The notes under the pieces: generated by a model
Seen by the model: the letters and a program-made list of their open reading frames with translations, nothing else
What the model was told of the DNA's origin: nothing
Databases searched by the model: none
Shown here: positions 1 to 64,000 of the stretch, in pieces
Numbering within the stretch: position 1 is the first letter of the stretch
Layout of the letters: each line of letters opens with the position of its first letter
Made by a program: the position numbers and the translations under genes
Assembly (NCBI GenBank): GCA_030538235.1
Contig: JAUNUJ010000006.1
Span: 17,699-81,698, forward strand
Reading direction: 5' to 3'
Origin: Alcaligenaceae bacterium
GTDB taxonomy: Bacteria; Pseudomonadota; Gammaproteobacteria; Burkholderiales; Burkholderiaceae_B
Length of the DNA: 64,000 bases

Positions 1-137
1 CTTTTGGTGGTTTATTAGGGGAACTTAGTTTTCAAGGTGATATTTACCATGCGCTTGAGTGGTTACAGGTGGGGGAGTTATTACAGATAGGGGGAAAAAC
101 GACTTTTGGGCTTGGCTGTTACAGATTGCTAAGTTAG
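1..137 (+). CDS. cas6: CRISPR endoribonuclease Cas6, 3' end only (truncated by window edge)
   Basis: Frame from nt 3 reads FGGLLGELSFQGDIYHALEWLQVGELLQIGGKTTFGLGCYRLLS*, containing the Cas6 C-terminal G-rich loop (GxxxxxGxG); directly upstream of the array leader. Confidence 0.85.
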   Translation, partial: FGGLLGELSFQGDIYHALEWLQVGELLQIGGKTTFGLGCYRLLS

Positions 138-426
138 TTTAATATTTAAGATATTTATGCAGTCTTGTTTTCATACTTATTTTGAACAATAGTCTTATCT
201 TATGACGTTTGAAATTAATTTAAGAAAATAAATTTGAGTGAAAATTTTGTTATAATTTCTTGGTCTCAGAATCAGATTGATCTTTAATAAATTGTAAAAT
301 TTGGTTTTTAATGATTATCACTTGTTATAATGACTGCTCAAAAAATACACAACTTTTTTCTAAAATTTAGAGGCTTTTTTAAGCTATCTAAGCTCTTGAT
401 TTTGTTGAGTATATTTTTGACTTGGA
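138..426 (+). promoter_or_regulatory. CRISPR leader
   Basis: AT-rich non-coding stretch between the cas6 stop and the first intact repeat; the degenerate repeat is at the opposite end of the array. Confidence 0.8.
389..401 (-). promoter_or_regulatory. Putative IHF site in CRISPR leader
   Basis: Minus strand AATCAAGAGCTTA matches WATCAANNNNTTR exactly, ending 25 bp before repeat 1. Confidence 0.5.
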
Positions 427-1720
427 GTCTGAGACATTGCCCTGTAACTAAGGGATTAAGACTTACTTTTTGTAAGGTTGGAGATGGCCTTCTCGGCGTC
501 TGAGACATTGCCCTGTAACTAAGGGATTAAGACCGGGCTTTATATGCCAATGCGGAGGCAACCTGTGTCTGAGACATTGCCCTGTAACTAAGGGATTAAG
601 ACAGTACCCCTTTTCTCCTACCTCCTCTAGTTCATAGTCTGAGACATTGCCCTGTAACTAAGGGATTAAGACTCTGGTTAGACTCACTTAAGGTGGAGAT
701 GGCTTGTCTGAGACATTGCCCTGTAACTAAGGGATTAAGACTTACCAGATATCTGCCAATGCCGCATTGGCTTTGGTCTGAGACATTGCCCTGTAACTAA
801 GGGATTAAGACTCGTTCTTACGATTACATGTTTATATTTTCTTTGTCTGAGACATTGCCCTGTAACTAAGGGATTAAGACGGGAAGGATCAAGTAGATAT
901 TGAGGGCATGACTGTCTGAGACATTGCCCTGTAACTAAGGGATTAAGACTTCTAATAAACCAGTGATTAGCGCTTCTGGTAATGTCTGAGACATTGCCCT
1001 GTAACTAAGGGATTAAGACGGCATATCGTATTCCCGGTCGCAGTAGTTGTTAGGTCTGAGACATTGCCCTGTAACTAAGGGATTAAGACCCTACATTTGA
1101 CGCTTTTATCCGGTGTCACTACTTGTCTGAGACATTGCCCTGTAACTAAGGGATTAAGACAAAACCGGCTTGCCGTATGCCTCAAAGCATGAGGGTCTGA
1201 GACATTGCCCTGTAACTAAGGGATTAAGACCAACTCGGAGTCGCCGTTGTTGTCAACGTCGAGGGTCTGAGACATTGCCCTGTAACTAAGGGATTAAGAC
1301 TAGGCGGGCGGTGCATGACGTTCGGTCGTAGAGAGTCTGAGACATTGCCCTGTAACTAAGGGATTAAGACATGTTAATAAAACCTACAGCTCTTTCCCAA
1401 TCGGTCTGAGACATTGCCCTGTAACTAAGGGATTAAGACCTTGATTGTTAAAGATGGTCGAAAAGAAATTTACGTCTGAGACATTGCCCTGTAACTAAGG
1501 GATTAAGACTCGTAGATAGCCGATTTGAAATCAGCCCCGTTTAAGGTCTGAGACATTGCCCTGTAACTAAGGGATTAAGACTTGGTGCGCTCTCTTGTCG
1601 GCCTCTTCTTTAAGCGTCTGAGACATTGCCCTGTAACTAAGGGATTAAGACGAGGGAAATTCCTCCCCCTCCGCCTCCTCGTATGGTCGGAGACATTGCC
1701 CTGTACTCATTGCTAAGAGA
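427..1720 (+). CRISPR. CRISPR array, 36-bp repeat GTCTGAGACATTGCCCTGTAACTAAGGGATTAAGAC; 18 identical repeats plus 1 degenerate terminal repeat, 18 spacers of 33-36 nt; type III-like
   Basis: Repeats start at 427, 498, 567, 637, 706, 776, 845, 914, 984, 1054, 1125, 1195, 1265, 1335, 1404, 1474, 1546, 1616; degenerate copy at 1686. CCCT/AGGG stem followed by 8-nt ATTAAGAC handle. Confidence 0.98.
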
Positions 1721-1793
1721 TGACGAAACACCGGTGTTACTTGCAGTGTAAAAACGTCCTACAGAAGGTTTAGAACTTCAAGTCAGCATTTAC

Positions 1794-2084
1794 TCATAGC
1801 CGACTAATCAAGAATCGTTCGAGTTTTGCATCGTATGAATCAAGCTCATCAGCGCTTAATTCCTTACCTCTAGCCGACTCTGGAATAAATAAAGACAGAT
1901 TCCAGTATTCTGCACCAACAGCACAGATTACAGCAGCTAAATTGATTGGTAGTGAGCCTATAACAATGTCCCCAGCTTTTATCTCAGATGGGTCAAGATG
2001 TTTTACATGTTTGTCATAGTGGATCTCATTTTTTTGCATCCAATAAAGTGCGCCGGGGTGGCGACTAATGAACCAAGTTGTCAT
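1794..2084 (-). CDS. csx16: CRISPR-associated protein Csx16 (candidate cyclic oligoadenylate ring nuclease)
   Basis: 96 aa with N-terminal TWFISRHPGA and GDIVIGSLPINLAA...GAEYWNLSL motifs typical of Csx16; next to the array. Confidence 0.85.
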   Translation of the reverse strand: MTTWFISRHPGALYWMQKNEIHYDKHVKHLDPSEIKAGDIVIGSLPINLAAVICAVGAEYWNLSLFIPESARGKELSADELDSYDAKLERFLISRL

Positions 2085-2347
2085 GCTTTACAGTACCTAA
2101 ATAAATTCCAATAAAAGCATGATAAAGCACATATTGAATGCTAAGGCTATGCGTAAGCTTGCGGAGATTGTAAAGAGGTTTTGTGCTTAAGATTGTTTGT
2201 ACATGAACTGAACATAGAAGCACCGATGCAAATTCTGATATTTAGGTCAAGATAATCAATGGGAGCTTATCGAATTCAGGTGTAGGTGTTGTTGATTCAG
2301 TGTTATCACACAGTTGATATTAACGGCAATGTAATAATGACCCCCAG

Positions 2348-3953
2348 GAGGTGCGGACAATAACTTGGACTACTTTAGAAAGGTAGAACATGTATTCATA
2401 TGAGCAAATGATTAAAGCGGTGACGCTTTATATCAAACTAGAGAAGCGCACCGCGTTAACTATTCAAACCTTAGGCTACACTACTAAGAAGACCTTAAAA
2501 GCTTGGTTTAAAACCTACCAGCTTCAGGGTGATTTGCCTCAAGGGTATCAACGTAAAAAAACATTGTTTTCGGTAGAACAGAAAACAAACGCAATAAATC
2601 ATTATTTAGAAAATGGTTACAGAATGACGTACACGACACGCTGCCTTGGCTATCCATGTCGGTCGACGCTCCGCAAATGGTTACGGGAGCGACATCCGAA
2701 ACTATTCAAGTCAGAGCACCACATGGCTAAAGCGGCACGTTTTAGCAGTCAACAAAAGACTCAAGCAGTGATTGATCTCTAAACCCGAGAGGGAACAGCA
2801 AAGGAGACCGCTGATGCGGTGGGGGTTAGTCGTTTAACACTTTATAATTGGAGAAATCAATTACTTGCAAATCAGGAGTCGAGTGCTATGAATGACTCAA
2901 CCAAAAAGAAAGAAAACATCAAGCAAGATGATTTACTCAAAGAGAAAGAGACGTTAGAAAAGAAGATCGAACGACTCCGTATGGAGCATGATATTTTAGT
3001 TCAAAGCAATGAATTATTAAAAAAAGACCTGGGTATCGACAAGACAAAACTAACAAATCGTGAGAAAACTCAGCTAGTTGATACCCTAAAAAACGATTAT
3101 TCCCTAATCATGTTGTTGCAGTCGTTAGATCTTGCACGAAGCACCTATTTTTATAATAAGAGTAGACTCAACGCATGTGATAAATATGCAGAAGTAAGAA
3201 TCAAAATAACCAAACTATTTAATGAAAACTATCATTGTTACGGTTATCGACGCATTGTTGGTGCGCTAGAAGCAACATATCGTGGTTTCAGAAAAAGTGA
3301 TACGGCGGCTGATGGTAGAAGAGAATTTAAAAGCAACGGTCATACGAAGAAAAGGCTTTAATGCTTACAGCGGTGAGTTTAATCCTGCCCCAGAGAACCT
3401 ATTAAACAAAAATTTTAAATCAAGCGTCCCTAATGAAAAATGGTTAACGGATATTACTGAAATTCGCATACCAGCAGGAAAAGTTTATTTATCCCCCATC
3501 ATGGATTGCTTCGACGGTTTGATTACCAGTTGGTCGATAGGAACCAGTCCTAAGGCGAAGTTAGTCAACACGATGTTAACTAGCGCGATTGTCACACTGA
3601 AAGACGACCAAAAACCCATAATACATAGTGACCGAGGAGCGCATTATCGCTGGCCGGAATGGATGAGAATTATCGACGAGTCAGGACTTGTACGTTCGAT
3701 GTCGAGAAAAGGATACTCACCTGATAATGCAGCGTGTGAAGGATTTTATGGCCGATTTAAAAACGAATTCCTATATAATCGTGTTTGGAGTAATAACTCA
3801 ATACCAGAGCTGATAGAACAGGTAAATGATTATATTCATTGGTACAACGAAAAGCGTATCAAGCAATCGCTGGGTTATCAAAGCCCCATCCAATATCGGC
3901 AAGAATTAGGATTGATTGGATCATAAATCAGTCCAAGAAAAGATCCGCACCTC
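2348..3953 (+). mobile_element. IS3-family insertion sequence (degenerate)
   Basis: Imperfect 24-bp terminal inverted repeats: GAGGTGCGGACAATAACTTGGACT (2348-2371) vs reverse complement of 3930-3953, 19/24 match; encloses DDE transposase fragments. Confidence 0.8.
2390..3926 (+). pseudogene. IS3-family transposase, interrupted by in-frame TAA at 2780-2782 and a frameshift near 3270
   Basis: The frame continues past the stop into an HTH (TREGTAKETADAVGVSRLTLYNW); the C-terminal part has rve core motifs WLTDITE, HSDRG, DNAACEGF, YNEKRIK. Confidence 0.85.
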
Positions 3954-4038
3954 TCCTTTTAGGGAAAAATGAGATTTTATTGGGTCCAGTTTGTTTCTAA
4001 ATGAGAGACTTCTATTATTTATGGATAAGGAAAAGTTT

Positions 4039-5304
4039 ATGCGTGTACACCTATGTATTCTGTCACAGCAAGTATTGCAAAATATCTTACCTTTGTGTCG
4101 TTTGGAAGCTGACTATGTATACTTAGCAGCATCAGAGGAGATGATTAAACAAAGTAAGGATAAGCAGTTTAGACAATTACTTGTGGATTTGGGTATTGTC
4201 GATGATTTTGATAAAGTTCGAGTTTTGGATTCAATGCCTTCTTATAAGTTCGAACAGATGCGAAAGTGGGCTTTGCAACAAATGCAGTTTGTCTTTGAAA
4301 ATGTGCCTAAAGCACGGATTGTTTTAAACGCAACAGGTGGTACTAAGTTGATGAGCTTGGCTTTGATCGATGTCTGTAGAGAGTTAGAGGGTGAGCATCA
4401 AGTGGATATCATTTATTGTGATACGATCAATGATCAGTTGGAAAATATCTATCCAGTTGTTTACACAGAAACTTTAGCATCGGATCTTCTAAAAACAAAA
4501 GATATTATTAAGGCGCATTCTATACGCATCAATAGAGCGGCCAGTGCTCATCCTGAGTGGCAAAAGGATGTAGAGACACGACGTGAATTGAGTTTTCATC
4601 TAGGTCAGCATATGGGGTCAAAACTAGGCTCTTTTATTGCCACTCTGAATAAAAGCTTAGCTAATGAGTTTGCTGATAAGCTCGAAGAGACGCATTTTCC
4701 GCTAACTATATCCTTAGGGAGTGGTGTTAGCAAGGACTGGAATTACGTTTTAAGGCTAATGGACCACTTAGAGCTGATTAAACTCAAAGCGGACTTGCAA
4801 GGACATAAACCAGCAGTATTTAGTATTTCTTCATTGGAAGCAGCTCGGTATTTACATGGTGGATGGTTAGAGGAGTATTTATGGCTCTGCTTTAAAGAAG
4901 CTGGTATTAGTGATGTACAAAGCTGTGTGCAAATCACCAGTTTGCACGACAATGTAGGATTTAAGGATAATGAATTGGATTTGATTGCTAGTAATCGCAA
5001 TAATTTAGTCATCGTTGAGTGTAAAACAGCCAATATGTCTCATCAACAGGTCTTAAACCGAGCACTCGATAAGCTTTCCGCTTTGAGCAGTCGAAGTGGG
5101 GGGCTATTAGCAGAGCGTTGGTTTGCAACAGCTCGATGGCCTCAGGACGACGAGACAGATGAGGCGGGCAATAACTTAGCTGAAAAGTTTAGATTGCAAG
5201 CAAAAGATCAAAATGTCGTTTTGATTGAACCTCGTCATTTGAATAATTTGGTTGAACGCTTAAAAGTGTGGAAAAAAACCTCCAGATTCCCTCTACAAAA
5301 TTAG
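4039..5304 (+). CDS. Can2/Card1-like (DUF1887) CARF-domain PD-(D/E)xK nuclease
   Basis: N-terminal CARF-like region (VHLCILSQQVLQNILP, LNATGGTKLMS); nuclease motifs GGWLEEY, NELDL, VECKT; ATG at 4039 has an RBS (TAAGGA). Confidence 0.8.
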   Translation: MRVHLCILSQQVLQNILPLCRLEADYVYLAASEEMIKQSKDKQFRQLLVDLGIVDDFDKVRVLDSMPSYKFEQMRKWALQQMQFVFENVPKARIVLNATGGTKLMSLALIDVCRELEGEHQVDIIYCDTINDQLENIYPVVYTETLASDLLKTKDIIKAHSIRINRAASAHPEWQKDVETRRELSFHLGQHMGSKLGSFIATLNKSLANEFADKLEETHFPLTISLGSGVSKDWNYVLRLMDHLELIKLKADLQGHKPAVFSISSLEAARYLHGGWLEEYLWLCFKEAGISDVQSCVQITSLHDNVGFKDNELDLIASNRNNLVIVECKTANMSHQQVLNRALDKLSALSSRSGGLLAERWFATARWPQDDETDEAGNNLAEKFRLQAKDQNVVLIEPRHLNNLVERLKVWKKTSRFPLQN

Positions 5305-5328
5305 AAACTAATACAACTTTAACTACTT

Positions 5329-5358
5329 AAGGCCTGATAATTTAATCAGGTCTTTTAA
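5329..5358 (+). terminator. Intrinsic terminator after CARF nuclease
   Basis: AAGGCCTGAT/ATCAGGTCTT hairpin followed by T run. Confidence 0.55.
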
Positions 5359-5466
5359 ATTTGTTGAAGGCGATGAGTAAAGAATAGAGTAAGGCAAAGT
5401 ATTTTTTAATTTTGCATTGACTGGATAAAGCTAATTAACTTCGTTAGCAACATAGCTGATAAGCCA

Positions 5467-5835
5467 TCACGCATACCTCAACGGTGCGCTCTCAAAGTGT
5501 TTTTTAATCGGTTGAACTCTGCCGGCCCACTCGCCGATCAGCAAGTTTTTATAAGCAGGCCATTGGCTGTCATGCAAGTCATCACACATTGCATGAATAC
5601 CCCAAAACTGTAAATACCACATAGAAGCCAGTGGAAAGATTCTTAGGTCATCTTCCGCCGGTTGGAGTTCGGATGATAGTTGTTGGTAGAGTTGACGTAA
5701 TTCGGCGACGTTTCCTTGGCATAAGAAAACCGAGTTTTGCAGAGGATACCCTTGGGCACTTAGTTGTCGATGCACGCGACGTAAGCGTCGAGGATGAGCG
5801 ATATCGTAAGCAATCAAGTACCAGTACTTAAGCAT
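5467..5835 (-). CDS. cas2: Cas2 with C-terminal extension
   Basis: YLIAYDIAHPRRLRRVHRQL...LQNSVF motif; ATG at 5835 overlaps the cas1 stop. Confidence 0.88.
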   Translation of the reverse strand: MLKYWYLIAYDIAHPRRLRRVHRQLSAQGYPLQNSVFLCQGNVAELRQLYQQLSSELQPAEDDLRIFPLASMWYLQFWGIHAMCDDLHDSQWPAYKNLLIGEWAGRVQPIKKHFESAPLRYA

Positions 5836-6763
5836 CTTGACCTTCCTGTGGTGAGGCCAGTTGGTCAAGGGACTTACTTAACCAGCGGTACATAACTTTT
5901 AATTGCTTGTCCCACAACGGTATTTGGTGATCAAGGGCTTCATAATAGCGTAGACGACCGGCTTTTCCTAATAAGCATTGCTCTGCTTGATGACTAAAAT
6001 CTCTGGGATGCAGAATGTCTTCGTGAAATAAGAAAATAACCCAACTTTCTATTGCCGGACGTAATGGTTCTGTCAGATCACAAGCTAAAGAATGCCTACC
6101 ATGACTAAGACGATGATAAAAACCAAGCCTTGAATCCATTCCTACAGCGATAGCGTGGCGAACAGCTAAATTATGTGCCATCACATAGGATAATGATAAA
6201 ACCGCATTAACCGGGTCTTTGGGAGGGCGACGATTACGGTGAGTGAATTGCAGGGCAGGAGAGGTATATTGGCGTAAAACCTCAAACGCTCGTTGTTGCA
6301 AGGCGCCTTCGATACCGCGGATTTTTTGTTCAGTTATATCAGCTTGTTGCAAAGCAACTAGAGCGCTTTGGGCAAAATCACTCGCCTGACCAAAATGACT
6401 ACTTAACTCACGTTGGCAACGTTTGAATTTCGCTGCACAGAGTGATTGTATAAGTGGGAGTCGCATGCTCTCATTACTCTGCAGCTCATACTGCACTAAA
6501 CGGCGTTTTAATTGTAACGCTTCATCAGCAAATAAAGAAAAGCTGTGTGCATAATAACGTTGATTAATAACGATTAGGTCAATACCGCGTTTTTTTAATT
6601 GACCAATCAGTTGAGTGCTTAAGCGCACATTATGCATACAAACCAATTGCGTGATATGCCTTAAAGGAATCGTGCGTGGCGACTCGTTTTCTGTGCGCAC
6701 AATAATGCAGTCGGTGCTGTACTCGAGCTCCGTGTTGCGTCGGTCAATAATCATCTGCGACAT
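5828..6763 (-). CDS. cas1: Cas1 integrase
   Basis: RGIEG, RNRRPPKDPVNAVLSLSY, LGFYH, SLACDLTEPLRP motifs. Confidence 0.95.
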   Translation of the reverse strand: MSQMIIDRRNTELEYSTDCIIVRTENESPRTIPLRHITQLVCMHNVRLSTQLIGQLKKRGIDLIVINQRYYAHSFSLFADEALQLKRRLVQYELQSNESMRLPLIQSLCAAKFKRCQRELSSHFGQASDFAQSALVALQQADITEQKIRGIEGALQQRAFEVLRQYTSPALQFTHRNRRPPKDPVNAVLSLSYVMAHNLAVRHAIAVGMDSRLGFYHRLSHGRHSLACDLTEPLRPAIESWVIFLFHEDILHPRDFSHQAEQCLLGKAGRLRYYEALDHQIPLWDKQLKVMYRWLSKSLDQLASPQEGQDA

Positions 6764-6774
6764 GTCAAAACATC

Positions 6775-7077
6775 CTATTTAATCACGAGCAAACCGTTAA
6801 GATTGATGAGTTTATTGCCTCCTAGACGATGTGTTTTTAGGGTTTTTGTGGTGCAAACAATAAGTAATTTATCGCTTTCTTCATCTATGCAATCACAGGC
6901 AAAGAGTGCGATTTCGTGCATTTGTCTCTCATCAGCTCGAAATTCAAAGAAGGACTTTTGACGACTGAGTGCTGTTTTTTGTAATTCGCGGCATAACTTG
7001 CTACGCTGTGCATTGGAGTGCATATCATAAGCTAATAACCAGTGCTCTTTATAACTACTAAAAAAGTCATTGTTCAT
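6775..7077 (-). CDS. cas2: Second, divergent Cas2-like protein (start uncertain: 7077, 7110 or 7164)
   Basis: WLLAYDMHSNAQRSKLCRELQKTALSRQKSFFE parallels the Cas2 AYD...R...L......QxSxFE pattern; immediately upstream of cas1. Confidence 0.7.
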   Translation of the reverse strand: MNNDFFSSYKEHWLLAYDMHSNAQRSKLCRELQKTALSRQKSFFEFRADERQMHEIALFACDCIDEESDKLLIVCTTKTLKTHRLGGNKLINLNGLLVIK

Positions 7078-7335
7078 GTTTAATTTCCCGAGAATTACCC
7101 TAGTCTCCATTAAATCAGTTTTTCTTTTTTTAGTGATGGATGATAAGCTTGTGGAATTGTGCATTTGAGGTTTCGGCTCGGGAGATGATAAGCTCGGCTA
7201 AATTGCTTTTAATGAGCACGGCGATAGACTAAGAAACTAAATACCTTTGGTTTTTTAAAATAAACAAATTCCTCTGATTTTCTCGCTATCATAATCAAAA
7301 GCCTTCCCCCAATATTCATTGTTTTCGAGAGTTCC

Positions 7336-7746
7336 ATGCCCCATTTAAGAATCGAGTACTCAAAAAACCTGGACAGTAAACTAGATATTCAAGCGCTATG
7401 TGATGCGTTACTGCAAACAAGTTTAAGCCAGACCGACGCACAGGGTCAGTCTGTATTCCCTGTTGCCGGTACCCGTGTCTTCGCATATCCGGCAAGCTAT
7501 TATGCGGTTGCCGATGGCGGTAGCGAGCGGGCCTTTATTTATATCAATATACGAATTATTGCAGGGCGTCCACCGAGTCTTATCAAGCAAATTGGAGATG
7601 ATTTATCAGCCGTGCTGAGTGATTTTTTGAGCTCTCACTATAAGACTGAAACGATTGCTTATAGCTTGCAGATTGATGAGGGGGCAGAGGTTTATGATAA
7701 TAAGGGCGGTAATCTACGCAGCATCAGCTTTGCTGTCCGTAATTAA
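7336..7746 (+). CDS. 5-carboxymethyl-2-hydroxymuconate isomerase family (tautomerase fold)
   Basis: N-terminal MPH (catalytic Pro1), EYS.NL, GTRV, YAVADG, I.AGR motifs. Confidence 0.8.
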   Translation: MPHLRIEYSKNLDSKLDIQALCDALLQTSLSQTDAQGQSVFPVAGTRVFAYPASYYAVADGGSERAFIYINIRIIAGRPPSLIKQIGDDLSAVLSDFLSSHYKTETIAYSLQIDEGAEVYDNKGGNLRSISFAVRN

Positions 7747-7757
7747 GTAGCTCTTCG

Positions 7758-7789
7758 ACGATGAGAGCGGTGTCCGTATCTCTCATCGT
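7758..7789. terminator. Hairpin between convergent genes
   Basis: ACGATGAGAG...CTCTCATCGT 10-bp inverted repeat. Confidence 0.45.
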
Positions 7790-7809
7790 TCAGTAGTTTA
7801 GTAGCTGTT

Positions 7810-8979
7810 TTAGTCTTTGACTCGTGGCCTTACTGCAAGGCCCGGGTTGTTGATAAATATACGATAAAAAATCGGTATATAAATGCCAAAGGCAAGAGCC
7901 AGTAGTAGACCGGGCAAATGAAACACAAACAAGACAAAATAATCCCTACTGAGTGCACCGAATGAGCGACTTAGGGCCGCCGCAAAAACACATGCTATGG
8001 CCAAGCGACTAAGCCCAGGATAGTAAAGTGCTAAGCTGCTATGTGAAATACCGGCGATAGTAAAGACTTGCATCATCATTAATAGAAAGCCACCAATCAT
8101 GATCAGATGTAATGCCGGGGTGATAGAGCCTAAGGATAAAATAGTCGTTGCGCCCAACCAGACATAGCCTACGCCGATAGTTGCCAGTGTCAGGTAATAC
8201 CAACGGATATAGTATTGTGTCAGTAATACGCGATAGTGCCAATCACGCAATCGACCTAAGATGGCCATTCCAACCGCAACGCTCATCCAAGCACTACTAA
8301 GGGGATTATCGAGGAAGATTTCACTGGCGACAAACAAATAGATAAACCAAAGCGATAGGTTTTTGTAAAAGGGATTCGGTATAAATCGACACGCCGCCAA
8401 AGCGGTATTTTCTAAGGCCGTATTGCCAATCGATTTACCAATCCTAAAGGTAATTAAGGCGACCCCCGCAATAAAAATATGCGCTATTTGTCTAAGCCAA
8501 AATAAACTTGGTTCATAGACATAGCATAGGTTTAGTACAGCTATGGTAAATAGTAAGACCATCACACTGATGATATTGTGGTCACGTGCTTTGATTGAAA
8601 ATAATAAGACGATAGTACTTAAGCTGAGCCAGAATAAACCAAAAGCAATGCCAGCCAGGATCGGTGCAAAGATCGTACTTAACGCACCGCTCAGCCAGAG
8701 GATAAATAGGCTAAAGCTATAGGGTATCAAGCGACGATTATCGTGTGTCCATTCCGGAATCGCAGTCAGGATAAAACCGGCAAAACCCGCACCGCCGGCA
8801 ATATTTAAAAAAGCATAGGCGTGCAATGAGATAGGATCGATGGCGAATGGATAGATTCCTTGTACCACTGAAGGCCAGATAGCGGCAATTAGGATGACAC
8901 TAAAGGCAGACAACAAAAAGTTCAAACGAAAGGGGAAACTAAAAAAATCCTTGATCACCTCAGTGAATGATTTATTCAT
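7810..8979 (-). CDS. nnrS: NnrS family membrane protein
   Basis: PFRL.FL, HAYAF, AGF.LTAIPEWT, HL..IGG motifs; ATG at 8979 overlaps the ATPase stop. Confidence 0.75.
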   Translation of the reverse strand: MNKSFTEVIKDFFSFPFRLNFLLSAFSVILIAAIWPSVVQGIYPFAIDPISLHAYAFLNIAGGAGFAGFILTAIPEWTHDNRRLIPYSFSLFILWLSGALSTIFAPILAGIAFGLFWLSLSTIVLLFSIKARDHNIISVMVLLFTIAVLNLCYVYEPSLFWLRQIAHIFIAGVALITFRIGKSIGNTALENTALAACRFIPNPFYKNLSLWFIYLFVASEIFLDNPLSSAWMSVAVGMAILGRLRDWHYRVLLTQYYIRWYYLTLATIGVGYVWLGATTILSLGSITPALHLIMIGGFLLMMMQVFTIAGISHSSLALYYPGLSRLAIACVFAAALSRSFGALSRDYFVLFVFHLPGLLLALAFGIYIPIFYRIFINNPGLAVRPRVKD

Positions 8980-9670
8980 GGTAGGCCTGCCAATAACCTT
9001 GTTGTAAATAATTTTTGATAAAAACCTCATCCCGTTCATTGAGTGGAGTATCAAATTCAATCATGTCACGGCAGCTAGCCGGTTTTTGTTTTAATAAATA
9101 AATTCGGTGTGAGAGTTTTAAGGCTTCAAATCGATCGTGTGTGACCATCACAATTGCCATGCCATTTTCTACTAATTCCCGAATCCAGTCGTAAATACTG
9201 AGTTTAAGCTCGTAATCCAGCGCTGAAAAAGGCTCGTCTAATAGCAGCAAATCCGGCTTATTCAATAAGGCTCGGGCCAGAGCCGTGCGTTGACGCATAC
9301 CGCCAGAAAGCTCTTTGGGGTATTTTTGCCAGTCACTTTCTTGAAGGTGTAAGCGTTGTAAGATACTGGCGGCTTGCTCCTGAACCTGAGACTGTTTGGC
9401 ATCTTTTGCCGTCAATAAGATATTGTCCCAAAGGCTTAACCAGGGCAGTAGTCGATGCTCTTGGAACAGGTAGCTTAGCGTTGTAAAGTGATTGCGCATA
9501 CGACCACTATCGTAATCAATTAGACCTGCAATCACACGTAATAGGGTGGTTTTGCCACATCCCGAAGGGCCATATAAACAGGCAACTTCACCCGGCGCCA
9601 CACGAAGATCGACCTGTTCAATAATATCCTCACCCATCAGACTGAGGGAGACTTGTTCAAGCGTCAGCAT
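8972..9670 (-). CDS. ABC transporter ATP-binding protein (NitT/TauT type)
   Basis: Walker A GPSGCGKT, signature LSGGM, Walker B LLLLDEPF. Confidence 0.92.
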   Translation of the reverse strand: MLTLEQVSLSLMGEDIIEQVDLRVAPGEVACLYGPSGCGKTTLLRVIAGLIDYDSGRMRNHFTTLSYLFQEHRLLPWLSLWDNILLTAKDAKQSQVQEQAASILQRLHLQESDWQKYPKELSGGMRQRTALARALLNKPDLLLLDEPFSALDYELKLSIYDWIRELVENGMAIVMVTHDRFEALKLSHRIYLLKQKPASCRDMIEFDTPLNERDEVFIKNYLQQGYWQAYHE

Positions 9671-10468
9671 TTATTGCTCCCAAGGCATAAAAATAATTCT
9701 TAGCGGTTCGATAATTAGATATTCAACAATAAAAATCATGCCTAAAATAACCACCACATAAGCTAAAACCGTTTCGGTATCCAACATGGCACGAGCCATG
9801 GCTAATTGGGCACCTAAGCCATTATTAGCCCCCAGTAATTCAGCCATGATGGCGATTTTTATGCCGGTACCCAAAGCCACACTCACCGCCGGTAATAAGT
9901 GGTTAAGTAAGTGCGGAAAATATAAATTCTTTAACTGCTTGCTAAAAGAAACCCGATAGACATCAAGCATTTCCTTGAGTCCTTCGTCCACGCTCAGCAT
10001 GCCACGCATAGCGGCAGCAAAGGTGAGGGGAATCACGGTAATAATAATAGTAAATATCGCACTTTGAGACCCCATGCCGAACCAAAATAAAGCTAACACC
10101 ACCCAGATAATCGGTGGCATGCCTAATAAGACACTGATGCACGGTCGAAAAAATAGTCCCAAACTCTTAAAGGAACCGGCCAACAGCCCTAGACTAATCC
10201 CTATGACTAAGGCGGTAGCAATGCCGACACTGGCACGATAGATGGTGATGGGAATATCATGTGCGGATAGGTTCTGTAAAATAATCCCTACCGTTTTAAA
10301 AACAGCTAAGGGCTCGGGGAGCACCAGAGGGCCTAAGTGATTAGCGGCGATTTGCCAGATAGCGAGAATAATCGCCAGCACGGCCCCCGAACTAAAGGCG
10401 CCCCACAAATAATATCCCGCTTGCGCAACACCATTTCTGCGCAAGGGGCGGCTTGAATCTAAAATCAT
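9671..10468 (-). CDS. ABC transporter permease (NitT/TauT type)
   Basis: Multiple TM helices, PPIIW motif, operon context. Confidence 0.9.
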   Translation of the reverse strand: MILDSSRPLRRNGVAQAGYYLWGAFSSGAVLAIILAIWQIAANHLGPLVLPEPLAVFKTVGIILQNLSAHDIPITIYRASVGIATALVIGISLGLLAGSFKSLGLFFRPCISVLLGMPPIIWVVLALFWFGMGSQSAIFTIIITVIPLTFAAAMRGMLSVDEGLKEMLDVYRVSFSKQLKNLYFPHLLNHLLPAVSVALGTGIKIAIMAELLGANNGLGAQLAMARAMLDTETVLAYVVVILGMIFIVEYLIIEPLRIIFMPWEQ

Positions 10469-10527
10469 GCAATATCCATCAGAACGGTTTCTGTATCGCT
10501 ATGGCAGTAAGCGTGACAGGCATCTTG

Positions 10528-11493
10528 TTAGGCAAAGAGTCGGTTATCTGGTAGTTTGCCGCCGACAATTTTGGGGTTTAACTCATAAAGCGTGTTAAAA
10601 AAGGTGAGAATGTCGTCTTCAATGGTTTTTGCAGGTTCAACGACCAAATTGGCGTAGGGCAATGAGGTCTCGATCGCTTTTGCAGGGGCCGGGATAAGTC
10701 GACTACCAAGCTTAGCGGCTTCTTCGAGATGGCTTTGGCTCCAGACCAGTGCCTCAGTCAAGTCCTTATGTAATGCAGATAAGAATTCTTGATGCTGTTC
10801 ATAAAAGCCTTGACTCACTAATAAACCCGCTTGCGGGATACCGGTATGAGTTTGGCTGGCTTGCTCCCAAGCCCGTTGTACATCGAAAACCCGCTCGATA
10901 CGTTGCCCACTTTGTTGACCGCGCATAATAGCCAAACTAGCTAAGGGTTCCGGTAGCAGTGCGAGCTCGGCCTTGTTATGGAGAAATAGGGCTAGTGCTT
11001 CCGGTGGTGTGGCCGTGTATTGAATATTTAACTCACTGAAATTAATCCCTTCTTTTTGACAAAGCGCCTGCAAAATAAGATCAGGCATGTCATTTTTGTA
11101 GGGAATAACAATTGTTTTACCTAGTAAGTCACCCACTGAATTAAGAGTATCCTCACGGCCGAGGAATTGCAGCAAGCCTTTGGTCATAATATTCACTAAT
11201 TTAACGTTCTGGCCGCGCGCTGATAAATTGGCCGCGACATAACTGGGGACGATACTTAAATCAATAGATTGATTGGCTAATCCGGCACGTAAGACATCAA
11301 CGTCACGCCAAACGTCGGCTTGCCAGGGCTGTATTTTAGTGGACTGGCCACGCTTTGCAGTGACCTCCAGTAATAATGTCGGCAGCACAAGAGGCCCATA
11401 GATCGTTAATTCCGGCTTTTTAGCTAATAAAGAGGGAGCGTATGCGATTGCAGCCATAGCACCAAGTAACTTGAGAGTGGATCGTCTGTCCAT
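10528..11493 (-). CDS. ABC transporter substrate-binding protein with Tat-like signal
   Basis: MDRRSTLKLLG twin-arginine signal; NMT1/TauA-like layout; first gene of the operon. Confidence 0.85.
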   Translation of the reverse strand: MDRRSTLKLLGAMAAIAYAPSLLAKKPELTIYGPLVLPTLLLEVTAKRGQSTKIQPWQADVWRDVDVLRAGLANQSIDLSIVPSYVAANLSARGQNVKLVNIMTKGLLQFLGREDTLNSVGDLLGKTIVIPYKNDMPDLILQALCQKEGINFSELNIQYTATPPEALALFLHNKAELALLPEPLASLAIMRGQQSGQRIERVFDVQRAWEQASQTHTGIPQAGLLVSQGFYEQHQEFLSALHKDLTEALVWSQSHLEEAAKLGSRLIPAPAKAIETSLPYANLVVEPAKTIEDDILTFFNTLYELNPKIVGGKLPDNRLFA

Positions 11494-11524
11494 AATGTGT
11501 GTATTATCTGATTGTAAATTAATT

Positions 11525-11563
11525 AAAAATGATTATCTATAAATGCTAATGAGAATCAGTCTT
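11525..11563. promoter_or_regulatory. Two tandem Fur-box-like sites
   Basis: 11545-11563 GCTAATGAGAATCAGTCTT is 14/19 and 11525-11543 is 13/19 against GATAATGATAATCATTATC. Confidence 0.55.
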
Positions 11564-11644
11564 ATTTGTTATTATTTCATAAATTGAAGTAAAAACGTGA
11601 TTTTCCATCTTAAAAGTAGGGACAATACTTTGCGTTATATCAAA

Positions 11645-11663
11645 CTTTATGTCTTATATGATG
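11645..11663. promoter_or_regulatory. Partial copy of the TCTTATGTCTTATATAAGA operator
   Basis: CTTTATGTCTTATATGATG, 14/19 with a 13-nt exact core TTATGTCTTATAT. Confidence 0.4.
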
Positions 11664-11760
11664 GATTTAAAATATACCTATAGCAATGAGTGACTTTCTT
11701 GTACTGTTGGAAGCGCAGTTCTATCATGAGTAAGAGTTTCATTGAGATGAAGGAATTAGA

Positions 11761-12351
11761 ATGAGCAAACAAGCGGAATACTTCCACGAAAAATATGGCA
11801 TCACTAAAACCCATTCGGCTGTGGTTGATGCGATGGCGCATGTGGCGCCATGCAAAGCCTTAGATTTGGGCTGTGGCCAAGGGCGTAATGCGCTCTACTT
11901 GGCGTTACAAGGGTTTGATGTCACTGCTAGCGATTACAACCCAGGCGGCTTGGGAAGTATTGAGGCGATGGCTCAGGCCGAGGATTTGCGGGTGCGCACA
12001 GAGGTTTATGATATGAATCAGGCCGCAATCAATGAGCACTATGACTTTATGATTGCTACAGTTGTCTTTATGTTTTTAAATGCTCAGCGTGTGCCGGATA
12101 TCATTGCCAATATGAAGGAGCAAACCCAAGCCGGTGGTTATCACTTAATCGTCTCCGCCATCGATACTGAGGACTATCCTTGTCATATGCCATTTTCATT
12201 TACCTTTAAAGAAAATGAACTAGGTGATTACTATCAGGATTGGCAATTAATCGAGTACAAAGAAGAGGTGGGTTCGATGCACGCACGTGATGCGCAAGGT
12301 CAACCGATTCAATTAAAGTTCGTGACCATGTTGGCGCAAAAGCCGATTTAA
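11761..12351 (+). CDS. tehB: SAM-dependent methyltransferase TehB
   Basis: YFHEKYG.TKTHS, ALDLGCGQGRN, GGYHLIV, F.F.FKENEL motifs. Confidence 0.9.
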   Translation: MSKQAEYFHEKYGITKTHSAVVDAMAHVAPCKALDLGCGQGRNALYLALQGFDVTASDYNPGGLGSIEAMAQAEDLRVRTEVYDMNQAAINEHYDFMIATVVFMFLNAQRVPDIIANMKEQTQAGGYHLIVSAIDTEDYPCHMPFSFTFKENELGDYYQDWQLIEYKEEVGSMHARDAQGQPIQLKFVTMLAQKPI

Positions 12352-12587
12352 GTAGACGGTATCGGCGTCTGATCTAAAGGCGCCTCGCAAACCTCAAGGC
12401 AGCGAATTTATTGATACAGGACTTGAATGGCAGAGGAGCAGCGACATAAAAGCGTCGAATACTGAAGTTAAATGCCGCTTGAAAGGTTTTCTCTTTGTTA
12501 TTAAACAATGACCTTGTGTTTTTTGACAGAAAAGCCGGGTATTTATCGTCAAAGATCTATAACTTTCCTAAGGACGGAGCAGCAATA

Positions 12588-13205
12588 ATGTATTACGGTG
12601 AACGGTTTAACAGTATTTCTCATTTGAGCGGTGCAGTCCTAGCGCTGGTTGGCATGGTGCTATTGATTGTGCTCGGAGCGCAGGCCGGAGACCCATGGAA
12701 GATCGTGGGTTTTAGTATTTACGGCTCGATGCTGCTTTGCTTATATCTTGCATCGACTTTTTATCATAGCTTTCGTGGTCGGGCCAAGGAAATTTGGTGC
12801 AAATTTGATTATTGCACAATATATTTGTTGATTGCCGGTAGCTATACACCCTTGGCTTTGGTCAGTTTACGTGGTGCTTGGGGTTGGTCACTATTTGGTG
12901 TGGTTTGGGGCTTGGCAATCTTCGGTATTATCCAGGAGATTTGGTTGGCTCGTGGCAAGCGAATTTTATCGATGGTGCTTTATGTACTGATGGGTTGGTT
13001 GGTTGTTATTGCCATTGGCCCATTGAGGGATGCCTTGGGTAGTGCCGGCTTTTTATGGTTACTGGCCGGGGGACTCGCTTATACCGTCGGTATTGTGTTT
13101 TATGTTAATGACACTCGCTGGCGCCATGCGCACGGGATCTGGCATCTCTTTGTATTGGCAGGGAGTGCGTGTCACTATGTGACCATGGCGTTTTATGTGG
13201 CTTGA
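12588..13205 (+). CDS. trhA: Hemolysin III / PAQR family membrane protein
   Basis: ERFNSISHL, AST.YH, D...IYLLIAGSYTP, HGIWHLFV motifs. Confidence 0.9.
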   Translation: MYYGERFNSISHLSGAVLALVGMVLLIVLGAQAGDPWKIVGFSIYGSMLLCLYLASTFYHSFRGRAKEIWCKFDYCTIYLLIAGSYTPLALVSLRGAWGWSLFGVVWGLAIFGIIQEIWLARGKRILSMVLYVLMGWLVVIAIGPLRDALGSAGFLWLLAGGLAYTVGIVFYVNDTRWRHAHGIWHLFVLAGSACHYVTMAFYVA

Positions 13206-13350
13206 GCTTGGGGTTTTTAAAACGATGGATTTTGTGGCTTAAGCATTAAGCAGTTCAAGTGGCGATTTAAAGCCTCAAGTTAATTGAACGAATAGTCAAA
13301 GCAGCAAGGGCTTAGTTAATGTCGGTATTTAGAATCAAAACTTAACATAA

Positions 13351-13642
13351 GAGCACAAAGAATATGCTCACCTCGATCAATTGCTTGGAGCATATTTCAA
13401 TCAAGACTACGCTCTTTTTTTGGAACAGATGACATAGAATTTGTGCTTGATTTTATGTTAAAGATAATTCAGCAGAATACTTGTACCAATTAATGAAGGA
13501 AATAGCTGATTTTGAATTGAAGTATGTTGACTGCGTAGATGAGGAATTTGAAAAAATCTTCGATCCTGATCTATGTTTTGACGATGTGCAGGGCTTCCTC
13601 GATATAGTCAAAGAGAAGGTTCAGAAACAGCTAGAGGTTTAA
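13351..13642 (+). pseudogene. Frameshifted CdiI-like (contact-dependent inhibition immunity) gene remnant
   Basis: Restoring one T each at the T7 run (13415-13421) and T4 run (13451-13454) gives EYAHLDQLLGAYFNQDYALFFGTDDIEFVLDFYVKDNSAEYLYQLMKEIADFELKYVDCVDEEFEKIFDPDLCFDDVQGFLDIVKEKVQKQLEV*; no start codon. Confidence 0.55.
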
Positions 13643-13732
13643 ACCTAAATTTAAACATAAAAAGGGGGGCACTCTGTATACATCAAGATGATGAGGCTGG
13701 GAAATCCTCCCAAGCTCTCAATAGTATATTAG

Positions 13733-13748
13733 ATGTATTAGACATTTA
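13733..13748 (+). repeat. Left copy of 16-bp direct repeat ATGTATTAGACATTTA
   Basis: Exact match to 19078-19093. Confidence 0.85.
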
Positions 13749-14007
13749 GACACAGCTAAACCCTCCTTTTTAACTGTCTCTGACCTTAGCAGATTAACCG
13801 GTCAAGTTAATTGTCGCTCTATATAGAGATAAGTATTTATGTTACGGGTACTTTTAAACCTCTAAAATTCATAACACGCTAACCAAGTGTTAACAGACTG
13901 GATTGGATTTCATGACCATCAATACTCACTCTGTCCTTGGGCATAAGGTCACCCATTGAGGTCTGAGAGGCTTTAGCGACATAACGTGTTTAGAAAATGT
14001 TGACTCA

Positions 14008-15495
14008 TTACAAAATTTCTGACGTCTTAGTAGACGGAATACTCGTCATTTCGCACGCCTTTGCCCCGACACGTTCGATAGCTGAACGATATTTCTCATT
14101 GAATGGATAACAACAAGAAATTCGTAATGCATTCTTATAATCCGATTTGGGTGAATACAATGCGCCGGGCGTGAGAGATATCTTCTCTTTAAGCATCGCC
14201 CTGTGCAACTCTACTGTATCAATATTTCCTGGTATTTCTACCCAAAAAACAAAGCCTCCTTGTGGCTTTGTTGTACGAGTTCCAACAGGAAAGTGTCTGG
14301 CGATTAAAGACAGCGCTTGATTCATATTCTCCTTGTAATGCTTACGTAATTTTCGCAAGTGATGATCATACCCACCGGTTTCTAAAAACTGAGCAATGGT
14401 TTCACTTAATAATTTGGATTCTGTCATCGAAAGTTGTTTTTTTAATCGCTGTATCTGACGACTGTAACGACCAGCGCATATCCATCCGATTCGGAAATCT
14501 GGTGCGAGAGTTTTAGTAAAACTTGAGCAAAAAATAATCCAGTTGTCACGATCAAAGGCTTTTACGGCAGGCAAGGTTTGATCAAATTGCAGCTCACAAT
14601 ACAACCCATCTTCTATCAGAGGAACCTGATATTGATTAACTAACTGTGCTAATCGTTGTTTCGATTTAAGGGGCATACTACAACCGAGTGGGTTGTGTAA
14701 ATTTGGCATACACACAATGGCTTGAATCTGCTTTTTCTTCATCAACACTTCAAGGGTATCAACCGATAAACCTGTTTCGGCGTTTGTGGGAATTTCGATT
14801 ACACGTAAACCCAATGTCGCTAGTAGCGGTATTAAATAAAAATAGGTAGGTGATTCTAGGGCCACACAATCGCCTGCTTTAGTGGTCGCTAAAAGTGCCA
14901 AATGGAGTGCGTCTAAGCAACCATGCGTAATGGTGATTTCATCAATATCAATAACGGCACCGACATCTAGCATACGTCTGGCTATTTGATGCCGTAAATT
15001 AAGACTGCCTGGCGGCAACGCATACTCACAGATGATATTGGGTTGGCGACGTAAGGTCTGTCTCAAAATTTTACTTAACTTTTCACTTGGATAAAATTCA
15101 GAATCATGAGTTGGACAAGCTAGAGAGATATTCGTGAAGTCTGGGTTTTGTTGAGTAGCAAAGGTTGTTTCAATTAACCTCAATACGCTTTGGTCAGGAG
15201 GGGCACTGGCACTGTCTGTAGAAAGCGTTCGTTTAAGTCTAGGCGGTTGATTGCACACATAAAAGCCAGACTGCGGACGAGCCTGTATCAATCCCTGGTC
15301 CTCCAGATGACGGTATGCAGCAACGACTGTATTAATACTGATCGCATAAGTTTTTGCCGTATCTCTTATCGAAGGAAATCTTGTGCCAGCTTTAAAAGTA
15401 CCTAAACTTATCGCTTGGCTTAATTTTTTACTTAGTTTCAGATACAGAGGTTTATTTTTCGAATCTTGTTGGTAAAAAAGGTGAGCATTAGGCAC
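14008..15495 (-). CDS. MocR/GabR family regulator (GntR wHTH plus PLP aminotransferase-like domain)
   Basis: PSIRDTAKTYAISINTVVAAYRHLEDQGLI HTH; NPLG, IEDGLY, SFTKTLAPDFRIGW; GTG start with AGGAG RBS. Confidence 0.93.
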   Translation of the reverse strand: MPNAHLFYQQDSKNKPLYLKLSKKLSQAISLGTFKAGTRFPSIRDTAKTYAISINTVVAAYRHLEDQGLIQARPQSGFYVCNQPPRLKRTLSTDSASAPPDQSVLRLIETTFATQQNPDFTNISLACPTHDSEFYPSEKLSKILRQTLRRQPNIICEYALPPGSLNLRHQIARRMLDVGAVIDIDEITITHGCLDALHLALLATTKAGDCVALESPTYFYLIPLLATLGLRVIEIPTNAETGLSVDTLEVLMKKKQIQAIVCMPNLHNPLGCSMPLKSKQRLAQLVNQYQVPLIEDGLYCELQFDQTLPAVKAFDRDNWIIFCSSFTKTLAPDFRIGWICAGRYSRQIQRLKKQLSMTESKLLSETIAQFLETGGYDHHLRKLRKHYKENMNQALSLIARHFPVGTRTTKPQGGFVFWVEIPGNIDTVELHRAMLKEKISLTPGALYSPKSDYKNALRISCCYPFNEKYRSAIERVGAKACEMTSIPSTKTSEIL

Positions 15496-15898
15496 AATTA
15501 ACTCCTTTTAGGTAGTCGCTGTTGAATTATTTGTTAACTGTACCCATGACAATAGCCCATTACTGCTACTGTTTCAATTAAGAGATTTAGATTATTCTTA
15601 AATAGTAGTTGTGAAATTAGAGAAGTAACACTTAATAAATCTCCTTAACCATGTGTTTTCACAATTCAGTTATTTTGGCTTGTGCCTTTTTAGGTAAGTC
15701 TACGTTGATAGATTATTGAAAATTTTTATTTTTATATTTGATTGTTTAGTAGACGATTACCCTTCAGTACCTAAGATAGATGGTCTATTTACTAATGTAC
15801 TTTAGCGATATTTACCAGACAATTACTATTCTTTAATATTTAACTATGATGAGTTCACTCAGATTTCTTAGACTGCAATAATCATTAGGAGCTAACTT

Positions 15899-16798
15899 AT
15901 GACTAACCTGCTAAGTTATACAGGTAATACTCCAATTATAAAGATTGAGAATATATTTTATCCAGATAAGGCTGATATTTTTGTGAAATTAGAAGAGTTC
16001 AATCCTGGAGGAAGTGTTAAATCAAGACCAGGTGTACATATGGTTCTTGATGCACAGGAAAAAAAGCTGCTAACAAAAGACAAGATTTTACTCGAACCGA
16101 CAGGAGGTAATACCGGGTTGGGTATAACTATCGCTGCTGTTTCTCTAGGATATAAAGTGCATTTAGTTATTCCGGATAATTTCAGCAAAGATAAAATTAA
16201 AAATTTAGAAAGCTATGGTGCCAAAATTATATTATCTGATCATACAACAGGTCCGGGGTCCCATGTTAGATTGGCTAATCAGATATTAGAGTCTGAAAAT
16301 AAGTATATATGTTTAGACCAATTCTCTAACCCTGCAAATCCTATGTCACATTATTTAACTACAGGTCCAGAAATAATCAACCAATTAAAAATACGCAAAG
16401 TTGATGCATTTATTGCAGGTATTGGAACTGGAGGAACTTTGATGGGGGTTGGTAAATATTTAAAAGGAATTAACGCTAACATCAAAATTATTGGTGTCCA
16501 ACCAGAGGGTTGTGATTTCATGAATAATATATTCATCCCACATAAAATCGAAGCGATTGCCGTTGGCTTTATTCCTCCAATAGTTGATTTGGAAATGATT
16601 GATCATATGATAAGTGTAGATTTTTATGAGGTGATGGAATTAAGAGATTGGCTGAGTAAAAAAATGGGCCTTTTTGTTGGTATTTCATCAGGTGCAAATA
16701 TTCTTGCTGCTCTTAAAGAAGCAGCTAAATATCCAAAAGGAAAATTTATTATTACAGTAGCACCAGATAGTGGTAGGAGCTATATAGCTTATGAGTAA
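15899..16798 (+). CDS. Cysteine synthase family PLP enzyme, variant
   Basis: GNTP, KLEEFNPGGSVKSR (PLP Lys), EPTGGNTG, DQFSNPAN, GIGTGGT, GISSGAN, PDSG. Confidence 0.9.
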   Translation: MTNLLSYTGNTPIIKIENIFYPDKADIFVKLEEFNPGGSVKSRPGVHMVLDAQEKKLLTKDKILLEPTGGNTGLGITIAAVSLGYKVHLVIPDNFSKDKIKNLESYGAKIILSDHTTGPGSHVRLANQILESENKYICLDQFSNPANPMSHYLTTGPEIINQLKIRKVDAFIAGIGTGGTLMGVGKYLKGINANIKIIGVQPEGCDFMNNIFIPHKIEAIAVGFIPPIVDLEMIDHMISVDFYEVMELRDWLSKKMGLFVGISSGANILAALKEAAKYPKGKFIITVAPDSGRSYIAYE

Positions 16799-17450
16799 GT
16801 TTCAGGATATATCTCTGCTTTCTATTTCTGATGAGGAACTTATCCTTTCAAAGGTAGTTGGTGTGCTAAGCAAATTTGGTATTTATTATTTAAGCAGGCA
16901 AGAAATTCTTGAAATATGTTCTGCCTTGAATACGGATATGAATGCCTTCTTACAGAAAGACCCCTCAACAAAAAACGATAGCAAAAGTTTTTTGTTATCA
17001 TTTTCTTCTTTTGATGCAGTCATTGGTTATCGAATAGCTCACCATATATTAGATCACTATGAAAAAACAGTCGATTCAAAAAAAATATCAGAATACTTTA
17101 AGATTAAAACTGGTATTGAAATACACTCTGCTGCCGTAATAGGTCATAGCTTTGTCATTGACCATGGAGTTGGTACAGTAATAGGAGAAACCTGTGTTAT
17201 AGGAAATAATTGCTATTTCTTACAACAAATCATCTTAGGTTCTTCTCAAATTGCTTTTAATAATCAAGAGAGTAGACACCCCATTATTGGGAATAATGTT
17301 GAAATAGGCGGATTTGCTCGAATTTTTGGAAAGGTACGTATTGGTAATAATGTAAAAATTGCTCCTCATTCTATTATCAGAGTCGATATTCCTGATAACA
17401 GCTCAGTAATCATGGAAAGTAATGAACAAAAAATCGTTTTGAGAGACTAA
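16791..17450 (+). CDS. Serine O-acetyltransferase-like protein
   Basis: DP, YRIAH, GIEIH, IDHGVGTVIGET, RHPIIG hexapeptide repeats; start overlaps the upstream stop. Confidence 0.85.
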   Translation: MSKFQDISLLSISDEELILSKVVGVLSKFGIYYLSRQEILEICSALNTDMNAFLQKDPSTKNDSKSFLLSFSSFDAVIGYRIAHHILDHYEKTVDSKKISEYFKIKTGIEIHSAAVIGHSFVIDHGVGTVIGETCVIGNNCYFLQQIILGSSQIAFNNQESRHPIIGNNVEIGGFARIFGKVRIGNNVKIAPHSIIRVDIPDNSSVIMESNEQKIVLRD

Positions 17451-18298
17451 TGAAGAATTTATTGTTTTTCTTGACACTTTTCTTCATTACCTGTTTAGCA
17501 ACTGGCGGAATATTTGTAAAGCTTAGTGAATTAGGGCCTGTTACAACAGGATTTTATAGAGTTCTATTTAGTATCCCGATGCTATATCCTTTGCTAAGGA
17601 TGGAAAAAAATTTTTCTTTGTCTATAAAAGATAAAGTGGTGATATTTATTGCTGGCATGTTCCTTGCTGGAGACTTAATTTTATGGAACATTTCTTTCCA
17701 CTACACTACAGTTGCTAACGCAAATTTATTAGCAAATTTAGTGCCATTTACGATTATTCCTTCAGCATATTTTTTCTACAAAGAGAAAGTATCTCGTAAT
17801 TTTTTATTCAGCTTGATTGTTACGTTAATTGGCTTAATCATCTTAATTAACGGCAAGGTTAACCCTAGTCAAAGCAATTTGTATGGCGATATGCTGGCAT
17901 TTGCTACATCTATTTTTTATGCGGCATTTTTACTTATTGTCTATAAGGTAAGAAGGCAAGCATCAGCAATACAGATTATGTATTACAGTGGATATGGGGC
18001 TATGGTAATACTACTTATAAGTAGCATTGTAATGGAAGGTGTGACTTATCCAACTAATTTTCAAACCTTATGGCCACTACTAGGGTTGGCAGTTTTTTCT
18101 CAAATATTAGGTCAAGGAGGACTTAGCTATGTTTTAGGTAAGATCTCCGTCAATTTAGCGGCTGTTCTTGTTTTAACACAGCCAGTCATTTCAGCAATTT
18201 TATCTTATTTTATTTTTCATGAAACCTTATCCATACAAGAGATGTTAGGCCTCTTTATTGTGCTAATGGGTATCTTTTTAGTAAAAAAAGAGCATTAA
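17450..18298 (+). CDS. EamA/DMT family exporter
   Basis: About 10 TM helices in two EamA-like halves; TAATG stop-start overlap. Confidence 0.88.
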   Translation: MKNLLFFLTLFFITCLATGGIFVKLSELGPVTTGFYRVLFSIPMLYPLLRMEKNFSLSIKDKVVIFIAGMFLAGDLILWNISFHYTTVANANLLANLVPFTIIPSAYFFYKEKVSRNFLFSLIVTLIGLIILINGKVNPSQSNLYGDMLAFATSIFYAAFLLIVYKVRRQASAIQIMYYSGYGAMVILLISSIVMEGVTYPTNFQTLWPLLGLAVFSQILGQGGLSYVLGKISVNLAAVLVLTQPVISAILSYFIFHETLSIQEMLGLFIVLMGIFLVKKEH

Positions 18299-18319
18299 TT
18301 TATATTAAAGGATGAACCA

Positions 18320-19066
18320 ATGCGCGCAACAATAAAACGTTATTATGAAGACACGGATGTAATTAGCTGTAAAGCTAAAATCCTTAAGATCCATGAGTCG
18401 GCGATAGAACTCGATCAGACGATAGCTTATCCAGAAGGGGGTGGCCAAGAAGGTGATCATGGTTGGATTCGTTTATGTGCTGATCCTAGCATGGCTATTG
18501 CATTTAACGATACTCAACTTAGCATGGCTACACCTGTTTTTATCGACGATTTTCCTAGCGTCAAAACAGGTGGGATTATATTGCACCATATTTCAAATAA
18601 AGATCGTTTGATTGACTTCGAGATTGGTGATGAAGTGTGGATAGAAATTGATCAGCAGCGCCGAAAAAGTATGTCTTTAAATCATACCGCCGCTCATATT
18701 GTTTACTGGGCTGTTGATATGTATCTACCTAGTGTGGTGGATCATACCATTGGTTGTCATATAAAAACTGATAGTGCTAGGCTAGATTTTGCAACTGAAG
18801 ATCGATTTAGTCAAGAAGACATAAATGAAATTGAGGAATTGAGTAATAAACTAATTAAAGCTGGACACCCAATCATTATGCGTTCACGACAAGATTATTA
18901 CGATGTGCGTTATTGGGAATGCGATGGTTACGTGATTCCCTGTGGAGGCACGCATGTCAAAAATACGAATGAACTTTCTTTACTGAAATTACAACGAAAA
19001 AACATTGGAAAAGGTAAAGAGCGCCTTATCTTTTCGCTCCAGAATCCAACTGAAGTTGAACGATAA
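18320..19066 (+). CDS. Free-standing alanyl-tRNA editing protein (AlaX family)
   Basis: LDQTIAYPEGGGQ.GD, zinc motifs HTAAH and CGGTH, ARLDF. Confidence 0.88.
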   Translation: MRATIKRYYEDTDVISCKAKILKIHESAIELDQTIAYPEGGGQEGDHGWIRLCADPSMAIAFNDTQLSMATPVFIDDFPSVKTGGIILHHISNKDRLIDFEIGDEVWIEIDQQRRKSMSLNHTAAHIVYWAVDMYLPSVVDHTIGCHIKTDSARLDFATEDRFSQEDINEIEELSNKLIKAGHPIIMRSRQDYYDVRYWECDGYVIPCGGTHVKNTNELSLLKLQRKNIGKGKERLIFSLQNPTEVER

Positions 19067-19077
19067 TTTCGTTTTAT

Positions 19078-19093
19078 ATGTATTAGACATTTA
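19078..19093 (+). repeat. Right copy of 16-bp direct repeat ATGTATTAGACATTTA
   Basis: Exact match to 13733-13748; 11 bp after the AlaX stop. Confidence 0.85.
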
Positions 19094-19237
19094 TCAAATT
19101 TGCAATTAACAAACGAAAAAAGCCTAGTCATGAGTCTTCCTGACCAAGCTGAAGTTTTATAGTGGTTTGTGAAATTAACTCATCAAATGCTCTGAGTTTT
19201 CTTCTTATTCCATACCAATTCAAACGTGTAAAAAACA

Positions 19238-19272
19238 AAAACCCCGATAAAACAATATGTTATCGGGGTTTT
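19238..19272. terminator. Bidirectional terminator downstream of tRNA-Ser
   Basis: AAAACCCCGATAA...TTATCGGGGTTTT perfect inverted repeat. Confidence 0.75.
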
Positions 19273-19315
19273 CTATCGTTGCTAAAGTCTCTTAGTGTCT
19301 CTAGCGTTTCATCTT

Positions 19316-19409
19316 TGGCGGGAACGGAGGGATTCGAACCCTCGATACAGGTTTAAGCCCGTATGCTTCCTTAGCAGGGAAGTACCTTCAGCCTCTCGGT
19401 CACGTTCCC
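19316..19409 (-). tRNA. tRNA-Ser(GCT)
   Basis: GGGAACG/CGTTCCC acceptor stem, CTTCC-CT-GCT-AA-GGAAG anticodon arm, long variable arm, GTTCGAATC, encoded CCA. Confidence 0.95.
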
Positions 19410-19478
19410 AAAGAATTTATAATTATATAGTTAAATAGTAATTTTAGCTAGCTAATTCGAGTATAAAGTTAAAATTTA

Positions 19479-20741
19479 TTACTCTTCTGTTGTATTGTTA
19501 CCTAGATCAAAGGCTTGATGTAGGGCACGAACCGCCAGTTCCATGTATTTGTCTTCGATTAGCACTGAGGTTTTGATTTCGCTGGTGCTGATCATCTGGA
19601 TATTGACACCTTCATTGGATAAGGTGCTGAACATCTTACTGGCAACACCGGCGTGAGAGTGCATGCCGATACCTACGATAGATACTTTACAGACTTTATC
19701 ATCAGTAATTACTTCGCGAGCATCGATATTTTTTAATACAACCTCGTTGATCACTTTGATCGCTTGCTTGAAGCCGGCGCGGTTAACGGTAAATGAGAAG
19801 TCTGTGGTGCCGTCGACTGACTGGTTTTGAATAATCATATCAACATCGATATTGGCATCAGCGATAGGGCCAAGAATGCCGTAAGCAATGCCCGGACGAT
19901 CAGGGACACCTAGGATAGTAATTTTGGCTTCATCGCGGCTGAACGCGATACCGGAAACAACAGCAGCTTCCATACTTGGATCTTCCTCAATAGTAATTAG
20001 GGTGCCTGAAATAATTTCTTCTTCGACAGGAATTTCAGGATCGGTTAATGATGATAAAACACGTAGCGGCACTTTGTATTTACCGGCAAACTCCACCGCG
20101 CGAATTTGTAACACTTTGGAGCCTAAGGAGGCCATTTCCAGCATTTCTTCAAAAGAAATCACACTCATGCGGCGCGCCTCAGGCACCACGCGAGGGTCTG
20201 TGGTATAAACGCCGTCCACATCGGTAAAAATTAAGCACTGCTCAGCGCCAATGGCAGCAGCAATCGCAACTGCGGAGGTGTCTGAACCACCACGGCCCAG
20301 GGTGGTGATATGACCATTTGGGTCAATGCCCTGAAACCCAGTCACAATAATCACTTTACCGGCGTCTAAATCGCCTTGTATGCGGCTGCCATCAATCTCT
20401 TTAATACGCGCCTTAGTAAAGGCACTATCGGTTTTAACCGGCACTTGCCACCCGGTGTAACTACGGGCATCAATGCCTTGGGCTTGTAGAGCAATCGCGA
20501 GGAGGGCGCTACTAGCTTGTTCGCCGGTGGCGGCTAACATATCGAGTTCACGGGGATCAACGTTGTCAGAGAGATCGTTGGCTAAACCTAATAAGCGATT
20601 GGTTTCACCGGCCATTGCTGAAGGGACGACAACCACTTGATGTCCTGCCCTGTGCCACTTGGCAACACGCTTAGCAACATTTTGAATGCGTTCAACAGAA
20701 CCCATAGAGGTGCCGCCGAACTTTTGTACGATTAGGGACAT
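19479..20741 (-). CDS. lysC: Aspartate kinase
   Basis: VQKFGGTSMG, TTLGRGGSDTSA, DVDGVYTTDPR, two ACT domains. Confidence 0.97.
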   Translation of the reverse strand: MSLIVQKFGGTSMGSVERIQNVAKRVAKWHRAGHQVVVVPSAMAGETNRLLGLANDLSDNVDPRELDMLAATGEQASSALLAIALQAQGIDARSYTGWQVPVKTDSAFTKARIKEIDGSRIQGDLDAGKVIIVTGFQGIDPNGHITTLGRGGSDTSAVAIAAAIGAEQCLIFTDVDGVYTTDPRVVPEARRMSVISFEEMLEMASLGSKVLQIRAVEFAGKYKVPLRVLSSLTDPEIPVEEEIISGTLITIEEDPSMEAAVVSGIAFSRDEAKITILGVPDRPGIAYGILGPIADANIDVDMIIQNQSVDGTTDFSFTVNRAGFKQAIKVINEVVLKNIDAREVITDDKVCKVSIVGIGMHSHAGVASKMFSTLSNEGVNIQMISTSEIKTSVLIEDKYMELAVRALHQAFDLGNNTTEE

Positions 20742-21011
20742 TTTTTTATTATAAAAAAGGTTAAAGAAACATTTAATATTACCTTAAAAGCATGTACTTA
20801 AAGGGATTTTCTATCTACAGGCCCATAAAATAATGCTTAAACATAGTGATTGAATGTCGTTTTTATGAAGTTACGATATAAAAATCAGTTTTTTATATTG
20901 GGTTAACCCTAAAAAGTCTTAAAAGTGACGATTATTTAACATTCATAAGAGTATGTTTATGAAGTATGGTAATAAAATGAACAACTAGAATCATTATTCT
21001 TGGAGACAAAA

Positions 21012-21911
21012 ATGCGTATCGGTTTTATCGGTCTAGGTAATATGGGTGGCCCCATGGCGTTAAATCTTGCTAAAGCAGGCCACGAATTAACCGTCTTTGA
21101 TTTATCAGCAGAAGCGATTGCTGCGCTACAAGAGCAGGCTCAGATCAGTGTTGCCGCCTCGCCGGTAGAGGTGGCTGCGGCAGGGCAAGATGTTATTGTC
21201 ACTATGTTGCCGGCTGCTGCTCATGTGAAATCTGTTTATTTGGGTGATGACGGCGCTAGCGGTATTGTTGCTGCAGCTGCCCCAGGTACGGTGATGATTG
21301 ATTCATCAACCATTGATCCCTCCAGTGCCCGTCAAGTGGCCGAAGTAGCTGAAGCTAAGGGTGTGACCGTACTGGATGCACCGGTTTCAGGTGGTACCGT
21401 GGGAGCCCAAAATGCGACCTTAACCTTTATGGTGGGCGGCACCGAAGAGGGTTTCAGCAAAGCACAACCGGTCTTACAGGCCATGGGTAAAAATATTGTT
21501 TACTGTGGTGGTCACGGCAATGGTCAAGTCGCCAAGGTGGCAAATAATATGCTGCTCGGTATTAGCATGGTCGGTGTGGCTGAGGCCATGAATTTGGGGG
21601 TCAAGCTCGGTATGGATCCACAGATTTTAGCCGGTATCATTAACACCTCCTCCGGTCGTTGCTGGAGCTCAGAGGTTAACAACCCATGGCCGGGCGTGAT
21701 TGAAACAGCACCTGCCGGTCGTGACTACAAGGGCGGTTTCTTTACCGATTTGATGTTAAAAGATATGGGCTTAGCGCTTGAAGCCGCTGCTCAAAGCGAG
21801 AGTGCTGTCCCGATGGGAAATTTGGCGCATGACTTGTATAAGGAATCAAGCGAAGCGGGCAATGGCCGCATTGATTTTTCTTCAATCATAAAGCACATTC
21901 AAACAAAATAA
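21012..21911 (+). CDS. mmsB: 3-hydroxyisobutyrate dehydrogenase
   Basis: GFIGLGNMG, DAPVSGG, K.ANNM, SSGRCWSS motifs. Confidence 0.9.
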   Translation: MRIGFIGLGNMGGPMALNLAKAGHELTVFDLSAEAIAALQEQAQISVAASPVEVAAAGQDVIVTMLPAAAHVKSVYLGDDGASGIVAAAAPGTVMIDSSTIDPSSARQVAEVAEAKGVTVLDAPVSGGTVGAQNATLTFMVGGTEEGFSKAQPVLQAMGKNIVYCGGHGNGQVAKVANNMLLGISMVGVAEAMNLGVKLGMDPQILAGIINTSSGRCWSSEVNNPWPGVIETAPAGRDYKGGFFTDLMLKDMGLALEAAAQSESAVPMGNLAHDLYKESSEAGNGRIDFSSIIKHIQTK

Positions 21912-21920
21912 GGGAGAGAG

Positions 21921-23057
21921 ATGTTTAATACGACATTAAGCGAAGACCATATCATGATGCGTGATATGGCGCGCGACTTTGCTCAAAATGAAATCGCACC
22001 TAAGGCGCTGGAGTGGGAAGAGGCCAACTGGTTGGGCGATGATGTGATTGAGCAAATGGGTGAGCTAGGTTTTTTAGGCATGGTTGTGCCCGAAGAATAC
22101 GGCGGCACTTACAGTGATTACATAGCTTATGCCTTAGTGATTGAAGAAATTGCTGCTGCCGATGCGGCGATGGCGACTATGATGAGCGTTCATAGCTCGG
22201 TTGGCTGTGGCACCATTTTAAATAGCGGTAACGAAGCGCAAAAACGTGAGTGGTTACCACGCATGTCTAGCGGTGAGATTATTGGTGCTTTCTGTTTGAC
22301 TGAACCCCAGGCCGGCTCTGAGGCCCACAATCTTAAAACCCGTGCAGAGCGTGTGGGCGATAAGTGGATCCTCAATGGCAGTAAGCAGTTCGTCACTAAC
22401 GGCAAGCGTGCCGGTGTAGCTAATGTCTTTGCCGTCACCGACCCTAGTCAGGGCAAACGTGGTATTAGCGCCTTTATTGTGCCGACCGATAACCCGGGTT
22501 ATCAAGTGACTCGTGTTGAGGATAAATTAGGTATTAAGGCGTCCGATACGTGTGCTGTGAGTTTGGATAATTGTGAGCTTTCCTCAGATATGCTGTTGGG
22601 TGATGAGGGTAGAGGCTTATCCATTGCGCTTTCAAATTTGGAAAATGGCCGTATCGGTATCGCTGCACAAGCCGTGGGTATTGCTCGTGCCGCTTTAGAG
22701 GCAGCGGTTCAATACGCCAATGAACGCGAGCAGTTCGGTAAACCATTAACCCAACACCAAAGCATTGCTGACAAGTTGGCAAACATGGCCACCATGGTAA
22801 ATGCCGCTCGTTTATTAACGCTACATGCTGCCAGTATGAAAACGCAAAATTTACCTTGCTTATCCGAGGCATCTCAGGCTAAGCTTTACGCCTCTGAAAT
22901 CGCTGAAAAGGTCTGTAGCGAAGCGATTCAGATTCATGGCGGTTATGGTTATTTATCGGATTATTTGGTGCAAAAGTACTATCGTGATGCGCGTATTACC
23001 CAGATTTATGAGGGTACGAGCGAGATTCAACGTCTTATTATTGCGCGCGGTCTCTAG
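21921..23057 (+). CDS. Acyl-CoA dehydrogenase
   Basis: [38 protein letters not shown]. Confidence 0.93.
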
Positions 23058-23115
23058 CTCAAGCTAACTATTGCGGTAGCTTCAAGAGGCGTTGAATTTA
23101 TACAGCGCTACAACA

Positions 23116-23145
23116 AAATAGCCCCATCATTTGATGGGGCTATTT
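23116..23145. terminator. Bidirectional terminator
   Basis: AAATAGCCCCATCA/TGATGGGGCTATTT perfect inverted repeat between convergent genes. Confidence 0.8.
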
Positions 23146-23164
23146 ACTTGGGGAAAATCGATTG

Positions 23165-23953
23165 TTAAGCGACTTGCTGCTGTAATTCGCGCTCAAGCTC
23201 CACTTTGAGAGCGTCAGTAATGCCTAACTGACGAGCTAATTCATCTAAGTAGCTACGCTCCATAAAGTTAGGTTCATTAATCACGGCCAAGCTTAAAGCA
23301 TAGACCTGACTGGCAATGGCCGGTGTGTCTACGTATTTACTGACTTCTCTAGGATCTACAGCGCTTTTGAATAAGCTGTTGATCCAGTCTCTCTCTTCAG
23401 CAGTTGCAGCGCTACGTGTTTGATGCTCGATAAAGGCTTGTTCCTCTTCGTCAACATGACCATCGGCGCGTGCAGCCAAAATAATGGCGGCGATTAGAGC
23501 ACGACTGCTTTGCTCCTGAGATTCTTGATCCAACTCAGTAATGTCTTGACCTTCGGCTGTCGCTGCAAACCATGGACCGGCATCAGCTACTTTGACCGCA
23601 CCTTGTTGCTGAGCTTGCCAACGCTGATAGGCACGAAAAGCTACCGTACCTAAAGCGGCTAAGCCACCGAGTTTGGCCATATTGCTATTGTTGCGACGAC
23701 CAAGTAGGACTGCTAGAGCACCTGCACCAAGTGCCATTTGATCATTTTTGGATAAAATATCCGAGTCATCTCGGGCACTACCGGCCGCATCACTACGACC
23801 GAAACCGTCTTGGATTTGACCCAAGATATTACCGGCAAGATTACCTAAATTGCCGAGATCGCCTAAACCTCCCAGACCACCTGAACTACTGCCGCCGGAA
23901 GCTTTATTGCTGATGTTACCTAAAATGCTTTGAAGAATATTAATGGCACTCAT
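23165..23953 (-). CDS. DUF533 / TerB-like family protein
   Basis: LGGLAALG..A..AYQRW, AIILAARADGHVDEEE, ERSYLDELARQL. Confidence 0.8.
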   Translation of the reverse strand: MSAINILQSILGNISNKASGGSSSGGLGGLGDLGNLGNLAGNILGQIQDGFGRSDAAGSARDDSDILSKNDQMALGAGALAVLLGRRNNSNMAKLGGLAALGTVAFRAYQRWQAQQQGAVKVADAGPWFAATAEGQDITELDQESQEQSSRALIAAIILAARADGHVDEEEQAFIEHQTRSAATAEERDWINSLFKSAVDPREVSKYVDTPAIASQVYALSLAVINEPNFMERSYLDELARQLGITDALKVELERELQQQVA

Positions 23954-23974
23954 GGAGGACTCCTATGGTTCAAA

Positions 23975-24529
23975 TTAAACGCGACTACGGTATTCCCAAG
24001 TGCGCGTATCAATTTCGATTTTATCACCGATATTGCAGAATGCAGGAACTGAAATTTCAAAATGATCGTTAATTCTTGCGGGCTTCATCACCTTACCGGA
24101 AGTGTCACCCTTGACTGCAGGTTCAGTGTAAACGATTTCACGAACAATGGTGTTAGGCAATTCAACAGAAATAGGGCGCTCATCGTAGAAAACTACCTCA
24201 ACCTCCATGCCTTCTTCTAGCACTTGGAATGCATCGCCCATGCTCTCTTGCTCGACTTCGTACTGATTGTACTCTTCGTCCATAAAGACATACATTGGTT
24301 CCGCAAAATAAGAGTAGGTGCAGACTTTTTTGTCTAAGACGACCACCTCAAATTTCTCGTCAGCCTTGTAGACTGCTTCGCTGGCTGAACCGCTTAAGAG
24401 GTTTCTGAATCTGAATTTAACGACAGCAGAGTTACGACCTGATTTGTTATATTCTGCTCTTTGTACTACGAGGGGTTGACCGTCAACCATGGCTACGTTG
24501 CCGACGCGCAAATCCTGTGCGTTTTTCAT
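23975..24529 (-). CDS. efp: Elongation factor P (Arg32 type)
   Basis: KSGRNSAVV loop with Arg at the modified position; [12 protein letters not shown]. Confidence 0.97.
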
Positions 24530-24629
24530 TATAAAAATTCTCCGAAAGGATAAGTAGATAAGCCTTGAATTGAAAGATATCGCATAGTCAGGGAATCTTT
24601 AATTCTGCTTTGAAATGATTGCAGATATT

Positions 24630-25754
24630 TTAACTTTTTTTAGCGCAGTCTTCATAAAAATTCAGTATTTGCTGAGACAAGGTGGCTTGTTGCCCAAGTT
24701 TTTTACAAAGATTTGTCTGAAACTCTTGCCATTCGATATTGCTTACAGGGTCAAAAGCATACCGTCTAAAGAGTTTGCTGAGCGCTTGTTTTTGATTTGA
24801 GTTTAAATCATTTGTCTCTGCGCTACACCATAGGCGATTAAGTTCTCGCAACCATTGCGGTGCTTGAATGGCTTGCAGCCAGGCCGCCAGTTTCACCATG
24901 TGCTGTGCTTCATCTTGTGGGTAAATATGCCAAAGCATCGGTTTGGCGGCCCAATGCGCCTGCACAAAACTGTCTTCACCACGAATTAAATTGATATCAG
25001 CGATTTGCAGCAACAGATCATAATCTGCCTGCACAATAAAATTTAAGCGTTGTATATAGACACTTGAGTTAAGCGCTGCTGCCTGTTGTTCTAATTGTGG
25101 TGCTACTGTTTGGGCCACGATGATCATCATCTCTTGATCATCAGGGAGTGCCTTTAGTAGGGCATCTACTGGGGCATGAGGGTAGCAAAATAAATTGATT
25201 AGTCGTGGTTTTTTTTCTTGATAATAATCATAAGCTTCAGGAGGAAGTAGCTTTTTTAGAAAATGTGCTGGTGTTTGGCTATTTTTTACTAATCGTTGGA
25301 GACGCAATAATCCGCCTGTTTTTTCAGTAAAACCCGGGAAAAAGAAATACTTAGCAACGCCGTTAGGTTGGAGGGAGGGTTGTAAGTGAAAATCCTCTAC
25401 CCAATGCTCAGCACTTAAATACTCCAGATTTAACCAACATGTCGTATTGTCTTTCATCGCCTCTAAATAGCGATGCGGCAGATCGCAGCCAAAGGCCTCG
25501 ATAACCAAATCCGCAGCTTGCCAGTCAGTGAGCTCATCATGCCAATGTCTGATCTCAATATGGGCTAGTATTTGTTGTGACAAATTAGGATTGAGCGAGG
25601 GTTCAATTTTATTAAAACTATTTAAGTCGTCAACCCATAGTCTTATCGTATAGCTGCTGGGAAAGCTACGCGCCAAGCGCCAACAGACGCCGATATCGCC
25701 GAAGTTATCAATGACGCGGCAAAAAATATCAATAGTGCTTGTTTTTAAATTCAC
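24630..25754 (-). CDS. earP: EF-P arginine rhamnosyltransferase
   Basis: DIFCRVIDNFGDIGVCWRLAR, WLNLEYLSAE, RGEDSFV; upstream of efp. Confidence 0.93.
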   Translation of the reverse strand: MNLKTSTIDIFCRVIDNFGDIGVCWRLARSFPSSYTIRLWVDDLNSFNKIEPSLNPNLSQQILAHIEIRHWHDELTDWQAADLVIEAFGCDLPHRYLEAMKDNTTCWLNLEYLSAEHWVEDFHLQPSLQPNGVAKYFFFPGFTEKTGGLLRLQRLVKNSQTPAHFLKKLLPPEAYDYYQEKKPRLINLFCYPHAPVDALLKALPDDQEMMIIVAQTVAPQLEQQAAALNSSVYIQRLNFIVQADYDLLLQIADINLIRGEDSFVQAHWAAKPMLWHIYPQDEAQHMVKLAAWLQAIQAPQWLRELNRLWCSAETNDLNSNQKQALSKLFRRYAFDPVSNIEWQEFQTNLCKKLGQQATLSQQILNFYEDCAKKS

Positions 25755-25849
25755 GATTTACTGATTCCAATGCATAGGGCTCCGAAACCTGTTGTTTCCG
25801 AAGCCCTATTATTACCTAAAGTGCTTTAAAAAGCAGAATCCAGGCTTAT

Positions 25850-28555
25850 TTAGTCATTTGCTAAGAGGTCACGTAAGACAAAGGGCAATATACCGCCATG
25901 CTCGTAGTAATCAACCTCAATCGGGGTATCGATTCTTAGTAGTAACTTCACATCTTGTGAGCTGCCGTTTTCACGGTGGATGGTGAGGGTCACTTCTTGT
26001 TGAGGTTTAATGCCATTTTCCAAGCCTGAGATATCGTAGCGCTCGTTGCCGGTAATGCCTAGGCTCTCAACCGTATCGTCGCCTTGGAATTGTAGCGGCA
26101 AGACGCCCATACCGACTAAGTTGCTGCGGTGGATACGCTCATAGCTACGAGTAATCACGGCTTTGACGCCTAGTAGCTGGGTACCTTTAGCGGCCCAGTC
26201 ACGTGATGAACCGGTGCCGTATTCCTCACCACCGAAGACCACGGTCGGAATACCTTCTGACTGATAGAGCATGGCTGCTGTGTAGATCGGCATTTGCTCT
26301 TCGCTGGGTTTGTGAATGGTATCACCACCTTCGTAAAGAGCGCCATTAGGCAAAGGCGGGATCATCAAGTTCTTAATGCGGACGTTAGCAAAGGTGCCAC
26401 GCATCATGATTTCGTGGTTACCGCGACGTGAACCGTAACTGTTGAAGTCAGGTTTTTTGACATTATGCTCTTTTAACCAAATACCAGCTGGAGAGCTTTC
26501 CGCGATATTGCCCGCAGGAGAAATATGATCCGTGGTAACTGAGTCACCAAAGATACCTAAGGCACGAGCACCTTTAATGGTCGGGATACTGCCCGGGTTC
26601 ATGGAGAAATCATCAAAGAAGGGCGGTTCGGCGATGTAAGTTGACTCAGGCCAGCTATACACATCACCGGCAACGCCTTGGATGTTGTTCCAAAGTTCAC
26701 CCGGATCGCTTTTAATCTGGGCGTAGTTCTCACGATAAGCCTCAGGGTTCATCGCAAAGTCCACTAGCGCATGAATTTCTTCATTGGTGGGCCAGATGTC
26801 TTTTAAGTAAACCGGACCGTCTTTGCCCATCGCGATTGGCTCATTATAAAGATCGCGACGTATCGTACCAGCTAACGCATAAGCCACCACTAATGGCGGT
26901 GAGGCTAGGAAGTTGGCTTTGATATTTGGGTGGATTCGTGCTTCAAAGTTACGGTTGCCGGACAGAACTGCGGAGCAAATCAACTCATGATCAATAATGG
27001 CTTTGTTCAGTTCAGGGCTGAGATCACCGGCATTGCCGATACAGGTGGTGCAGCCGTATGCCGCGACGTCAAAACCGAGTTGCTCGAGGTAGCCTAATAA
27101 GCCGGTTTCAGTCAGATAGCGTGTTACCACACGAGAGCCCGGGGCCAGTGAGGTTTTAATTTGCGGATTGACTTTAAGGCCTAACTCAACGGCTTTTTTA
27201 GCCAGCAAACCGGCAGAAATTAAAACGCTCGGATTAGACGTGTTAGTGCACGAGGTAATCGCGGCAATCAGAATATCGCCATTTTGTACGGTGCCACTGC
27301 TATCGCCTTCGAGCTCGTACTGTTCGCTCAGGGTGTCCGGGTTTTTATTGAAACCGTCGTCAGCGGAAGGTTTTGAGAAGAGGCTATCAAAGGTTGATTT
27401 AACATCCGTCAACTTGATCAAGTCTTGAGGACGCTTAGGACCAGCAAGTGATGGCACAATGCTGCTGAGATCGAGTTTTAATAACTTTGTAAAATCAATG
27501 TCTGAGGCATTTGGTACGCCAAACATCTCTTGAGCACTAAAATAGGCCTTGAAAGCCTCAATTTCGTCCTCGCTGCGACCGGTGCCTTTAAAGTAATCGA
27601 GGGTCCTTTCGTCGACCGGGAAGAAGCCCATGGTCGCACCATATTCAGGCGCCATATTAGCGATGGTGGCACGGTCAGGTACGGTCAGACTGGCGGTTCC
27701 TTCACCGCAGAATTCAACAAACTTACCGACGACATTTTCAGCGCGTAGCATATTGGTCACAGTCAAGACTAAATCCGTTGCCGTCACGCCGGGGTTTAAT
27801 TTGCCGCTTAATTCAACCCCGATAACGTCAGGGGTTAGGATATAGACCGGCTGACCCAGCATGGCTGCTTCGGCTTCAATGCCACCGACGCCCCATCCGA
27901 CCACCCCAATACCGTTAATCATGGTGGTGTGACTATCGGTACCAACCAAGCTATCCGGATAGTAGACGTTGTTGTGGTCTTTATACACGCCGCGAGCAAA
28001 GTACTCGAGGTTGACCTGGTGCACAATACCGAATCCGGGGGGCACCACACGGAAGGTGTCAAAGGCCTGCATGCCCCATTTCATAAACTCATAACGCTCT
28101 TGGTTACGTTCAAACTCAACCTTCATATTGAGGTCAAGGGCGTCTTCGGTGCCGAAGTAGTCAATCATTACGGAGTGGTCAACCACCAGATCGACGGGTA
28201 CCATGGGTTCAATGAGTTTGGGGTTGTGGCCGTTTTTTTGAGCGACGCCACGCATGGCGGCAATATCAGCCAGCAATGGCACACCGGTGAAGTCTTGAAG
28301 CACGACCCGAGCGACGACAAAGGGAATTTCATCGCTGCGCTTCGCGTTGGTCTCCCAGTTGGCGACCTGCTTGACATGCTCTTCAGTAATCCGTTGACCA
28401 TCGAAATTGCGTAGTACGGATTCAAGTACGATACGAATAGAGTGGGGGAGCCGATTGACCTCCGCACCCAATTGTTTGCCCAGTTCAGGCAAAGAATAAT
28501 AAGAACCTTGAGCGTTTTTCAGCTCAAGGCTTTTTAAGGTCTTGCTGTATACCAT
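25850..28555 (-). CDS. acnA: Aconitate hydratase A
   Basis: [46 protein letters not shown]. Confidence 0.95.
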
Positions 28556-28633
28556 GTCTCTACTCCTTTTTAAATGATTAAAACTCTAAGAGTTTGCAAA
28601 AAGAGCCCGAGACCGACAAGCTCTGAGTAATTA

Positions 28634-29860
28634 TTACAAACTCTTGATAAAGTTACCTAGATTACGGATACCTTCTTGGATTTTATCCTCAGAGACCGTC
28701 ACAAAGCTTAAACGCAGATTGTTTTTAGGGGCATTATTGAGATCTGTATAAAATGGCATGCCAGGGACATAAGCAACCTTGCACTGCTCAACTACTTCGG
28801 GCAGGATGGCTGCGGTGTCAATATGCTCCGGTACGCTGGCCCAGATAAACATGCCGCCGGTCGGATGAGTCCATTTGCAGCTCTCAGGGAAGTGCTCATT
28901 TAATGCATCCAACATAAAGTAGCACTGCTTGCGATAGAGTTCACGGACGGCAGGTAAATGCTCTGCTAGGAAGCCGTCTTTGATCGCTTCGTAGACGGCC
29001 ATTTGTGAAACGGTTTGGGTGTGCAAGTCAGTGGCCTGCTTTAACTGTACCATTTTGTTGATCACTGCAACAGGAGCGACCACATAGCCTATGCGAATGC
29101 CTGGAGCGAGTACCTTAGAAAATGAACCCATACGAATCACTGTGGCACCGGCCTCACGACCTAAGGCTAGTAATGAGGGTAAGTGTTCGCCCTCGAAGCG
29201 CAGTTCGCCATAGGGGTCGTCTTCGATAATAGGCAAACCGTACTTGGCACAGGTCGTCACTAGCTCCTTACGGCGCTCCAACGTCATGGTGATACCAGTC
29301 GGGTTCTGGAAATTGGGAAGCGCGTAAATAAAGCGAGCGTCTTGGGCTTTGTCGGCGGTAATGTCCTGAGGAATCATGCCGAATTCGTCAGTTTCTACGG
29401 TTTCATAACGTGGATTCTGTACCGAAAAAGATTGCAATGCGCCTAAATAAGACGGTGATTCAACCAAAATCTTGGCGCCATCATCAATAAATAGTTTGCC
29501 TAATAAATCCAATGCCTGCTGTGAACCTGAAACAATTAATACCTCTTCGGTTTCAACCTGAACGCCACGCTTAGCAAAGTCTTGTGCGACCCACTCGCGT
29601 AATGGGCGATAGCCCTCGGTCGGACCGTATTGTAGCGCCGCTTCGGGATTTTCAGTTAAGACTTTAGTGAAGGCCTTGAGTAGGGTTTCTTTAGGGAAGC
29701 CTTTGGGCGAAGGTAAACCGCCGGCAAATGAAATCACATCCGGACGCTCCGTGACTTTTAAAATCTCACGAATCACTGAACCGGAAAGATTGATAGCACG
29801 TTGTGAAAATTTGTCCTCTACACGAAACTCAGAGGTTTTTATTTTAATTGAATCGTTCAT
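28634..29860 (-). CDS. PLP-dependent aminotransferase class I (LysN/2-aminoadipate transaminase-like)
   Basis: ISFAGGLP, FQNPTG, EDDPYGEL, GSFSKVLAPGIRIG; no HTH. Confidence 0.85.
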   Translation of the reverse strand: MNDSIKIKTSEFRVEDKFSQRAINLSGSVIREILKVTERPDVISFAGGLPSPKGFPKETLLKAFTKVLTENPEAALQYGPTEGYRPLREWVAQDFAKRGVQVETEEVLIVSGSQQALDLLGKLFIDDGAKILVESPSYLGALQSFSVQNPRYETVETDEFGMIPQDITADKAQDARFIYALPNFQNPTGITMTLERRKELVTTCAKYGLPIIEDDPYGELRFEGEHLPSLLALGREAGATVIRMGSFSKVLAPGIRIGYVVAPVAVINKMVQLKQATDLHTQTVSQMAVYEAIKDGFLAEHLPAVRELYRKQCYFMLDALNEHFPESCKWTHPTGGMFIWASVPEHIDTAAILPEVVEQCKVAYVPGMPFYTDLNNAPKNNLRLSFVTVSEDKIQEGIRNLGNFIKSL

Positions 29861-30034
29861 CTTGTAATACTACGGAAAAGTTTGCAAATTATAAAACATG
29901 GATAATTTAATGATACCCCTTTTGTTCAAGGTCTGCTGTCAATTCGGACAGGCTGTAACGATGAGTTATTATCTTTGATTTCAAAGGGTTTTTTAAGGTA
30001 TCGAGAGAGTCAAAAATCACTCATTTATCGCCAT

Positions 30035-30071
30035 AAAAAAAGGGGTTCGGTACTGTGACCAAACCCCTTTT
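30035..30071 (-). terminator. Terminator after acnB
   Basis: AAAAGGGGTT...AACCCCTTTT inverted repeat with A/T tracts. Confidence 0.7.
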
Positions 30072-30094
30072 GCTAATTAACTGGAGATGGTTAA

Positions 30095-32686
30095 TTAGAG
30101 CTCTACGCTATCAGCAACTTCTTGGAAATCTTCGATTTCGTTGAAGTTCATATAACGGTAGATGTTATCGCTGTTTTCATCGATGATGCCCATATTTTCG
30201 AGGTATTCCTCGCGAGTTGGGATCTTGCCTAAGCGAGAACAAATAGCCGCTAACTCAGCAGAACCTAGGTACACGTTGGTGTTTTTACCTAAACGGTTCG
30301 GGAAGTTACGAGTACTGGTCGACATCACAGTGGCGCCTTCACGTACTTGTGCTTGGTTACCCATGCAGAGTGAGCAACCCGGCATCTCGATACGAGCACC
30401 GGCAACGCCGAAGGTGCCGTAGTGACCCTCTTCAGTTAACTGCTTCTGGTCCATCTTGGTCGGAGGCGCAACCCATAAGCGAACAGGAATATCGCGTTTG
30501 TTCTCAAGAAGTTTAGAAGCGGCACGGAAGTGACCGATGTTGGTCATGCAGCTACCGATAAATACTTCGTCAATTTTCTCACCGGCAACGTCTGATAAGC
30601 TTTTAACATCATCAGGGTCATTAGGGCAAGCGACTAGAGGCTCATGAATATCAGCTAAGTCGATTTCGATAACTGCAGCGTATTCGGCGTCTGCATCAGG
30701 CTCTAGCAGTTGTGGGTTTTCTAACCACTGCTCCATGGCGCGGATACGACGGGCTAATGAACGTTCATCTTCGTAACCGTTGGCAATCATCCACTTCAAT
30801 AAAGTGATGTTTGACTTTAAGTATTCAATGATTGGCTCTTTGTTTAGGCGTACAGTACAACCGGCAGCAGAGCGCTCAGCTGAAGCATCACTTAATTCGA
30901 AAGCTTGCTCAACCTTAAGATCAGGTAGACCCTCGATTTCCAGTACGCGACCAGAGAAGATGTTTTTCTTACCCTGTTTGGCAACAGTTAATAAACCGTC
31001 TTTGATGGCGTAGTAAGGAATCGCATTAACTAAATCGCGTAACGTCACGCCGGGCTGCATTTTGCCTTTGAAACGTACTAGTACGGACTCAGGCATATCC
31101 AGAGGCATTACACCGGTTGCTGCAGCGAATGCAACTAGACCGGAGCCGGCCGGGAAGCTAATACCAATTGGGAAACGAGTATGTGAGTCACCACCGGTAC
31201 CGACGGTATCAGGTAACAACATACGGTTTAACCAAGAGTGAATCACGCCGTCACCCGGACGTAGTGAAATACCGCCACGAGTGCTGATGAAATCAGGTAA
31301 TTCGTGGTGAGTCTTAACGTCAACTGGCTTAGGATAAGCGGCGGTGTGACAGAAAGACTGCATAACTAGGTCAGCTGAGAAACCCAAACAGGCTAAGTCT
31401 TTTAGTTCATCGCGAGTCATTGGGCCGGTGGTATCCTGGCTACCAACAGATGTCATGCGAGGCTCGCAGTAAGTGCCGGGGCGAACACCTTGACCCTCAG
31501 GTAGACCGCATGCGCGACCAACCATTTTTTGAGCTAAGGTAAAGCCCTTGCCGCTATCGGCAGGTACTTCAGGTAAGCGGAAAATAGTAGAAGCTTCTAA
31601 ACCGAGTGCTTCGCGTGCTTTAGCAGTTAGGCCACGACCGATAATTAATGGAATACGACCACCGGCTTGGACTTCGTCAAATAATACATCGGATTTTACG
31701 TCGAATTCAGCAATCACTTCACCGTTTTTAAGAGCCTTGCCCTCGTATGGACGCAATTCGATTTCGTCGCCCATTTCCATTTGTGAAACATCCAGTTCGA
31801 TTGGTAGTGCACCCGCATCTTCCATGGTGTTGTAGAAAATAGGAGCAATTTTGCCACCTAAACACACACCACCGAAACGCTTATTAGGAACAAAAGGAAT
31901 GTCCTCACCGGTAAACCATAGTACTGAGTTAGTTGCTGATTTACGAGAAGAACCGGTACCGACCACGTCACCAACATAAGCAACTAGGTTGCCTTTGGCT
32001 TTTAAGTCTTCGATAAACTGGATTGGGCCGCGCTTGCCGTCTTCTTCAGGCTCAAAGGCTGCATCAGGGCGCTTGTTTTTAAGCATCGCTAGCGCGTGCA
32101 TTGGAATATCAGGGCGCGTGGTTGCATCTGGCGCCGGTGATAAATCGTCCGTGTTGGTCTCACCCGGTACTTTGAAGACAGTGATTTTCATGCTCTCAGG
32201 TACGGCAGGGCGGCTAGTAAACCACTCGGCATCAGCCCAGCTCTGTAGTACTTGTTGAGCGAATTGGTTGCCACCTTCGGCCTTTTCACGTACATCGTGG
32301 AAAGCGTCGAACATCAGCAAGGTGTTTTTGAGGGCATCAGCTGCAATCTGAGCTAATTGCTCATTGTCTAATAACTCGACTAATGGAGCGATATTGAAAC
32401 CACCCAACATAGTACCTAAAAGCTCAGTGGCTTTTTCGGGGGTAATTAAAGGGGTTTTTTCATTACCAAAAGCAACGGCAGCCAGGTAAGAAGCCTTAAC
32501 TCTAGCAGCGTCGTCTACGCCCGCAGGAACACGATAGGTTAGTAGTTCAACTAAGAACGACTCCTCACCGGCAGGAGGGTTTTTGATTAATTCGATTAAC
32601 TCGGCAGTTTGTTGGGCAGAGAGGGCTAAAGCAGGTATGCCTAAAGCCGCACGTTCTTCTACATGCTTACGATATGCTTCTAACAT
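30095..32686 (-). CDS. acnB: Aconitate hydratase B
   Basis: [18 protein letters not shown] start, [35 protein letters not shown]. Confidence 0.97.
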
Positions 32687-32752
32687 TTGATTACACCTTT
32701 ATAAACAAAAATGTTGCTTTTAATTTTTGATTGAACAGAGAGAGTATAACAC

Positions 32753-32777
32753 AAGTCTTATGTCTTATATAAGACTT
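32753..32777. promoter_or_regulatory. Palindromic operator AAGTCTTATGTCTTATATAAGACTT upstream of acnB
   Basis: Perfect 9-bp arms; the 19-nt core is identical to the site at 38671-38689. Confidence 0.8.
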
Positions 32778-32909
32778 AGGGGTTTTGTGTATGGTTTTAA
32801 TACACATTTTAAGAATACTTAAATAATTAAACTGTAAAATAGACTATTTAGTCAATGTTGACATCGTTTCAGACTACTATGAGTCTTTATACTAATCTAG
32901 GGGGATTTT

Positions 32910-33860
32910 ATGTACAAAAAGAGTATTTTATCGTTAAGTGCAGCTGTCGCATTATCTTTGACCGGTGGGGCATTTAGTTCTGTGGCTTATGCTTCAGCCC
33001 AGGCCGAGCAGGAGTTACGCACCTATCTAGCGTCTTTCGGTCTCGAGGATAGTTTCAGCTGGGAGCGTATCGAGGGCGATTCATTAGCCGATGCGTCGGT
33101 TTATGGGGTGACTTTCATCAGCGATAAGGGTAGCGACGATGAGCAAAAGTATCTAATCAAAAAGATGGATTTTGACGATTACTCGGTGACTGATGATCGG
33201 ATCTCGGTTGAGGTCAAGTACCTTGGTGTCACTGACGAGGATGGCGAGCATGTTTTATTATCTAAACGCTTAAGTCCTGAAGGCCATTTTCAAAGTTTAG
33301 CTTATGAGCAGCTTGACGATATTGAGGTTAAGCTCAAATATACGATGGATAAGGCTAGCGGCACCTTAGCAGGTGGTTTTGAGATTTCACAGGATGATGT
33401 GTTGGATGGTTCCTTAAGCTTTAAAACCGAAGGCATTGATGTGTTATTTGAGCAGTTAAAGTCAATGGATGCAGCCGTACTGGATCCGGATTTGCTTATG
33501 ATTAGTGCTATGTCGACCAAGATTCATCACATTAATATCTCTGTGGATGACGATGGCTATAACAAGCGTATGTTAGAGCATAATCCACAGCATGAGTCTG
33601 AGGTGGGTGAGCATTATCAAGCGTGTGTGCAGACCGTAGGCGAGTTTGATCTTAAAGTGCTCGAGCAGGGTTGTATGGCAATGAGGGATTATTTACTCGA
33701 TAAAGAGGATAAATTGCAAATCTCCATCAATCCCGCTAAGCCATTTTCCATCGCCGAATACATGCCGATGTTTATGCTGGTGGGTAATGCCGGTCCAGAT
33801 GCTTTGGCTACGTTAGTGCAAAAAATTGTAGGCGAATTAAATCTGAAAATTTCTAATTAG
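32910..33860 (+). CDS. Hypothetical exported acidic protein
   Basis: 316 aa ORF with GGGGA RBS and Sec signal peptide (ending AYA); no family recognised. Confidence 0.75.
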   Translation: MYKKSILSLSAAVALSLTGGAFSSVAYASAQAEQELRTYLASFGLEDSFSWERIEGDSLADASVYGVTFISDKGSDDEQKYLIKKMDFDDYSVTDDRISVEVKYLGVTDEDGEHVLLSKRLSPEGHFQSLAYEQLDDIEVKLKYTMDKASGTLAGGFEISQDDVLDGSLSFKTEGIDVLFEQLKSMDAAVLDPDLLMISAMSTKIHHINISVDDDGYNKRMLEHNPQHESEVGEHYQACVQTVGEFDLKVLEQGCMAMRDYLLDKEDKLQISINPAKPFSIAEYMPMFMLVGNAGPDALATLVQKIVGELNLKISN

Positions 33861-33882
33861 TCGTGAAGCAGACCCTTTATAA

Positions 33883-35310
<1,428 letters not shown>

Positions 35311-35335
35311 TCTTAATTCTTAGATATAGCCCAAA

Positions 35336-35368
35336 AAAATAGGCGCCTCCAAGTGGGGCGCCTATTTT
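35336..35368. terminator. Bidirectional terminator
   Basis: AAAATAGGCGCC...GGCGCCTATTTT. Confidence 0.8.
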
Positions 35369-35391
35369 AGTTTAAAACTAAAGAGTTTTAA

Positions 35392-36555
35392 TTACTGACG
35401 ATCTTCGAGCTTCACGAAGTCTTTGTTATCCGGGCCAATGTAGTTAGCATTTGGACGAATAATCTTGTTGTCAGCGCGTTGCTCAAGAATATGAGCAGCC
35501 CAACCAGCAGTACGTGCAATCACGAAAAGCGGGGTGAACATCGCTGTTGGCACGCCCATCATGTGATAAGACACAGCTGAGAACCAGTCCAAGTTAGGGA
35601 ACATTTTCTTAGCATCCCACATCACTGTTTCAAGGCGTTCAGCGATTTCAAACATCTTGGTGTTGTTGGCGCTTTCAGAAAGTTCTTTAGCAACCGCTTT
35701 AATCACTTCATTACGCGGGTCAGACACGGTGTAAACCGGGTGACCGAAGCCGATAATCACTTCTTTGTTTTCGAGGCGCTTTAAGATATCAGTCTCAGCG
35801 TCATCGGCGTTGTCGTAACGCTTTTGAACTTCGAAGGCAACTTCGTTGGCGCCACCATGTTTTGGACCACGCAGGGCACCGATTGCGCCTGAGATACAAG
35901 AGTACATATCTGAACCGGTACCGGCAATGACGCGGCTGGTAAAGGTAGAGGCGTTAAACTCGTGCTCAGCGTATAGGTTCAAAGAAATATGCATCGCACG
36001 TACCCAGTCTTCAGACGGAGTCTCGCCGTGCAATAACTCAAGGAAGTGACCGGCAATGCTGTCTTCATCAGACTCAACATCAATGACTACACCGTTATTG
36101 CTGAAGTGGTACCAGTAAAGTAGGGCAGAACCCAAACTGGCGATTAAACGGTCAGCGATATCGCGTGCATCAGCGGCGTTGTGATCGTCTTTTTCCGGCA
36201 AAGTGCAGCCTAAGACAGAAACGGCGGTGCGCATCACGTCCATTGGGTGGCTGGCAGCAGGTAGACTTTCTAATACTTCTTTGACTGTTAGTGGTAAGCC
36301 ACGCAGTCTTTTAAGCTTGGCTTTGTATGCTTCTAATTCAGCAACGTTAGGTAATTTGCCGTGAATCAGTAAGTGGGCGACTTCTTCAAATTCGCAAGCA
36401 CCGGCCATATCTAAAATGTCGTAACCGCGGTAATGTAAGTCATTGCCGGATAAACCGACAGTACATAACGCGGTGTTACCTGCGGCAATGCCTGATAAGG
36501 CAACTGACTTTTTACCTTTTGGCTTGGTTTTTGTGCTTTGCTCTGTTTGACTCAT
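35392..36555 (-). CDS. prpC: 2-methylcitrate synthase
   Basis: [35 protein letters not shown]. Confidence 0.95.
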
Positions 36556-36587
36556 GATGGTCCTCCTGTTTTTTTTTTGCTCGAAAA

Positions 36588-37469
36588 TTATTTTTTCGAA
36601 TATAAATTATCTAAGTATTCTTCAAATTCAAAGTAGCCGATGCTCTCGTAGAGTTCCATACGAGTCTGCATGGTGTCAACGACATTTTTCTGGTGACCGT
36701 CTTTGCGAATCGCTTCGTAGACGTTTTGAGCAGCTTTGTTCATGGCGCGGAAAGCGGATAATGGGTATAAAACCATGCCAACATCGACACTGGCCAACTC
36801 ATCGACTGAGAATAAAGGCGTCGCACCGAACTCAGTGATATTGGCTAAAACCGGAACGTTTAAGTTATCGGTAAAGAGTTTATACGTTTCTAAATCATGC
36901 GCTGCTTCGACGAAAATAGCATCGGCACCGGCTTCGGCGCATTTATGAGCACGCTCTAGCGCCGCTTCAACGCCAAAGCTTTGGATCGCATCAGTACGGG
37001 CAATGATATAGAAATCGGGATCGGTTTTGGCGTCAACAGCGGCTTTGATGCGGTCAATCATTTCTTCAGTAGAAACGATTTCCTTGTTAGGGCGGTGGCC
37101 ACAACGCTTAGCACCGGCTTGGTCTTCAATGTGGCAGGCGGCGGCGCCGAATTTAATTAAACTTTTAACGGTACGAGCAATATTAAAAGCGGATGGGCCG
37201 AAACCGGTATCGATATCAACTAATAAAGGCGTATCACAAACATCAGTGATGCGACGGATATCAGTCAGTACATCATCGAGGGTGTTAATGCCTAGATCAG
37301 GCAGACCCAATGAACCGGCAGCAACACCGCCACCGGATAGGTAAATTGCTTTGAAACCGGCGCGTTTAGCTAATAATGCGTGGTTTGCATTGATGGCGCC
37401 AATGATTTGTAGTGGCTTTTCTTCAGCTAAGGCTTTACGAAAAGCGGCACCTGCAGAAATTTGACTCAT
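36588..37469 (-). CDS. prpB: 2-methylisocitrate lyase
   Basis: IYLSGGG, KRCGHRP, ARTDA. Confidence 0.95.
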
Positions 37470-37491
37470 AACTTTGTTCTCTATTTAAAAT

Positions 37492-37527
37492 AAGAGCCAC
37501 CCGAACAGTTAAGTACGGGTGGCTTTT
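37492..37527 (-). terminator. Hairpin between mdh and prpB
   Basis: AGCCACCCG...CGGGTGGCT inverted repeat. Confidence 0.55.
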
Positions 37528-37583
37528 GTTCTGATTAAACAGTCTCAGACTGCTTTAATTGATGAAAAACAATCAAGGGATGA

Positions 37584-38573
37584 TTATTTTAATAATTCAG
37601 CCACACCGTCACGCTCTTCAAGAAGCTCGTTTAGTGTGTTATCCATATAAGCGCGAGAGGTTTCATCAATTTCTAAACCCTCAACACGCTTGTACTCACC
37701 GTTTTCGCAGATAACAGGGACACCGTACATGATGCCTTCAGGAATCTCGTAAGAGCCGTCAGAAGGAATGCCCATGGTGACCCACTGACCATTGGAGCCT
37801 AAAACCCAGTCACGGATGTGGTCGATGGCGGCGTTTGCGGCAGAAGCGGCAGAAGATAAACCACGTGCTTCAATAATCGCTGCACCGCGTTTACCAACCT
37901 TAGGAATAAATTCGTTTTTGTTCCACTCTTCGTCGCTGATCAGGTCTTTTAAGCTCTCACCATCGACGGTCGCAAAGCGGTAGTCAGGATACATGGTAGG
38001 AGAGTGGTTGCCCCAAACGGCAAAGTTTTCAATGTCTTTAACCGCTTTGCCTGATTTCTGGGCTAATTGAGTTAAAGCGCGGTTGTGGTCAAGACGTAAC
38101 ATCGCAGTAAAGTTTTTAGCCGGTAAATCCGGAGCCGACTTCATGGCAATGTAAGCGTTAGTGTTAGCCGGGTTACCCACAACTAATACCTTGACATCAC
38201 GATCGGCGACGTCATTAAGTGCTTTACCTTGTTCGATAAAGATCTTGGCGTTAATTTGTAGTAAGTCGGCGCGCTCCATGCCCGGACCACGAGGACGTGA
38301 ACCGACTAATAGAGCAATTTGGGCGTCTTTAAAAGCTTCTTTAGGATCGCTGTGAGCTGTCATACCCTCTAAGAGCGGGAAAGCACAGTCATCTAACTCC
38401 ATCATCACGCCTTTGAGGGCGTTTTGAGCTTTTTCATCAGGAATTTCCAGTAATTGAAGGATAACAGGTTGATCCTTGCCTAGCATCTCACCGGAAGCAA
38501 TGCGGAATAAAAGGGCGTAGCCAATTTGGCCGGCGGCGCCTGTGACCGCTACACGAACAGCAGGTTTTGACAT
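37584..38573 (-). CDS. mdh: Malate dehydrogenase
   Basis: [39 protein letters not shown]. Confidence 0.97.
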
Positions 38574-38668
38574 AAAAGTAACTCCAGCTTTACAAACTTT
38601 ATATTATGAAACGTTTAAAAATCTTGTTAAGCTTAGATCAATATTTGCCCCACGTCAATGAAGACTTA

Positions 38669-38691
38669 TATCTTATGTCTTATATAAGATA
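38669..38691. promoter_or_regulatory. Palindromic operator TATCTTATGTCTTATATAAGATA between mdh and the GntR regulator
   Basis: 19-nt core TCTTATGTCTTATATAAGA identical to the acnB site. Confidence 0.8.
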
Positions 38692-38751
38692 GAAGAATGG
38701 ACATTTTTTGTTACCGGTGCGATAATAAGGCAACATTTAATTTCTATAGTC

Positions 38752-39597
38752 ATGAGTAAAACACAGTCTAAGTTAATACCCAAGACTCCGCCTCGCAAGA
38801 GTTTGAGAGTTGCCGCACCCAGGGGACCCAGAGCCTTGTCTTCTAGGACCACCAAGGCTGCCGCCACAGCGCGCCAACGCGCTGCTTTTTCGCCACTCTA
38901 TAAGCAAATCAAGGAGTTGCTTTTAGAAAGTTTAGGTGCAGGTGAGTGGAAACCGGGCGAAAGTATCCCTAGTGAAGTTGAGTTGGCGAATCTTTATCAA
39001 GTCAGTCAAGGTACTGTGCGCAAAGCAATTGATGAATTAGCCGCCGAGAGTGTCTTAATACGCCGTCAGGGCAAAGGCACCTTTGTTGCAACTCATCACG
39101 AAGATGAGGTGCGCTATCGCTTCTTGCGTTTAGCCAGTCGCCACGGCCAAGAAAAAAGAGAAAAGCCGACCAGTAAGTTTCTGGCCTGCGATTTTCGGCC
39201 TGCTGAGCAGTTGGAGCTTGATCTTTTAGAGTTGTCGGCAGGTAGTGAGGTGGTTGAAATTGACCGTGTCATGCATTTTGGCGAAAAACCGGTCGTTTTT
39301 GAGCAGATTATCTTGCCGGCCGCGAGTTTTAAAGATCTTGATCTGCCAATGTTACAAAAACAGCTGCCTTTATATGGCTTATTTGAGTCCAACTTTGGTG
39401 TGAGTATGATTCGCGCCGAAGAACAACTGTATGCAGTTGCTGCGAATGCTGAAGTCTCAGAGTTGTTAGGGGTTCCGGAGGATTATCCTTTATTAGCAAT
39501 TAATCGAATTGCATATACTTATGGGGATAAACCCATAGAAATTCGTAAAGGAATGTATCTAACAAAAGACTATTTTTACCGAAATAGTTTAAACTAG
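38752..39597 (+). CDS. GntR/HutC family regulator with UTRA domain
   Basis: PLYKQIK, PSEVELA...VSQGTVRKAIDEL, RRQGKGTFV; between mdh and sdhC. Confidence 0.92.
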   Translation: MSKTQSKLIPKTPPRKSLRVAAPRGPRALSSRTTKAAATARQRAAFSPLYKQIKELLLESLGAGEWKPGESIPSEVELANLYQVSQGTVRKAIDELAAESVLIRRQGKGTFVATHHEDEVRYRFLRLASRHGQEKREKPTSKFLACDFRPAEQLELDLLELSAGSEVVEIDRVMHFGEKPVVFEQIILPAASFKDLDLPMLQKQLPLYGLFESNFGVSMIRAEEQLYAVAANAEVSELLGVPEDYPLLAINRIAYTYGDKPIEIRKGMYLTKDYFYRNSLN

Positions 39598-39697
39598 TGT
39601 GGGATTTGTTTTATTAACTACACCATTTTCAAATGGGTTCGACCTCATTTTTTAATGGTTTTTTGGGTTTCTTTGTATAAGTTGAGGCCAATCTACT

Positions 39698-40114
39698 ATG
39701 TCTGAAAATCAAAAAAAGCCTAATCGCGAGTTTCGCAATTTGAGCTTACGGAATATTACCGTCGATTACAAGCTACCGCTTCCCGGTAAAGTCTCCATTT
39801 TGCACCGTGTCAGTGGCGCTATTCTTTTTTTAGCGTTGCCGATAATTCTCGTGCCTTTATTTGCTGCAAGTGTTGGCTCTAGCGAGTCCTTTGCTAATTT
39901 AGGCAGCGGTTTTGGCGGTTTCCTCTTAAAACTGATTTTATTGGTTTTACTCTGGGGTTTTATGCATCACTTATGTGCCGGTGTACGCTTCCTAATGTTG
40001 GATATGGGTCGCGGTTTGGAAAAAGCAGAAGCTCAAAAGAGCGCTAAGCTTGTTCTAATTGTTAGCTTAATATTGACTGTTGTTTTTGCAATTAAAATGT
40101 TTGGAGTGCTCTAA
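39698..40114 (+). CDS. sdhC: Succinate dehydrogenase cytochrome b556 subunit
   Basis: SILHRVSG, HHLCAGVR. Confidence 0.93.
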   Translation: MSENQKKPNREFRNLSLRNITVDYKLPLPGKVSILHRVSGAILFLALPIILVPLFAASVGSSESFANLGSGFGGFLLKLILLVLLWGFMHHLCAGVRFLMLDMGRGLEKAEAQKSAKLVLIVSLILTVVFAIKMFGVL

Positions 40115-40497
40115 TGGATCGTTACGAACAATTCGGCCATAAGCGTCTTGCGGTTGGTGCCCGTTATGGTGCCATGGACTTCATTATTCAGCGTGTTACA
40201 GCTGTTATTCTGGCCATTTATTCAATTCTGTTTTTATTAGCAGTCATCTTCACGAAAATCGATTACGACTCTTGGAGAAACTTGTTTACCTTCACTTGGT
40301 TCGGTGCCTTTCCTGTAGGTAAAATCTCCACATCCTTAGCCTTCTTGGCGCTTGTGTATCACGCTTGGGTTGGTGTGCGCGATATTTGGATGGACTACAT
40401 TACCTGTGTAAAACTAAAACTGTCTCTACAGGTTCTGACTGTCATGTGGTTAGTTTCTTCGGTTGTTTATTTTGCTAGTGTTCTTTGGAGTCTATAA
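40114..40497 (+). CDS. sdhD: Succinate dehydrogenase membrane anchor
   Basis: QRVTAV, HAWVGVRDIWMDY. Confidence 0.93.
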   Translation: MDRYEQFGHKRLAVGARYGAMDFIIQRVTAVILAIYSILFLLAVIFTKIDYDSWRNLFTFTWFGAFPVGKISTSLAFLALVYHAWVGVRDIWMDYITCVKLKLSLQVLTVMWLVSSVVYFASVLWSL

Positions 40498-40500
40498 GCC

Positions 40501-42279
40501 GTGGTTGCAATTAATTCTTCTTTACCGCGTCGTCAATTCGATGTGGTCGTAGTAGGCGCCGGTGGAGCCGGTATGCGCTGCTCATTACAATTGGCTCAGG
40601 CCGGTTTATCAGTTGCTGTTTTATCAAAAGTTTTCCCGACCCGTTCGCATACTGTCGCTGCACAGGGTGGTGTGAGTGCCTCTCTGGGCAATATGAGTGA
40701 GGACCATTGGGAATGGCATATGTACGACACGATTAAGGGTTCGGACTGGTTAGGTGACCAGGATGCAATTGAATTCCTTTGTCGTGAAGCACCAAATGCC
40801 GTCTACGAGTTAGAACACTTTGGTATGCCTTTTGACCGTAACTCGGATGGTACGATTTATCAGCGCCCATTTGGTGGTCACACCGCTAACTTCGGTGAAA
40901 AGCCTGTACAACGCGCCTGTGCTGTTGCTGACCGTACCGGTCACGCATTATTACACACCTTATACCAGCGTAACGTTGCCGCTCGCACTCATTTCTTTGT
41001 TGAGTGGATGGCCTTGGATTTACTGCGTAATGACGACGGTGATGTGGTCGGTGTTACTGCACTTGAGATGGAAACAGGTGATATCTATATCCTTGAGGGT
41101 AAAGCAACCGTCTTAGCTACCGGTGGTGCCGGACGTATTTGGGCTGCTTCTACTAACGCCTTTATTAATACCGGTGACGGTTTAGGTATGGCGGCTCGTG
41201 CCGGTATCCCATTGCAGGACTTAGAGTTCTGGCAGTTCCACCCGACTGGTGTGGCTGGTGCCGGTGTACTGATTACTGAGGGTGTGCGCGGTGAGGGCGG
41301 TATCTTATTAAATAAAGACGGTGAGCGCTTTATGGAGCGTTATGCACCGACCCTTAAAGACTTGGCGCCGCGTGACTTTGTATCACGTTCTATGGACCAA
41401 GAAATTAAAGAAGGCCGCGGTTGTGGCCCTAATGGCGACCACGTGTTATTGAAGCTTGACCACTTAGGTGCTGACGTGATTAATAAGCGTTTGCCATCGA
41501 TTCGTGAGATTGCTATTCGCTTCGGTAACGTTGACCCGATCAAGGATCCGATCCCTGTCGTACCGACTATTCACTATCAGATGGGCGGTTTACCGACCAA
41601 TATTCAGGGTCAGGTTCTAGACTTTGTCAATGGTGAAAATAAAGTTGTTAACGGTCTCTACGCTGTTGGTGAGTGTGCCGCTGTTTCAGTACACGGCGCA
41701 AACCGCTTAGGTACTAACTCTTTACTTGACTTGATTGTATTTGGTCGCGCTACCGGTAACTACTTGGTTGAGCAGCATTTAGAAAATCAAAAGAATCACC
41801 AAGACGTACCTCAAGAAGCAGTGGACAAATCAATTGCTCGTGTTAGTGATCTTGAAGCGCGCACTTCCGGCGAAAAAGTTCAAGAGGTTGGTGACGCAAT
41901 GCGTATCTCTATGCAGACGCACTGTGGTGTATTCCGTACCTTAGATCTTCTTAACGAAGGTGTTTCGCAGATTGACGAAATCGCTGAGCGTGCAAATCAC
42001 ATCTACTTCAAAGATAAATCTAAAGTATTCAATATGGCTCGCCAAGAGGCGTTAGAAATTGCCAATATGGTTGAGGTTGCTCGCGCCACCATCACCTCAG
42101 CAGCGGCACGTACTGAAAGCCGTGGTGCTCATGCATTAAATGACCATCCTGAGCGTGATGATGAGAACTGGTTAAAACACACGTTATGGTACTCTGAGGG
42201 CAGCCGCTTAGAGTATAAGCCGGTGCAGATGAAGCCACTAACAGCTAAGACAGTTGCTCCTCAGCAACGTACATTCTAA
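40501..42279 (+). CDS. sdhA: Succinate dehydrogenase flavoprotein
   Basis: GAGGAG, RSHTVAAQGG, HGANRLG. Confidence 0.97.
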   Translation: MVAINSSLPRRQFDVVVVGAGGAGMRCSLQLAQAGLSVAVLSKVFPTRSHTVAAQGGVSASLGNMSEDHWEWHMYDTIKGSDWLGDQDAIEFLCREAPNAVYELEHFGMPFDRNSDGTIYQRPFGGHTANFGEKPVQRACAVADRTGHALLHTLYQRNVAARTHFFVEWMALDLLRNDDGDVVGVTALEMETGDIYILEGKATVLATGGAGRIWAASTNAFINTGDGLGMAARAGIPLQDLEFWQFHPTGVAGAGVLITEGVRGEGGILLNKDGERFMERYAPTLKDLAPRDFVSRSMDQEIKEGRGCGPNGDHVLLKLDHLGADVINKRLPSIREIAIRFGNVDPIKDPIPVVPTIHYQMGGLPTNIQGQVLDFVNGENKVVNGLYAVGECAAVSVHGANRLGTNSLLDLIVFGRATGNYLVEQHLENQKNHQDVPQEAVDKSIARVSDLEARTSGEKVQEVGDAMRISMQTHCGVFRTLDLLNEGVSQIDEIAERANHIYFKDKSKVFNMARQEALEIANMVEVARATITSAAARTESRGAHALNDHPERDDENWLKHTLWYSEGSRLEYKPVQMKPLTAKTVAPQQRTF

Positions 42280-42297
42280 GAGGTATAGGTAAGAATC

Positions 42298-43011
42298 ATG
42301 TCTAAACGAATTGTTAAATTTGAGATTTATCGCTACGATCCGGATAAGGACGAGCGTCCTTATATGCAAAAGCTGGATGTTGAGCTTGGGCCAAATGACA
42401 AAATGTTGTTAGATGCCATTGTTCGCATAAAAAATGATGTAGACGACAGTATTTCTATTCGTCGTTCTTGTCGTGAGGGTGTTTGTGGCTCTGACGCCAT
42501 GAACGTTAATGGTAAAAACATGCTAGCGTGTATTACCAACTTAAACGAATTAAAAGAGCCGATTGTGTTACGTCCGCTACCTGGTTTACCAGTGATTCGT
42601 GACCTGATTGTTGATATGACTCACTTCTTCAATCAGTATCACTCTGTGCGCCCGTACTTGATTAACAATACACCGCCTCCTGAAAAAGAGCGTTTACAGA
42701 GTCCTGAAGCACGTGAAGAGCTTGATGGTCTGTATGAGTGTATTCTTTGTGCCTGTTGCTCAACATCATGTCCTTCATTCTGGTGGAACCCTGATAAGTT
42801 CGTTGGTCCTGCCGGCTTATTGCAAGCTTATCGCTTCTTAGCTGATAGCCGTGATGAAGCAACCACCGAGCGTTTGGATAATTTAGAGGATCCATACCGT
42901 TTATTCCGTTGTCACTCTATTATGAACTGCGTGGATGTATGTCCTAAGGGCCTAAACCCGACTCGTGCGATCGGCAAGATCAAAGAGATGCTAGTTCGTC
43001 GTACAGTTTAA
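42298..43011 (+). CDS. sdhB: Succinate dehydrogenase iron-sulfur subunit
   Basis: SCREGVCGSD, CILCACCSTSCPS, CHSIMNCVDVCP. Confidence 0.97.
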   Translation: MSKRIVKFEIYRYDPDKDERPYMQKLDVELGPNDKMLLDAIVRIKNDVDDSISIRRSCREGVCGSDAMNVNGKNMLACITNLNELKEPIVLRPLPGLPVIRDLIVDMTHFFNQYHSVRPYLINNTPPPEKERLQSPEAREELDGLYECILCACCSTSCPSFWWNPDKFVGPAGLLQAYRFLADSRDEATTERLDNLEDPYRLFRCHSIMNCVDVCPKGLNPTRAIGKIKEMLVRRTV

Positions 43012-43045
43012 TCACTATACGATCAACGTTTTAGAGTACCAAGGG

Positions 43046-43309
43046 ATGAGCATATCAGAAGTTGAACTTGCGCGTGCACGCCTTCGTTGGCGTGCTCGTC
43101 GCGGTTTACTGGAAAACGATTTAATTCTTACGCGCTTTCTTGATCAATACGAAGAGCAATTAAGCGATGAGGATGTATTATCGCTGACAAAATTATTTCA
43201 GCTAGACGACAACAAGCTATTGGAGATTTTATTAGGTAAAAGAGAACCGGAAGGCGAATACTACACTGACAATATATGCCGTCTTGTTCAACAAATTCGC
43301 GAAGCCTAA
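43046..43309 (+). CDS. sdhE: SDH assembly factor 2
   Basis: [17 protein letters not shown]. Confidence 0.9.
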
Positions 43310-43350
43310 TACTATTAAACCAACAGCTCACATTTAAAGGAAAAACCAAG

Positions 43351-44661
43351 ATGCAATTATCCGATAAAAAAGCCACTTTGAGCTTTTCAGACGGTTCGCC
43401 ATCCATTGAGCTACCGATCTTTGAGGGGACTATCGGCCCTGATGTTATGGACATTCGTAAACTTTACGGTCAAACCGGCAAGTTCACTTATGATCCGGGT
43501 TTTATGTCTACGGCTTCTTGCGGCTCTTCTATCACGTACATTGATGGTGATAAGGGCGAATTGCTATATCGTGGGTACCCAATTGAGCAATTGGCTACTA
43601 ATTGCGACTTCCTAGAGGTTTGTTATTTATTATTAAATGGCGAACTTCCTAATGAAGAGCAGAAAAAGGAGTTTGATACCTCTGTTAACCGTCACAACAT
43701 GGTTCACGAGCAAATGCACTTTTTCTTGCGCGGTTTCCGTCGTGATGCTCACCCAATGGCGGTATTAACCGGCTTGGTCGGTGCGATGTCTGCCTTCTAT
43801 CACGACTCTACCGACGTGAATAACCCGCGTCACCGTGATATTTCCGCTATTCGCTTAATTGCCAAGATGCCAACCTTAGTTGCCATGGCGTATAAGTACA
43901 ACAAGGGTGAACCATATATCTACCCACAAAATAACTTGTCTTATACCGGTAACTTTATTCGTCAGATGTTTGCGACACCTTGCGAAGACTATGAGGTTCA
44001 GGATGTTGTTGAACGTGCTTTAGACCGTATCTTAATCTTGCATGCCGATCACGAACAAAACGCCTCTACCTCGACCGTTAGACTTTGTGGTTCCTCAGGT
44101 ACTAACCCATTTGCAGCAATTGCTGCCGGTGTGGCTTGCTTGTGGGGGCCTTCTCACGGTGGTGCTAACGAAGCGTGCCTAAATATGCTTGAAGAAATTC
44201 AGGCCAATGGCGGTATTGAGAAAGTTGGTGAGTTCATGGAAGCGGTCAAGGATAAAAACAATCCTACTCGCCTCATGGGCTTTGGTCACCGCGTCTATAA
44301 GAACTACGATCCACGTGCTAAGCTCATGCAAGAAACGTGTAAAGAAGTTCTTTCTGCGCTCGGTTTGGAAAATGACCCATTATTCAAACTGGCCATGGAA
44401 TTAGAGCGTATTGCACTTGAAGACGAGTACTTCGTAGAGCGTAAACTATACCCTAACGTGGATTTCTACTCCGGTATTGTTCAGCGTGCTATCGGTATTC
44501 CGACGTCATTGTTTACGGCGATTTTCGCTTTAGCTCGTACCGTGGGTTGGATTGCTCAGTGGAATGAGATGCTTGGTGACCCTGATTATAAGATCGGTCG
44601 CCCGCGTCAAATTTACATTGGTTCAACCAAGCGCGATGTTACCCCAATTTCTAATCGATAG
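43351..44661 (+). CDS. gltA: Citrate synthase
   Basis: [39 protein letters not shown]. Confidence 0.97.
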
Positions 44662-44688
44662 TTTGTTAGTTTAGAATTTGGCTATAGA

Positions 44689-44717
44689 GTCCCCGGACGA
44701 ATTGTTCGGGGATTTTT
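44689..44717 (+). terminator. Terminator after gltA
   Basis: TCCCCGGAC...GTTCGGGGA hairpin followed by T tract. Confidence 0.7.
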
Positions 44718-44794
44718 CTTTTTTCTATCATAAATAGCTATACTATTTATTACTGTACTAAAATCAGTACTTTTAAATTCATTGGAGAGTCATA

Positions 44795-46093
44795 GTGGAG
44801 CAAAAACCAAGCGTTCCTAGCCATGCTTTACCGTCCTATTTAGATCAAAATGACGTTGGTGCTTGGGGCATCTTTTTACAGCAAATTGATCGTATCGCCC
44901 CTTATATGGGCAGTCTGACCCCATGGATTGAGACCTTAAAACGACCTAAAACCATTATGGTGGTTGATGTGCCTATCGAGTTAGATGATGGTACCTATGC
45001 ACACTTCGAGGGTTATCGTGTACAGCACAATACCATTCGTGGCCCGGGCAAAGGCGGTGTGCGTTTTCACCAGGATGTCAATCTCTCCGAGGTCATGGCT
45101 TTAGCCGGTTGGATGTCGATTAAATGTGCTGCGGTTAATTTGCCCTTTGGTGGCGCTAAAGGCGGTATTCGCATTGACCCTCGCAATTATTCTGAAAAAG
45201 AGCTTGAGCGCGTGACTCGTCGCTATACCTCAGAAATCGGTGGCATTATTGGCCCACTCAAAGACATTCCTGCCCCCGATGTTAATACCGGTCCTCAAGT
45301 GATGGCTTGGATGATGGATACTTACTCTATGAACCAGGGTTATACCACGTCCGGTGTGGTTACCGGTAAGCCGATTGCTTTAGGGGGTAGCTTAGGCCGT
45401 GTTGAAGCGACCGGTCGAGGTGTCTACGTGGCTGCCTGTGAAGCTGCTAATGACCAAGGCATCGATCTTAAGGGTGCTCGTGTCGTAATCCAAGGCTTCG
45501 GTAATGTTGGCGGTACAGCGGCCCGTCTGTTTTTTGAGGCTGGCTCTAAAATCGTGGCCTTACAAGACCATACGGCAACGGTGTCAAATGACGATGGTAT
45601 TGATATTTTCAAATTACTTGAACATGTTGAGCACAATGGCGGTATCAAGGGTTTCGAAGGTGCAACTGAGATTTCCTTGGATGAGTTTTGGGCCACGGAG
45701 ACGGATCTGTTAATCCCCGCTGCCTTAGAAAATCAAATCACCGAGAAAAATGCACATACGGTAAATACCAAGATTTTAGTTGAGGGTGCAAATGGTCCGA
45801 CCACACCGGCAGCTGACGATATCTTAGTTGATAAGGGCGTTTTTATCGTACCTGATGTTCTAGCTAACGCCGGCGGTGTGACCGTTAGTTACTTCGAATG
45901 GGTGCAGGACTTCTCCAGTTTCTTCTGGACTGTCGATGAAATTAATCACCGCTTGGACCGCATGATGCGTGAAGCGTACCGTGCCATTCGTGAAACGGCC
46001 AAGCACCATAATGTCACTATGCGTACAGCGGCATTTATCATAGCCTGTACTCGTATCCTGGAGCAACGTAAAGTTCGCGGTTTATATCCTTAA
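44795..46093 (+). CDS. gdhA: Glu/Leu/Phe/Val dehydrogenase (glutamate dehydrogenase)
   Basis: [36 protein letters not shown]. Confidence 0.9.
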
Positions 46094-46137
46094 TCAGCGA
46101 AGTTTTATTGCTTATCGTGCAAGCAAGGCGCCGAGAT

Positions 46138-47031
46138 TTATTCTCGGCGTTTTTGCTTTCTGCCACTTTGTACGGCAGTGGCAGTTGTACCTATTGCCGC
46201 AAAAACAATCAATAGCACCGCGAGCCATTCTTGCGGGTTCAGAAATTCATTAAGAATAATAATACCGGTTAAGGCACCGACTGCCGGTTCTAAACTCACC
46301 ATAATACTGAAGGTTTTGATAGGTAAAATCCTCAGTGAAAATATCTCCAAAGTAAATGGAATAGCACTGGATAACAAGGCAATACCTAAGCCGAATAATA
46401 AAATATTTGGGTTAAGAAGGTTTGCTCCTGCACTCCACAGACCAATAGGTAAAATCAGTAAAGAGGCGGTGAGAAAACCGTACGTGGTGATAAGGCCCGG
46501 GTGAATCAAGCGGGCGCGTTGACCGACCAGAATATAGGCTCCCCAAAAGGCACCCGCAATTAGAGCATAAATCACGCCAAAGGGATCAAGGTTTAGCAAC
46601 TCATCTGAGCTGCTGCCGGGCCACAGTAGTAAATAAAGCCCCGCTAAAGCAAAAAGCACCCATAAAAAATCAAAGCGTGACCGAGAGGATAAGACCGCCA
46701 CGCTTAAGGGACCGGAAAATTGAATTGCTAAGGTAATGCCTAGTGGCAGCTTAGCGATGGCTAGATAAAAGAAGCTATTCATGCCCACCATGCAGATACC
46801 GTAGGGAATAATGGTGGCCAGATCGGAGCGGGTTAAGTCTAAGCGCCATGGGCGCCAGAATATCAACATAAAGGCAGTAGAGAAAACAAGCCTTAGAGTA
46901 GTGGTGCCGATAGGACCCACTGCCTCAAATAAACCCTTAGCAAAGGAATTACCAATGCATAGGGAAAAAATGGACAATATAAGCGCTATCGCTCCTAGCG
47001 ACATGGGGTATTGACGCTCTGATGAATTCAT
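46138..47031 (-). CDS. EamA family transporter (RhtA-like), paralog 2
   Basis: LAIQFSGPL, AIPFTLE, SLEPAVGAL. Confidence 0.88.
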   Translation of the reverse strand: MNSSERQYPMSLGAIALILSIFSLCIGNSFAKGLFEAVGPIGTTTLRLVFSTAFMLIFWRPWRLDLTRSDLATIIPYGICMVGMNSFFYLAIAKLPLGITLAIQFSGPLSVAVLSSRSRFDFLWVLFALAGLYLLLWPGSSSDELLNLDPFGVIYALIAGAFWGAYILVGQRARLIHPGLITTYGFLTASLLILPIGLWSAGANLLNPNILLFGLGIALLSSAIPFTLEIFSLRILPIKTFSIMVSLEPAVGALTGIIILNEFLNPQEWLAVLLIVFAAIGTTATAVQSGRKQKRRE

Positions 47032-47184
47032 ATAAGTGAAAAATCAAGGGTAGGGAAGAGCTGCGTAGAACACGCAGGCTTATCTACTAGCCTAGCGTTA
47101 TTCTAAACTTAAATCAATTGAATCCCGGGAATCGGCGTATTTAGCGAGTTCCCGGGCATGGGATATCTTGTGATATGCCTGTGC

Positions 47185-48087
47185 TTATTGGGCGGCGTCT
47201 TTAGCTTTGTCTTTGCGATGATCACGCACAGCGGTGGCAGTACAGCCGGCAGATGCACAGACCACCAGTAGAATGGCCAGCCATTGCTTGGATTCAATCA
47301 CTTCACCGAGAATAATAATCCCTGCAAGTGCACCCACTGCGGGCTCTAGGCTAAGCATGATACTAAAGGTCTTAGCCGGTAGAATTCTCAGTGCAAAAAT
47401 TTCTAAACTATAAGGTAGGGCGCTGGACAAGATTGCGATACCTAAACCAAAGAGTAGTAAGTTGGGGTTAAACATTGCAGCGCCACCGCTTATTAAACCA
47501 AAAGGTAAAATTAACATGGCGGCAATGGTCAGACCGTAGGAAGTTACATGACCCGGGTGCACACGACGTGCTCTTTGTCCAAAGATAATATAGGCCGCCC
47601 AGAAAACCCCGGCAATCAACGCATACATCACACCCGCTAAATCAAGCGCAATCAGTTCCTGAGAGTCAGCGCCTGGCCATAACAAGAGATAGAGACCAAT
47701 CACTGCTAGAGCAATCCACAAGAAGTCAAAACGTGTCCTGGACTTGTAAATGGCAAGGCTCAGTGGGCCGGTAAATTCAATTGCTAAGGCAATGCCCACC
47801 GGCAGCGTTTGTAGGGAGAGGTAAAAGGGCAAATTCATGCCGACAATACAAATGCCGTAAGGCACGATGGTTGCCAGATCGGAACGGGTCAGTGGGATAC
47901 GCCAAGGTCGCCAAATCAACCACAGAATACAGGCCGAGAAAAAGATTCTAAAGGTGGTAGTACCGATTGCGCCGACCTCGGAAAACAGGGTCTTTGCAAA
48001 TGAAGTGCCGGTACAGAGGGAAATAATTGAAAGAATTAACGTCAAAACACCAACCCACATAGGGTATTGACGCAAAGATGAATTCAT
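47185..48087 (-). CDS. EamA family transporter (RhtA-like), paralog 1
   Basis: LAIEFTGPL, ALPYSLE, SLEPAVGAL. Confidence 0.88.
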   Translation of the reverse strand: MNSSLRQYPMWVGVLTLILSIISLCTGTSFAKTLFSEVGAIGTTTFRIFFSACILWLIWRPWRIPLTRSDLATIVPYGICIVGMNLPFYLSLQTLPVGIALAIEFTGPLSLAIYKSRTRFDFLWIALAVIGLYLLLWPGADSQELIALDLAGVMYALIAGVFWAAYIIFGQRARRVHPGHVTSYGLTIAAMLILPFGLISGGAAMFNPNLLLFGLGIAILSSALPYSLEIFALRILPAKTFSIMLSLEPAVGALAGIIILGEVIESKQWLAILLVVCASAGCTATAVRDHRKDKAKDAAQ

Positions 48088-48282
48088 ACCGACACAAAAA
48101 TTAGAAAAAGTTTAGGGGATTCAAGCAATCATTCATACTAGTCGTTTTTGAGGAAGATAGCAATTTAATAAGCGGTCAATGGGAATTGATTTTATGGGAA
48201 ATTTAAGCTATTATTATTAGCTTAGCTTTGAATTGCTGTTAGTTCGCTCGGATTGACTTTATAAGCAATCAAATGTCCAAAA

Positions 48283-48359
48283 CCCCCTGTAGCTCAGTTG
48301 GTTAGAGCAGAGGACTCATAATCCTTTGGTCGCCGGTTCAAGTCCGGCTGGGGGGACCA
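48283..48359 (+). tRNA. tRNA with CAT anticodon, probably tRNA-Ile2 (lysidine)
   Basis: TAGCTCAGTTGGTTAGAGC D-arm, GAGGA-CT-CAT-AA-TCCTT, GTTCAAGTC, CCA; C4-G69 and C5-G68 pairs favour Ile2 over Met. Confidence 0.85.
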
Positions 48360-48401
48360 AAAAAGCCTTTAATTTTTAATGGGTTATAAAGGATTTGTGG
48401 T

Positions 48402-48720
48402 TTACGACGCTAGCTTTAAATAGCTGCTCTGGCATAATTCTGTCATTGCAGCTTTTTTATGTCCGCTAACATTGCTAGCATATTCAGCTAAATGGCTTGT
48501 GCTTAAGTGTGCATAATTCATGACCATATCTAGCGTCTCCCATCCGCCAAGTTTTTTAAGGCCATGAGTGGTGTGCCACCCTGTACATGCCAACTAGCCC
48601 ACATGTCGCGCAAGTCGTGAAATCTAAAATCACTAATGTCGGATTTTTCTAGCGCGTGGTTAAAGATACGACTATCAATAGCCGCGCTAGGCTTATCATG
48701 CACACGACCAAAGTAGTACA
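48402..48720 (-). pseudogene. Tyrosine recombinase (phage integrase) C-terminal remnant, frameshifted
   Basis: DFRFHDLRDMWASWHVQGGTPL joined through an A-run frameshift to LKKLGGWETLDMVMNYAHL (catalytic Tyr); abuts the tRNA 3' end. Confidence 0.8.
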
Positions 48721-48930
48721 GTCATGATTCGAAAGCCGCGGCTATGAGCTATGGGACTAGAGCACGTGTATTTCCCATGAGAGTCGTGTAATATCTGGAT
48801 TTTAGGGTAGGACTGAGCCGTGCACTACTACTCAAAAAATTCGCGCCCAGAGATCATGCTAAAGCTTACATCGCCGTCATGCCACCGTAAGCCCTTTTTC
48901 CCAAATCAACTCAACCCAACCGCTCTCAGA

Positions 48931-50235
48931 CTACAGCAAAACACCTAACCAAAGTACTAAGGCCATTAATGTCGCAAGCAGCACCGGTGGGGTGATGAGT
49001 AGGCCTATTTTCATATACTGAACCCAGCCGATTCGATAGCCTTTTTCAGCCAATACATGCAACCAGAGTAGAGTCGCGAGACTACCGATGGGGGTGAATT
49101 TCGGACCTAAGTCATTCCCGATGATATTGGCATAGACCATTAATTCTTTGGTAGTTGCAGAGACATTTGCCTGCTCAATGGCCAAGGCGCCGACCAATGT
49201 TGATGGTAGATTATTCATAACGCTGGCTACGATAGCAGATAAAAATCCGGTACCGATGGTAGCAATAAAATCGCCTTGTAGGGATAACCATTGTAAAGCA
49301 GTGGCGCCGTAGGCGGTTAATCCCGCATTGCCCAGACCGTAGACGACAAGATACATGCCAACTGAGAACCAGACAATTTGCCAAGGCGCGTGGCGTAGGG
49401 CATGAGTGACTGAGACCACTGCACCGTTGCCTTTGCACCACCAACGACCGGCAATAGCCATTAATGCGATGGCTGCGGTGCCAGTTACTAGGGAAATTGG
49501 TACATTCAACGGACCGGTAATAAAGTAGGCAACGAGGAGTAGGGCGAAAATAGGAAAGGCTGCGTTGAAAACCAAGGAATCACGAATCGCGGAGCGCGGC
49601 TCATCAAGCGTGCTTAAATCATAGCTTTTCGGAATGTCGCGTCTAAAAACTATCCAAAGCACCAGCAAGGTAGCAGTTAGGGAAACCAGATTTACCGGTA
49701 CCATCACCACCGCATAGCGGTCAAAACCAATGCCAAAGAAATTCGCACTCACGATATTGACCAGATTAGAAATCACTAGCGGTAGACTGGTGGTGTCAGC
49801 GACAAACCCAGTGGCAATAATAAAAGCAAAGGCTGCGGTCGGTGAGAAATTCATCCGAATCAATATCGCGATAACGATAGGCGTGAGTAGTAGTGCGGCA
49901 CCGTCGTTGGCAAAAAAAGCAGCGATTATGGCTCCCAACATAATCACCAAGGGAAATAGCAACTGACCTCTGCCATTACCCCAACGAGAGACGTGTAGGG
50001 CTGCCCACGCAAAGAAGCCAGCAGCATCCAGGATTAGGGAAATAATAATCAGGGCCACGAAAGTAAAGGTCGCATCCCAGACGATATTCCATACGACACC
50101 GATATCAGACCATTGGACTACGCCTAAGAGTAGAGCGATGATTGCACCGCCAATGGCACTCCAACCAATACCTAGGCCTCTAGGTTGCCAAATGACTAAG
50201 GTCAGAGTGAGGATGAAAATAATAAGAGCCTGCAT
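48931..50235 (-). CDS. arsB: Arsenite efflux pump ArsB
   Basis: IWQPRG, FFANDGAALLLTPIV, PLVISNLVNIV, DLGPKFTPIGSLATLLW. Confidence 0.93.
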   Translation of the reverse strand: MQALIIFILTLTLVIWQPRGLGIGWSAIGGAIIALLLGVVQWSDIGVVWNIVWDATFTFVALIIISLILDAAGFFAWAALHVSRWGNGRGQLLFPLVIMLGAIIAAFFANDGAALLLTPIVIAILIRMNFSPTAAFAFIIATGFVADTTSLPLVISNLVNIVSANFFGIGFDRYAVVMVPVNLVSLTATLLVLWIVFRRDIPKSYDLSTLDEPRSAIRDSLVFNAAFPIFALLLVAYFITGPLNVPISLVTGTAAIALMAIAGRWWCKGNGAVVSVTHALRHAPWQIVWFSVGMYLVVYGLGNAGLTAYGATALQWLSLQGDFIATIGTGFLSAIVASVMNNLPSTLVGALAIEQANVSATTKELMVYANIIGNDLGPKFTPIGSLATLLWLHVLAEKGYRIGWVQYMKIGLLITPPVLLATLMALVLWLGVLL

Positions 50236-50243
50236 GCACTAAC

Positions 50244-50651
50244 CTATCGTTTGGCGTGGCGCACACGTTCGCCATCCTCTTTGGTGAATTCTTGAATTGG
50301 ATTTTCTAAGAGGTCGAGGACTAATTCTGACGGACGACATAGGCGAGCCCCTTTGTCAGTCACAACAATTGGGCGATTGATTAAGATGGGGTGACGCATC
50401 ATGGCGTCGATTAATTGCTCATCTGTTAGCGATGGGTCAGCCAAATTTAATTCATCATAGGGTGTGCCTTTTTGACGAAGCAATTCGCGTGGCGTAATGT
50501 CCATCAATGCAAGAATCTCAACTAAGCGCTCTCGACAGGGTGGGTTTTGGAGGTATTCAATTACCTTAGGGGTTTCACCGGAAGCGATCATCATGGCAAG
50601 GGTGTTGCGCGAGGTGCCGCAATTAGGGTTGTGATAAATCAGTGTATTCAT
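50244..50651 (-). CDS. arsC: Arsenate reductase (glutaredoxin type)
   Basis: IYHNPNCGTSR, HPILINRPIV, RLCRP. Confidence 0.93.
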   Translation of the reverse strand: MNTLIYHNPNCGTSRNTLAMMIASGETPKVIEYLQNPPCRERLVEILALMDITPRELLRQKGTPYDELNLADPSLTDEQLIDAMMRHPILINRPIVVTDKGARLCRPSELVLDLLENPIQEFTKEDGERVRHAKR

Positions 50652-50667
50652 CGTATCTTCTTGTTTG

Positions 50668-51009
50668 TTATTGCTTAAGGGCACAAGTGCTTAGTTTTTC
50701 GAGTAAGGGTTCACAGACTTCGGGATGACCGCCACAACAATCTTCAGCTAAAAAGCGAATGGCTTCTCTCATTTGTTCAAGATTTGCTCTATAGATAATT
50801 GAGCGACTTTGTCTTTGTGAAATGACCAAGTTAGCGCGTGCCAGCACTGCCAAATGAGCCGACATGGTGTTATGTGGAACCTCTAGGTGACGTGCGATCT
50901 CACCGGCGGCAAGTCCCTCCGGCTCATGACTAACCAAGAGGCGAAAGGCTTTAAGGCGAGTATCTTGGGCGAGGGCCGCGAAGGCTGTCATAATATTTAT
51001 TGTTTCCAT
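50668..51009 (-). CDS. arsR: ArsR family repressor
   Basis: ALAQDTRL, AGEIA, NTMSAHL, EDCCGGHPEVC. Confidence 0.9.
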   Translation of the reverse strand: METINIMTAFAALAQDTRLKAFRLLVSHEPEGLAAGEIARHLEVPHNTMSAHLAVLARANLVISQRQSRSIIYRANLEQMREAIRFLAEDCCGGHPEVCEPLLEKLSTCALKQ

Positions 51010-51029
51010 ATGTCTGAGTTTATAGACAT
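51010..51029. promoter_or_regulatory. Putative ArsR operator
   Basis: ATGTCT-N8-AGACAT inverted repeat immediately upstream of the arsR ATG. Confidence 0.45.
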
Positions 51030-51376
51030 GATAAGTATTATTCAAGCGTTGAATTTGTTTTGTGGTGAAAAGGCTATTTTTTTAGATTGGAGAGTGAATC
51101 AAATTGGGTGAACTAGTGACTGTAATGATGCGCGTTACATTGCATTTCTTGTGTGACATAGCTGGGTTCTATAGGGCTCTACCTGATTTAGCACTAATTG
51201 CTATGGCCTATGCTGTTTGTTAACTCATCAGATAATGGTGGCTTTCTTTTTTTGAGTGCGACCACTGCAATCAAGTGTCAGAAAACCATGCGGTCGCCAC
51301 CCTAGTAGATTCCACACCACGCCAGCAGTTTTGTTAGCAGAACAAGTGCTGCCAACGCTAGTTTCCTAATTCCCAT

Positions 51377-51404
51377 CAAAAACCCACCGTTTGGGTGGGT
51401 TTGT
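51377..51404. terminator. Terminator-like hairpin
   Basis: AAACCCACC-GTTTG-GGTGGGTTT. Confidence 0.55.
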
Positions 51405-51607
51405 ATAGATAGGGAACTAAAGCTCAGCTCAGCTGATTCATCAATAATACGCCACCAAACAAGCTACTTAGGGCGGGGTCGTTAAGCGTGAAATCTACAG
51501 TGATGGATTAAATGATCAACGCTTTTGATGATTTGTAAAAAGACTGTTTCTAGAGTCCAGTCATCAGCAAAGCTTGTGCTAACTTATAATCGGCGAATCC
51601 GTTATTT

Positions 51608-52120
51608 TTAAGTGTTTTCCTGTTGTTGATTTGCGTTTAAACCGTAGGTGTTACGAACGCGTTTGGATTTCATGAAATACAGAACCCAAATGATGGTTAG
51701 AATGGTGTCTTTTGATGCTTGGAACATGATACTTCGAATGTCTTTTGCGAAAAAATCAGTGCTAACATCGTATGATTCTAATAATATTGAAAAAGAGTGT
51801 ATCGTTAAGAAAGACATGATCCAGGTTACTACTAGGCTGAGCCAATGCAAGCGAATCACGACTTTAACTGTTTTAGGATTATTTTGTACTTTAATTAGCC
51901 GCCACAATATGTAGGCCGCAATACAACATTGAACCGCAAGTAAGATTAATATTTGACTCAAGGTGTTGCGGTGGGATTGAGGCGTATCGATCACTCCGGA
52001 AAAGAGTTCGGTTGATTGCTCATAGAGAAGCACAAGAAGCATTAGTAAGAGTATGCTGTTAGCGATTACATAAAACAACAACCAGCCACGAATACCTTTG
52101 GGTTGATCATTTTTAGACAA
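51608..52120 (-). CDS. DUF2569-like membrane protein
   Basis: GIRGWLL start, four TM helices, IWVLYFMKSKRVRNTY end. Confidence 0.7.
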   Translation of the reverse strand: MSKNDQPKGIRGWLLFYVIANSILLLMLLVLLYEQSTELFSGVIDTPQSHRNTLSQILILLAVQCCIAAYILWRLIKVQNNPKTVKVVIRLHWLSLVVTWIMSFLTIHSFSILLESYDVSTDFFAKDIRSIMFQASKDTILTIIWVLYFMKSKRVRNTYGLNANQQQENT

Positions 52121-52551
52121 GTTAAACTCCTAAGCATTAAAATTAAAATCTGATTATTATACATGTTGATGATGTGAGTTTTATGACAATCACCTAGTCA
52201 TAACAGGGCGCTCTGGTGTGCCGCCGATAAATCACTAGTTAATGCAGTTTCTGCCTTTCGGCTTGCAGATAGGAGTGTTAGTATCTGATGGTGTACTTTG
52301 CCGGACGAGTATTTGATGCTATGTTGCTACACCTGATTCGTCACAGCTTAGTCAAGATTTACGTAGACTTCGGTCGTGTTGAGAGGTTACTTTAAAGCCT
52401 TACAATGACCATTAAAAATGAAGATCGTAATCTTGATCGGGCGTTTTATCCTTGGCTTCAAAAATGAGGATAGCATGGGAAGTGTTTGTTATTTTATATT
52501 TAAAATAATATCTTCTGAAAACAGTAGTTAATTCAACCTGTCAACAACACT

Positions 52552-53520
52552 TCAATTCTTATAAACCGTTTCCGCCTCAAGCTCTAACAATTCTTTCGCC
52601 TCCTGCAAAATCCGAATCACCTTCATCTTATTCCACAGCGTTTTAGCTTCAGGGTAATGCGTGGACATCATTGCTAGCCATTGTTTATAGCGACCGAGCA
52701 GCCGTGACTCAGTCGTGCTCGGACCATATAATAAAGCGCGACCTGCCAGGAAGCGCTGTTGCATTTGCAGTAATTCTAACCAACTAAATAATGCCTTATC
52801 GGAATTCTTACGAATACAGTGCGTAATATCCGGTGTAGTCACCGCACCGCGTCCAATCATTAAATCCTCGCAAGCGGATTCTAATTGACATTGCTTGGCA
52901 TCGGCATTGTTCCAGATTTCGCCATTAGCAATCACATTGATTTTTAGCGTTTCACGGATGGGACGTAATTGATCCCAAAAGGCAGGAGGTTTGTAGCCTT
53001 CCGCTTTAGTGCGAGCATGCACGGTCAGCCAGGACGCACCGGCATCCTCAATGGCATGGGCATTGTCCAAAGTGAATTTACGATCCAGATAGCCCAAACG
53101 CATCTTGGCAGAGACCGGAATCTCTGCAGACACGGCGTCGCGAACGGCTTTGACCAGCTTATATACTACCTCGGGCTCATCCAAAAGTACCGAGCCGCCA
53201 CGATGGCGATTGACCGTTTTGGCGGGGCAACCGAAGTTCAGATCAATGGCCGGCGCCCCTAATTCAACCGCTCTCACTGCATTAGCAGCTAACATCTCCG
53301 GATTATTACCTAATAATTGGACATGTACTGGCGTGCCGCTTGCTGTTTTACCGCCATGATGCAGTTCGGGACAGGCAAGATAAAAAGTATTCTTAGGTAA
53401 TAAGCTGTCCGTAATACGTATAAATTCAGTGACGCACCAGTCAAATTCACCGGTGGCGCTGAGTAGATCGCGCATCAACGGATCGGTTAAGCCCTCCATG
53501 GGGGCGAGAATAAGTTTCAT
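52552..53520 (-). CDS. dusC: tRNA-dihydrouridine synthase (DusC-like)
   Basis: LAPMEG, IDLNFGCPAKTV, SAKMRLG, TVHART, ANGEI, MIGRGA. Confidence 0.88.
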   Translation of the reverse strand: MKLILAPMEGLTDPLMRDLLSATGEFDWCVTEFIRITDSLLPKNTFYLACPELHHGGKTASGTPVHVQLLGNNPEMLAANAVRAVELGAPAIDLNFGCPAKTVNRHRGGSVLLDEPEVVYKLVKAVRDAVSAEIPVSAKMRLGYLDRKFTLDNAHAIEDAGASWLTVHARTKAEGYKPPAFWDQLRPIRETLKINVIANGEIWNNADAKQCQLESACEDLMIGRGAVTTPDITHCIRKNSDKALFSWLELLQMQQRFLAGRALLYGPSTTESRLLGRYKQWLAMMSTHYPEAKTLWNKMKVIRILQEAKELLELEAETVYKN

Positions 53521-53632
53521 TTTTAAGGAAGAAATTAAATCGCTTATTTTTGAAGCTGATAGTATATCTAAGTTGTAGGGCTAGAAACCCGCTTTAAAAA
53601 CCACATCAATAAATACTTTAGGGTGAGAATTT

Positions 53633-53857
53633 ATGTCTATACAAGCAGGTATTTACCGTCATTATAAAGGTCAGCTATATCAGGTTTTTCGTGTTGTTAA
53701 TCACAGCGAGACAGAAGAAGAATTAGTGTATTACCAGTGTTTGTATGGCGATTATTCCTTTTGGGTGCGTCCGCTCGCGATGTTTAGTGAGTTGGTGGAA
53801 AATGCTCAGGGCGAACAAGTGCCACGTTTTGAACTGATTAAAGCCTTGTCGTACTGA
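53633..53857 (+). CDS. DUF1653 family protein
   Basis: GIYRHYKG, HSETEE.LVYY..LYG...WVRP..MF. Confidence 0.85.
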   Translation: MSIQAGIYRHYKGQLYQVFRVVNHSETEEELVYYQCLYGDYSFWVRPLAMFSELVENAQGEQVPRFELIKALSY

Positions 53858-53908
53858 GTTGTTCTAAAAATAGAGCCGCGACAACAATAGCGCGGCGCAA
53901 GCTCTCTA

Positions 53909-54286
53909 TTAAATAAACCAAGTGTCAGGTTTTTCGATCGGCTTCGTATCATAAAAAGCCACGAAACCTTTGACCAGTCGGATAACGTACCAGACCGCCG
54001 TTAATATGCCTAGTATTAGGCCAATACCGATAATGCTAAGTATCAAGCTGATAAAAGAATATAAAAGACCTATCCAGAAAGTACGAATTAAATACGTTAC
54101 ATGACTTTCATAGAGAGAGTGTTTGTAATCATCGCGTTTTAAATAGGCCATAACTAACCCGGCAACGGTGATTAAACCACCGGTAAACAGTCCGGCTACA
54201 AAAACAAGATAGGTCACGAGAAGATAGTTTTTTTGCCTTCCCGTGACCTGATTGCTTTCTTGCAATTGATTTGTGACATCTTGCAT
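53909..54286 (-). CDS. DUF4870-like membrane protein
   Basis: AYLKRDD...YESH..YLIRTFWIG. Confidence 0.7.
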   Translation of the reverse strand: MQDVTNQLQESNQVTGRQKNYLLVTYLVFVAGLFTGGLITVAGLVMAYLKRDDYKHSLYESHVTYLIRTFWIGLLYSFISLILSIIGIGLILGILTAVWYVIRLVKGFVAFYDTKPIEKPDTWFI

Positions 54287-54467
54287 GTTAATCCCTTATA
54301 AAAATTGACTAATGCATCTTCTAAGAATATAGGGTTAAATCGTTAAAATAAAAGTAGTAAGTCGTAATCAATTATTTTAAATCTCGCGACTTGCCGTTGA
54401 AAATAATCGCTCTCATAAAAAAGCGCGAACATAACAATCATGATTCGCGCTGTGGTGTTGACTCGAT

Positions 54468-55724
54468 TTATTTCTTCATCATGTCGTAGAATTCGGCATT
54501 GTTCTTGGTTTCTTTGATTTTACCGAGAATAAATTCCATGGCCTCAACATCGTCCATATCATGAATGAATTTACGTAGAATCCAGACTTTTTGTAAGTCT
54601 TCAGGTTTCATCAGTAGCTCTTCACGACGAGTGCTTGATTTGTTCAGGTTGATGGCGGGGTAGAGACGTCTTTCAGCTAAGCGACGCTCAAGGTGTACTT
54701 CAGAGTTACCGGTTCCCTTGAACTCCTCATAAATTACATCATCCATGCGGCTACCGGTTTCAATCAAAGCGGTACCGATAATGGTTAATGAACCACCTTC
54801 TTCGACATTACGAGCGGCACCGAAGAAGCGTTTAGGGCGGTGTAGGGCGTTAGCGTCCATACCACCAGTTAAGACCTTGCCGGAAGCGGGAATTACTGTG
54901 TTGTAGGCACGAGCGAGACGGGTAATGGAGTCAAGTAAGATAATCACGTCCTTTTTCAATTCAACTAGACGTTTTGCCTTTTCGATCACCATTTCGGCTA
55001 CTTGTACGTGACGTGTTGCCGGTTCATCAAAGGTTGACGCAACCACTTCACCGCGGACGGTTCTTTGCATTTCTGTCACTTCCTCAGGACGCTCATCGAC
55101 TAGTAAAACAATCAATGTTGCTTCTGGATGATTGGCCGTAATGGATTGAGCAATGTGCTGCATCATCACGGTTTTACCTGATTTTGGTGGGGCTACAATC
55201 AGTGCACGCTGGCCTTTGCCGAGCGGAGCGAAGATATCTAAAATGCGGCCGGTGTTATTTTCCTCACTGCGAATATCACGCTCTAGTAGCAATGGCTCAT
55301 CGGGGTGTAGTGGCGTTAAGTTTTCAAACATCATACGATGCTTGACACGCTCAGGCGCTACGTCATTAACCTTTTCAACTTTAACCAAAGCAAAATAACG
55401 TTCATTGTCTTTTGGTACACGTACTTCACCTTCGACTGAGTCACCGGTGTGTAGATTAAAGCGACGAATTTGAGAAGGCGAGATATAAATATCGTCGGTA
55501 TTTGCTAAATAAGAAGTTTCCGGGGAACGTAAGAAACCGAAACCATCCGGTAAAACCTCTAACACACCATCGCCAAAGATTTGCTCGCCTGCTTTAGCGC
55601 GTTTTTTCATAATGGCAAACATCAGCTCTTGCTTGCGGAAGCGGTTGGCGTTATCGATTTCTAATTGTTGTGCCAGCTCCAGCAATTCGGAGACGTGTAA
55701 AGATTTTAATTCGTTTAAATGCAT
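54468..55724 (-). CDS. rho: Transcription termination factor Rho
   Basis: [30 protein letters not shown]-like [10 protein letters not shown]. Confidence 0.98.
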
Positions 55725-55809
55725 TGTTATGGTTTGTTAATGAGTTTATTCAAATGGCAGCCAAGGGAATTTGGCTGCGCGCAGTGTCATAGGATAATAA
55801 TTTTTAAAA

Positions 55810-56133
55810 TTAAAGTGCTTGCTCAACTAGCATGGATAGTTGCTGTTTATTAGCGGCACCGACTTGAGTGGCAACTTCTTGGCCGGCTTTGAAGGTTTTT
55901 AAAGTTGGGATGCTGCGAATACCGAATCGTGCGGCAATCTGTGGGTGCTCTTGGACATCGACTTTGACCACGCGTACTTGACCTTCGTACTCTTTTGAAA
56001 GCTCTTCTAGAACCGGAGCAATCTGACGACAAGGACCACACCATGGTGCCCAAAAGTCAACTAGAACAGGTAAAACTGATTCTAAGACATCAGCGTCAAA
56101 GCTTGCGTCTGTTGCATTAATAATTTCGCTCAT
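55810..56133 (-). CDS. trxA: Thioredoxin
   Basis: WAPWCGPC, FGIRSIPT. Confidence 0.95.
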   Translation of the reverse strand: MSEIINATDASFDADVLESVLPVLVDFWAPWCGPCRQIAPVLEELSKEYEGQVRVVKVDVQEHPQIAARFGIRSIPTLKTFKAGQEVATQVGAANKQQLSMLVEQAL

Positions 56134-56239
56134 GATTTTTACTCTTTTAATGTATTTCAGAAAACAATTAGCGTGTTCATGCCGAAGCACGTTATGCTAT
56201 AGCATCCTCTAGTCAGCAATATGCCGACAAGGCTGTGTG

Positions 56240-56288
56240 CCTACTTAAAGGGAATCCTACTTAATGAGGGATCCTACTTAATGGGAAT
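56240..56288 (+). repeat. Three tandem imperfect 16-17 bp repeats
   Basis: CCTACTTAAAGGGAAT / CCTACTTAATGAGGGAT / CCTACTTAATGGGAAT. Confidence 0.8.
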
Positions 56289-56596
56289 CTAATTCGGCCT
56301 GCTACTAACACTAATTGAGGCCATAGAAAAAAAGCTTATTTATACTCTTTTATAATAAAACAGTAGAGCAAAGCATAGTAGCTTAGATCAATGTTTGTAT
56401 CAATGTATCAAGCCTGTGGTTTTTGCTACACGGTAGTCGCACACAAGGTGATAAAGAATATATTATTTTATCTGATTAGAATAACATTAAAATCTGCACT
56501 ATGTTGTCTAAAGAGTGCGTAGGCAACACAAAAGTCTCGTATAGACTATAAAATGTCTTTTTTTTACAATTTAATCAAATTAACGATTTAGCCAGT

Positions 56597-58567
56597 ATGT
56601 CCAAACCACAAAGCTACGAAGAAGCGTCGATCCAGGTACTAAAAGGTTTAGAGCCGGTGCGTGAACGTCCCGGTATGTACACTCGTACAGAAACACCTTT
56701 GCATATTATCCAGGAGGTGATTGATAACTCAGCGGACGAGGCCTTAGCGGGTGTCTGTAATAATATCATCGTCACCTTGCACAAGGATCAGAGTGTGAGC
56801 ATCGAGGATGATGGTCGCGGCATTCCTGTTGGCTGGCACAAAGAAGAAAATGCGCCGGTGGTTGAGATTGTTTTTACTCGTCTGCATGCCGGGGGTAAAT
56901 TCAGCAAAGACTCGAACTCAGCCTATGCTTTCTCCGGCGGTCTGCACGGGGTTGGTGTTTCAGTGACCAATGCTTTGTCCACGCGACTTGAAGTCGTGGT
57001 GACCCGTGGCGGTGAGCAGCATCAATTGATTTTTGCGGATGGTGGCAATGTCTTAGAGCCGCTTAAAGTGATTGGCAAAGCCCCGGCACGTAAAACCGGC
57101 ACCGTGGTGCGCGTCTGGCCTGATCCTAAGTATTTTGACAGTCCCAATATCCCAGTGGCGGATTTGCAGCGTCTTCTACGCAGTAAGGCCGTGTTATTAC
57201 CCGGTGTATCCATCACTTTAATCAATGAAAAAAGTGGACAGACCCTGAATTGGCAATATGCTGATGGCTTACGTGGATACCTCGAAGAGGAGTTGGCCGG
57301 TGATGAGCTTCTGATTCCGATGTTCGCAGGCAAGCAATTTGCTGATGCCGATGATGAGAGTTTCGCCGAGGGTGAGGGCTGTGAATGGCTCGTTGCTTGG
57401 ACAATCGAGGGTGCAGTGGCCCGCGAATCCTATGTCAATTTGATTCCTACCTTGAGCGGCGGGACCCATGAAGCCGGACTGCGCGAGGGCTTATTTAATG
57501 CACTTAAAACCTTTATTGATTTACATAATTTATTGCCCAAAGGCGTGCGTTTATTGGCAGAGGACTTATTTGCCCGTGCTAGCTTTGTGCTCTCTGTTCG
57601 TATGTTGGACCCGCAATTCCAAGGTCAAACTAAGGAGCGTCTCAATAGCCGTGATGCGGTGCGTTTAGTGAGCAATTATGTCAAAAGTTCCTTTGAACTT
57701 TGGCTCAACAGCAATGTCGATTGGGGTCGTTCACTAGCCGAAATGGTGATTCGCCAAGCTCAGGCTCGCGCACGTTCTGCCAAAAAGGTAGAAAAACGCA
57801 AGAGCTCCGGTGTGGCTGTTTTGCCAGGTAAACTGACCGATTGTGAATCTGATGATCCTACCCGTACGGAAGTGTTTTTGGTCGAGGGTGACTCTGCCGG
57901 TGGTTCCGCAAAAATGGGCCGTGACAAGGAATTTCAAGCGATTTTGCCCTTGCGCGGTAAAGTATTAAACTCTTGGGAAGTTGACCGAGATCGTCTCTTT
58001 GCCAACAAAGAGATTCATGATATTTCCGTGGCGATTGGGGTTGATCCCCATGGACCCAAAGACTCGGTCAACTTGTCGGGTCTACGTTATCGCCGTATTT
58101 GTATTTTGTCGGATGCGGACGTTGATGGTTCACATATTCAAGTCTTATTGTTGACCTTGTTCTATCGTCATTTTCCTAAATTGGTGGAAAATGGCTTTGT
58201 CTATGTGGCGCAGCCGCCATTATTCAGAGTGGATGCGCCGGCCCAGGGCAAGCGTCCGGCCCGCAAAATCTATTGCCTCGATGAGCGTGAGTTAGATTCT
58301 ACCGTTGATAAGTTAATCACTATGGAAAACTACAAGGAATCCAGCCTGAGCGTTAGCCGCTTTAAGGGATTGGGTGAGATGAGTCCCGAGCAGTTATGGG
58401 AGACCACCATGAACCCCGATACGCGCCGCCTCTTACCGGTTACCTATGGTCAGTTTAGTCCTGAAGAAACTAACACCATGTTTGATATGTTAATGTCTCG
58501 TGGTGAAGCGCAGCAGCGCCGTGCATGGTTAGAGGAAAAGGGCAATTTAGCCGAGCTCGATGTCTAA
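56597..58567 (+). CDS. parE: DNA topoisomerase IV subunit B
   Basis: EVIDNSADE, GGLHGVGVSV, VEGDSAGGSAK, PLRGK, RFKGLGEM. Confidence 0.96.
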   Translation: MSKPQSYEEASIQVLKGLEPVRERPGMYTRTETPLHIIQEVIDNSADEALAGVCNNIIVTLHKDQSVSIEDDGRGIPVGWHKEENAPVVEIVFTRLHAGGKFSKDSNSAYAFSGGLHGVGVSVTNALSTRLEVVVTRGGEQHQLIFADGGNVLEPLKVIGKAPARKTGTVVRVWPDPKYFDSPNIPVADLQRLLRSKAVLLPGVSITLINEKSGQTLNWQYADGLRGYLEEELAGDELLIPMFAGKQFADADDESFAEGEGCEWLVAWTIEGAVARESYVNLIPTLSGGTHEAGLREGLFNALKTFIDLHNLLPKGVRLLAEDLFARASFVLSVRMLDPQFQGQTKERLNSRDAVRLVSNYVKSSFELWLNSNVDWGRSLAEMVIRQAQARARSAKKVEKRKSSGVAVLPGKLTDCESDDPTRTEVFLVEGDSAGGSAKMGRDKEFQAILPLRGKVLNSWEVDRDRLFANKEIHDISVAIGVDPHGPKDSVNLSGLRYRRICILSDADVDGSHIQVLLLTLFYRHFPKLVENGFVYVAQPPLFRVDAPAQGKRPARKIYCLDERELDSTVDKLITMENYKESSLSVSRFKGLGEMSPEQLWETTMNPDTRRLLPVTYGQFSPEETNTMFDMLMSRGEAQQRRAWLEEKGNLAELDV

Positions 58568-58609
58568 GTAAATTTAAATATATCAGTTCAAATCTAAAGT
58601 AATTATTAA

Positions 58610-60925
58610 ATGACAGAACAAAACAATCTATTTGATGTGCCCGAAGAAGAGGGCGTTACGCTAGGCCTGTATGCAGAAAAAGCGTATTTAGACTACGCCG
58701 TTTCTGTGGTCAAAGGGCGTGCTCTACCGGATGTCAGCGATGGTCAGAAACCGGTGCAACGACGTATCCTTTATGCGATGAATGCCATGGGCCTCAAAGG
58801 CACTGCGAAACCGGTGAAATCTGCTCGCGTGGTCGGTGATGTGTTGGGTAAGTACCATCCACACGGTGATCAGGCTGCTTATGATGCCATGGTCCGGATG
58901 GCGCAAAGTTTTACCTTACGTTACCCGCTCGTCGATGGCCAAGGCAATTTCGGTTCGCGTGATGGTGATGGCGCCGCCGCGATGCGGTATACCGAGGCGC
59001 GTTTGACCCCGATGGCCGAATTATTGCTCGAAGAATTAGGTGAGGGCACGGTCGACTTTATTCCCAACTATGATGGTAGTGAAAAAGAGCCAGCGCTCCT
59101 GCCGGCTCGCCTACCCATGATGCTGTTAAACGGCGCATCCGGTATTGCGGTCGGAATGGCGACGGAAATTCCTTCGCATAATTTACGCGAAATCGCTGCT
59201 GCCTCGGTGGCCTTACTGAAAAAGCCCGGTATGAGCGCTGATGAGTTAATGAGCTATGTGCCGGGCCCCGATTTTGCCAATGGCGCACAAATTATTTCTT
59301 CAGCAGAAGAAATCGCCGAGATCTATAAAATCGGTCGCGGTTCAGTTAAGGTTCGTGCCCGTTGGGAGTTTGAGGAGTTAGCCCGTGGTCAATGGCAATT
59401 GGTGGTGACTGAGTTACCGCCAAATACCAGTTCACAGAAGGTTCTCGAAGAAATTGAGGAAATATCCAATCCGAGAATTCGTGTCGGCCGCAAAGCTTTG
59501 ACTGCTGAGCAGCAACAAGCACGCGCTGCCATGCTGTCTTTGCTAGACACGGTGCGCGATGAATCGGGTAAAGACGCGGCGGTGCGTTTGGTCTTTGAAC
59601 CCAAAACGTCGCGCGTGGACAGAGAGGAATTCGTTAATCAGTTATTGGCTAAAACCGGTATGGAGGGCAATGCCACTGTTAACCTCGTGTGTATCGGGAT
59701 TGACGGTCGTCCGCGTCAACGTAATTTATTAGAGATTTTGACAGAGTGGTTAGAATTCCGTACCACCACAGTCACTCGCCGTACCCAATACCGCTTAGAT
59801 AAGGTCACCGATCGCATCCATGTGTTGGAAGGTCGTATGGTTGTTTATTTAAATGTCGATGAGGTGATTGCGACCATTCGTGAAGCGGATGAGCCACGCC
59901 AAGCCTTGATGGATCGCTTTAATCTTAGCGAACGTCAGGCTGAAGACATTCTCGAAATGCGTTTGCGTCAATTAGCGCGTCTTGAAGGTATTAAAATTGA
60001 GCAAGAGTTAGAGGAAAAACGCAAGGAACAAGCCGATTTACAGCATCTGTTAGAAAGCCCTAGTGCGATGCGTAAAATGATGATCAAGGAAATTGAAGCG
60101 GATGCTAAGAAGTTCGGTGATGATCGTCGTACCGTAATTCAGGAAGCTGAAAAAGCGGTTTTAGAGGTGAGGGTCGTGGATGAGCCGGTGACCGTCGTTA
60201 TTTCCCAAAAGGGTTGGATACGCTCACGCCAAGGTCATGGTCATGATCCGCAGCAATTTAATTTTAAATCCGGTGATCATCTATACCATACCTTTGAAGT
60301 ACGCACTGTCGATAATCTGATTGCTTTATCTAATGTGGGCCGAGCCTATACCGTTGAGGTAGCGGATTTACCATCAGCCCGTGGTGATGGTCAGCCAATT
60401 ACGGCTATGGTGGATGGCGAATCTAATACGAAAATCAATCACTTCTTGTCTGCGGATAAAGAACAACAGTTGCTGCTTGTGCAGGAGCATGGGATTGGTT
60501 TTATCACCACGGTTGACGATATGTCGAGCCGACAAAAGGCCGGCAAGCAGTTTGTGACGATTGAAAAACCTTTATTAAAGCCGATATTTGTCGAAAAGAA
60601 CGATCGTTATTTAGCTCTGTTAAGTAATAAAGGCCGATTCTTAATCATTTCATTAGGTGAAGTCAGAAAGTTAGCAGGCGGTGGGCTAGGGACAATCTTA
60701 ATTGGTTTGGATGATGATGATAAACTAGCTCAAGTGGTGCCCTTTGATGAAAGCGGCTTAGCGGTGACTGGTACTTATCGCCGTAAGGAAACCACAGATA
60801 TTTTAAATTTAAATGAATTAGAGGTATATATAGGCAAACGTGCTCGAAAAGGACGCGCTTTAGATGTGAGGGTCAAAGACTTTATCTTAAGTCGCCCTGT
60901 CGCTCCCGCCGAAGAGAGCGAATAA
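58610..60925 (+). CDS. parC: DNA topoisomerase IV subunit A
   Basis: [26 protein letters not shown]. Confidence 0.96.
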
Positions 60926-60958
60926 TTCAATTTAGCCTAAAATAACCAAAGGAAAACC

Positions 60959-61999
60959 ATGTCTTATAAAGTTGAAGTGATGCCTAGCGGGCATCAGTTT
61001 ACGGTAAAAGAGGGCCAGCTTGTATTGGATGCTGCCTTAGATGCCGGTGTGATTCTACCTTATAGTTGTCGCAGTGGCTCGTGTATTAGCTGCAAAGGCA
61101 AGGTGCTCGAAGGTGATTATGATCCGGGTATAGGCACTGAACAAATGATGTCGCCTGACGAAATGGCCGAGGGCTACACGCTGTTTTGTCAGACCACTGC
61201 TCAATCCGATCTGGTGATTGAAAGTGCTGAGGTGCGCTTAGAAACCGATATCATTACTCGTAAAATGCCTGCCCGCGTGATTAAACTGGAAAAGCTCAAC
61301 GATGATGTGATGCTAGTGCAGTTGCAAATGCCATCGACTGAGCCGTTTCGATATTATGCCGGTCAGTATCTGGACTTTATTTTTAGAGATAATGTGCGAC
61401 GTTCTTATTCTATTGCGGTGGCACCGGAAGACGGCAAAGCGCTAGAATTGCATGCCCGTCATATGCCGGGTGGCATGTTCACCGATCGTCTCTTTGGTAT
61501 TGATGAACGTCCGATTAAAGAGCGTGAAATCCTGCGCATTGAGGGACCATTAGGGACATTTTTCTTACGTGAGGACTCTGATAAACCGATGATATTCGTT
61601 GCTAGTGGCACCGGATTTTCACCAATTAAAGCGATAATGGAAGATATCATCGCTAAGGGTATTACCCGTTCGGTGACTTTTTATTGGGGTGGTCGTCGAC
61701 CACAGGATTTATATATGAATGATTTGGTAGAGCAGTGGGCTAAAGACTTGCCGTTCTTCACGTATATTCCGGTGGTTTCTGATGCGCTTGAAGAGGATAA
61801 TTGGCAAGGTCGCACAGGTTTTGTACATCAAGCGGTCTTAGATGATTTTGACGACTTATCCGGCTACCAGGTCTATGCTTGTGGTTCACCGATTGTGGTG
61901 GAGAGTGCGCGTAAAAGCTTTACTAAAGAAAAAGCGCTGCCTGAAGAGGCGTTCTTTGCTGATGCCTTTACCTCGGCAAGGGATGAGCTAAAAGGCTAA
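60959..61999 (+). CDS. CDP-6-deoxy-delta-3,4-glucoseen reductase-like 2Fe-2S/FAD oxidoreductase
   Basis: CRSGSCISCKG, RSYSIA, ASGTGFSP, YACG. Confidence 0.85.
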   Translation: MSYKVEVMPSGHQFTVKEGQLVLDAALDAGVILPYSCRSGSCISCKGKVLEGDYDPGIGTEQMMSPDEMAEGYTLFCQTTAQSDLVIESAEVRLETDIITRKMPARVIKLEKLNDDVMLVQLQMPSTEPFRYYAGQYLDFIFRDNVRRSYSIAVAPEDGKALELHARHMPGGMFTDRLFGIDERPIKEREILRIEGPLGTFFLREDSDKPMIFVASGTGFSPIKAIMEDIIAKGITRSVTFYWGGRRPQDLYMNDLVEQWAKDLPFFTYIPVVSDALEEDNWQGRTGFVHQAVLDDFDDLSGYQVYACGSPIVVESARKSFTKEKALPEEAFFADAFTSARDELKG

Positions 62000-62051
62000 G
62001 ACAATTAAATTACCTTGATGTCCTTAGTGTCATCAGCAAATGTCGTCATAG

Positions 62052-62080
62052 GGGCTCGATGAGAATCGGGTCCTTATTGT
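62052..62080 (+). terminator. Hairpin with GAGA tetraloop after the oxidoreductase gene
   Basis: GGGCTCGAT-GAGA-ATCGGGTCC (two G-U pairs) then TTATTGTTT. Confidence 0.45.
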
Positions 62081-62400
62081 TTGGGGTTGTTATTCCTAAT
62101 TTCGTCATTAAGTTCTAAGCGTTCCGAACGTCAGAATTGGACTTTGCTGTTTATGCTTGAACAGAGTGAGGGGTTACGCCTCTGCAGGCTACAAAAAACA
62201 CGCACAATAATAACGTCTCGTTGAGTAAGTGCGACAGCTTGATGGTGACTTAAAATGTGCGTTTTAGTTGTTATCCAACTGATAATAATCTGCCGGCAGC
62301 AAATTCAAGAGCAGCGCCTGATCAAGTCGGAACGTATACACTTGACGATATTTGATGGGACTTCTAAGCGCTTTTGTTTCTAGTAATGACTTTCACAAAG

Positions 62401-62432
62401 CAAAGGGGCTAGAACATCACCGAGCCCCTTTG
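62401..62432. terminator. Terminator after serB
   Basis: CAAAGGGGCT...AGCCCCTTTG. Confidence 0.7.
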
Positions 62433-62456
62433 TTGGTCCTAAGTATTTTATTCTAA

Positions 62457-63302
62457 TTAATCTTCAAAGAAGTTAAGCACCGCATCCAAACCGCTATGAT
62501 TGATGCTGAAGCGCGCTTCTTCTTGAACTTTGGGTTTGGCCATGTAAGCCACTGAATAATGGACCTTGGACATCATCGGTAAATCGTTAGAGCCGTCGCC
62601 GATAGCAATACATTGTTCCGGACTGGCGTCTAATTGCTCCATCAAGGCGCTTAGATAGTTTTGCTTGGCCTCACCATCGAGAATATCACCTAAGACACGG
62701 CCGCTGAGTTTATTATCCAAAACTTCCAGTTGATTAGCATAAGCATAATCAAGCTTGAGGCGCTCTTTGAGGCGTGAGGTAAAGAAAGTAAAACCACCAG
62801 ACACCAACAACGTGGTGATGCCATGTTTTTGTGCGCTTTCAATCAGTGCTTCAGCACCGGGATTTAAGCATAAGATGTCGCTATAAATAGTCTGTAGACA
62901 ATTTGCCGAGGTGCCTTCAAGTAGGGCAACTCGTTTAATGAGGCTTTCGCTGAAGTTTTTAATTTCCCCACGCATGGTGGCTTCTGTAATCTCAGCCACT
63001 TCAGTCTTACGACCGGCACAGCCGGCGATTTCGTCAACACATTCGATATTGATGAGCGTCGAGTCCATATCCATGGCGAGAATCTTGATATCGCTAAGTG
63101 AACGAAGTTCATCCAGTATCGCCCAATCCACTTTGTGTTGTGCGCACCAGCTCTTAATTTCAGGCAATTGTGATTCATTGAAACCGTTTAAACGAATAAC
63201 ATGATTACGCACCTGAATAACTTGGTCGGCTTCAGCAATGGCTGCGATTTGTTCACGCAACTGAGAGTCTAAAATAGGTGACTGTAAAACAAGGTATGTC
63301 AT
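62457..63302 (-). CDS. serB: Phosphoserine phosphatase
   Basis: MDMDST, VSGGF, IGDGSNDLPM. Confidence 0.95.
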   Translation of the reverse strand: MTYLVLQSPILDSQLREQIAAIAEADQVIQVRNHVIRLNGFNESQLPEIKSWCAQHKVDWAILDELRSLSDIKILAMDMDSTLINIECVDEIAGCAGRKTEVAEITEATMRGEIKNFSESLIKRVALLEGTSANCLQTIYSDILCLNPGAEALIESAQKHGITTLLVSGGFTFFTSRLKERLKLDYAYANQLEVLDNKLSGRVLGDILDGEAKQNYLSALMEQLDASPEQCIAIGDGSNDLPMMSKVHYSVAYMAKPKVQEEARFSINHSGLDAVLNFFED

Positions 63303-63415
63303 TGACGCTTTCCTCGGAGATAAAAATGATATTTAATAATAGTCCATTCTAGCGCAGACATATTAAAGGAATTTTAATTATGTCCGCCTAGCTCTATATA
63401 GTAAGTAATTCTTAT

Positions 63416-64000
63416 TTAGTTTACAGCGACTTCTTCAGGAGCCAATTGTAGACGGCCTAAGATAGAGGCAACTTCTTGTATCCGTTGTTCTAGTTTCCAA
63501 CCCTCTTTAAGATCAACCTGAATTCGTTCGGGTCCCTTAAAGTGAATGTGTTTATTTCTTTGCACCAAATCAATCAGACTCAACGGATCGACCTTAGACG
63601 ATTTATTAAAAGTGATAATCGCCTTGTCGTCGCCTATATCAACTACTGTGATGGTAAATGGCTCGGCTAGTATGCGCAATCGATGGGTCGAGAGCAAGTT
63701 CTTGGCCTCGTCGACTAAGCTACCGAAGCGGTCAATTAACTCCTCTTGAATATCACGTAACTCATCCATTGAGGCCGCATGTGAGAGGCGCTTATAAATT
63801 GACAAGCGAGCACTGACGTCAGGACAGTAGTCGGCCGGTAGGAGGGCAGAAGCGTGTAATCTAACCTCACAACTTTGCTCAAAGGGCGACTCATAATTAG
63901 GTTCTTTGCCATCTTTTAAGGCCCTGATCGCTTTGTTTAGCATCTCGGTATACAGCGTGAAACCGATTTCTTGGATATTGCCCGATTGTGCTTCACCGAG
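63416..64000 (-). CDS. mfd: Transcription-repair coupling factor, C-terminal part (5' truncated by window edge)
   Basis: LGEAQSGNIQEIGFTLYTEML, LPADY, RLSIYKRL, ELIDRFG. Confidence 0.93.
   Translation of the reverse strand, partial: LGEAQSGNIQEIGFTLYTEMLNKAIRALKDGKEPNYESPFEQSCEVRLHASALLPADYCPDVSARLSIYKRLSHAASMDELRDIQEELIDRFGSLVDEAKNLLSTHRLRILAEPFTITVVDIGDDKAIITFNKSSKVDPLSLIDLVQRNKHIHFKGPERIQVDLKEGWKLEQRIQEVASILGRLQLAPEEVAVN

Follow-up and report, generated by a model that had tools for sequence, protein, structure and literature searches.

The described systems closest to the locus studied here are genomic islands linked to tRNA or tmRNA genes (with a P4-type tyrosine integrase), composite transposons and translocatable units, homology-facilitated illegitimate recombination or short-homology Campbell integration (a process rather than a family of elements, which normally deletes recipient DNA and leaves no duplication), and divergent operons of the GabR/PdxR type, in which a MocR regulator combining a GntR helix-turn-helix with an aminotransferase fold is divergent from PLP-related amino-acid genes. 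We compared each of these with a 64-kb stretch of DNA from an Alcaligenaceae bacterium (henceforth the window), in which a MocR-family gene and a divergent four-gene operon lie between two exact, direct copies of the 16-mer ATGTATTAGACATTTA (see Table 1).

The likeness to tRNA-linked islands is seen in the inserted DNA, which (relative to empty sites) adjoins the 3' end of a tRNA-Ser gene, which in its last 30 bp matches the end of a sister-species island with classical 25-bp tRNA-derived repeats, and which combines low-GC cargo, pseudogenes and a mosaic structure. In other genomes this cassette neighbours a fragment of an integrase and a tRNA-like end (contig L290) or, in Alcaligenes, ssrA and an integrase remnant. 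Unlike such islands, the window segment lacks an integrase and does not repeat the tRNA 3' end, and its 16-mer, which bears no relation to the tRNA, is found within the inserted DNA rather than at its edges. As in composite transposons, the cargo in the window carries no recombinase and has direct repeats on either side, and an identical five-gene block in Alcaligenes lies between copies of an IS3-like OrfA fragment. By contrast, the repeat in the window measures only 16-20 bp and has no IS features, no IS is found at either end, the ends of the unit lack inverted repeats, and no transposase lies between the 16-mer copies; a search of the window with two transposases from a related locus also returned no homologue.

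Homology-facilitated illegitimate recombination shares with the window the structure [X-16mer]-insert-[16mer-Y], where the 16-mer and Y on the right are common to a donor-like relative (metagenome contig L271), although here the process would have left a duplication. With respect to regulation, the GabR/PdxR-type operons are matched by the build and orientation of the regulator and by a conserved block beside its start codon; unlike them, the window regulator scores under every equivalog cut-off (PdxR, GabR, EhuR and similar). Integron core sites (GTTRRRY/RYYYAAC) were absent from the 16-mer junctions, the only matches lying inside the 3' end of the AlaX-like gene, and the best match to the 28-bp Xer/dif site (using the E. 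coli dif sequence) was 14/28 at both junctions, equal to the mean of shuffled sequences.

Table 1. Features between the left and right chromosomal flanks of the cassette (window coordinates).
Feature	Position	Strand	Basis and remarks
TrhA/hemolysin-III family gene, left chromosomal flank	12495..13205	+	Pfam HlyIII, NCBIfam TrhA
CdiI_2-type contact-dependent-inhibition immunity pseudogene (cdiI), two frameshifts	13330..13642	+	Three-frame reading
Left 16-mer copy, ATGTATTAGACATTTA	13733..13748	+	Sequence scan
Fragment F, 252 bp, non-coding, between left copy and cassette	13749..14000		Comparison with relatives
MocR-family regulator (GntR HTH and aminotransferase-like), divergent from operon	14008..15495	-	Domain searches
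Block beside MocR start, conserved in 4 aligned contexts; candidate operator	15536..15602		Intergenic alignment
CysK/CysM-like PLP beta-replacement enzyme	15899..16798	+	Domain searches; scores below equivalog cut-offs
Serine O-acetyltransferase-like (SAT) hexapeptide transferase	16791..17450	+	Domain searches; C-terminal Ile absent
EamA/DMT-family transporter	17450..18298	+	Domain searches
AlaX-like free-standing alanyl-tRNA editing domain	18320..19066	+	Domain searches; HxxxH and CxxxH zinc motifs intact
Last 11 nt of module, TTTCGTTTTAT	19067..19077	+	Homology with other closely related contexts stops at 19073-19077
Right 16-mer copy, ATGTATTAGACATTTA	19078..19093	+	Also in L271, same place after truncated AlaX
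Right flank, in part common to L271	19094..19206		19094-19110 and 19171-19206 shared; missing at sister-species empty sites
G+C-rich hairpin with flanking A and T runs, terminator-like	19240..19275		Direct reading; not listed by terminator scan
30 bp against tRNA 3' end	19286..19315		Homologous to tRNA-proximal island end in L264; missing at empty sites
tRNA-Ser(GCU), integration hotspot	19316..19409	-	tRNA match
Aspartate kinase (AspK), right chromosomal flank	19479..20741	-	Domain searches

The first-pass annotation had proposed that the regulator and the operon form one module, and comparison with other genomes bears this out. All five genes occur together in at least 6 chromosomal contexts in Oligella, Alcaligenes and metagenomic relatives (they are linked in the window, in L161/L251, in L243/L246/L248/L249 and in L308-L311), and the module has a GC content of 0.32-0.44, versus 0.45-0.50 in the host and 0.57 in Alcaligenes. 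Across hosts the MocR gene keeps its place next to this operon, pointing away from it, and the intergenic region includes a conserved block that we aligned between the window, L251, L243 and Alcaligenes L308 and that, judging from this alignment, may contain the MocR operator and the divergent promoter region. The neighbourhoods themselves are diverse: ChaC/PdxH in Oligella sp. MSHR50489EDL and in Logan contigs (90% nucleotide identity, with homology over 14001-19076), DctM/FecCD in O. urethralis, DsbA-SPOR-ArgRS on one side in another context, the contig end in L290 with a tRNA-like sequence and a fragment of an integrase arm-binding domain, and ssrA with an integrase remnant in Alcaligenes, where two 407-bp direct copies of the IS3-like OrfA fragment flank the module (L308). 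In L293 the module lies 340 bp from another tRNA-like sequence and has lost its CysK and SAT genes by deletion, the regulator still adjoining the distal genes. Looser versions of the gene set were found on Xenorhabdus and Salmonella plasmids. In Oligella and Alcaligenes the gene set is a module that recurs and that has been transferred, and has decayed, more than once.

What these genomes share is the 5.1 kb from 14001 to 19077, not the segment 13733-19093. Homology with L161/L251 begins at 14001, which is also the left end in Oligella sp. MSHR50489EDL, where fragment F does not adjoin the cassette; on the other side, four flank types agree on a sharp end at 19073-19077. The claim that the 16-mers enclose the cassette exactly therefore holds on the right, where the copy begins 1 nt past the conserved end (19077), and fails on the left, where the copy lies 252 bp outside the module (14001). 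None of the other cassette contexts has the 16-mer on both sides, none shows a flanking repeat longer than 9 nt except for the different, 407-bp repeats in Alcaligenes, and flank-to-flank alignments between contexts were no better than those of shuffled sequences.

The repeat itself is as first described. A scan of the 64-kb window found exactly two copies, both on the plus strand, and no third copy with up to 2 mismatches; leftwards the identity extends by 4 nt with one mismatch (TTAgATGT... vs TTAtATGT...), giving a 19/20 match. The left copy sits in a run of degenerate units of about 8-9 nt (GTATATTA GATGTATTA GACATTTA GACACAGC), and the sequence to the right of the right copy starts with TCAAATTTGC. 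We also confirmed that none of the five ORFs between the copies encodes a recombinase, that the 16-mer does not derive from the 3' end of tRNA-Ser, and that it has an internal ATGT/ACAT dyad, albeit a small one.

The positions of the two copies were compared with breakpoints mapped independently from other genomes. Contig L271 shares 13748-13816 with the window (85%) and its left flank departs from exactly 13748, which places the left breakpoint between 13748 and 13749; the right breakpoint lies between 19077 and 19078. The inner edge of each copy is thus 0-1 nt from a breakpoint, and since both copies touch breakpoints that were mapped independently, the pair probably records a single event in this lineage, either an insertion or a recombination at short homology. 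L271 has fragment F, the end of AlaX and the right flank with its 16-mer but lacks the left copy, meaning that either the left copy was lost there or it arrived later in the window lineage. The ends differ in how often they recur: 19077 is found in the four flank types and 13749 only in L271, and no duplication accompanies the other contexts. The left joint has a 1-nt microhomology, and nearby indels look microhomology-mediated. Comparing 13749-13860 with the sequence to the left of 19078, we found no inverted repeat (local scores peaked at 16, the level of an 8-nt match), and the repeat listing held no inverted-repeat pair joining both ends of the unit. A minus-strand IS or transposase start in fragment F (an RBS-like GGAGGG followed by GTG) was considered and dropped, as the extended frame in L271 had no Pfam match; a conserved 20-mer of fragment F likewise had no match among viral sequences.

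The borders of the insertion as a whole were given by a sister species (identity to the window of 91% for TrhA and 94% for AspK), in which 11 contigs read TrhA, about 76 bp, tRNA-Ser and AspK, with no cassette, no 16-mer and no cdiI pseudogene. Relative to these empty sites, the insertion starts at the TrhA stop (13206) and reaches as far as the 3' end of tRNA-Ser (19315); the order there is terminator followed by tRNA, while in the window the extra DNA starts directly at the tRNA 3' end. Another contig of that species, L264, has an island at the tRNA-Ser 3' end, flanked by 25-bp tRNA-derived direct repeats (ATCTTTGGCGGGAACGGAGGGATTC); the last 30 bp of this island match the window at 19286-19315, which is the true right edge of the inserted DNA. 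The tRNA-derived 22-mer TTTGGCGGGAACGGAGGGATTC occurs twice in L264 and, allowing up to 3 mismatches, once in the window. Between 13206 and 19315 we found no tyrosine integrase, the ORFs being the cdiI pseudogene (whose read-through translation matches PF18593 CdiI_2 with E=1.9e-10), MocR, CysK-like, SAT, EamA and AlaX-like, and an Rfam search over 13100-19500 returned only the tRNA.

It had been predicted that strains lacking the cassette would show a single 16-mer at the empty site. Empty sites do exist, yet all 11 lack the 16-mer and have their breakpoints elsewhere, at the TrhA stop and the tRNA-Ser 3' end, which by the proposal's own standard speaks in part against it. These sites belong to a sister species rather than to conspecific strains, and a single-copy 16-mer target may have existed in the direct ancestor. 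As neither a conspecific strain nor a pre-insertion site (cdiI pseudogene, single 16-mer and the sequence from 19094) was found, the insertion event is one that we infer and have not observed. A search of sequencing runs with the left junction matched no run and with the right junction only runs with 8% of words in common, probably owing to the tRNA gene; an exact look-up of the window's aspartate kinase gave no record, and a genome scan with it gave distant homologues and no close relative among the matches listed.

We consider the best explanation of these observations, with a probability of roughly 55%, to be that 13206-19315 is a decayed, mosaic tRNA island with the module as its cargo, and that the 16-mer pair is the footprint of one event rather than a reusable att site. 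The region between TrhA and tRNA-Ser(GCU) would be an island without its former integrase, sited at the hotspot of a tRNA 3' end, and the cargo at 14001-19077 (MocR and the divergent operon) would have spread among Alcaligenaceae on different vehicles. The 16-mers would be neither the module's own ends nor att sites but the scar of a single event in this lineage, which set the segment 13749-19077 (fragment F and the module) beside a 16-mer-bearing sequence and left one copy on each side. Such an event could have been a target duplication, a Campbell-type crossover at the 16-20-bp identity, or homology-facilitated illegitimate recombination, with the 16-mer and right flank as anchor and the illegitimate joint 16 bp inside that anchor; all three fit, with nothing here to separate them. 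The repeat, the breakpoints, the several contexts and the empty sites are observed; the mechanism and the sequence of events are inferred. Besides the missing pre-insertion site and the one-sided L271, the length of the repeat counts against this explanation: by the standard of known transposases 16 bp makes a long target duplication, and as a RecA crossover it would be short. So does the abundance of such repeats, since chance alone should give about one exact 16-mer pair somewhere in each window.

This last point leads to a reading that we regard as doubtful, though worth weighing, namely that two AT-rich intergenic stretches share a 16-mer by coincidence and that the pair has no historical or functional meaning. 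Exact direct 16-mer pairs numbered 0.5 (order-1 Markov) to 1.2 (order-3) per simulated window, and 38-58% of the simulated 64-kb windows held at least one; outside its CRISPR array the window has three independent repeats of this kind, i.e., this pair and two others. The word is AT-rich and partly made of short degenerate tandem units, and the same 20-mer recurs by chance in unrelated phage and freshwater contigs. The pair was moreover noticed post hoc. Against this, an exact 16-mer would join the two particular intergenic stretches that flank the cassette (of 802 nt and 249 nt) with a chance of about 1e-4 (extrapolated from a simulated 0.005 at k=13; the analytic value is 1.6e-4), and the coincidence of both inner edges with breakpoints would, under random placement, contribute roughly a further 1e-2 x 1e-2. 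A functional motif required at both positions, such as a protein-binding site, could also produce a shared word: the 16-mer contains its dyad, and a palindromic, operator-like 19-mer in two divergent promoter regions of the window (32756/38671) means that operators can yield such repeats here. We nevertheless give this idea hardly any weight, as the dyad is just 4 bp, each copy is located downstream of convergent or terminal genes and outside promoter regions, neither is conserved beside the cassette in other hosts, and no Rfam family matches. A promoter and terminator scan found nothing at either copy, with promoter-like sites fewer than in shuffled sequences.

The proposal of an att-like scar or duplicated target of a mobile unit fares better in one part than in the other: the copies do lie at homology breakpoints and probably mark a real event, but the 16-mer is not the boundary with which the module travels. 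Its stronger form, in which the 16-mer is the attL/attR core or target of a recombinase encoded elsewhere and 13733-19093 is still a mobilisable unit without a recombinase of its own, seems unlikely to us, and we found no evidence for an att site or for ongoing mobility. Such a form would account for an exact direct repeat at both ends of a low-GC insert, for its coincidence with breakpoints and for a cassette that is clearly mobile among genomes. It is opposed by the lack of a two-sided 16-mer or comparable repeat in other contexts, by a shared unit that ends at 14001 and not at 13749, and by the distribution of the word. Across related loci totalling about 4.5 Mb, among them the other cassette contexts and the 11 empty sites, the 16-mer was absent at up to 2-3 mismatches with the sole exception of the right copy in L271, detected by pattern scan; the 20-mer was absent from 185,579 representative genomes (GTDB) apart from one unrelated Paenibacillus match, and L271 was its only related metagenome match, the other viral and metagenome matches being a conserved coding stretch in unrelated low-GC contigs. 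The junctions also lack a dif-like or integron core site, four recombinase sequences from related loci (two integrase fragments and two transposases) have no homologue in the window, and where a vehicle was in fact seen, it was a tRNA/tmRNA integrase remnant or an IS fragment. A 16-20-bp core of an unrecognised site-specific system, whose recombinase elsewhere moves the 5.3-kb unit and of which L271 is a derivative minus the left site, strikes us as very improbable; if true, Alcaligenaceae would have a trans-mobilised cassette of a new kind.

The repeat is mostly a cautionary lesson, since short exact repeats on both sides of an island invite a reading as attL/attR. Once empty sites and other copies are compared, the tRNA 3' end emerges as the real border of the island, and the transferable unit of the cargo turns out to have different ends. 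The more useful result is the cassette itself. In it, a beta-replacement enzyme that depends on O-acetylserine is linked with a trans-editing factor and with an exporter. This combination suggests either tolerance of serine or O-acetylserine stress or the making of a beta-substituted alanine by a pathway that itself protects tRNA charging, and either function would be approachable by ordinary genetics and biochemistry. The CysK-like protein retains the PLP lysine and the GIGTGGT, QFxNPANP and SSGA motifs, and the EamA protein is a probable exporter. At the left chromosomal flank, relatives of TrhA are 205 aa long and align to residues 32-236, so that the true start of this gene is probably near 12588.

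The exact direct repeat reported around the cassette in the first-pass annotation was confirmed: ATGTATTAGACATTTA is present at 13733-13748 and 19078-19093, with no third copy across the window even when up to 2 mismatches were allowed. The match lengthens to 19 of 20 positions (TTA[G/T]ATGTATTAGACATTTA; henceforth the 20-mer). A direct 16-mer pair is in itself nothing unusual: windows simulated from Markov models carried 0.5-1.2 exact pairs on average, at least one pair occurred in 38-58% of simulated windows, and the window itself contains 3 independent repeats (CRISPR array excluded). The probability of a pair joining precisely both intergenic stretches that flank the cassette is nevertheless P ~1e-4, and we therefore considered the repeat worth a comparative test. 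Elsewhere in the window, a third exact 16-mer pair (TATTGGCTAAAACCGG at 36839 and 59643, spacing 22.8 kb) is probably due to chance. The two copies of an exact 19-nt repeat (TCTTATGTCTTATATAAGA at 32756-32774 and 38671-38689, with the 12-bp palindrome TCTTATATAAGA inside) are separated by 5.9 kb, each in an intergenic region with divergent promoters; this repeat resembles a shared operator rather than a scar left by a mobile element. The CRISPR-like array (425-1700) consists of a ~36-nt repeat, GTCTGAGACATTGCCCTGTAACTAAGGGATTAAGAC, that recurs ~19 times, once every ~70 nt.

The 16-mer copies enclose five genes, none of them a recombinase gene, as had been noted from the sequence; homologues of four recombinase sequences from related loci were likewise absent from the window. 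GC content is 0.32-0.41 between the copies versus 0.44-0.51 outside. In the CysK-like protein the PLP lysine is conserved, as are the motifs that bind phosphate and substrate; the SAT-like protein has no C-terminal Ile, and the AlaX-like protein retains both zinc motifs.

Features of the cassette locus and of the related Alcaligenes locus (CP123895.1, reverse complement)
Feature	Location	Strand	Remark
CdiI_2-type orphan immunity pseudogene	window 13330-13642		two frameshifts; between TrhA and left 16-mer copy, in left part of extra DNA
MocR-family regulator	window 14008-15495	minus	
CysK/CysM-like PLP enzyme	window 15899-16798		
Serine O-acetyltransferase (SAT)-like protein	window 16791-17450		
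EamA transporter	window 17450-18298		
AlaX-like tRNA-editing protein	window 18320-19066		
tmRNA	CP123895.1 locus 5459-5820		
Direct repeats	CP123895.1 locus 6224-6630, 11993-12399		~99% identical, 407 bp, degenerate IS3-like OrfA

The cassette, with its five genes and their order unchanged, was found in several other contexts. ChaC and PdxH flank it in Oligella sp. MSHR50489EDL and in the matching Logan contigs, where nucleotide identity is 90% and homology covers exactly window 14001-19076. In O. urethralis its neighbours are a TRAP transporter on one side and an iron ABC system on the other (~80% identity), and there are strain variants from which CysK and SAT have been lost or in which IS elements have been acquired. 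It adjoins DsbA-SPOR-ArgRS in one further organism (L289 and L312). A truncated copy is present in loci L290-292; in L290 an integrase arm-binding fragment comes after it, and the contig ends in a tRNA-like sequence. A copy in L293 lies 340 bp from a different tRNA-like end. In Alcaligenes genomes (75% nucleotide identity; MocR 81%) the cassette, with a GC content of 0.32-0.44 in a 0.57-GC genome, adjoins ssrA and an integrase remnant and has a directly repeated 407-bp fragment of an IS3-like OrfA on either side, an arrangement similar to a composite transposon. Together with a block adjoining the MocR start (15536-15602) that is conserved in 4 of 4 contexts aligned, this shared gene order argues that the regulator and operon, as had been suggested, are one transferable module, carried on differing vehicles and with a common unit that sequence comparison places at 14001-19077.

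Decay of the cassette was seen repeatedly (L241, L242, L247, L161): O. urethralis contigs L242 and L247 carry a deletion of the CysK and SAT genes, Oligella sp. MSHR50489EDL has a fusion of the two (window 16407-17269 missing), and in O. urethralis CP137240.1 DDE_Tnp_1 and rve transposase genes stand in place of window 15178-18064. GC content is consistently higher in MocR (0.40-0.44) than in the operon (0.32-0.36) in both hosts (window 14008-15495 versus 15899-19066; Alcaligenes), and MocR and the enzymes may differ in origin and have come together before the module was disseminated.

Flanking genes assign the window to Alcaligenaceae, near Oligella and Advenella. In a sister species (91% identity in TrhA and 94% in aspartate kinase), 11 independent contigs show the order TrhA, ~76 bp with a terminator, tRNA-Ser(GCU), aspartate kinase. 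The extra DNA in the window starts at the TrhA stop (13206) and reaches the 3' end of the tRNA (19315); at ~6.1 kb it is longer than the stretch delimited by the repeats (5.36 kb). In one sister-species contig (L264) an island at tRNA-Ser has a classical tRNA-derived direct repeat, ATCTTTGGCGGGAACGGAGGGATTC, on both sides; window 19286-19315 is homologous to the 30 bp of this island adjoining the intact tRNA, and the tRNA end occurs only once in the window. Given these empty sites, the matching island end, the single tRNA end and the CdiI_2 pseudogene, the locus is thus a decayed mosaic without an integrase at a tRNA-Ser hotspot. The L264 island itself (1720-2120 in JGI 3300038957; 25-bp repeats at the tRNA-Ser 3' end) is scaffolded, its interior being a run of N.

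These comparisons speak against the proposal that the 16-mer is the cassette's att site, which it very probably is not. In other cassette contexts, direct repeats in the flanks do not exceed 9 nt, except the IS fragments in Alcaligenes, and the single 16-mer expected at empty sites is absent from all 11 in the sister species at 0-2 mismatches. Among 185,579 representative genomes the 20-mer had a single match, an unrelated one in Paenibacillus; of 20 metagenome matches only one contig (L271) is related, and viral matches are unrelated. A dif or integron core site at the junctions was rejected for lack of resemblance, and Rfam matched only the tRNA in 13100-19500.

Pure coincidence is also unlikely. 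Contig L271, from an organism related to the sister species (FMO gene 90% identical in protein), carries, in window orientation and in this order, DNA homologous to 13748-13816, toxin-antitoxin genes, the last 122 AlaX codons to 19077, the 16-mer and parts of 19094-19206; it lacks the left 16-mer copy and departs from the window exactly leftward of 13748. Four flank types show a sharp right end of the cassette at 19073-19077, with the right copy starting one base further on. Both copies thus abut breakpoints that were located without reference to the repeat, which, on top of the placement probability, makes chance a poor explanation. The proposal in the first-pass annotation is partly supported: the cassette is mobile as a unit and the 16-mers touch mapped breakpoints, but the common unit is 14001-19077 and the vehicles differ. 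Instead, the 16-mer is probably a lineage-specific junction scar within the decayed tRNA-Ser island. In the simplest reading, a single event in the window lineage would have joined segment 13749-19077 to sequence carrying the 16-mer, giving [X-16mer]-segment-[16mer-Y], possibly by target duplication, by crossover at 16-20-bp identity, or by homology-facilitated illegitimate recombination anchored on the 16-mer plus Y. A search for the pre-insertion allele did not find one, and no sequencing run that covers the locus turned up. In L271 (950-2946) the truncated cassette lies among HigB/HigA-like, ribbon-helix-helix (RHH) antitoxin and DUF6290/ParE genes, with GNAT acetyltransferase and pirin genes further along.

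The structure is of an ordinary kind, and the cargo is moderately interesting. Its gene content would fit a putative serine or O-acetylserine tolerance and export module, or beta-substituted alanine synthesis with tRNA charging protected. Homologues of SAT, AlaX and CysK are also linked in Bermanella, Marinobacter and Zoogloea (~40% identity). Plasmids carry looser forms of the operon: Xenorhabdus sp. TH1 (NZ_CP147736.1) has CysK-SAT-DMT near L-serine ammonia-lyase, an extra valine-tRNA ligase and an AlaX gene, and Salmonella India (NZ_CP022016.1) has AlaX with CysK-SAT-methyltransferase-AzlC and an adjoining integrase.

Follow-up and report, generated by a model that had tools for sequence, protein, structure and literature searches.

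The 64,000-nucleotide window, the whole stretch of DNA analysed here, belongs to an Oligella species and carries a single horizontally acquired cassette, in which a MocR-type regulator gene is divergent from a four-gene operon encoding CysK-like, serine acetyltransferase (SAT)-like, EamA exporter and AlaX-like proteins. The cassette represents a type of module, noted earlier without being characterised, that is accessory, mobile and conserved in other genomes. This module is tentatively read as a conditional pathway for make-and-export or overflow that also safeguards translation, rather than as a housekeeping cysteine supply, an interpretation that is plausible while falling short of probable.

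Gene layout and mobility of the cassette

The open reading frames and their junctions (Table 1) matched the tightly coupled operon and divergent MocR gene proposed in the preliminary description. Within the operon (15899-19066), as read directly in the sequence, the CysK-like and SAT-like genes share an 8-bp overlap (tATGAGTAA), the SAT-like and EamA genes share a TAATG overlap (gacTAATGaag), and the 21-bp gap between the EamA and AlaX-like genes contains an AAGGA ribosome-binding site. Comparison of intact copies shows purifying selection on all five genes (dN/dS 0.05-0.13, with 0.05 for the CysK-like gene).

Table 1. Features of the cassette and its surroundings in the window.
Feature	Position	Strand	Basis
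MocR-type regulator	14008-15495	-	ORF list, Pfam/NCBIfam family
CysK-like	15899-16798	+	ORF list, Pfam/NCBIfam family
SAT-like	16791-17450	+	ORF list, Pfam/NCBIfam family
EamA exporter	17450-18298	+	ORF list, Pfam/NCBIfam family
AlaX-like	18320-19066	+	ORF list, Pfam/NCBIfam family
Cassette limits (regulator and operon), 5.08 kb	14001-19076	.	DNA identity to other Oligella loci
Conserved intergenic block adjoining MocR start; candidate MocR operator and mocR promoter	15534-15605	.	
tRNA-Ser(GCU), host gene adjoining the cassette, outside it	19316-19409	-	ARAGORN and Rfam
lysC	19479-20741	-	

The AT-richness and the tRNA-Ser neighbour pointed out earlier were borne out, with a GC content of 34.7% in the operon, 41.1% in the MocR gene and 44.0% in the whole window, and with the tRNA-Ser gene 250 bp downstream of the operon. 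These features do reflect horizontal acquisition. Within Oligella, the cassette is found at three different places in the chromosome. Its DNA identity is ~90% to Oligella sp. loci L012 and L016 and ~80% to O. urethralis locus L003; among the Oligella loci compared, the shared identity ends within ~10 bp of the MocR and AlaX-like stop codons, with unrelated flanks beyond. In this comparison, no terminal repeats were seen and the tRNA-Ser gene fell outside the shared cassette, and a consistent linkage of the module to tRNA genes was not found in other genomes. Plasmid-borne and integrase-flanked copies of the module exist. Recent inactivation is recurrent, and at some loci the CysK-like and SAT-like genes are deleted, frameshifted or hit by insertion sequences, yet the AlaX-like and EamA genes are kept.

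The regulator combines a GntR winged helix-turn-helix domain (Pfam GntR, residues 18-80) with an aminotransferase-fold PLP domain (Aminotran_1_2, 150-475) and has an SSFTK motif (Lys328) at the expected PLP-lysine position; the top match in NCBIfam is to the PdxR-like family (275 bits, below the cut-off of 320). Of the 403-bp intergenic region, only the block adjoining the regulator start is strongly conserved between Oligella and Alcaligenes copies, and this block is a candidate MocR operator; the promoter-like site at 15577-15549 on the minus strand is of a type no commoner than chance.

Conservation of the module and its divergent enzymes

A neighbourhood survey covered 80 genomes/loci bearing this AlaX type. 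A CysK-fold or SAT gene lay beside the AlaX gene in 60 of the 80 loci, showing that the gene arrangement is far beyond chance, and both were present in 54. An exporter (MFS, EamA or AzlCD) was found at 51 of these loci, and MocR, the usual regulator, was the divergent neighbour at 30 of 80 related loci; no further conserved partner beyond the enzymes, exporter and regulator was found at the 80 loci. Viewing the module from the side of the CysK-like gene gave the same gene set in Alcaligenes, Bartonella, Cellulosilyticum, Salmonella and Campylobacteraceae. The neighbourhood check called for in the preliminary description found co-occurrence elsewhere; MocR and the four genes are a functional unit that has been conserved.

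The place occupied by EamA in the window is held by an MFS or AzlCD exporter in other genomes, and these families interchange while the remaining module genes stay, suggesting that small-molecule export is central. The window protein itself has two EamA repeats (Pfam) and only generic NCBIfam matches to amino-acid/metabolite exporters. Some variants carry a SAM methyltransferase together with AzlCD, and two CysK-fold clades substitute for each other beside this orthologous methyltransferase-AzlCD sub-module, which argues that both clades do the same job. AlaX is absent from the Streptococcus and Xenorhabdus modules, free-standing AlaX genes nest among those that are linked to a module, and on a Xenorhabdus plasmid the module adjoins an L-serine ammonia-lyase gene. 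The Paraburkholderia variant has MocR divergently oriented to an operon of JAMM-like, MoeZ-type and CysK-fold genes, a sulfur-carrier link seen in just three closely related genomes. At three loci an EF-1alpha/CysN-like GTPase gene stands at the expected exporter place, which the make-and-export scheme does not predict.

Judged from their sequences, the CysK-like and SAT-like proteins are divergent paralogues, not housekeeping CysE/CysK, which supports this side of the preliminary description. Both score below their NCBIfam cut-offs (303 bits against 344 for cysKM and 133 against 211 for cysE, respectively). The CysK-like protein has a PALP domain (Pfam) and retains K41, G176TGGT and S263SGA, and its substrate loop reads T68-G69-G70-N71-T72 (TGGNT) where TSGNT is expected. 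Glycine occupies the loop Ser position in all 170 of 170 associated CysK-fold sequences, from both clades, whereas solved CysK-fold enzymes read TSGNT or TAGNT. The structural model (pLDDT 88.8) has a TM of ~0.9 to O-acetylserine sulfhydrylases and is equally close to beta-cyanoalanine, S-methylcysteine and OAS-dependent cystathionine synthases, and sequence scores favoured no particular CysK-fold relative with a non-sulfide or bulky nucleophile. Together with the very divergent Pseudomonas-type CysK-fold enzyme (~150 bits to cysKM), the glycine loop suggests that the reaction may differ from plain sulfide incorporation. The SAT-like protein can be aligned with solved SATs and has retained the residues for serine binding and catalysis (DP, D124-H125 and R162-H163-P), but ends in ...KIVLRD ~10 residues past the beta-helix, lacking the terminal Ile and the C-terminal regulatory/CysK-docking tail. 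In SATs, cysteine feedback and complex formation act through this tail (PMC13040420).

These features bear on the reading of the operon as ordinary, redundant cysteine biosynthesis with a merely co-located AlaX gene, as in the primary-metabolism binning of the main text of Millar et al. 2026. The top family matches (cysKM/cysK and cysE), the modest shortfall of the window-type CysK-like score, the published classification and the Paraburkholderia sulfur-carrier variant all fit such a role. An exporter within the module, a regulator that is usually MocR and not CysB-type, a SAT without the docking tail, an Asn loop altered in every member and a mobile, low-GC, frequently inactivated unit do not, and chance co-location would not be expected to give 75% linkage with a single AlaX clade. 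This reading is considered very improbable.

The AlaX-like protein has tRNA_SAD and C-terminal tRNA-synt_2c matches (Pfam) and an intact zinc site (H122xxxH126 and C208xxxH212) that is invariant in the family. With a model (pLDDT 94) at a TM, normalised to target, of 0.88-0.89 to AlaX-M and at a TM of 0.81 to the AlaRS beta-barrel and editing domains, it is predicted to be an AlaX-M-type aminoacyl-tRNA deacylase. AlaX is reported to hydrolyse predominantly Ser-tRNA(Ala) (PMC11260482).

Proposed pathway and competing readings

From the observed gene content, conservation, non-canonical sequence features, folds and mobility, we infer the catalytic steps, effector, nucleophile, exported species and tRNA substrate of the following scheme. 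MocR regulators sense amino compounds and are not known as sensors of sulfur or redox state; the MocR of the cassette would act as a PLP-dependent amino-compound sensor that turns the operon on. The SAT-like enzyme would convert serine to O-acetylserine, and for want of the C-terminal tail would neither dock to CysK nor be subject to the share of cysteine feedback that depends on that tail. The CysK-like enzyme would swap the acetate for a nucleophile, most probably a sulfur species, yielding cysteine or an S-substituted alanine close to it. EamA would export the product or O-acetylserine, while the AlaX-like protein would remove small amino acids of the serine family from tRNAs mischarged with them as long as the pools of these amino acids are high, acting on Ser-tRNA(Ala) by default and possibly on product-charged tRNA too. 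The scheme leaves unaccounted for why a cysteine-type pathway would need an AlaX-type editor.

The preliminary description had the operon making and exporting an antimetabolite that AlaX clears from tRNA. Its conserved, non-housekeeping character stands; self-clearance and an exotic product have both lost ground. In its fullest form, this reading takes the cassette for a biosynthetic cluster exporting a non-cysteine beta-substituted alanine, an antimetabolite or signal, with AlaX as product-specific immunity. The non-canonical enzymes (sub-cut-off scores, TGGNT loop, tail-less SAT) speak for it, as do a CysK-like fold as near beta-cyanoalanine and S-methylcysteine synthases as CysK, module hosts such as Salmonella, which has cysE, cysK and cysM besides, and the variants that carry an additional SAM methyltransferase alongside AzlCD, whose family is known to export amino acids of the branched-chain or methionine-like kind. 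The architecture is also identical to that of the validated alf cluster, and BesG is conceptually the same (PMC13149037). The AlaX and EamA genes, however, outlast the enzymes at decayed loci, free-standing AlaX genes and AlaX-less modules exist, and the coupling of MoeZ/JAMM genes to a CysK-fold gene in Paraburkholderia suggests a sulfur amino acid, e.g., cysteine, over an exotic antimetabolite. In addition, the main text of Millar et al. 2026 places these AlaX proteins in the large cluster with most characterised Ser/Gly-tRNA(Ala) editors and not in the small BGC-type clusters. This reading as a whole is considered unlikely.

Retention of exporter and AlaX after enzyme loss would be accounted for by a response to serine stress, in which excess serine leads MocR to induce the SAT-like/CysK-like pair as a sink, a serine/O-acetylserine exporter and extra Ser-tRNA(Ala) editing, with no special product. 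Every protein would then catalyse its canonical reaction, serine being the metabolite common to SAT and AlaX; the amino-compound sensing of MocR regulators and the adjoining ammonia-lyase gene in Xenorhabdus are consistent with this. A route consuming acetyl-CoA and sulfide is nevertheless costly compared with a deaminase for serine removal, and the universal glycine loop, the two specialised CysK-fold clades and the methyltransferase and sulfur-carrier variants are left unaccounted for, so that this explanation appears quite unlikely.

Detoxification, the second option of the preliminary description, in which the CysK-like enzyme fixes toxic cyanide, selenide, thiol or azole on O-acetylserine, the adduct is exported and AlaX keeps it from proteins, is regarded as very doubtful. 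MocR senses amino compounds and not inorganic nucleophiles, no conserved nitrilase or other downstream detoxifying gene was found at the 80 loci, and the independent occurrence of AlaX and the enzymes counts here as it does against the antimetabolite. Its merits are a mobile, accessory, regulator-controlled module with an exporter in the style of a resistance cassette, a variant methyltransferase weakly similar to arsenite/chalcogen-type methyltransferases, a wastewater-like source and the precedent of MocR over a cyanide-induced cluster with a CysK homologue (PMC8567248).

Comparison with described systems

The make-and-export reading concerns a gene association that was not, as first supposed, undescribed. 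The main text of Millar et al. 2026 reports that 1,562 stand-alone AlaX genes, making up 11% of the main AlaX sequence cluster, lie beside "cysteine biosynthetic genes" with >90% co-occurrence, files them as primary metabolism and presents none as characterised; the window operon evidently belongs to this set. Relative to that main text, the present analysis adds the TGGNT loop, the tail-less SAT, the integral exporter and MocR, the interchangeable CysK-fold clades and the mobile, often-decaying nature of the unit.

Canonical CysE-CysK with EamA (YdeD) export in E. coli and Salmonella shares the same two folds and the same expected intermediate, O-acetylserine, and the EamA family of the module includes an O-acetylserine/cysteine exporter. 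The cassette differs in its TGGNT rather than TSGNT loop, sub-cut-off scores, MocR control and mobile operon including AlaX, and without the C-terminal Ile tail no cysteine synthase complex is expected. The mycobacterial CysO-CysM-Mec-MoeZ route is a protein-thiocarboxylate-dependent synthesis of cysteine; like it, the Paraburkholderia operon joins CysK-fold, MoeZ-type ThiF+rhodanese and JAMM/desampylase-like genes, and unlike it, that locus adds a SAT-AlaX pair and MocR. A carrier-protein gene was not identified at the Paraburkholderia locus, and the MoeZ/JAMM sulfur-carrier genes are absent from the window.

Among CysK-fold enzymes using non-sulfide or bulky nucleophiles, the CysK-like fold has a TM of ~0.9 to the relatives compared from among beta-cyanoalanine synthase, BSAS4 (S-methylcysteine synthase), DcsD (O-ureidoserine synthase), OAS-dependent cystathionine beta-synthase and SbnA. 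The loop Ser is likewise missing from 5xw3 and 5b1h, two OAS-dependent cystathionine synthase-like structures that read TAGNT; none of the enzymes compared has Gly at this position, and an AlaX partner is reported for none. The cio-cysM3-nit4 cluster of Pseudomonas pseudoalcaligenes likewise places a cysteine-synthase homologue under a divergent MocR in a defence context, with a terminal oxidase and nitrilase but no SAT, exporter or AlaX (PMC8567248).

In the alf cluster of Alcaligenes faecalis, a regulator, a transporter, the methionine hydroxylase AlfC and the AlaX-family deacylase AlfB yield free 3R-hydroxymethionine, and AlfB, like BesG of the beta-ethynylserine cluster, guards translation from the free amino acid that its cluster makes (PMC13149037). 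The chemistry differs, with a predicted beta-replacement on O-acetylserine in the cassette against Fe/alpha-ketoglutarate hydroxylation in the alf/BesG-type comparison, and in the module either partner, deacylase or enzymes, often persists where the other is missing. In its arrangement of regulator, transporter, enzymes and AlaX gene, the cassette matches experimentally validated clusters for free non-canonical amino acids (PMC13149037).

A recurrent gene set around the AlaX-like gene

In the window, a CysK-like enzyme, a serine acetyltransferase-like (SAT-like) enzyme, an EamA exporter and an AlaX-like deacylase are encoded in a tightly coupled operon divergent from a MocR-type regulator (hereafter the cassette; CysK*, SAT* and AlaX* denote the enzymes). 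The open reading frames and all three junctions lie where the preliminary description had placed them, with an 8-bp overlap (tATGAGTAA) between the CysK-like and SAT-like genes, a TAATG overlap between the SAT-like and EamA genes, and a 21-bp gap holding an AAGGA ribosome-binding site ahead of the AlaX-like gene, all read in the sequence. The reported AT-richness of an operon near tRNA-Ser was likewise borne out (34.7% GC vs. 44.0% for the window). Since the LysC protein is 94% identical to that of Oligella ureolytica and 92% identical to that of O. urethralis, the host is an Oligella species.

Features of the cassette and its immediate surroundings in the window
Feature	Position	Strand	Basis or remark
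TehB tellurite-resistance methyltransferase	11761-12351		just upstream of cassette
TrhA/hemolysin-III family membrane protein	12495-13205		just upstream of cassette
MocR-type regulator	14008-15495	-	GntR + Aminotran_1_2 (Pfam)
Candidate operator block	15534-15605		next to MocR start; conserved from Oligella to Alcaligenes
CysK-like enzyme (CysK*)	15899-16798	+	Pfam, NCBIfam
SAT-like enzyme (SAT*)	16791-17450	+	Pfam, NCBIfam
EamA exporter	17450-18298	+	Pfam, NCBIfam
AlaX-like deacylase (AlaX*)	18320-19066	+	Pfam, NCBIfam
tRNA-Ser(GCU)			250 bp downstream of operon, then lysC

An alignment of the AlaX-like protein was scanned over one genome per species, and the best 80 of 281 relatives were kept, with neighbours counted up to 4.6 kb from the AlaX-like gene. 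Among these 80 loci, 60 carried a CysK-fold or SAT-like neighbour and 54 carried both; an exporter was present at 51 (43 MFS, 5 EamA and 3 AzlCD), a divergent MocR at 30 and an AraC neighbour at five. The commonest layout, with MocR divergent from SAT-AlaX-MFS-CysK-fold, was seen in the Pseudomonas putida group, Marinobacter, Kushneria, Paraburkholderia, Dyella and Caballeronia. Assumption-free clustering of all neighbouring ORFs gave no further conserved partner, and the free-standing AlaX genes had no coherent neighbours. Searches from the CysK-like gene returned CysK-SAT-EamA-AlaX in Bartonella and Campylobacteraceae, MocR divergent from CysK-(SAT pseudogene)-EamA-AlaX in Alcaligenes, MocR divergent from CysK-SAT-AzlC-AzlD-AlaX in Cellulosilyticum, and AlaX divergent from CysK-SAT-methyltransferase-AzlC-AzlD in Salmonella. 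Combined, the census and the look-ups from the CysK side find an AlaX-family deacylase kept beside biosynthetic enzymes, a regulator and a transporter. The recurrence of the four-gene set thus answers the proposed gene-neighbourhood check in the affirmative; the set is conserved far beyond chance and is a real, mobile functional unit.

At three loci, from two Clostridia and one Zoogloea (L087:5673-7019, L091:4779-6128 and L045:9796-11388), the exporter slot of the SAT/CysK-fold/AlaX module is occupied by a gene for a 448-530 aa protein with a very divergent GTPase domain of EF-1alpha/EF-Tu/CysN type, with EF-1alpha (E 8e-8) and CysN (8e-7) as the best PDB matches. Given this GTPase in the exporter's place, the module could possibly be more closely tied to translation than had been assumed.

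Mobility and decay of the cassette

DNA identity to the other Oligella copies spans exactly 14001-19076 (5.08 kb), at ~90% to two Oligella sp. loci (L012 and L016) and ~80% to an O. urethralis locus (L003), and stops no more than ~10 bp from the stop codons of MocR and AlaX. The flanks are not in common, so the cassette occupies three different chromosomal sites within the genus; its Oligella copies always have ~35% GC in a 42-44% background. Neither terminal repeats nor an integrase were found at the ends of the window cassette. Elsewhere, the Alcaligenes module lies beside tmRNA, the Salmonella module inside an integrase/IS-flanked island, and the Streptococcus module next to ICE-like genes. 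The TehB gene was considered as a system member and rejected because it sits beyond the limits of the shared cassette; the TehB and TrhA genes, both outside it, are host genes rather than parts of the system. The ~800-bp interval separating trhA from the cassette (13206-14000) contains no ORF of at least 60 aa and no Rfam match, and may represent what is left of the insertion site or of an older element.

Several of the related loci have further features of their own. The Salmonella enterica island (L096/L097 and L103) also carries AlpA, an IS and tRNA-Asn with its integrases; in two assemblies AlaX is broken into parts of 171 + 38 aa, but on a 473-kb replicon of serovar India it is intact, and no E. 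coli genome with the Salmonella-type module was detected at megablast sensitivity. In loci of the Streptococcus infantarius/suis type (L098/L099), which are very common (protein indexed in 637 blocks), MocR is divergent from CysK-like/SAT (283 aa)/EamA genes without AlaX, and the flanking lantibiotic genes and ~2,270-aa N6-methylase/SNF2-helicase protein suggest an integrative element. A 40-kb plasmid of Xenorhabdus sp. TH1 (L102; NZ_CP147736.1, 5995-12876) has CysK-like/SAT/DMT transporter genes without AlaX, preceded by transposases and a recombinase and followed by a 1.2-kb unannotated gap, an iron-sulfur L-serine ammonia-lyase and a full-length valine-tRNA ligase. Downstream of the cassette region in the three O. 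urethralis loci (L001-L003, ~19438-20575), a small two-gene unit encoding a bacterial RNase A-like toxin domain and a CdiI_2 immunity domain adjoins a TonB-dependent cluster for haem/iron uptake.

Comparison of intact copies shows purifying selection on each of the five genes (dN/dS 0.05-0.13). In Oligella the enzyme genes have been inactivated recently and more than once: L016 has lost 863 bp in a clean deletion, L001 has an IS replacement and L012 carries two frameshifts, each leaving MocR, EamA and AlaX intact, while a 1,747-bp deletion in L002 kept the same three genes and a 32-aa SAT remnant. SAT is also broken in Alcaligenes and CysK/SAT in Gilliamella, and the Marinobacter zhanjiangensis locus (L035) is reduced to MocR and AlaX. 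The reduced forms in L035 and L002 show that a core of regulator and editor, with or without the exporter, can persist after the enzymes have gone. L001, L002 and L003 encode identical AlaX proteins, and the Oligella lesions are therefore strain-level and carry little information on long-term selection. In a neighbour-joining tree, free-standing AlaX-like genes nest among module-linked ones, and the enzymes and exporter occur without AlaX in Streptococcus and on the Xenorhabdus plasmid. Co-loss was not observed, in that AlaX is kept after enzyme loss and enzymes also occur without AlaX, although the Oligella lesions are all recent.

These patterns bear on the proposal that AlaX protects the cell from the operon's own product. 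The conserved association of AlaX with enzymes, regulator and transporter agrees with that proposal, but the immunity logic is weakened by the retention of AlaX and of the enzymes each without the other. In its strict form, as a cluster dedicated to an amino acid other than cysteine and with immunity specific to that product, the proposal appears unlikely: the recent Oligella lesions beside intact MocR, EamA and AlaX, the broken enzyme genes of Alcaligenes and Gilliamella, the nesting of free-standing AlaX-like genes and the AlaX-less modules all count against it.

Sequence features of the enzymes and the regulator

CysK* retains the PLP lysine K41 and the G176TGGT and S263SGA motifs of a type II PLP fold (motif check), and its model superposes on many O-acetylserine sulfhydrylase (OASS) structures with a TM of ~0.9. 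Its scores fall below every relevant NCBIfam cut-off (cysKM 303 vs. 344, cysK 286 vs. 351, cysM 238 vs. 394). The asparagine loop grips both the substrate carboxylate and the C-terminal Ile of CysE (PMC9547175); it reads TGGNT instead of the canonical TSGNT in CysK* and in all 119 members of its clade (an E. coli CysK sequence was used solely for numbering the loop). A loop Gly is found in every AlaX-associated CysK-fold protein collected (119 TGGNT, 30 TGGNF, 13 TGGSF, 4 SGGNT, 3 TGGNL and 1 SGGNL); solved CysK, CysM and CBS enzymes have TSGNT, and the structures nearest the Pseudomonas-type enzyme (5xw3 and 5b1h) have TAGNT. Two very different CysK-fold clades, scoring ~300 and ~150 bits to cysKM, fill the one slot and, as a comparison of Salmonella with P. 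cichorii indicates, adjoin an orthologous methyltransferase-AzlCD sub-module; they presumably catalyze the same step. Fold comparison of CysK* did not separate sulfide-using from other-nucleophile enzymes.

SAT* has a Hexapep domain forming a left-handed beta-helix (Pfam), and D124-H125, R162-H163 and D57 align with solved serine acetyltransferases, so that catalytic and serine-binding residues are kept; its scores are below the NCBIfam cut-offs for cysE (132.7 vs. 210.65) and the EpsC type (122.3 vs. 150). The protein ends in ...KIVLRD, ~10 residues past the beta-helix, without a terminal Ile. The C-terminal tail of CysE mediates feedback by cysteine as well as the docking of CysE to CysK (PMC13040420). 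In the canonical cysteine synthase complex the terminal Ile of CysE docks in the CysK active site, whereas SAT* has no tail and CysK* a changed docking loop, and a CysE-CysK complex would not be expected of the pair. Judged by these features, SAT* and CysK* are not the housekeeping pair. Redundant housekeeping cysteine synthesis is, in our estimate, very improbable as the role of the module, a plain cysteine supply being at odds with the altered loop, the tail-less SAT*, the control by MocR, the presence of an exporter, and the mobility and frequent loss of the genes.

AlaX* carries both zinc motifs, H122xxxH126 and C208xxxH212, which are invariant in 22 family members. Its AlphaFold model (pLDDT 94.1) matches AlaX-M structures 2e1b and 9iuw with a target-normalised TM of 0.88-0.89 and the beta-barrel and editing domains of AlaRS (2zze/2zzf/2zzg) with a TM of 0.81 (Foldseek). 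At 118.7 bits, AlaX* falls short of the NCBIfam AlaXM cut-off (300), which mainly reflects divergence, as that model is an archaeal equivalog. From motifs and model together, AlaX* looks like an active deacylase.

The regulator fuses a GntR winged helix to an aminotransferase-fold domain with the SSFTK motif of the PLP lysine (Pfam, motif check), and the conserved 70-bp block adjoining its start is a candidate MocR operator. The YczR lead from NCBIfam was set aside as an unrelated MocR subgroup tied to membrane proteins. Elsewhere in the window, 28655-29779 (-) encodes a protein 26% identical to the aminotransferase-fold part of MocR (residues 103-477), possibly an aminotransferase or a further MocR-like protein. 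Searches upstream of the operon, in the window and in the Firmicute, Fusobacteria and Campylobacterota variants, returned tRNAs only and no riboswitch or T-box; promoter and terminator scans did not exceed shuffled expectation, and no dedicated tRNA gene was consistently linked to the module across 56 loci. ARAGORN called a tRNA-like gene with a four-base anticodon (gcca) just past MocR in Pseudomonas juntendi (L072:5522-5600 (-)) and a tRNA-Ala(GGC) in the same place in another Pseudomonas (L063:4896-4973 (+)); such calls occur in only two of ~20 Pseudomonas loci and may be false positives or attachment-site remnants. No RNA runs for expression were found, and the DNA runs with matches were wastewater metagenomes only.

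Proposed pathway and relation to known systems

The reading that we tentatively prefer, and for which we infer the catalytic steps, effector, product and tRNA substrate alike, is an accessory pathway under MocR control. An unregulated SAT* would convert serine to O-acetylserine, from which the Gly-loop CysK* would form a beta-substituted alanine; this is most probably cysteine or a sulfur compound closely akin to it, and would then be exported. At times of high pools, AlaX* would clear serine-family amino acids from tRNAs mischarged with them. Synthesis from serine via O-acetylserine followed by export is favoured by the intact SAT active site, the intact CysK fold and an exporter whose family changes between modules. 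Among the rival readings, a serine-stress module seems distinctly unlikely and a nucleophile trap, which the preliminary description had also entertained, very unlikely.

A variant in three Paraburkholderia genomes bears on the product. There, genes for a MoeZ-type ThiF+rhodanese protein and a JAMM/desampylase-like protein (L029:9791-11206 (-) and 11213-11680 (-); the same in L036 and L037) precede the CysK-fold gene in an operon divergent from MocR, with SAT-AlaX convergent; no sulfur-carrier protein gene was identified in this variant. Mycobacteria have a protein-thiocarboxylate route to cysteine, and the variant appears, by analogy, to resemble such sulfur-carrier cysteine synthesis. This operon favours a sulfur product, and the preferred pathway could well end in a sulfur amino acid.

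If the product is not cysteine, a very common mobile gene set, ranging over Pseudomonas, Paraburkholderia, Marinobacter, Salmonella islands, Streptococcus elements and Oligella, would encode a new amino-acid metabolite with its own proofreading enzyme. If it is cysteine, the question becomes why an accessory cysteine/O-acetylserine export pathway travels with a tRNA(Ala)-type editor. In either case, a remark would be due in annotation pipelines and on the published binning as primary metabolism. With four genes and a regulator the system is small, and one species includes natural strains that have the enzyme genes and others that lack them.

The association itself is not new. Millar et al. (Nat Chem 2026, PMC13149037) show AlaX-family deacylases, such as BesG of the beta-ethynylserine cluster and AlfB, to be markers of non-canonical amino acid clusters, and count 1,562 AlaX genes adjoining cysteine biosynthetic genes, with >90% co-occurrence, as primary metabolism. 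No other literature on the combination of AlaX with cysteine synthase was found. The AlaX/cysteine-gene association is therefore published and the mechanism is not, and the sequence features described here lend poor support to the primary-metabolism label. It is conceivable, if doubtful, that the ~1,500 'cysteine context' clusters, that of the window among them, are a mis-binned mobile pathway that makes a beta-substituted alanine other than cysteine from O-acetylserine by Gly-loop CysK-fold enzymes and exports it, with AlaX* as a dedicated immunity factor for translation. Overall, the preliminary description is confirmed in what it observed and partly supported in its interpretation; its claim to an undescribed system does not stand, self-protection has become a weaker explanation, and a sulfur amino acid could well be the product. 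The window copy is a further member of an already noted kind of AlaX/cysteine-gene system, and its architecture is that of the validated 3R-hydroxymethionine (alf) cluster of Alcaligenes faecalis, which comprises a regulator, a transporter, one enzyme and an AlaX deacylase.

What the first reader, a model, noticed from the sequence alone, without database searches (positions are those of the whole stretch)
15899..16798. Cysteine synthase homolog with altered substrate-binding motifs
Seen: SVKSR instead of SVKDR, TGGNT instead of the TSGNT carboxylate-binding loop, HKIEAIAVG instead of HKIQGIGAG, and RSY instead of ERY at the C-terminus; the PLP lysine and GTGGT are kept. Known: these loops set OAS and nucleophile specificity in CysK/CysM/MccA/SbnA. 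Inference: different substrate or nucleophile specificity from housekeeping CysK.
Basis: partly seen in the sequence, partly recalled or inferred. Interest (0 to 1): 0.6.

Follow-up and report, generated by a model that had tools for sequence, protein, structure and literature searches.

The report
Divergent CysK in mobile export cassette
This gene is an intact but unusual cysteine-synthase-like enzyme from an untested branch of the family; it travels between bacteria in a small cassette with its own serine acetyltransferase, an amino-acid exporter, a tRNA-proofreading protein and a regulator, so it probably makes an exported serine-derived amino acid rather than doing housekeeping cysteine synthesis.

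Summary
ORF 15899-16798(+) encodes a 299-aa PLP enzyme with SVKSR, TGGNT, HKIEAIAVG and GRSY, and it keeps Lys41 and GTGGT.

It scores below every curated NCBIfam cut-off (cysKM, cysK, cysM, SbnA, CBS). In a careful tree it falls in a 100/100-supported clade apart from E. coli CysK, E. coli CysM and the canonical paralogues of the same genomes. No solved structure belongs to this clade.

E. coli CysK has SVKCR. TGGNT also occurs inside otherwise canonical CysK/CBS lineages. The residues that define the clade are G69, H122, C205 and N267.

The gene is the first of a tightly coupled operon: CysK-like, short SAT, EamA exporter, AlaX-type deacylase. A MocR regulator is divergently transcribed. The unit is AT-rich, repeat-flanked and mobile, and it is present in 2 of 9 genomes of the genus. 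The genome has separate housekeeping CysM-type and SAT genes.

The same gene set recurs across phyla with interchangeable exporters. The sister subclade (P. aeruginosa PA2104 type) is linked to JAMM/E1/rhodanese sulfur-carrier genes.

Best reading: an accessory serine to O-acetylserine to exported beta-substituted alanine module. The product is probably cysteine or an S-substituted relative; the nucleophile is unproven. The scan noted this cassette before on this window, and a related Pseudomonas islet on other DNA.

The parts
13729..13748 (.). Left copy of a 20-bp direct repeat that bounds the cassette
   Evidence: 19/20 identical to 19074-19093. The block shared with the relative G007 spans window 14001-19076, so it ends inside the right repeat.
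14008..15495 (-). MocR-type regulator (GntR HTH fused to an aminotransferase-like PLP domain), divergent from the operon
   Evidence: Pfam GntR + Aminotran_1_2. Best NCBIfam hit is PdxR-like, 275 bits, below the cut-off of 320. A MocR gene lies in the same divergent position in L005, L010, L011, L013, L015, L017, L021, L079 and L219.
15496..15898 (.). 403-bp AT-rich divergent control region
   Evidence: About 30% GC. It holds only weak sigma-70-like matches and no ORF above 29 aa, so no small sulfur-carrier gene.
15899..16798 (+). CysK-like PLP enzyme (the finding), 299 aa, a member of a distinct clade
   Evidence: PALP E 1.6e-67. It scores cysKM 303 bits (cut-off 344), cysK 286 (351), cysM 238 (394) and SbnA 193 (350). 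The clade has 100/100 support. The AF2 model has pLDDT 89.8 and TM 0.90 to S. aureus CysK.
16791..17450 (+). Short serine O-acetyltransferase homologue, overlapping the CysK-like gene by 8 bp
   Evidence: cysE model 132.7 bits (cut-off 210). It keeps the equivalents of E. coli D92, D143 (as Glu), D157-H158 and R192-H193, and it has no C-terminal Ile tail.
17450..18298 (+). EamA/DMT-family transporter, whose start shares one base with the SAT stop codon
   Evidence: Pfam EamA 1.1e-27. It is replaced by AzlC/AzlD or MFS transporters in other copies of the module.
18320..19066 (+). AlaX-M-like stand-alone tRNA deacylase
   Evidence: Best PDB matches are P. horikoshii-type AlaX-M entries (2e1b, 9iuw), E about 1e-24. 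H122-x3-H126 and C208-x3-H212 are invariant in 15 cassette-linked relatives. It is the only stand-alone AlaX in the genome.
19074..19093 (.). Right copy of the 20-bp direct repeat
   Evidence: tRNA-Ser(GCT) at 19316-19409(-) lies just outside it, in DNA that the relatives share.

Best explanation
The gene encodes the beta-replacement enzyme of a self-contained, horizontally mobile cassette that converts serine into an exported amino acid.

Proposed steps:
1. The cassette's own short serine acetyltransferase makes O-acetylserine independently of the housekeeping CysE.
2. The CysK-like enzyme forms the PLP-aminoacrylate and adds a nucleophile.
3. The EamA transporter exports the product.
4. The AlaX-type deacylase removes mis-acylated tRNA that arises while the pathway runs.
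5. The MocR regulator switches the operon on in response to an amino compound.

The enzyme belongs to a distinct CysK-like clade marked by G69, H122, C205 and N267. It is not the cell's housekeeping cysteine synthase.

The most likely nucleophile is a small sulfur species. The product would then be cysteine or an S-substituted cysteine, made for export or for detoxifying the nucleophile rather than for the cell's own cysteine supply.

Shown here: clade membership, operon anatomy, accessory and mobile status, recurrence of the module, and intact catalytic motifs. Inferred: every chemical step, the direction of transport, the deacylase's substrate and the regulator's effector.
For: 1. The clade is distinct.
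- It scores below all curated cut-offs.
- It has 100/100 support against E. coli CysK, E. coli CysM and the same-genome paralogues.
- No PDB entry stands out with the family profile; scores run smoothly from 312 to 255 bits.

2. The gene pair is accessory.
- The genome has a CysM-type enzyme over the cut-off and another SAT elsewhere.
- Nine of 10 other genomes carrying the gene also have a canonical CysK/M.

3. The unit is mobile.
- GC is 32-35% against 45-50% in the flanks.
- It is bounded by 20-bp direct repeats.
- It is present in 2 of 9 genomes of the genus. In G007 it sits at a different locus and carries an internal deletion.
- Copies lie on Xenorhabdus and Salmonella plasmid records next to transposase or integrase genes.

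4. The module recurs.
- The CysK-like and SAT genes occur together with AlaX and/or an exporter in Pseudomonadota, Bacillota, Campylobacterota, Fusobacteriota, Bacteroidota, Cyanobacteriota, Actinomycetota and methanogens.
- The exporters are interchangeable: EamA, AzlCD, MFS.
- None of 80 generic AlaX loci has a CysK or SAT neighbour.
- Identities of the CysK-like and AlaX partners to the window's proteins co-vary (rho 0.64, n=22; the rows are kin, not independent).

5. The catalytic sites are intact.
- The PLP enzyme keeps K41, N71, T72, Q141, GTGGT and S263.
- The SAT keeps its catalytic and serine-binding residues.
- The AlaX keeps its zinc motifs.

6. Sulfur chemistry is the leading guess.
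- The sister subclade carries a JAMM gene directly upstream. In Pseudomonas a JAB-ThiF-rhodanese fusion sits in the same MocR/EamA/SAT/AlaX frame.
- A CysK-ThiS fusion cluster is a near structural neighbour in the ESM Atlas.
- A P. aeruginosa cysK cysM double mutant regrows late, and the authors name PA2104/PA1061 as candidates (PMC12800425).

7. The literature has seen the association but has not tested it. 1,562 AlaX genes colocate with 'cysteine biosynthetic genes' (PMC13149037).
Against: No member of the clade has been assayed, so the product is unknown.

The window's subclade lacks JAMM, E1 and carrier genes, so sulfur chemistry is an extrapolation from the sister subclade.

Some variants carry extra enzymes that suggest other or modified products:
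- a SAM methyltransferase in Salmonella and Streptomyces;
- an acyl-CoA-dehydrogenase-like flavoprotein in L221;
- an Asp/Glu-type racemase in Pontibacillus.

Ordinary cysteine synthesis needs no AlaX. The genome already has a stand-alone YbaK-type deacylase. Why a deacylase is needed is therefore unexplained.

I could not read the model's coordinates, so I have not checked that H122, C205 and N267 line the active site.

The characterised MccA, SbnA, DcsD, CysK2 and M. tuberculosis CysM were compared only through HMM and PDB scores, not placed in the tree.
Confidence: 0.5

Rival explanations
1. The cassette makes a non-cysteine, non-proteinogenic beta-substituted alanine from O-acetylserine and a non-sulfide nucleophile (for example methanethiol, cyanide, another thiol or an N-nucleophile). 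The product is either an exported antimetabolite or a detoxification conjugate. The AlaX-type deacylase is producer self-protection against charging that product onto tRNA.
For: tRNA deacylases mark pathways for non-canonical amino acids (BesG, AlfB; PMC13149037).

The enzyme coexists with canonical CysK/M. Its active-site loops are remodelled across the clade.

An exporter is always present. Control is by an amino-acid-type MocR regulator rather than a cys regulon regulator.

Variants carry a methyltransferase, a flavoprotein, ATP-grasp/P450 genes or a racemase.
Against: The cassette has no gene for making a special nucleophile.

The AlaX partner is kept across variants whose accessory enzymes differ. 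That fits a role tied to the shared part of the pathway (serine, O-acetylserine or cysteine) better than a role tied to one exotic product.

The sister subclade is linked to sulfur-carrier machinery.

Millar et al. place these AlaX genes in the main AlaX cluster together with the canonical Ser-tRNA(Ala) editors.
Confidence: 0.28
2. It is simply a second, redundant cysteine synthase isozyme for the cell's own cysteine supply, and the motif changes are neutral.
For: The fold and all PLP-binding residues are those of CysK.

A serine-to-glycine change in the Asn loop is also found inside canonical clades.

In one archaeal MAG (G042) it is the only CysK-family hit, at 342 bits, just under the cut-off.

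NCBI annotates relatives as 'cysteine synthase family protein'.
Against: Redundancy does not explain several features:
- the dedicated SAT without a C-terminal tail;
- the exporter, the deacylase and the MocR control;
- the mobility and the frequent decay of copies;
- strict conservation of four clade-specific residues over 34-90% identity.
Confidence: 0.12
3. Like its sister subclade, the enzyme takes sulfur from a ubiquitin-like protein thiocarboxylate (CysO/ThiS/MoaD type), here encoded elsewhere in the genome.
For: G69, H122, C205 and N267 are shared with the JAMM/E1-linked subclade. A CysK-ThiS fusion cluster is a near structural neighbour in the ESM Atlas.
Against: The cassette and window show no JAMM, E1, rhodanese or small GG-ended ORF. 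Without a JAMM peptidase the carrier-cysteine adduct could not be released. None of the subclade A loci examined has a JAMM neighbour.
Confidence: 0.06
4. The pathway works on tRNA-bound serine: the SAT acetylates Ser-tRNA and the PLP enzyme converts it. This would be analogous to the selenocysteine and SepCysS routes.
For: Translation-linked partners are present: AlaX throughout, and an EF-1alpha-like GTPase in the archaeal, Lachnospiraceae and Bacteroidales variants. The Ser69-to-Gly change could make room at the carboxylate site.
Against: The SAT keeps the Arg-His pair that binds the free carboxylate. The PLP enzyme keeps T68, N71, T72 and Q141 of the carboxylate site. No tRNA gene lies inside the cassette, and an amino-acid exporter is part of it.
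Confidence: 0.02

Closest known systems
O-acetylserine sulfhydrylase A (CysK), e.g. S. aureus CysK (PDB 8srt/8t2c) and E. coli CysK
   Same: It has the same fold (TM 0.90, 38% identity). It keeps the PLP lysine, the Asn-loop Asn/Thr, Gln141, the GTGGT phosphate loop and the Ser that contacts the pyridine N. It probably uses the same substrate, O-acetylserine.
   Different: - It scores below the TIGR01139 and TIGR01136 cut-offs and falls in a separate clade.
- It has G69, H122, C205 and N267 in place of Ser, Ala, Ser and Ala.
- The PxxMS and GMKGA loops are replaced by PDNFS and G-x-x-S-H.
- Its SAT partner has no C-terminal Ile tail. From established knowledge, that tail is what docks into CysK in the cysteine synthase complex.
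- It is accessory and mobile.
P. aeruginosa PA2100-PA2106 islet (MdrR2/MocR, EamA, JAB, MoeB-rhodanese, PA2104 cysteine synthase, PA2105 acetyltransferase, PA2106 AlaX-like); operon type 4c of Iyer, Burroughs and Aravind 2006
   Same: The frame is the same: MocR divergent from EamA, then CysK-like, SAT and AlaX-like. The PA2104-type protein is in the same clade, in sister subclade B, and shares G69, H122, C205 and N267. It is likewise uncharacterised biochemically (PMC12800425, PMC13256707).
   Different: The Pseudomonas version adds a JAB-ThiF-rhodanese sulfur-carrier system and has SHKAR/SGGNT motifs. The proteins are only 38% (CysK-like), 46% (SAT) and 28% (AlaX) identical to the window's. 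Its expression data may not transfer to the window's cassette: it rises after rpoH induction and after N-acetylcysteine exposure (PMC9866376, PMC9431628).
[quoted passage not shown]
   Same: The association is the same: a stand-alone AlaX next to cysteine-synthase and acetyltransferase genes. It was reported for 1,562 AlaX genes with over 90% co-occurrence.
   Different: The paper files these under primary metabolism and does not characterise them. Here the linked CysK/SAT pair is an accessory, mobile, exporter-coupled paralogue set that coexists with the housekeeping enzymes.
M. tuberculosis CysM-CysO-Mec+ sulfur-carrier cysteine pathway
   Same: A CysK-family enzyme is teamed with a JAMM peptidase in the sister subclade.
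   Different: The window's cassette has no carrier, E1 or JAMM genes. It carries a SAT (O-acetylserine), whereas from established knowledge M. tuberculosis CysM uses O-phosphoserine. M. tuberculosis CysM did not appear among the best 60 PDB matches.
CysK-family enzymes with non-sulfide chemistry: DcsD (O-ureidoserine synthase), SbnA, OAS-dependent cystathionine beta-synthase (MccA type), plant beta-cyanoalanine and S-methylcysteine synthases
   Same: They use the same fold and beta-replacement logic. DcsD also works with a dedicated serine acetyltransferase (established knowledge).
   Different: There is no specific affinity. DcsD (3x43) scores 192 bits, H. pylori OAS-dependent CBS (6ahi) 193 bits and L. 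plantarum CBS (5b1h) 180 bits, against 233 bits for CysK. The SbnA model scores 193 bits against a cut-off of 350.

Membership tests
Fold-type II PLP enzymes, CysK/CysM/CBS superfamily (Pfam PALP) | PALP domain over its full length with the Schiff-base lysine | tested here: met
   PF00291 E 1.6e-67 over residues 7-290. K41 is invariant. The fold has TM 0.90 to CysK.
CysK, cysteine synthase A (TIGR01139) / cysKM subfamily (TIGR01136) | Score at or above the curated cut-off | tested here: not met
   285.7 bits against 350.95, and 303 bits against 344.15. The genome's other paralogue scores 379 bits, over the cut-off.
CysK, cysteine synthase A | Asn-loop TSGNT with Ser69 contacting the substrate carboxylate | tested here: not met
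   The loop reads TGGNT, and G69 is invariant in 63 relatives. The same change also occurs in some otherwise canonical sequences.
CysK, cysteine synthase A | Placement inside the clade that contains E. coli CysK | tested here: not met
   It falls in a separate clade with 100/100 support.
CysK, cysteine synthase A | Sulfhydrylase activity with O-acetylserine and sulfide | not testable with these tools
   This needs an enzyme assay.
CysM, cysteine synthase B (TIGR01138 / PRK11761) | Score at or above the cut-off, and placement with E. coli CysM | tested here: not met
   238 bits against 394, and 223 bits against 413. The CysM clade, which includes this genome's housekeeping enzyme, is separate.
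SbnA / cystathionine beta-synthase / cysteate synthase CapA | Score at or above the curated cut-off | tested here: not met
   SbnA 193 bits against 350; CBS 247 against 510; CapA 180 against 600.
AlaX-linked accessory CysK-like/SAT module (this clade, subclade A) | Clade residues G69, H122, C205 and N267; an adjacent short SAT; an AlaX-type deacylase and an amino-acid exporter in the same operon | tested here: met
Sulfur-carrier (CysO/ThiS-JAMM-E1) cysteine synthase operons | JAMM peptidase, E1-like/rhodanese protein and a GG-ended carrier encoded beside the synthase | tested here: not met
   A tblastn search of the window with the Pseudomonas JAB-ThiF-rhodanese protein gave no match. The cassette's non-coding stretches hold no small carrier ORF.

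The most novel reading that the evidence does not exclude
Subclade A cassettes are portable factories for an exported amino acid that is not ordinary cysteine. The product would be a beta-substituted alanine made from O-acetylserine and an environmental nucleophile, acting as a toxin against competitors or as a detoxification conjugate. The hard-wired AlaX-type deacylase has co-evolved to keep that product, or O-acetylserine itself, out of the producer's proteins. If so, the roughly 1,500 'cysteine-context' AlaX genes now filed under primary metabolism would instead mark a widespread, unrecognised class of specialised amino-acid metabolism.
Probability: 0.3. Interest if true: 0.75.

Novelty: new variant of a known kind. 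Interest (0 to 1): 0.55.

Why it matters
CysK-family enzymes are drug targets and biocatalysts for making non-canonical amino acids, and their loops set nucleophile specificity. This analysis defines an untested clade with four fixed residue changes and shows it is not the housekeeping enzyme.

The clade moves between gut, host-associated and environmental bacteria, and archaea, as a unit with a feedback-tail-less SAT, an exporter and a tRNA deacylase. Finding its product would explain why a translation-proofreading gene is tied to an O-acetylserine pathway. That link has been seen in about 1,500 genomes but dismissed as primary metabolism.

It would also show whether bacteria carry a natural counterpart of the engineered design of a deregulated SAT plus an exporter for cysteine overproduction. 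The comparison with that engineered design rests on my own knowledge, not on a tool result.

Tried and rejected
I used it as a negative control: 0 of 80 have CysK or SAT neighbours.
- PADLOC gave no defence-system match for any cassette protein.
- The family profile against the PDB found no structure that belongs to the clade.
- I tested the idea that the deacylase replaces a missing YbaK (Cys-tRNA(Pro) editing). The genome has a stand-alone YbaK-type gene and a ProRS editing domain, so this was dropped as the rationale.
- I looked for a hidden sulfur-carrier ORF or JAMM/E1 genes in the window and found none.
- The tRNA-dependent pathway idea was kept only as a 2% rival, because the sites that bind the free carboxylate are conserved.
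- Literature searches for AlaX + cysteine synthase + SAT, MocR + cysteine synthase + EamA, and alanyl-tRNA editing + cysteine synthase found nothing. PMC6256797 (MdrR2) is not held.
- I could not read the AF2 model's coordinates, so no distances from H122, C205 or N267 to the cofactor were measured.
- Sequences of the characterised MccA, SbnA, DcsD, CysK2 and M. tuberculosis CysM were not available by reference. They were compared only through HMM and PDB scores.
Full report
**1. Observation**

The ORF at 15899-16798(+) is open, starts at an ATG nine bases after AGGAG, and encodes 299 residues. The reverse strand is closed.

The PLP lysine and the phosphate loop are kept.

The changes are under selection. 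In 63 relatives of 47-90% identity, K41, the whole TGGNT loop, Q141, G176, G179, T180, S263 and Y295 are invariant.

**2. What the protein is**

Pfam sees a full-length PALP domain. In NCBIfam the best model is the cysKM subfamily at 303 bits, under its 344-bit cut-off. The scores for cysK, cysM, CBS, SbnA and cysteate synthase are all far under their cut-offs.

The nearest solved structures are ordinary CysKs (S. aureus 8t2c/8srt, E 5e-68, about 38% identity). CBS, CysM, DcsD and the OAS-dependent CBS enzymes score lower. A profile of the family finds no PDB entry that stands out; scores fall smoothly from 312 to 255 bits. No member of this clade has therefore been solved.

An AlphaFold model (pLDDT 89.8) superposes on S. 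aureus CysK at TM 0.90. The fold is standard.

**3. Phylogeny**

The tree combined three sets of sequences:
- relatives fetched from species-representative genomes;
- the canonical CysK-family paralogues from the same genomes;
- E. coli CysK and CysM.

A careful IQ-TREE run separates a clade containing the window's protein from all the other sequences with 100/100 support. Within it, subclade A (the window, Alcaligenes, Bartonella, Salmonella, Xenorhabdus, Pasteurellaceae, Streptococcus, Campylobacteraceae, clostridia, Bacteroidales, methanogens) has 99/94 support. Subclade B (actinomycetes, cyanobacteria, Nitrospirota and a Pseudomonas PA2104-type protein) has 99/93 support.

**4. Which residues matter**

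- E. coli CysK itself reads SVKCR.
- TGGNT is also found in sequences that keep SVKDR, HKIQGIGAGF and GERY and that sit within or beside the canonical clade, for example L062 and L066.

A group comparison gives the positions that are fixed in both subclades and differ from both CysK and CysM: G69 (Ser), H122 (Ala, at the end of the GMKGA loop), C205 (Ser in CysK's SPV loop, Gly in CysM) and N267 (Ala after the SSG motif). In addition, the PxxMS segment reads PDNFS, and the active-site Met of GMKGA is replaced.

From published CysK structures (my knowledge) these loops border the substrate and nucleophile site. I could not read the model's coordinates to check this.

**5. Surroundings in the window**

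The gene is the first of four tightly packed genes:
- a short serine acetyltransferase homologue at 16791-17450, overlapping it by 8 bp;
- an EamA/DMT transporter at 17450-18298, sharing one base with the SAT stop codon;
- an AlaX-M-like deacylase at 18320-19066, after a 21-bp gap.

A MocR-type regulator at 14008-15495 is transcribed divergently.

The SAT keeps the equivalents of E. coli D92, D143 (as Glu), D157-H158 and R192-H193, so free serine is the likely substrate. It lacks the C-terminal tail ending in Ile. From established knowledge, that tail mediates docking to CysK and contributes to feedback inhibition.

The deacylase keeps the HxxxH and CxxxH zinc motifs, which are invariant in 15 cassette-linked relatives. 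It is the only stand-alone AlaX in the genome.

**6. Accessory and mobile status**

- The genome (2.43 Mb) is probably an Oligella. I infer this from 97% identity to Oligella sp. MSHR50489EDL and from its same-genus status.
- The genome has a CysM-type enzyme over the curated cut-off on another contig. It also has a better-scoring SAT elsewhere.
- The cassette has 32-35% GC against 45-50% in the flanks.
- It is bracketed by a 20-bp direct repeat, 19/20 identical, at 13729-13748 and 19074-19093.
- Among the nine genomes of the genus (this one and eight relatives), only this one and G007 carry it.
- In G007 the block corresponding to window 14001-19076 lies about 230 kb from the lysC/tRNA-Ser locus that adjoins it here. 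That copy has lost window 16407-17269, fusing the two enzyme genes.
- Copies lie on a Xenorhabdus plasmid and on a 473-kb Salmonella plasmid record, next to transposase or integrase genes.
- In my ORF calls several other copies look split or truncated: L004, L008, L011, L024, L052, L054 and L079. I did not check them base by base, and some are MAGs.

**7. The module recurs**

Of the loci in this clade, almost all have the SAT gene adjacent. About twenty also have an AlaX relative of 27-86% identity. Many have EamA and MocR genes.

The transporter is interchangeable: EamA, AzlC/AzlD (Cellulosilyticum, Pontibacillus, Salmonella) or MFS (a Pseudomonas variant). This points to export of an amino acid as a core function.

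As a control, none of 80 loci with generic AlaX genes (25-30% identity) has a CysK or SAT neighbour within 6 kb.

Nine of 10 other genomes carrying the clade also have a canonical CysK/CysM over the cut-off. The exception is an archaeal MAG.

**8. The sister subclade and sulfur**

I fetched a Pseudomonas copy and confirmed this gene order: MocR divergent from EamA, then a 633-aa JAB-ThiF-rhodanese fusion, a CysK-like gene, a SAT gene and an AlaX-like gene.

Its CysK-like protein carries SGGNT, SHKAR, PDNYS, G-x-x-S-H and ECD, and it falls in subclade B.

A JAB/JAMM gene lies directly upstream of the synthase in the cyanobacterial loci, most non-Streptomyces actinomycete loci and the Nitrospirota locus of subclade B. 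It does not occur in any subclade A locus examined.

The ESM Atlas lists a CysK-ThiS fusion cluster as a near structural neighbour.

Iyer, Burroughs and Aravind predicted this JAB/E1/ThiS/cysteine-synthase operon type, including the P. aeruginosa example, in 2006 (PMC1779556).

This makes sulfur chemistry the leading guess for the clade. However, the window's cassette has no carrier, E1 or JAMM genes, so a small nucleophile is expected here.

**9. Literature**

- Millar et al. (Nat Chem 2026, PMC13149037) report that 1,562 AlaX genes colocate at over 90% with 'cysteine biosynthetic genes'. They count them as primary metabolism and do not characterise them. The same paper shows that AlaX-family deacylases protect producers of non-canonical amino acids.
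- PA2104 and PA2105 are named but untested. A P. aeruginosa cysK cysM double mutant regrows late, which the authors attribute to PA2104 and/or PA1061 (PMC12800425, PMC13256707).
- PA2101-PA2104 and PA2106 rise 2.2-4.3-fold after 15 minutes of rpoH induction (PMC9866376, Table 5).
- PA2100-PA2103 rise on exposure to N-acetylcysteine (PMC9431628).

These expression data fit a stress-linked accessory role, but they come from the sister subclade.

**10. Interpretation**

The best-supported reading is an accessory module: serine to O-acetylserine to a beta-substituted alanine that is exported. I put about 0.5 on the product being cysteine or an S-substituted relative. I put about 0.3 on a different non-canonical amino acid.

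Why a tRNA deacylase is built in remains unexplained. It is retained across variants with different accessory enzymes, which suggests a link to the shared part of the pathway. The genome already has a YbaK-type editor.

A plain redundant isozyme (0.12), a carrier-dependent enzyme using a carrier encoded elsewhere (0.06) and a tRNA-bound pathway (0.02) are less likely.

**11. Verdict**

This is a new variant of a known kind. It is an untested CysK-like clade in a recurrent mobile cassette whose existence has been glimpsed but misfiled in the literature. This scan flagged the same cassette on this window (e1-5207094, e1-5207093) and the Pseudomonas relative on other DNA (e1-2548477).

Noticed in passing
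L012:8966-10489, L020:8988-10553, L022:4779-6128, L023:5598-6944, L026:7776-9182, L028:8925-10400, L037:4974-6371: In the archaeal, Lachnospiraceae and Bacteroidales copies of the module the transporter is replaced by a 450-520-aa, very divergent EF-1alpha/EF-Tu-like GTPase with G1, G3 and G4 motifs (EF-1alpha model E 2.7e-18, far below the cut-off). An HD-domain protein of about 190 aa is often upstream. A translation-factor-like GTPase next to a CysK-like enzyme, a SAT and an AlaX has no explanation yet.
   Followed up: partly
L221:2148-9971 (Pseudomonas sp. G057): This is another variant: MocR divergent from a SAT-like gene (39% identity), an AlaX-like gene (40%), an MFS transporter, a distant PALP enzyme (29%) and an acyl-CoA-dehydrogenase-like flavoprotein. 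It looks like a different amino-acid pathway built on the same frame.
   Followed up: partly
L103:5193-9065 (Salmonella serovar India plasmid record) and L102:5995-12876 (Xenorhabdus sp. TH1 plasmid): The Salmonella copy has AlaX divergent from a CysK-like gene, SAT, a class I SAM methyltransferase and AzlC. The Xenorhabdus copy has a CysK-like gene, SAT and a DMT transporter, followed by an Fe-S L-serine dehydratase gene and a plasmid-borne valine-tRNA ligase gene.
   Followed up: no
window 13748-13823 and 13873-14012: Two short elements (about 75 and 140 bp) lie between the left direct repeat and the end of the MocR gene. They occur in many copies in genomes of the same genus (G001, G002, G007), so they look like MITE or REP-type repeats.
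   Followed up: no
window 15609-15626 and 15981-15998: An 18-nt sequence in the divergent control region recurs at 16/18 identity inside the start of the CysK-like coding region, 372 bp downstream. It could be an operator pair or chance.
   Followed up: no
L005 / L121, L126 (G007, Oligella sp. MSHR50489EDL chromosome): The cassette is about 90% identical in DNA to the window's copy, while the neighbouring core gene lysC is only 82% identical. The cassette also sits at a different chromosomal site. Both points suggest transfer within the genus more recent than the species split.
   Followed up: partly
G000:C9:258427-259308 (L114): The genome's only cysteine synthase over the curated cut-off groups with E. 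coli CysM, not CysK. No CysK-type housekeeping enzyme was found in this genome.
   Followed up: partly
L036-L048 (Streptomyces and Pseudonocardia loci): In these subclade B loci the SAT and CysK-like pair sits among P450, MFS, PGM1-like ATP-grasp and methyltransferase genes. This looks like a small peptide or amino-acid biosynthetic gene cluster.
   Followed up: no
L014:4790-5479 (Pontibacillus litoralis): An Asp/Glu/hydantoin-racemase-family gene follows the SAT gene, and AzlC/AzlD genes lie upstream. This hints that the exported product may be racemised in that organism.
   Followed up: no
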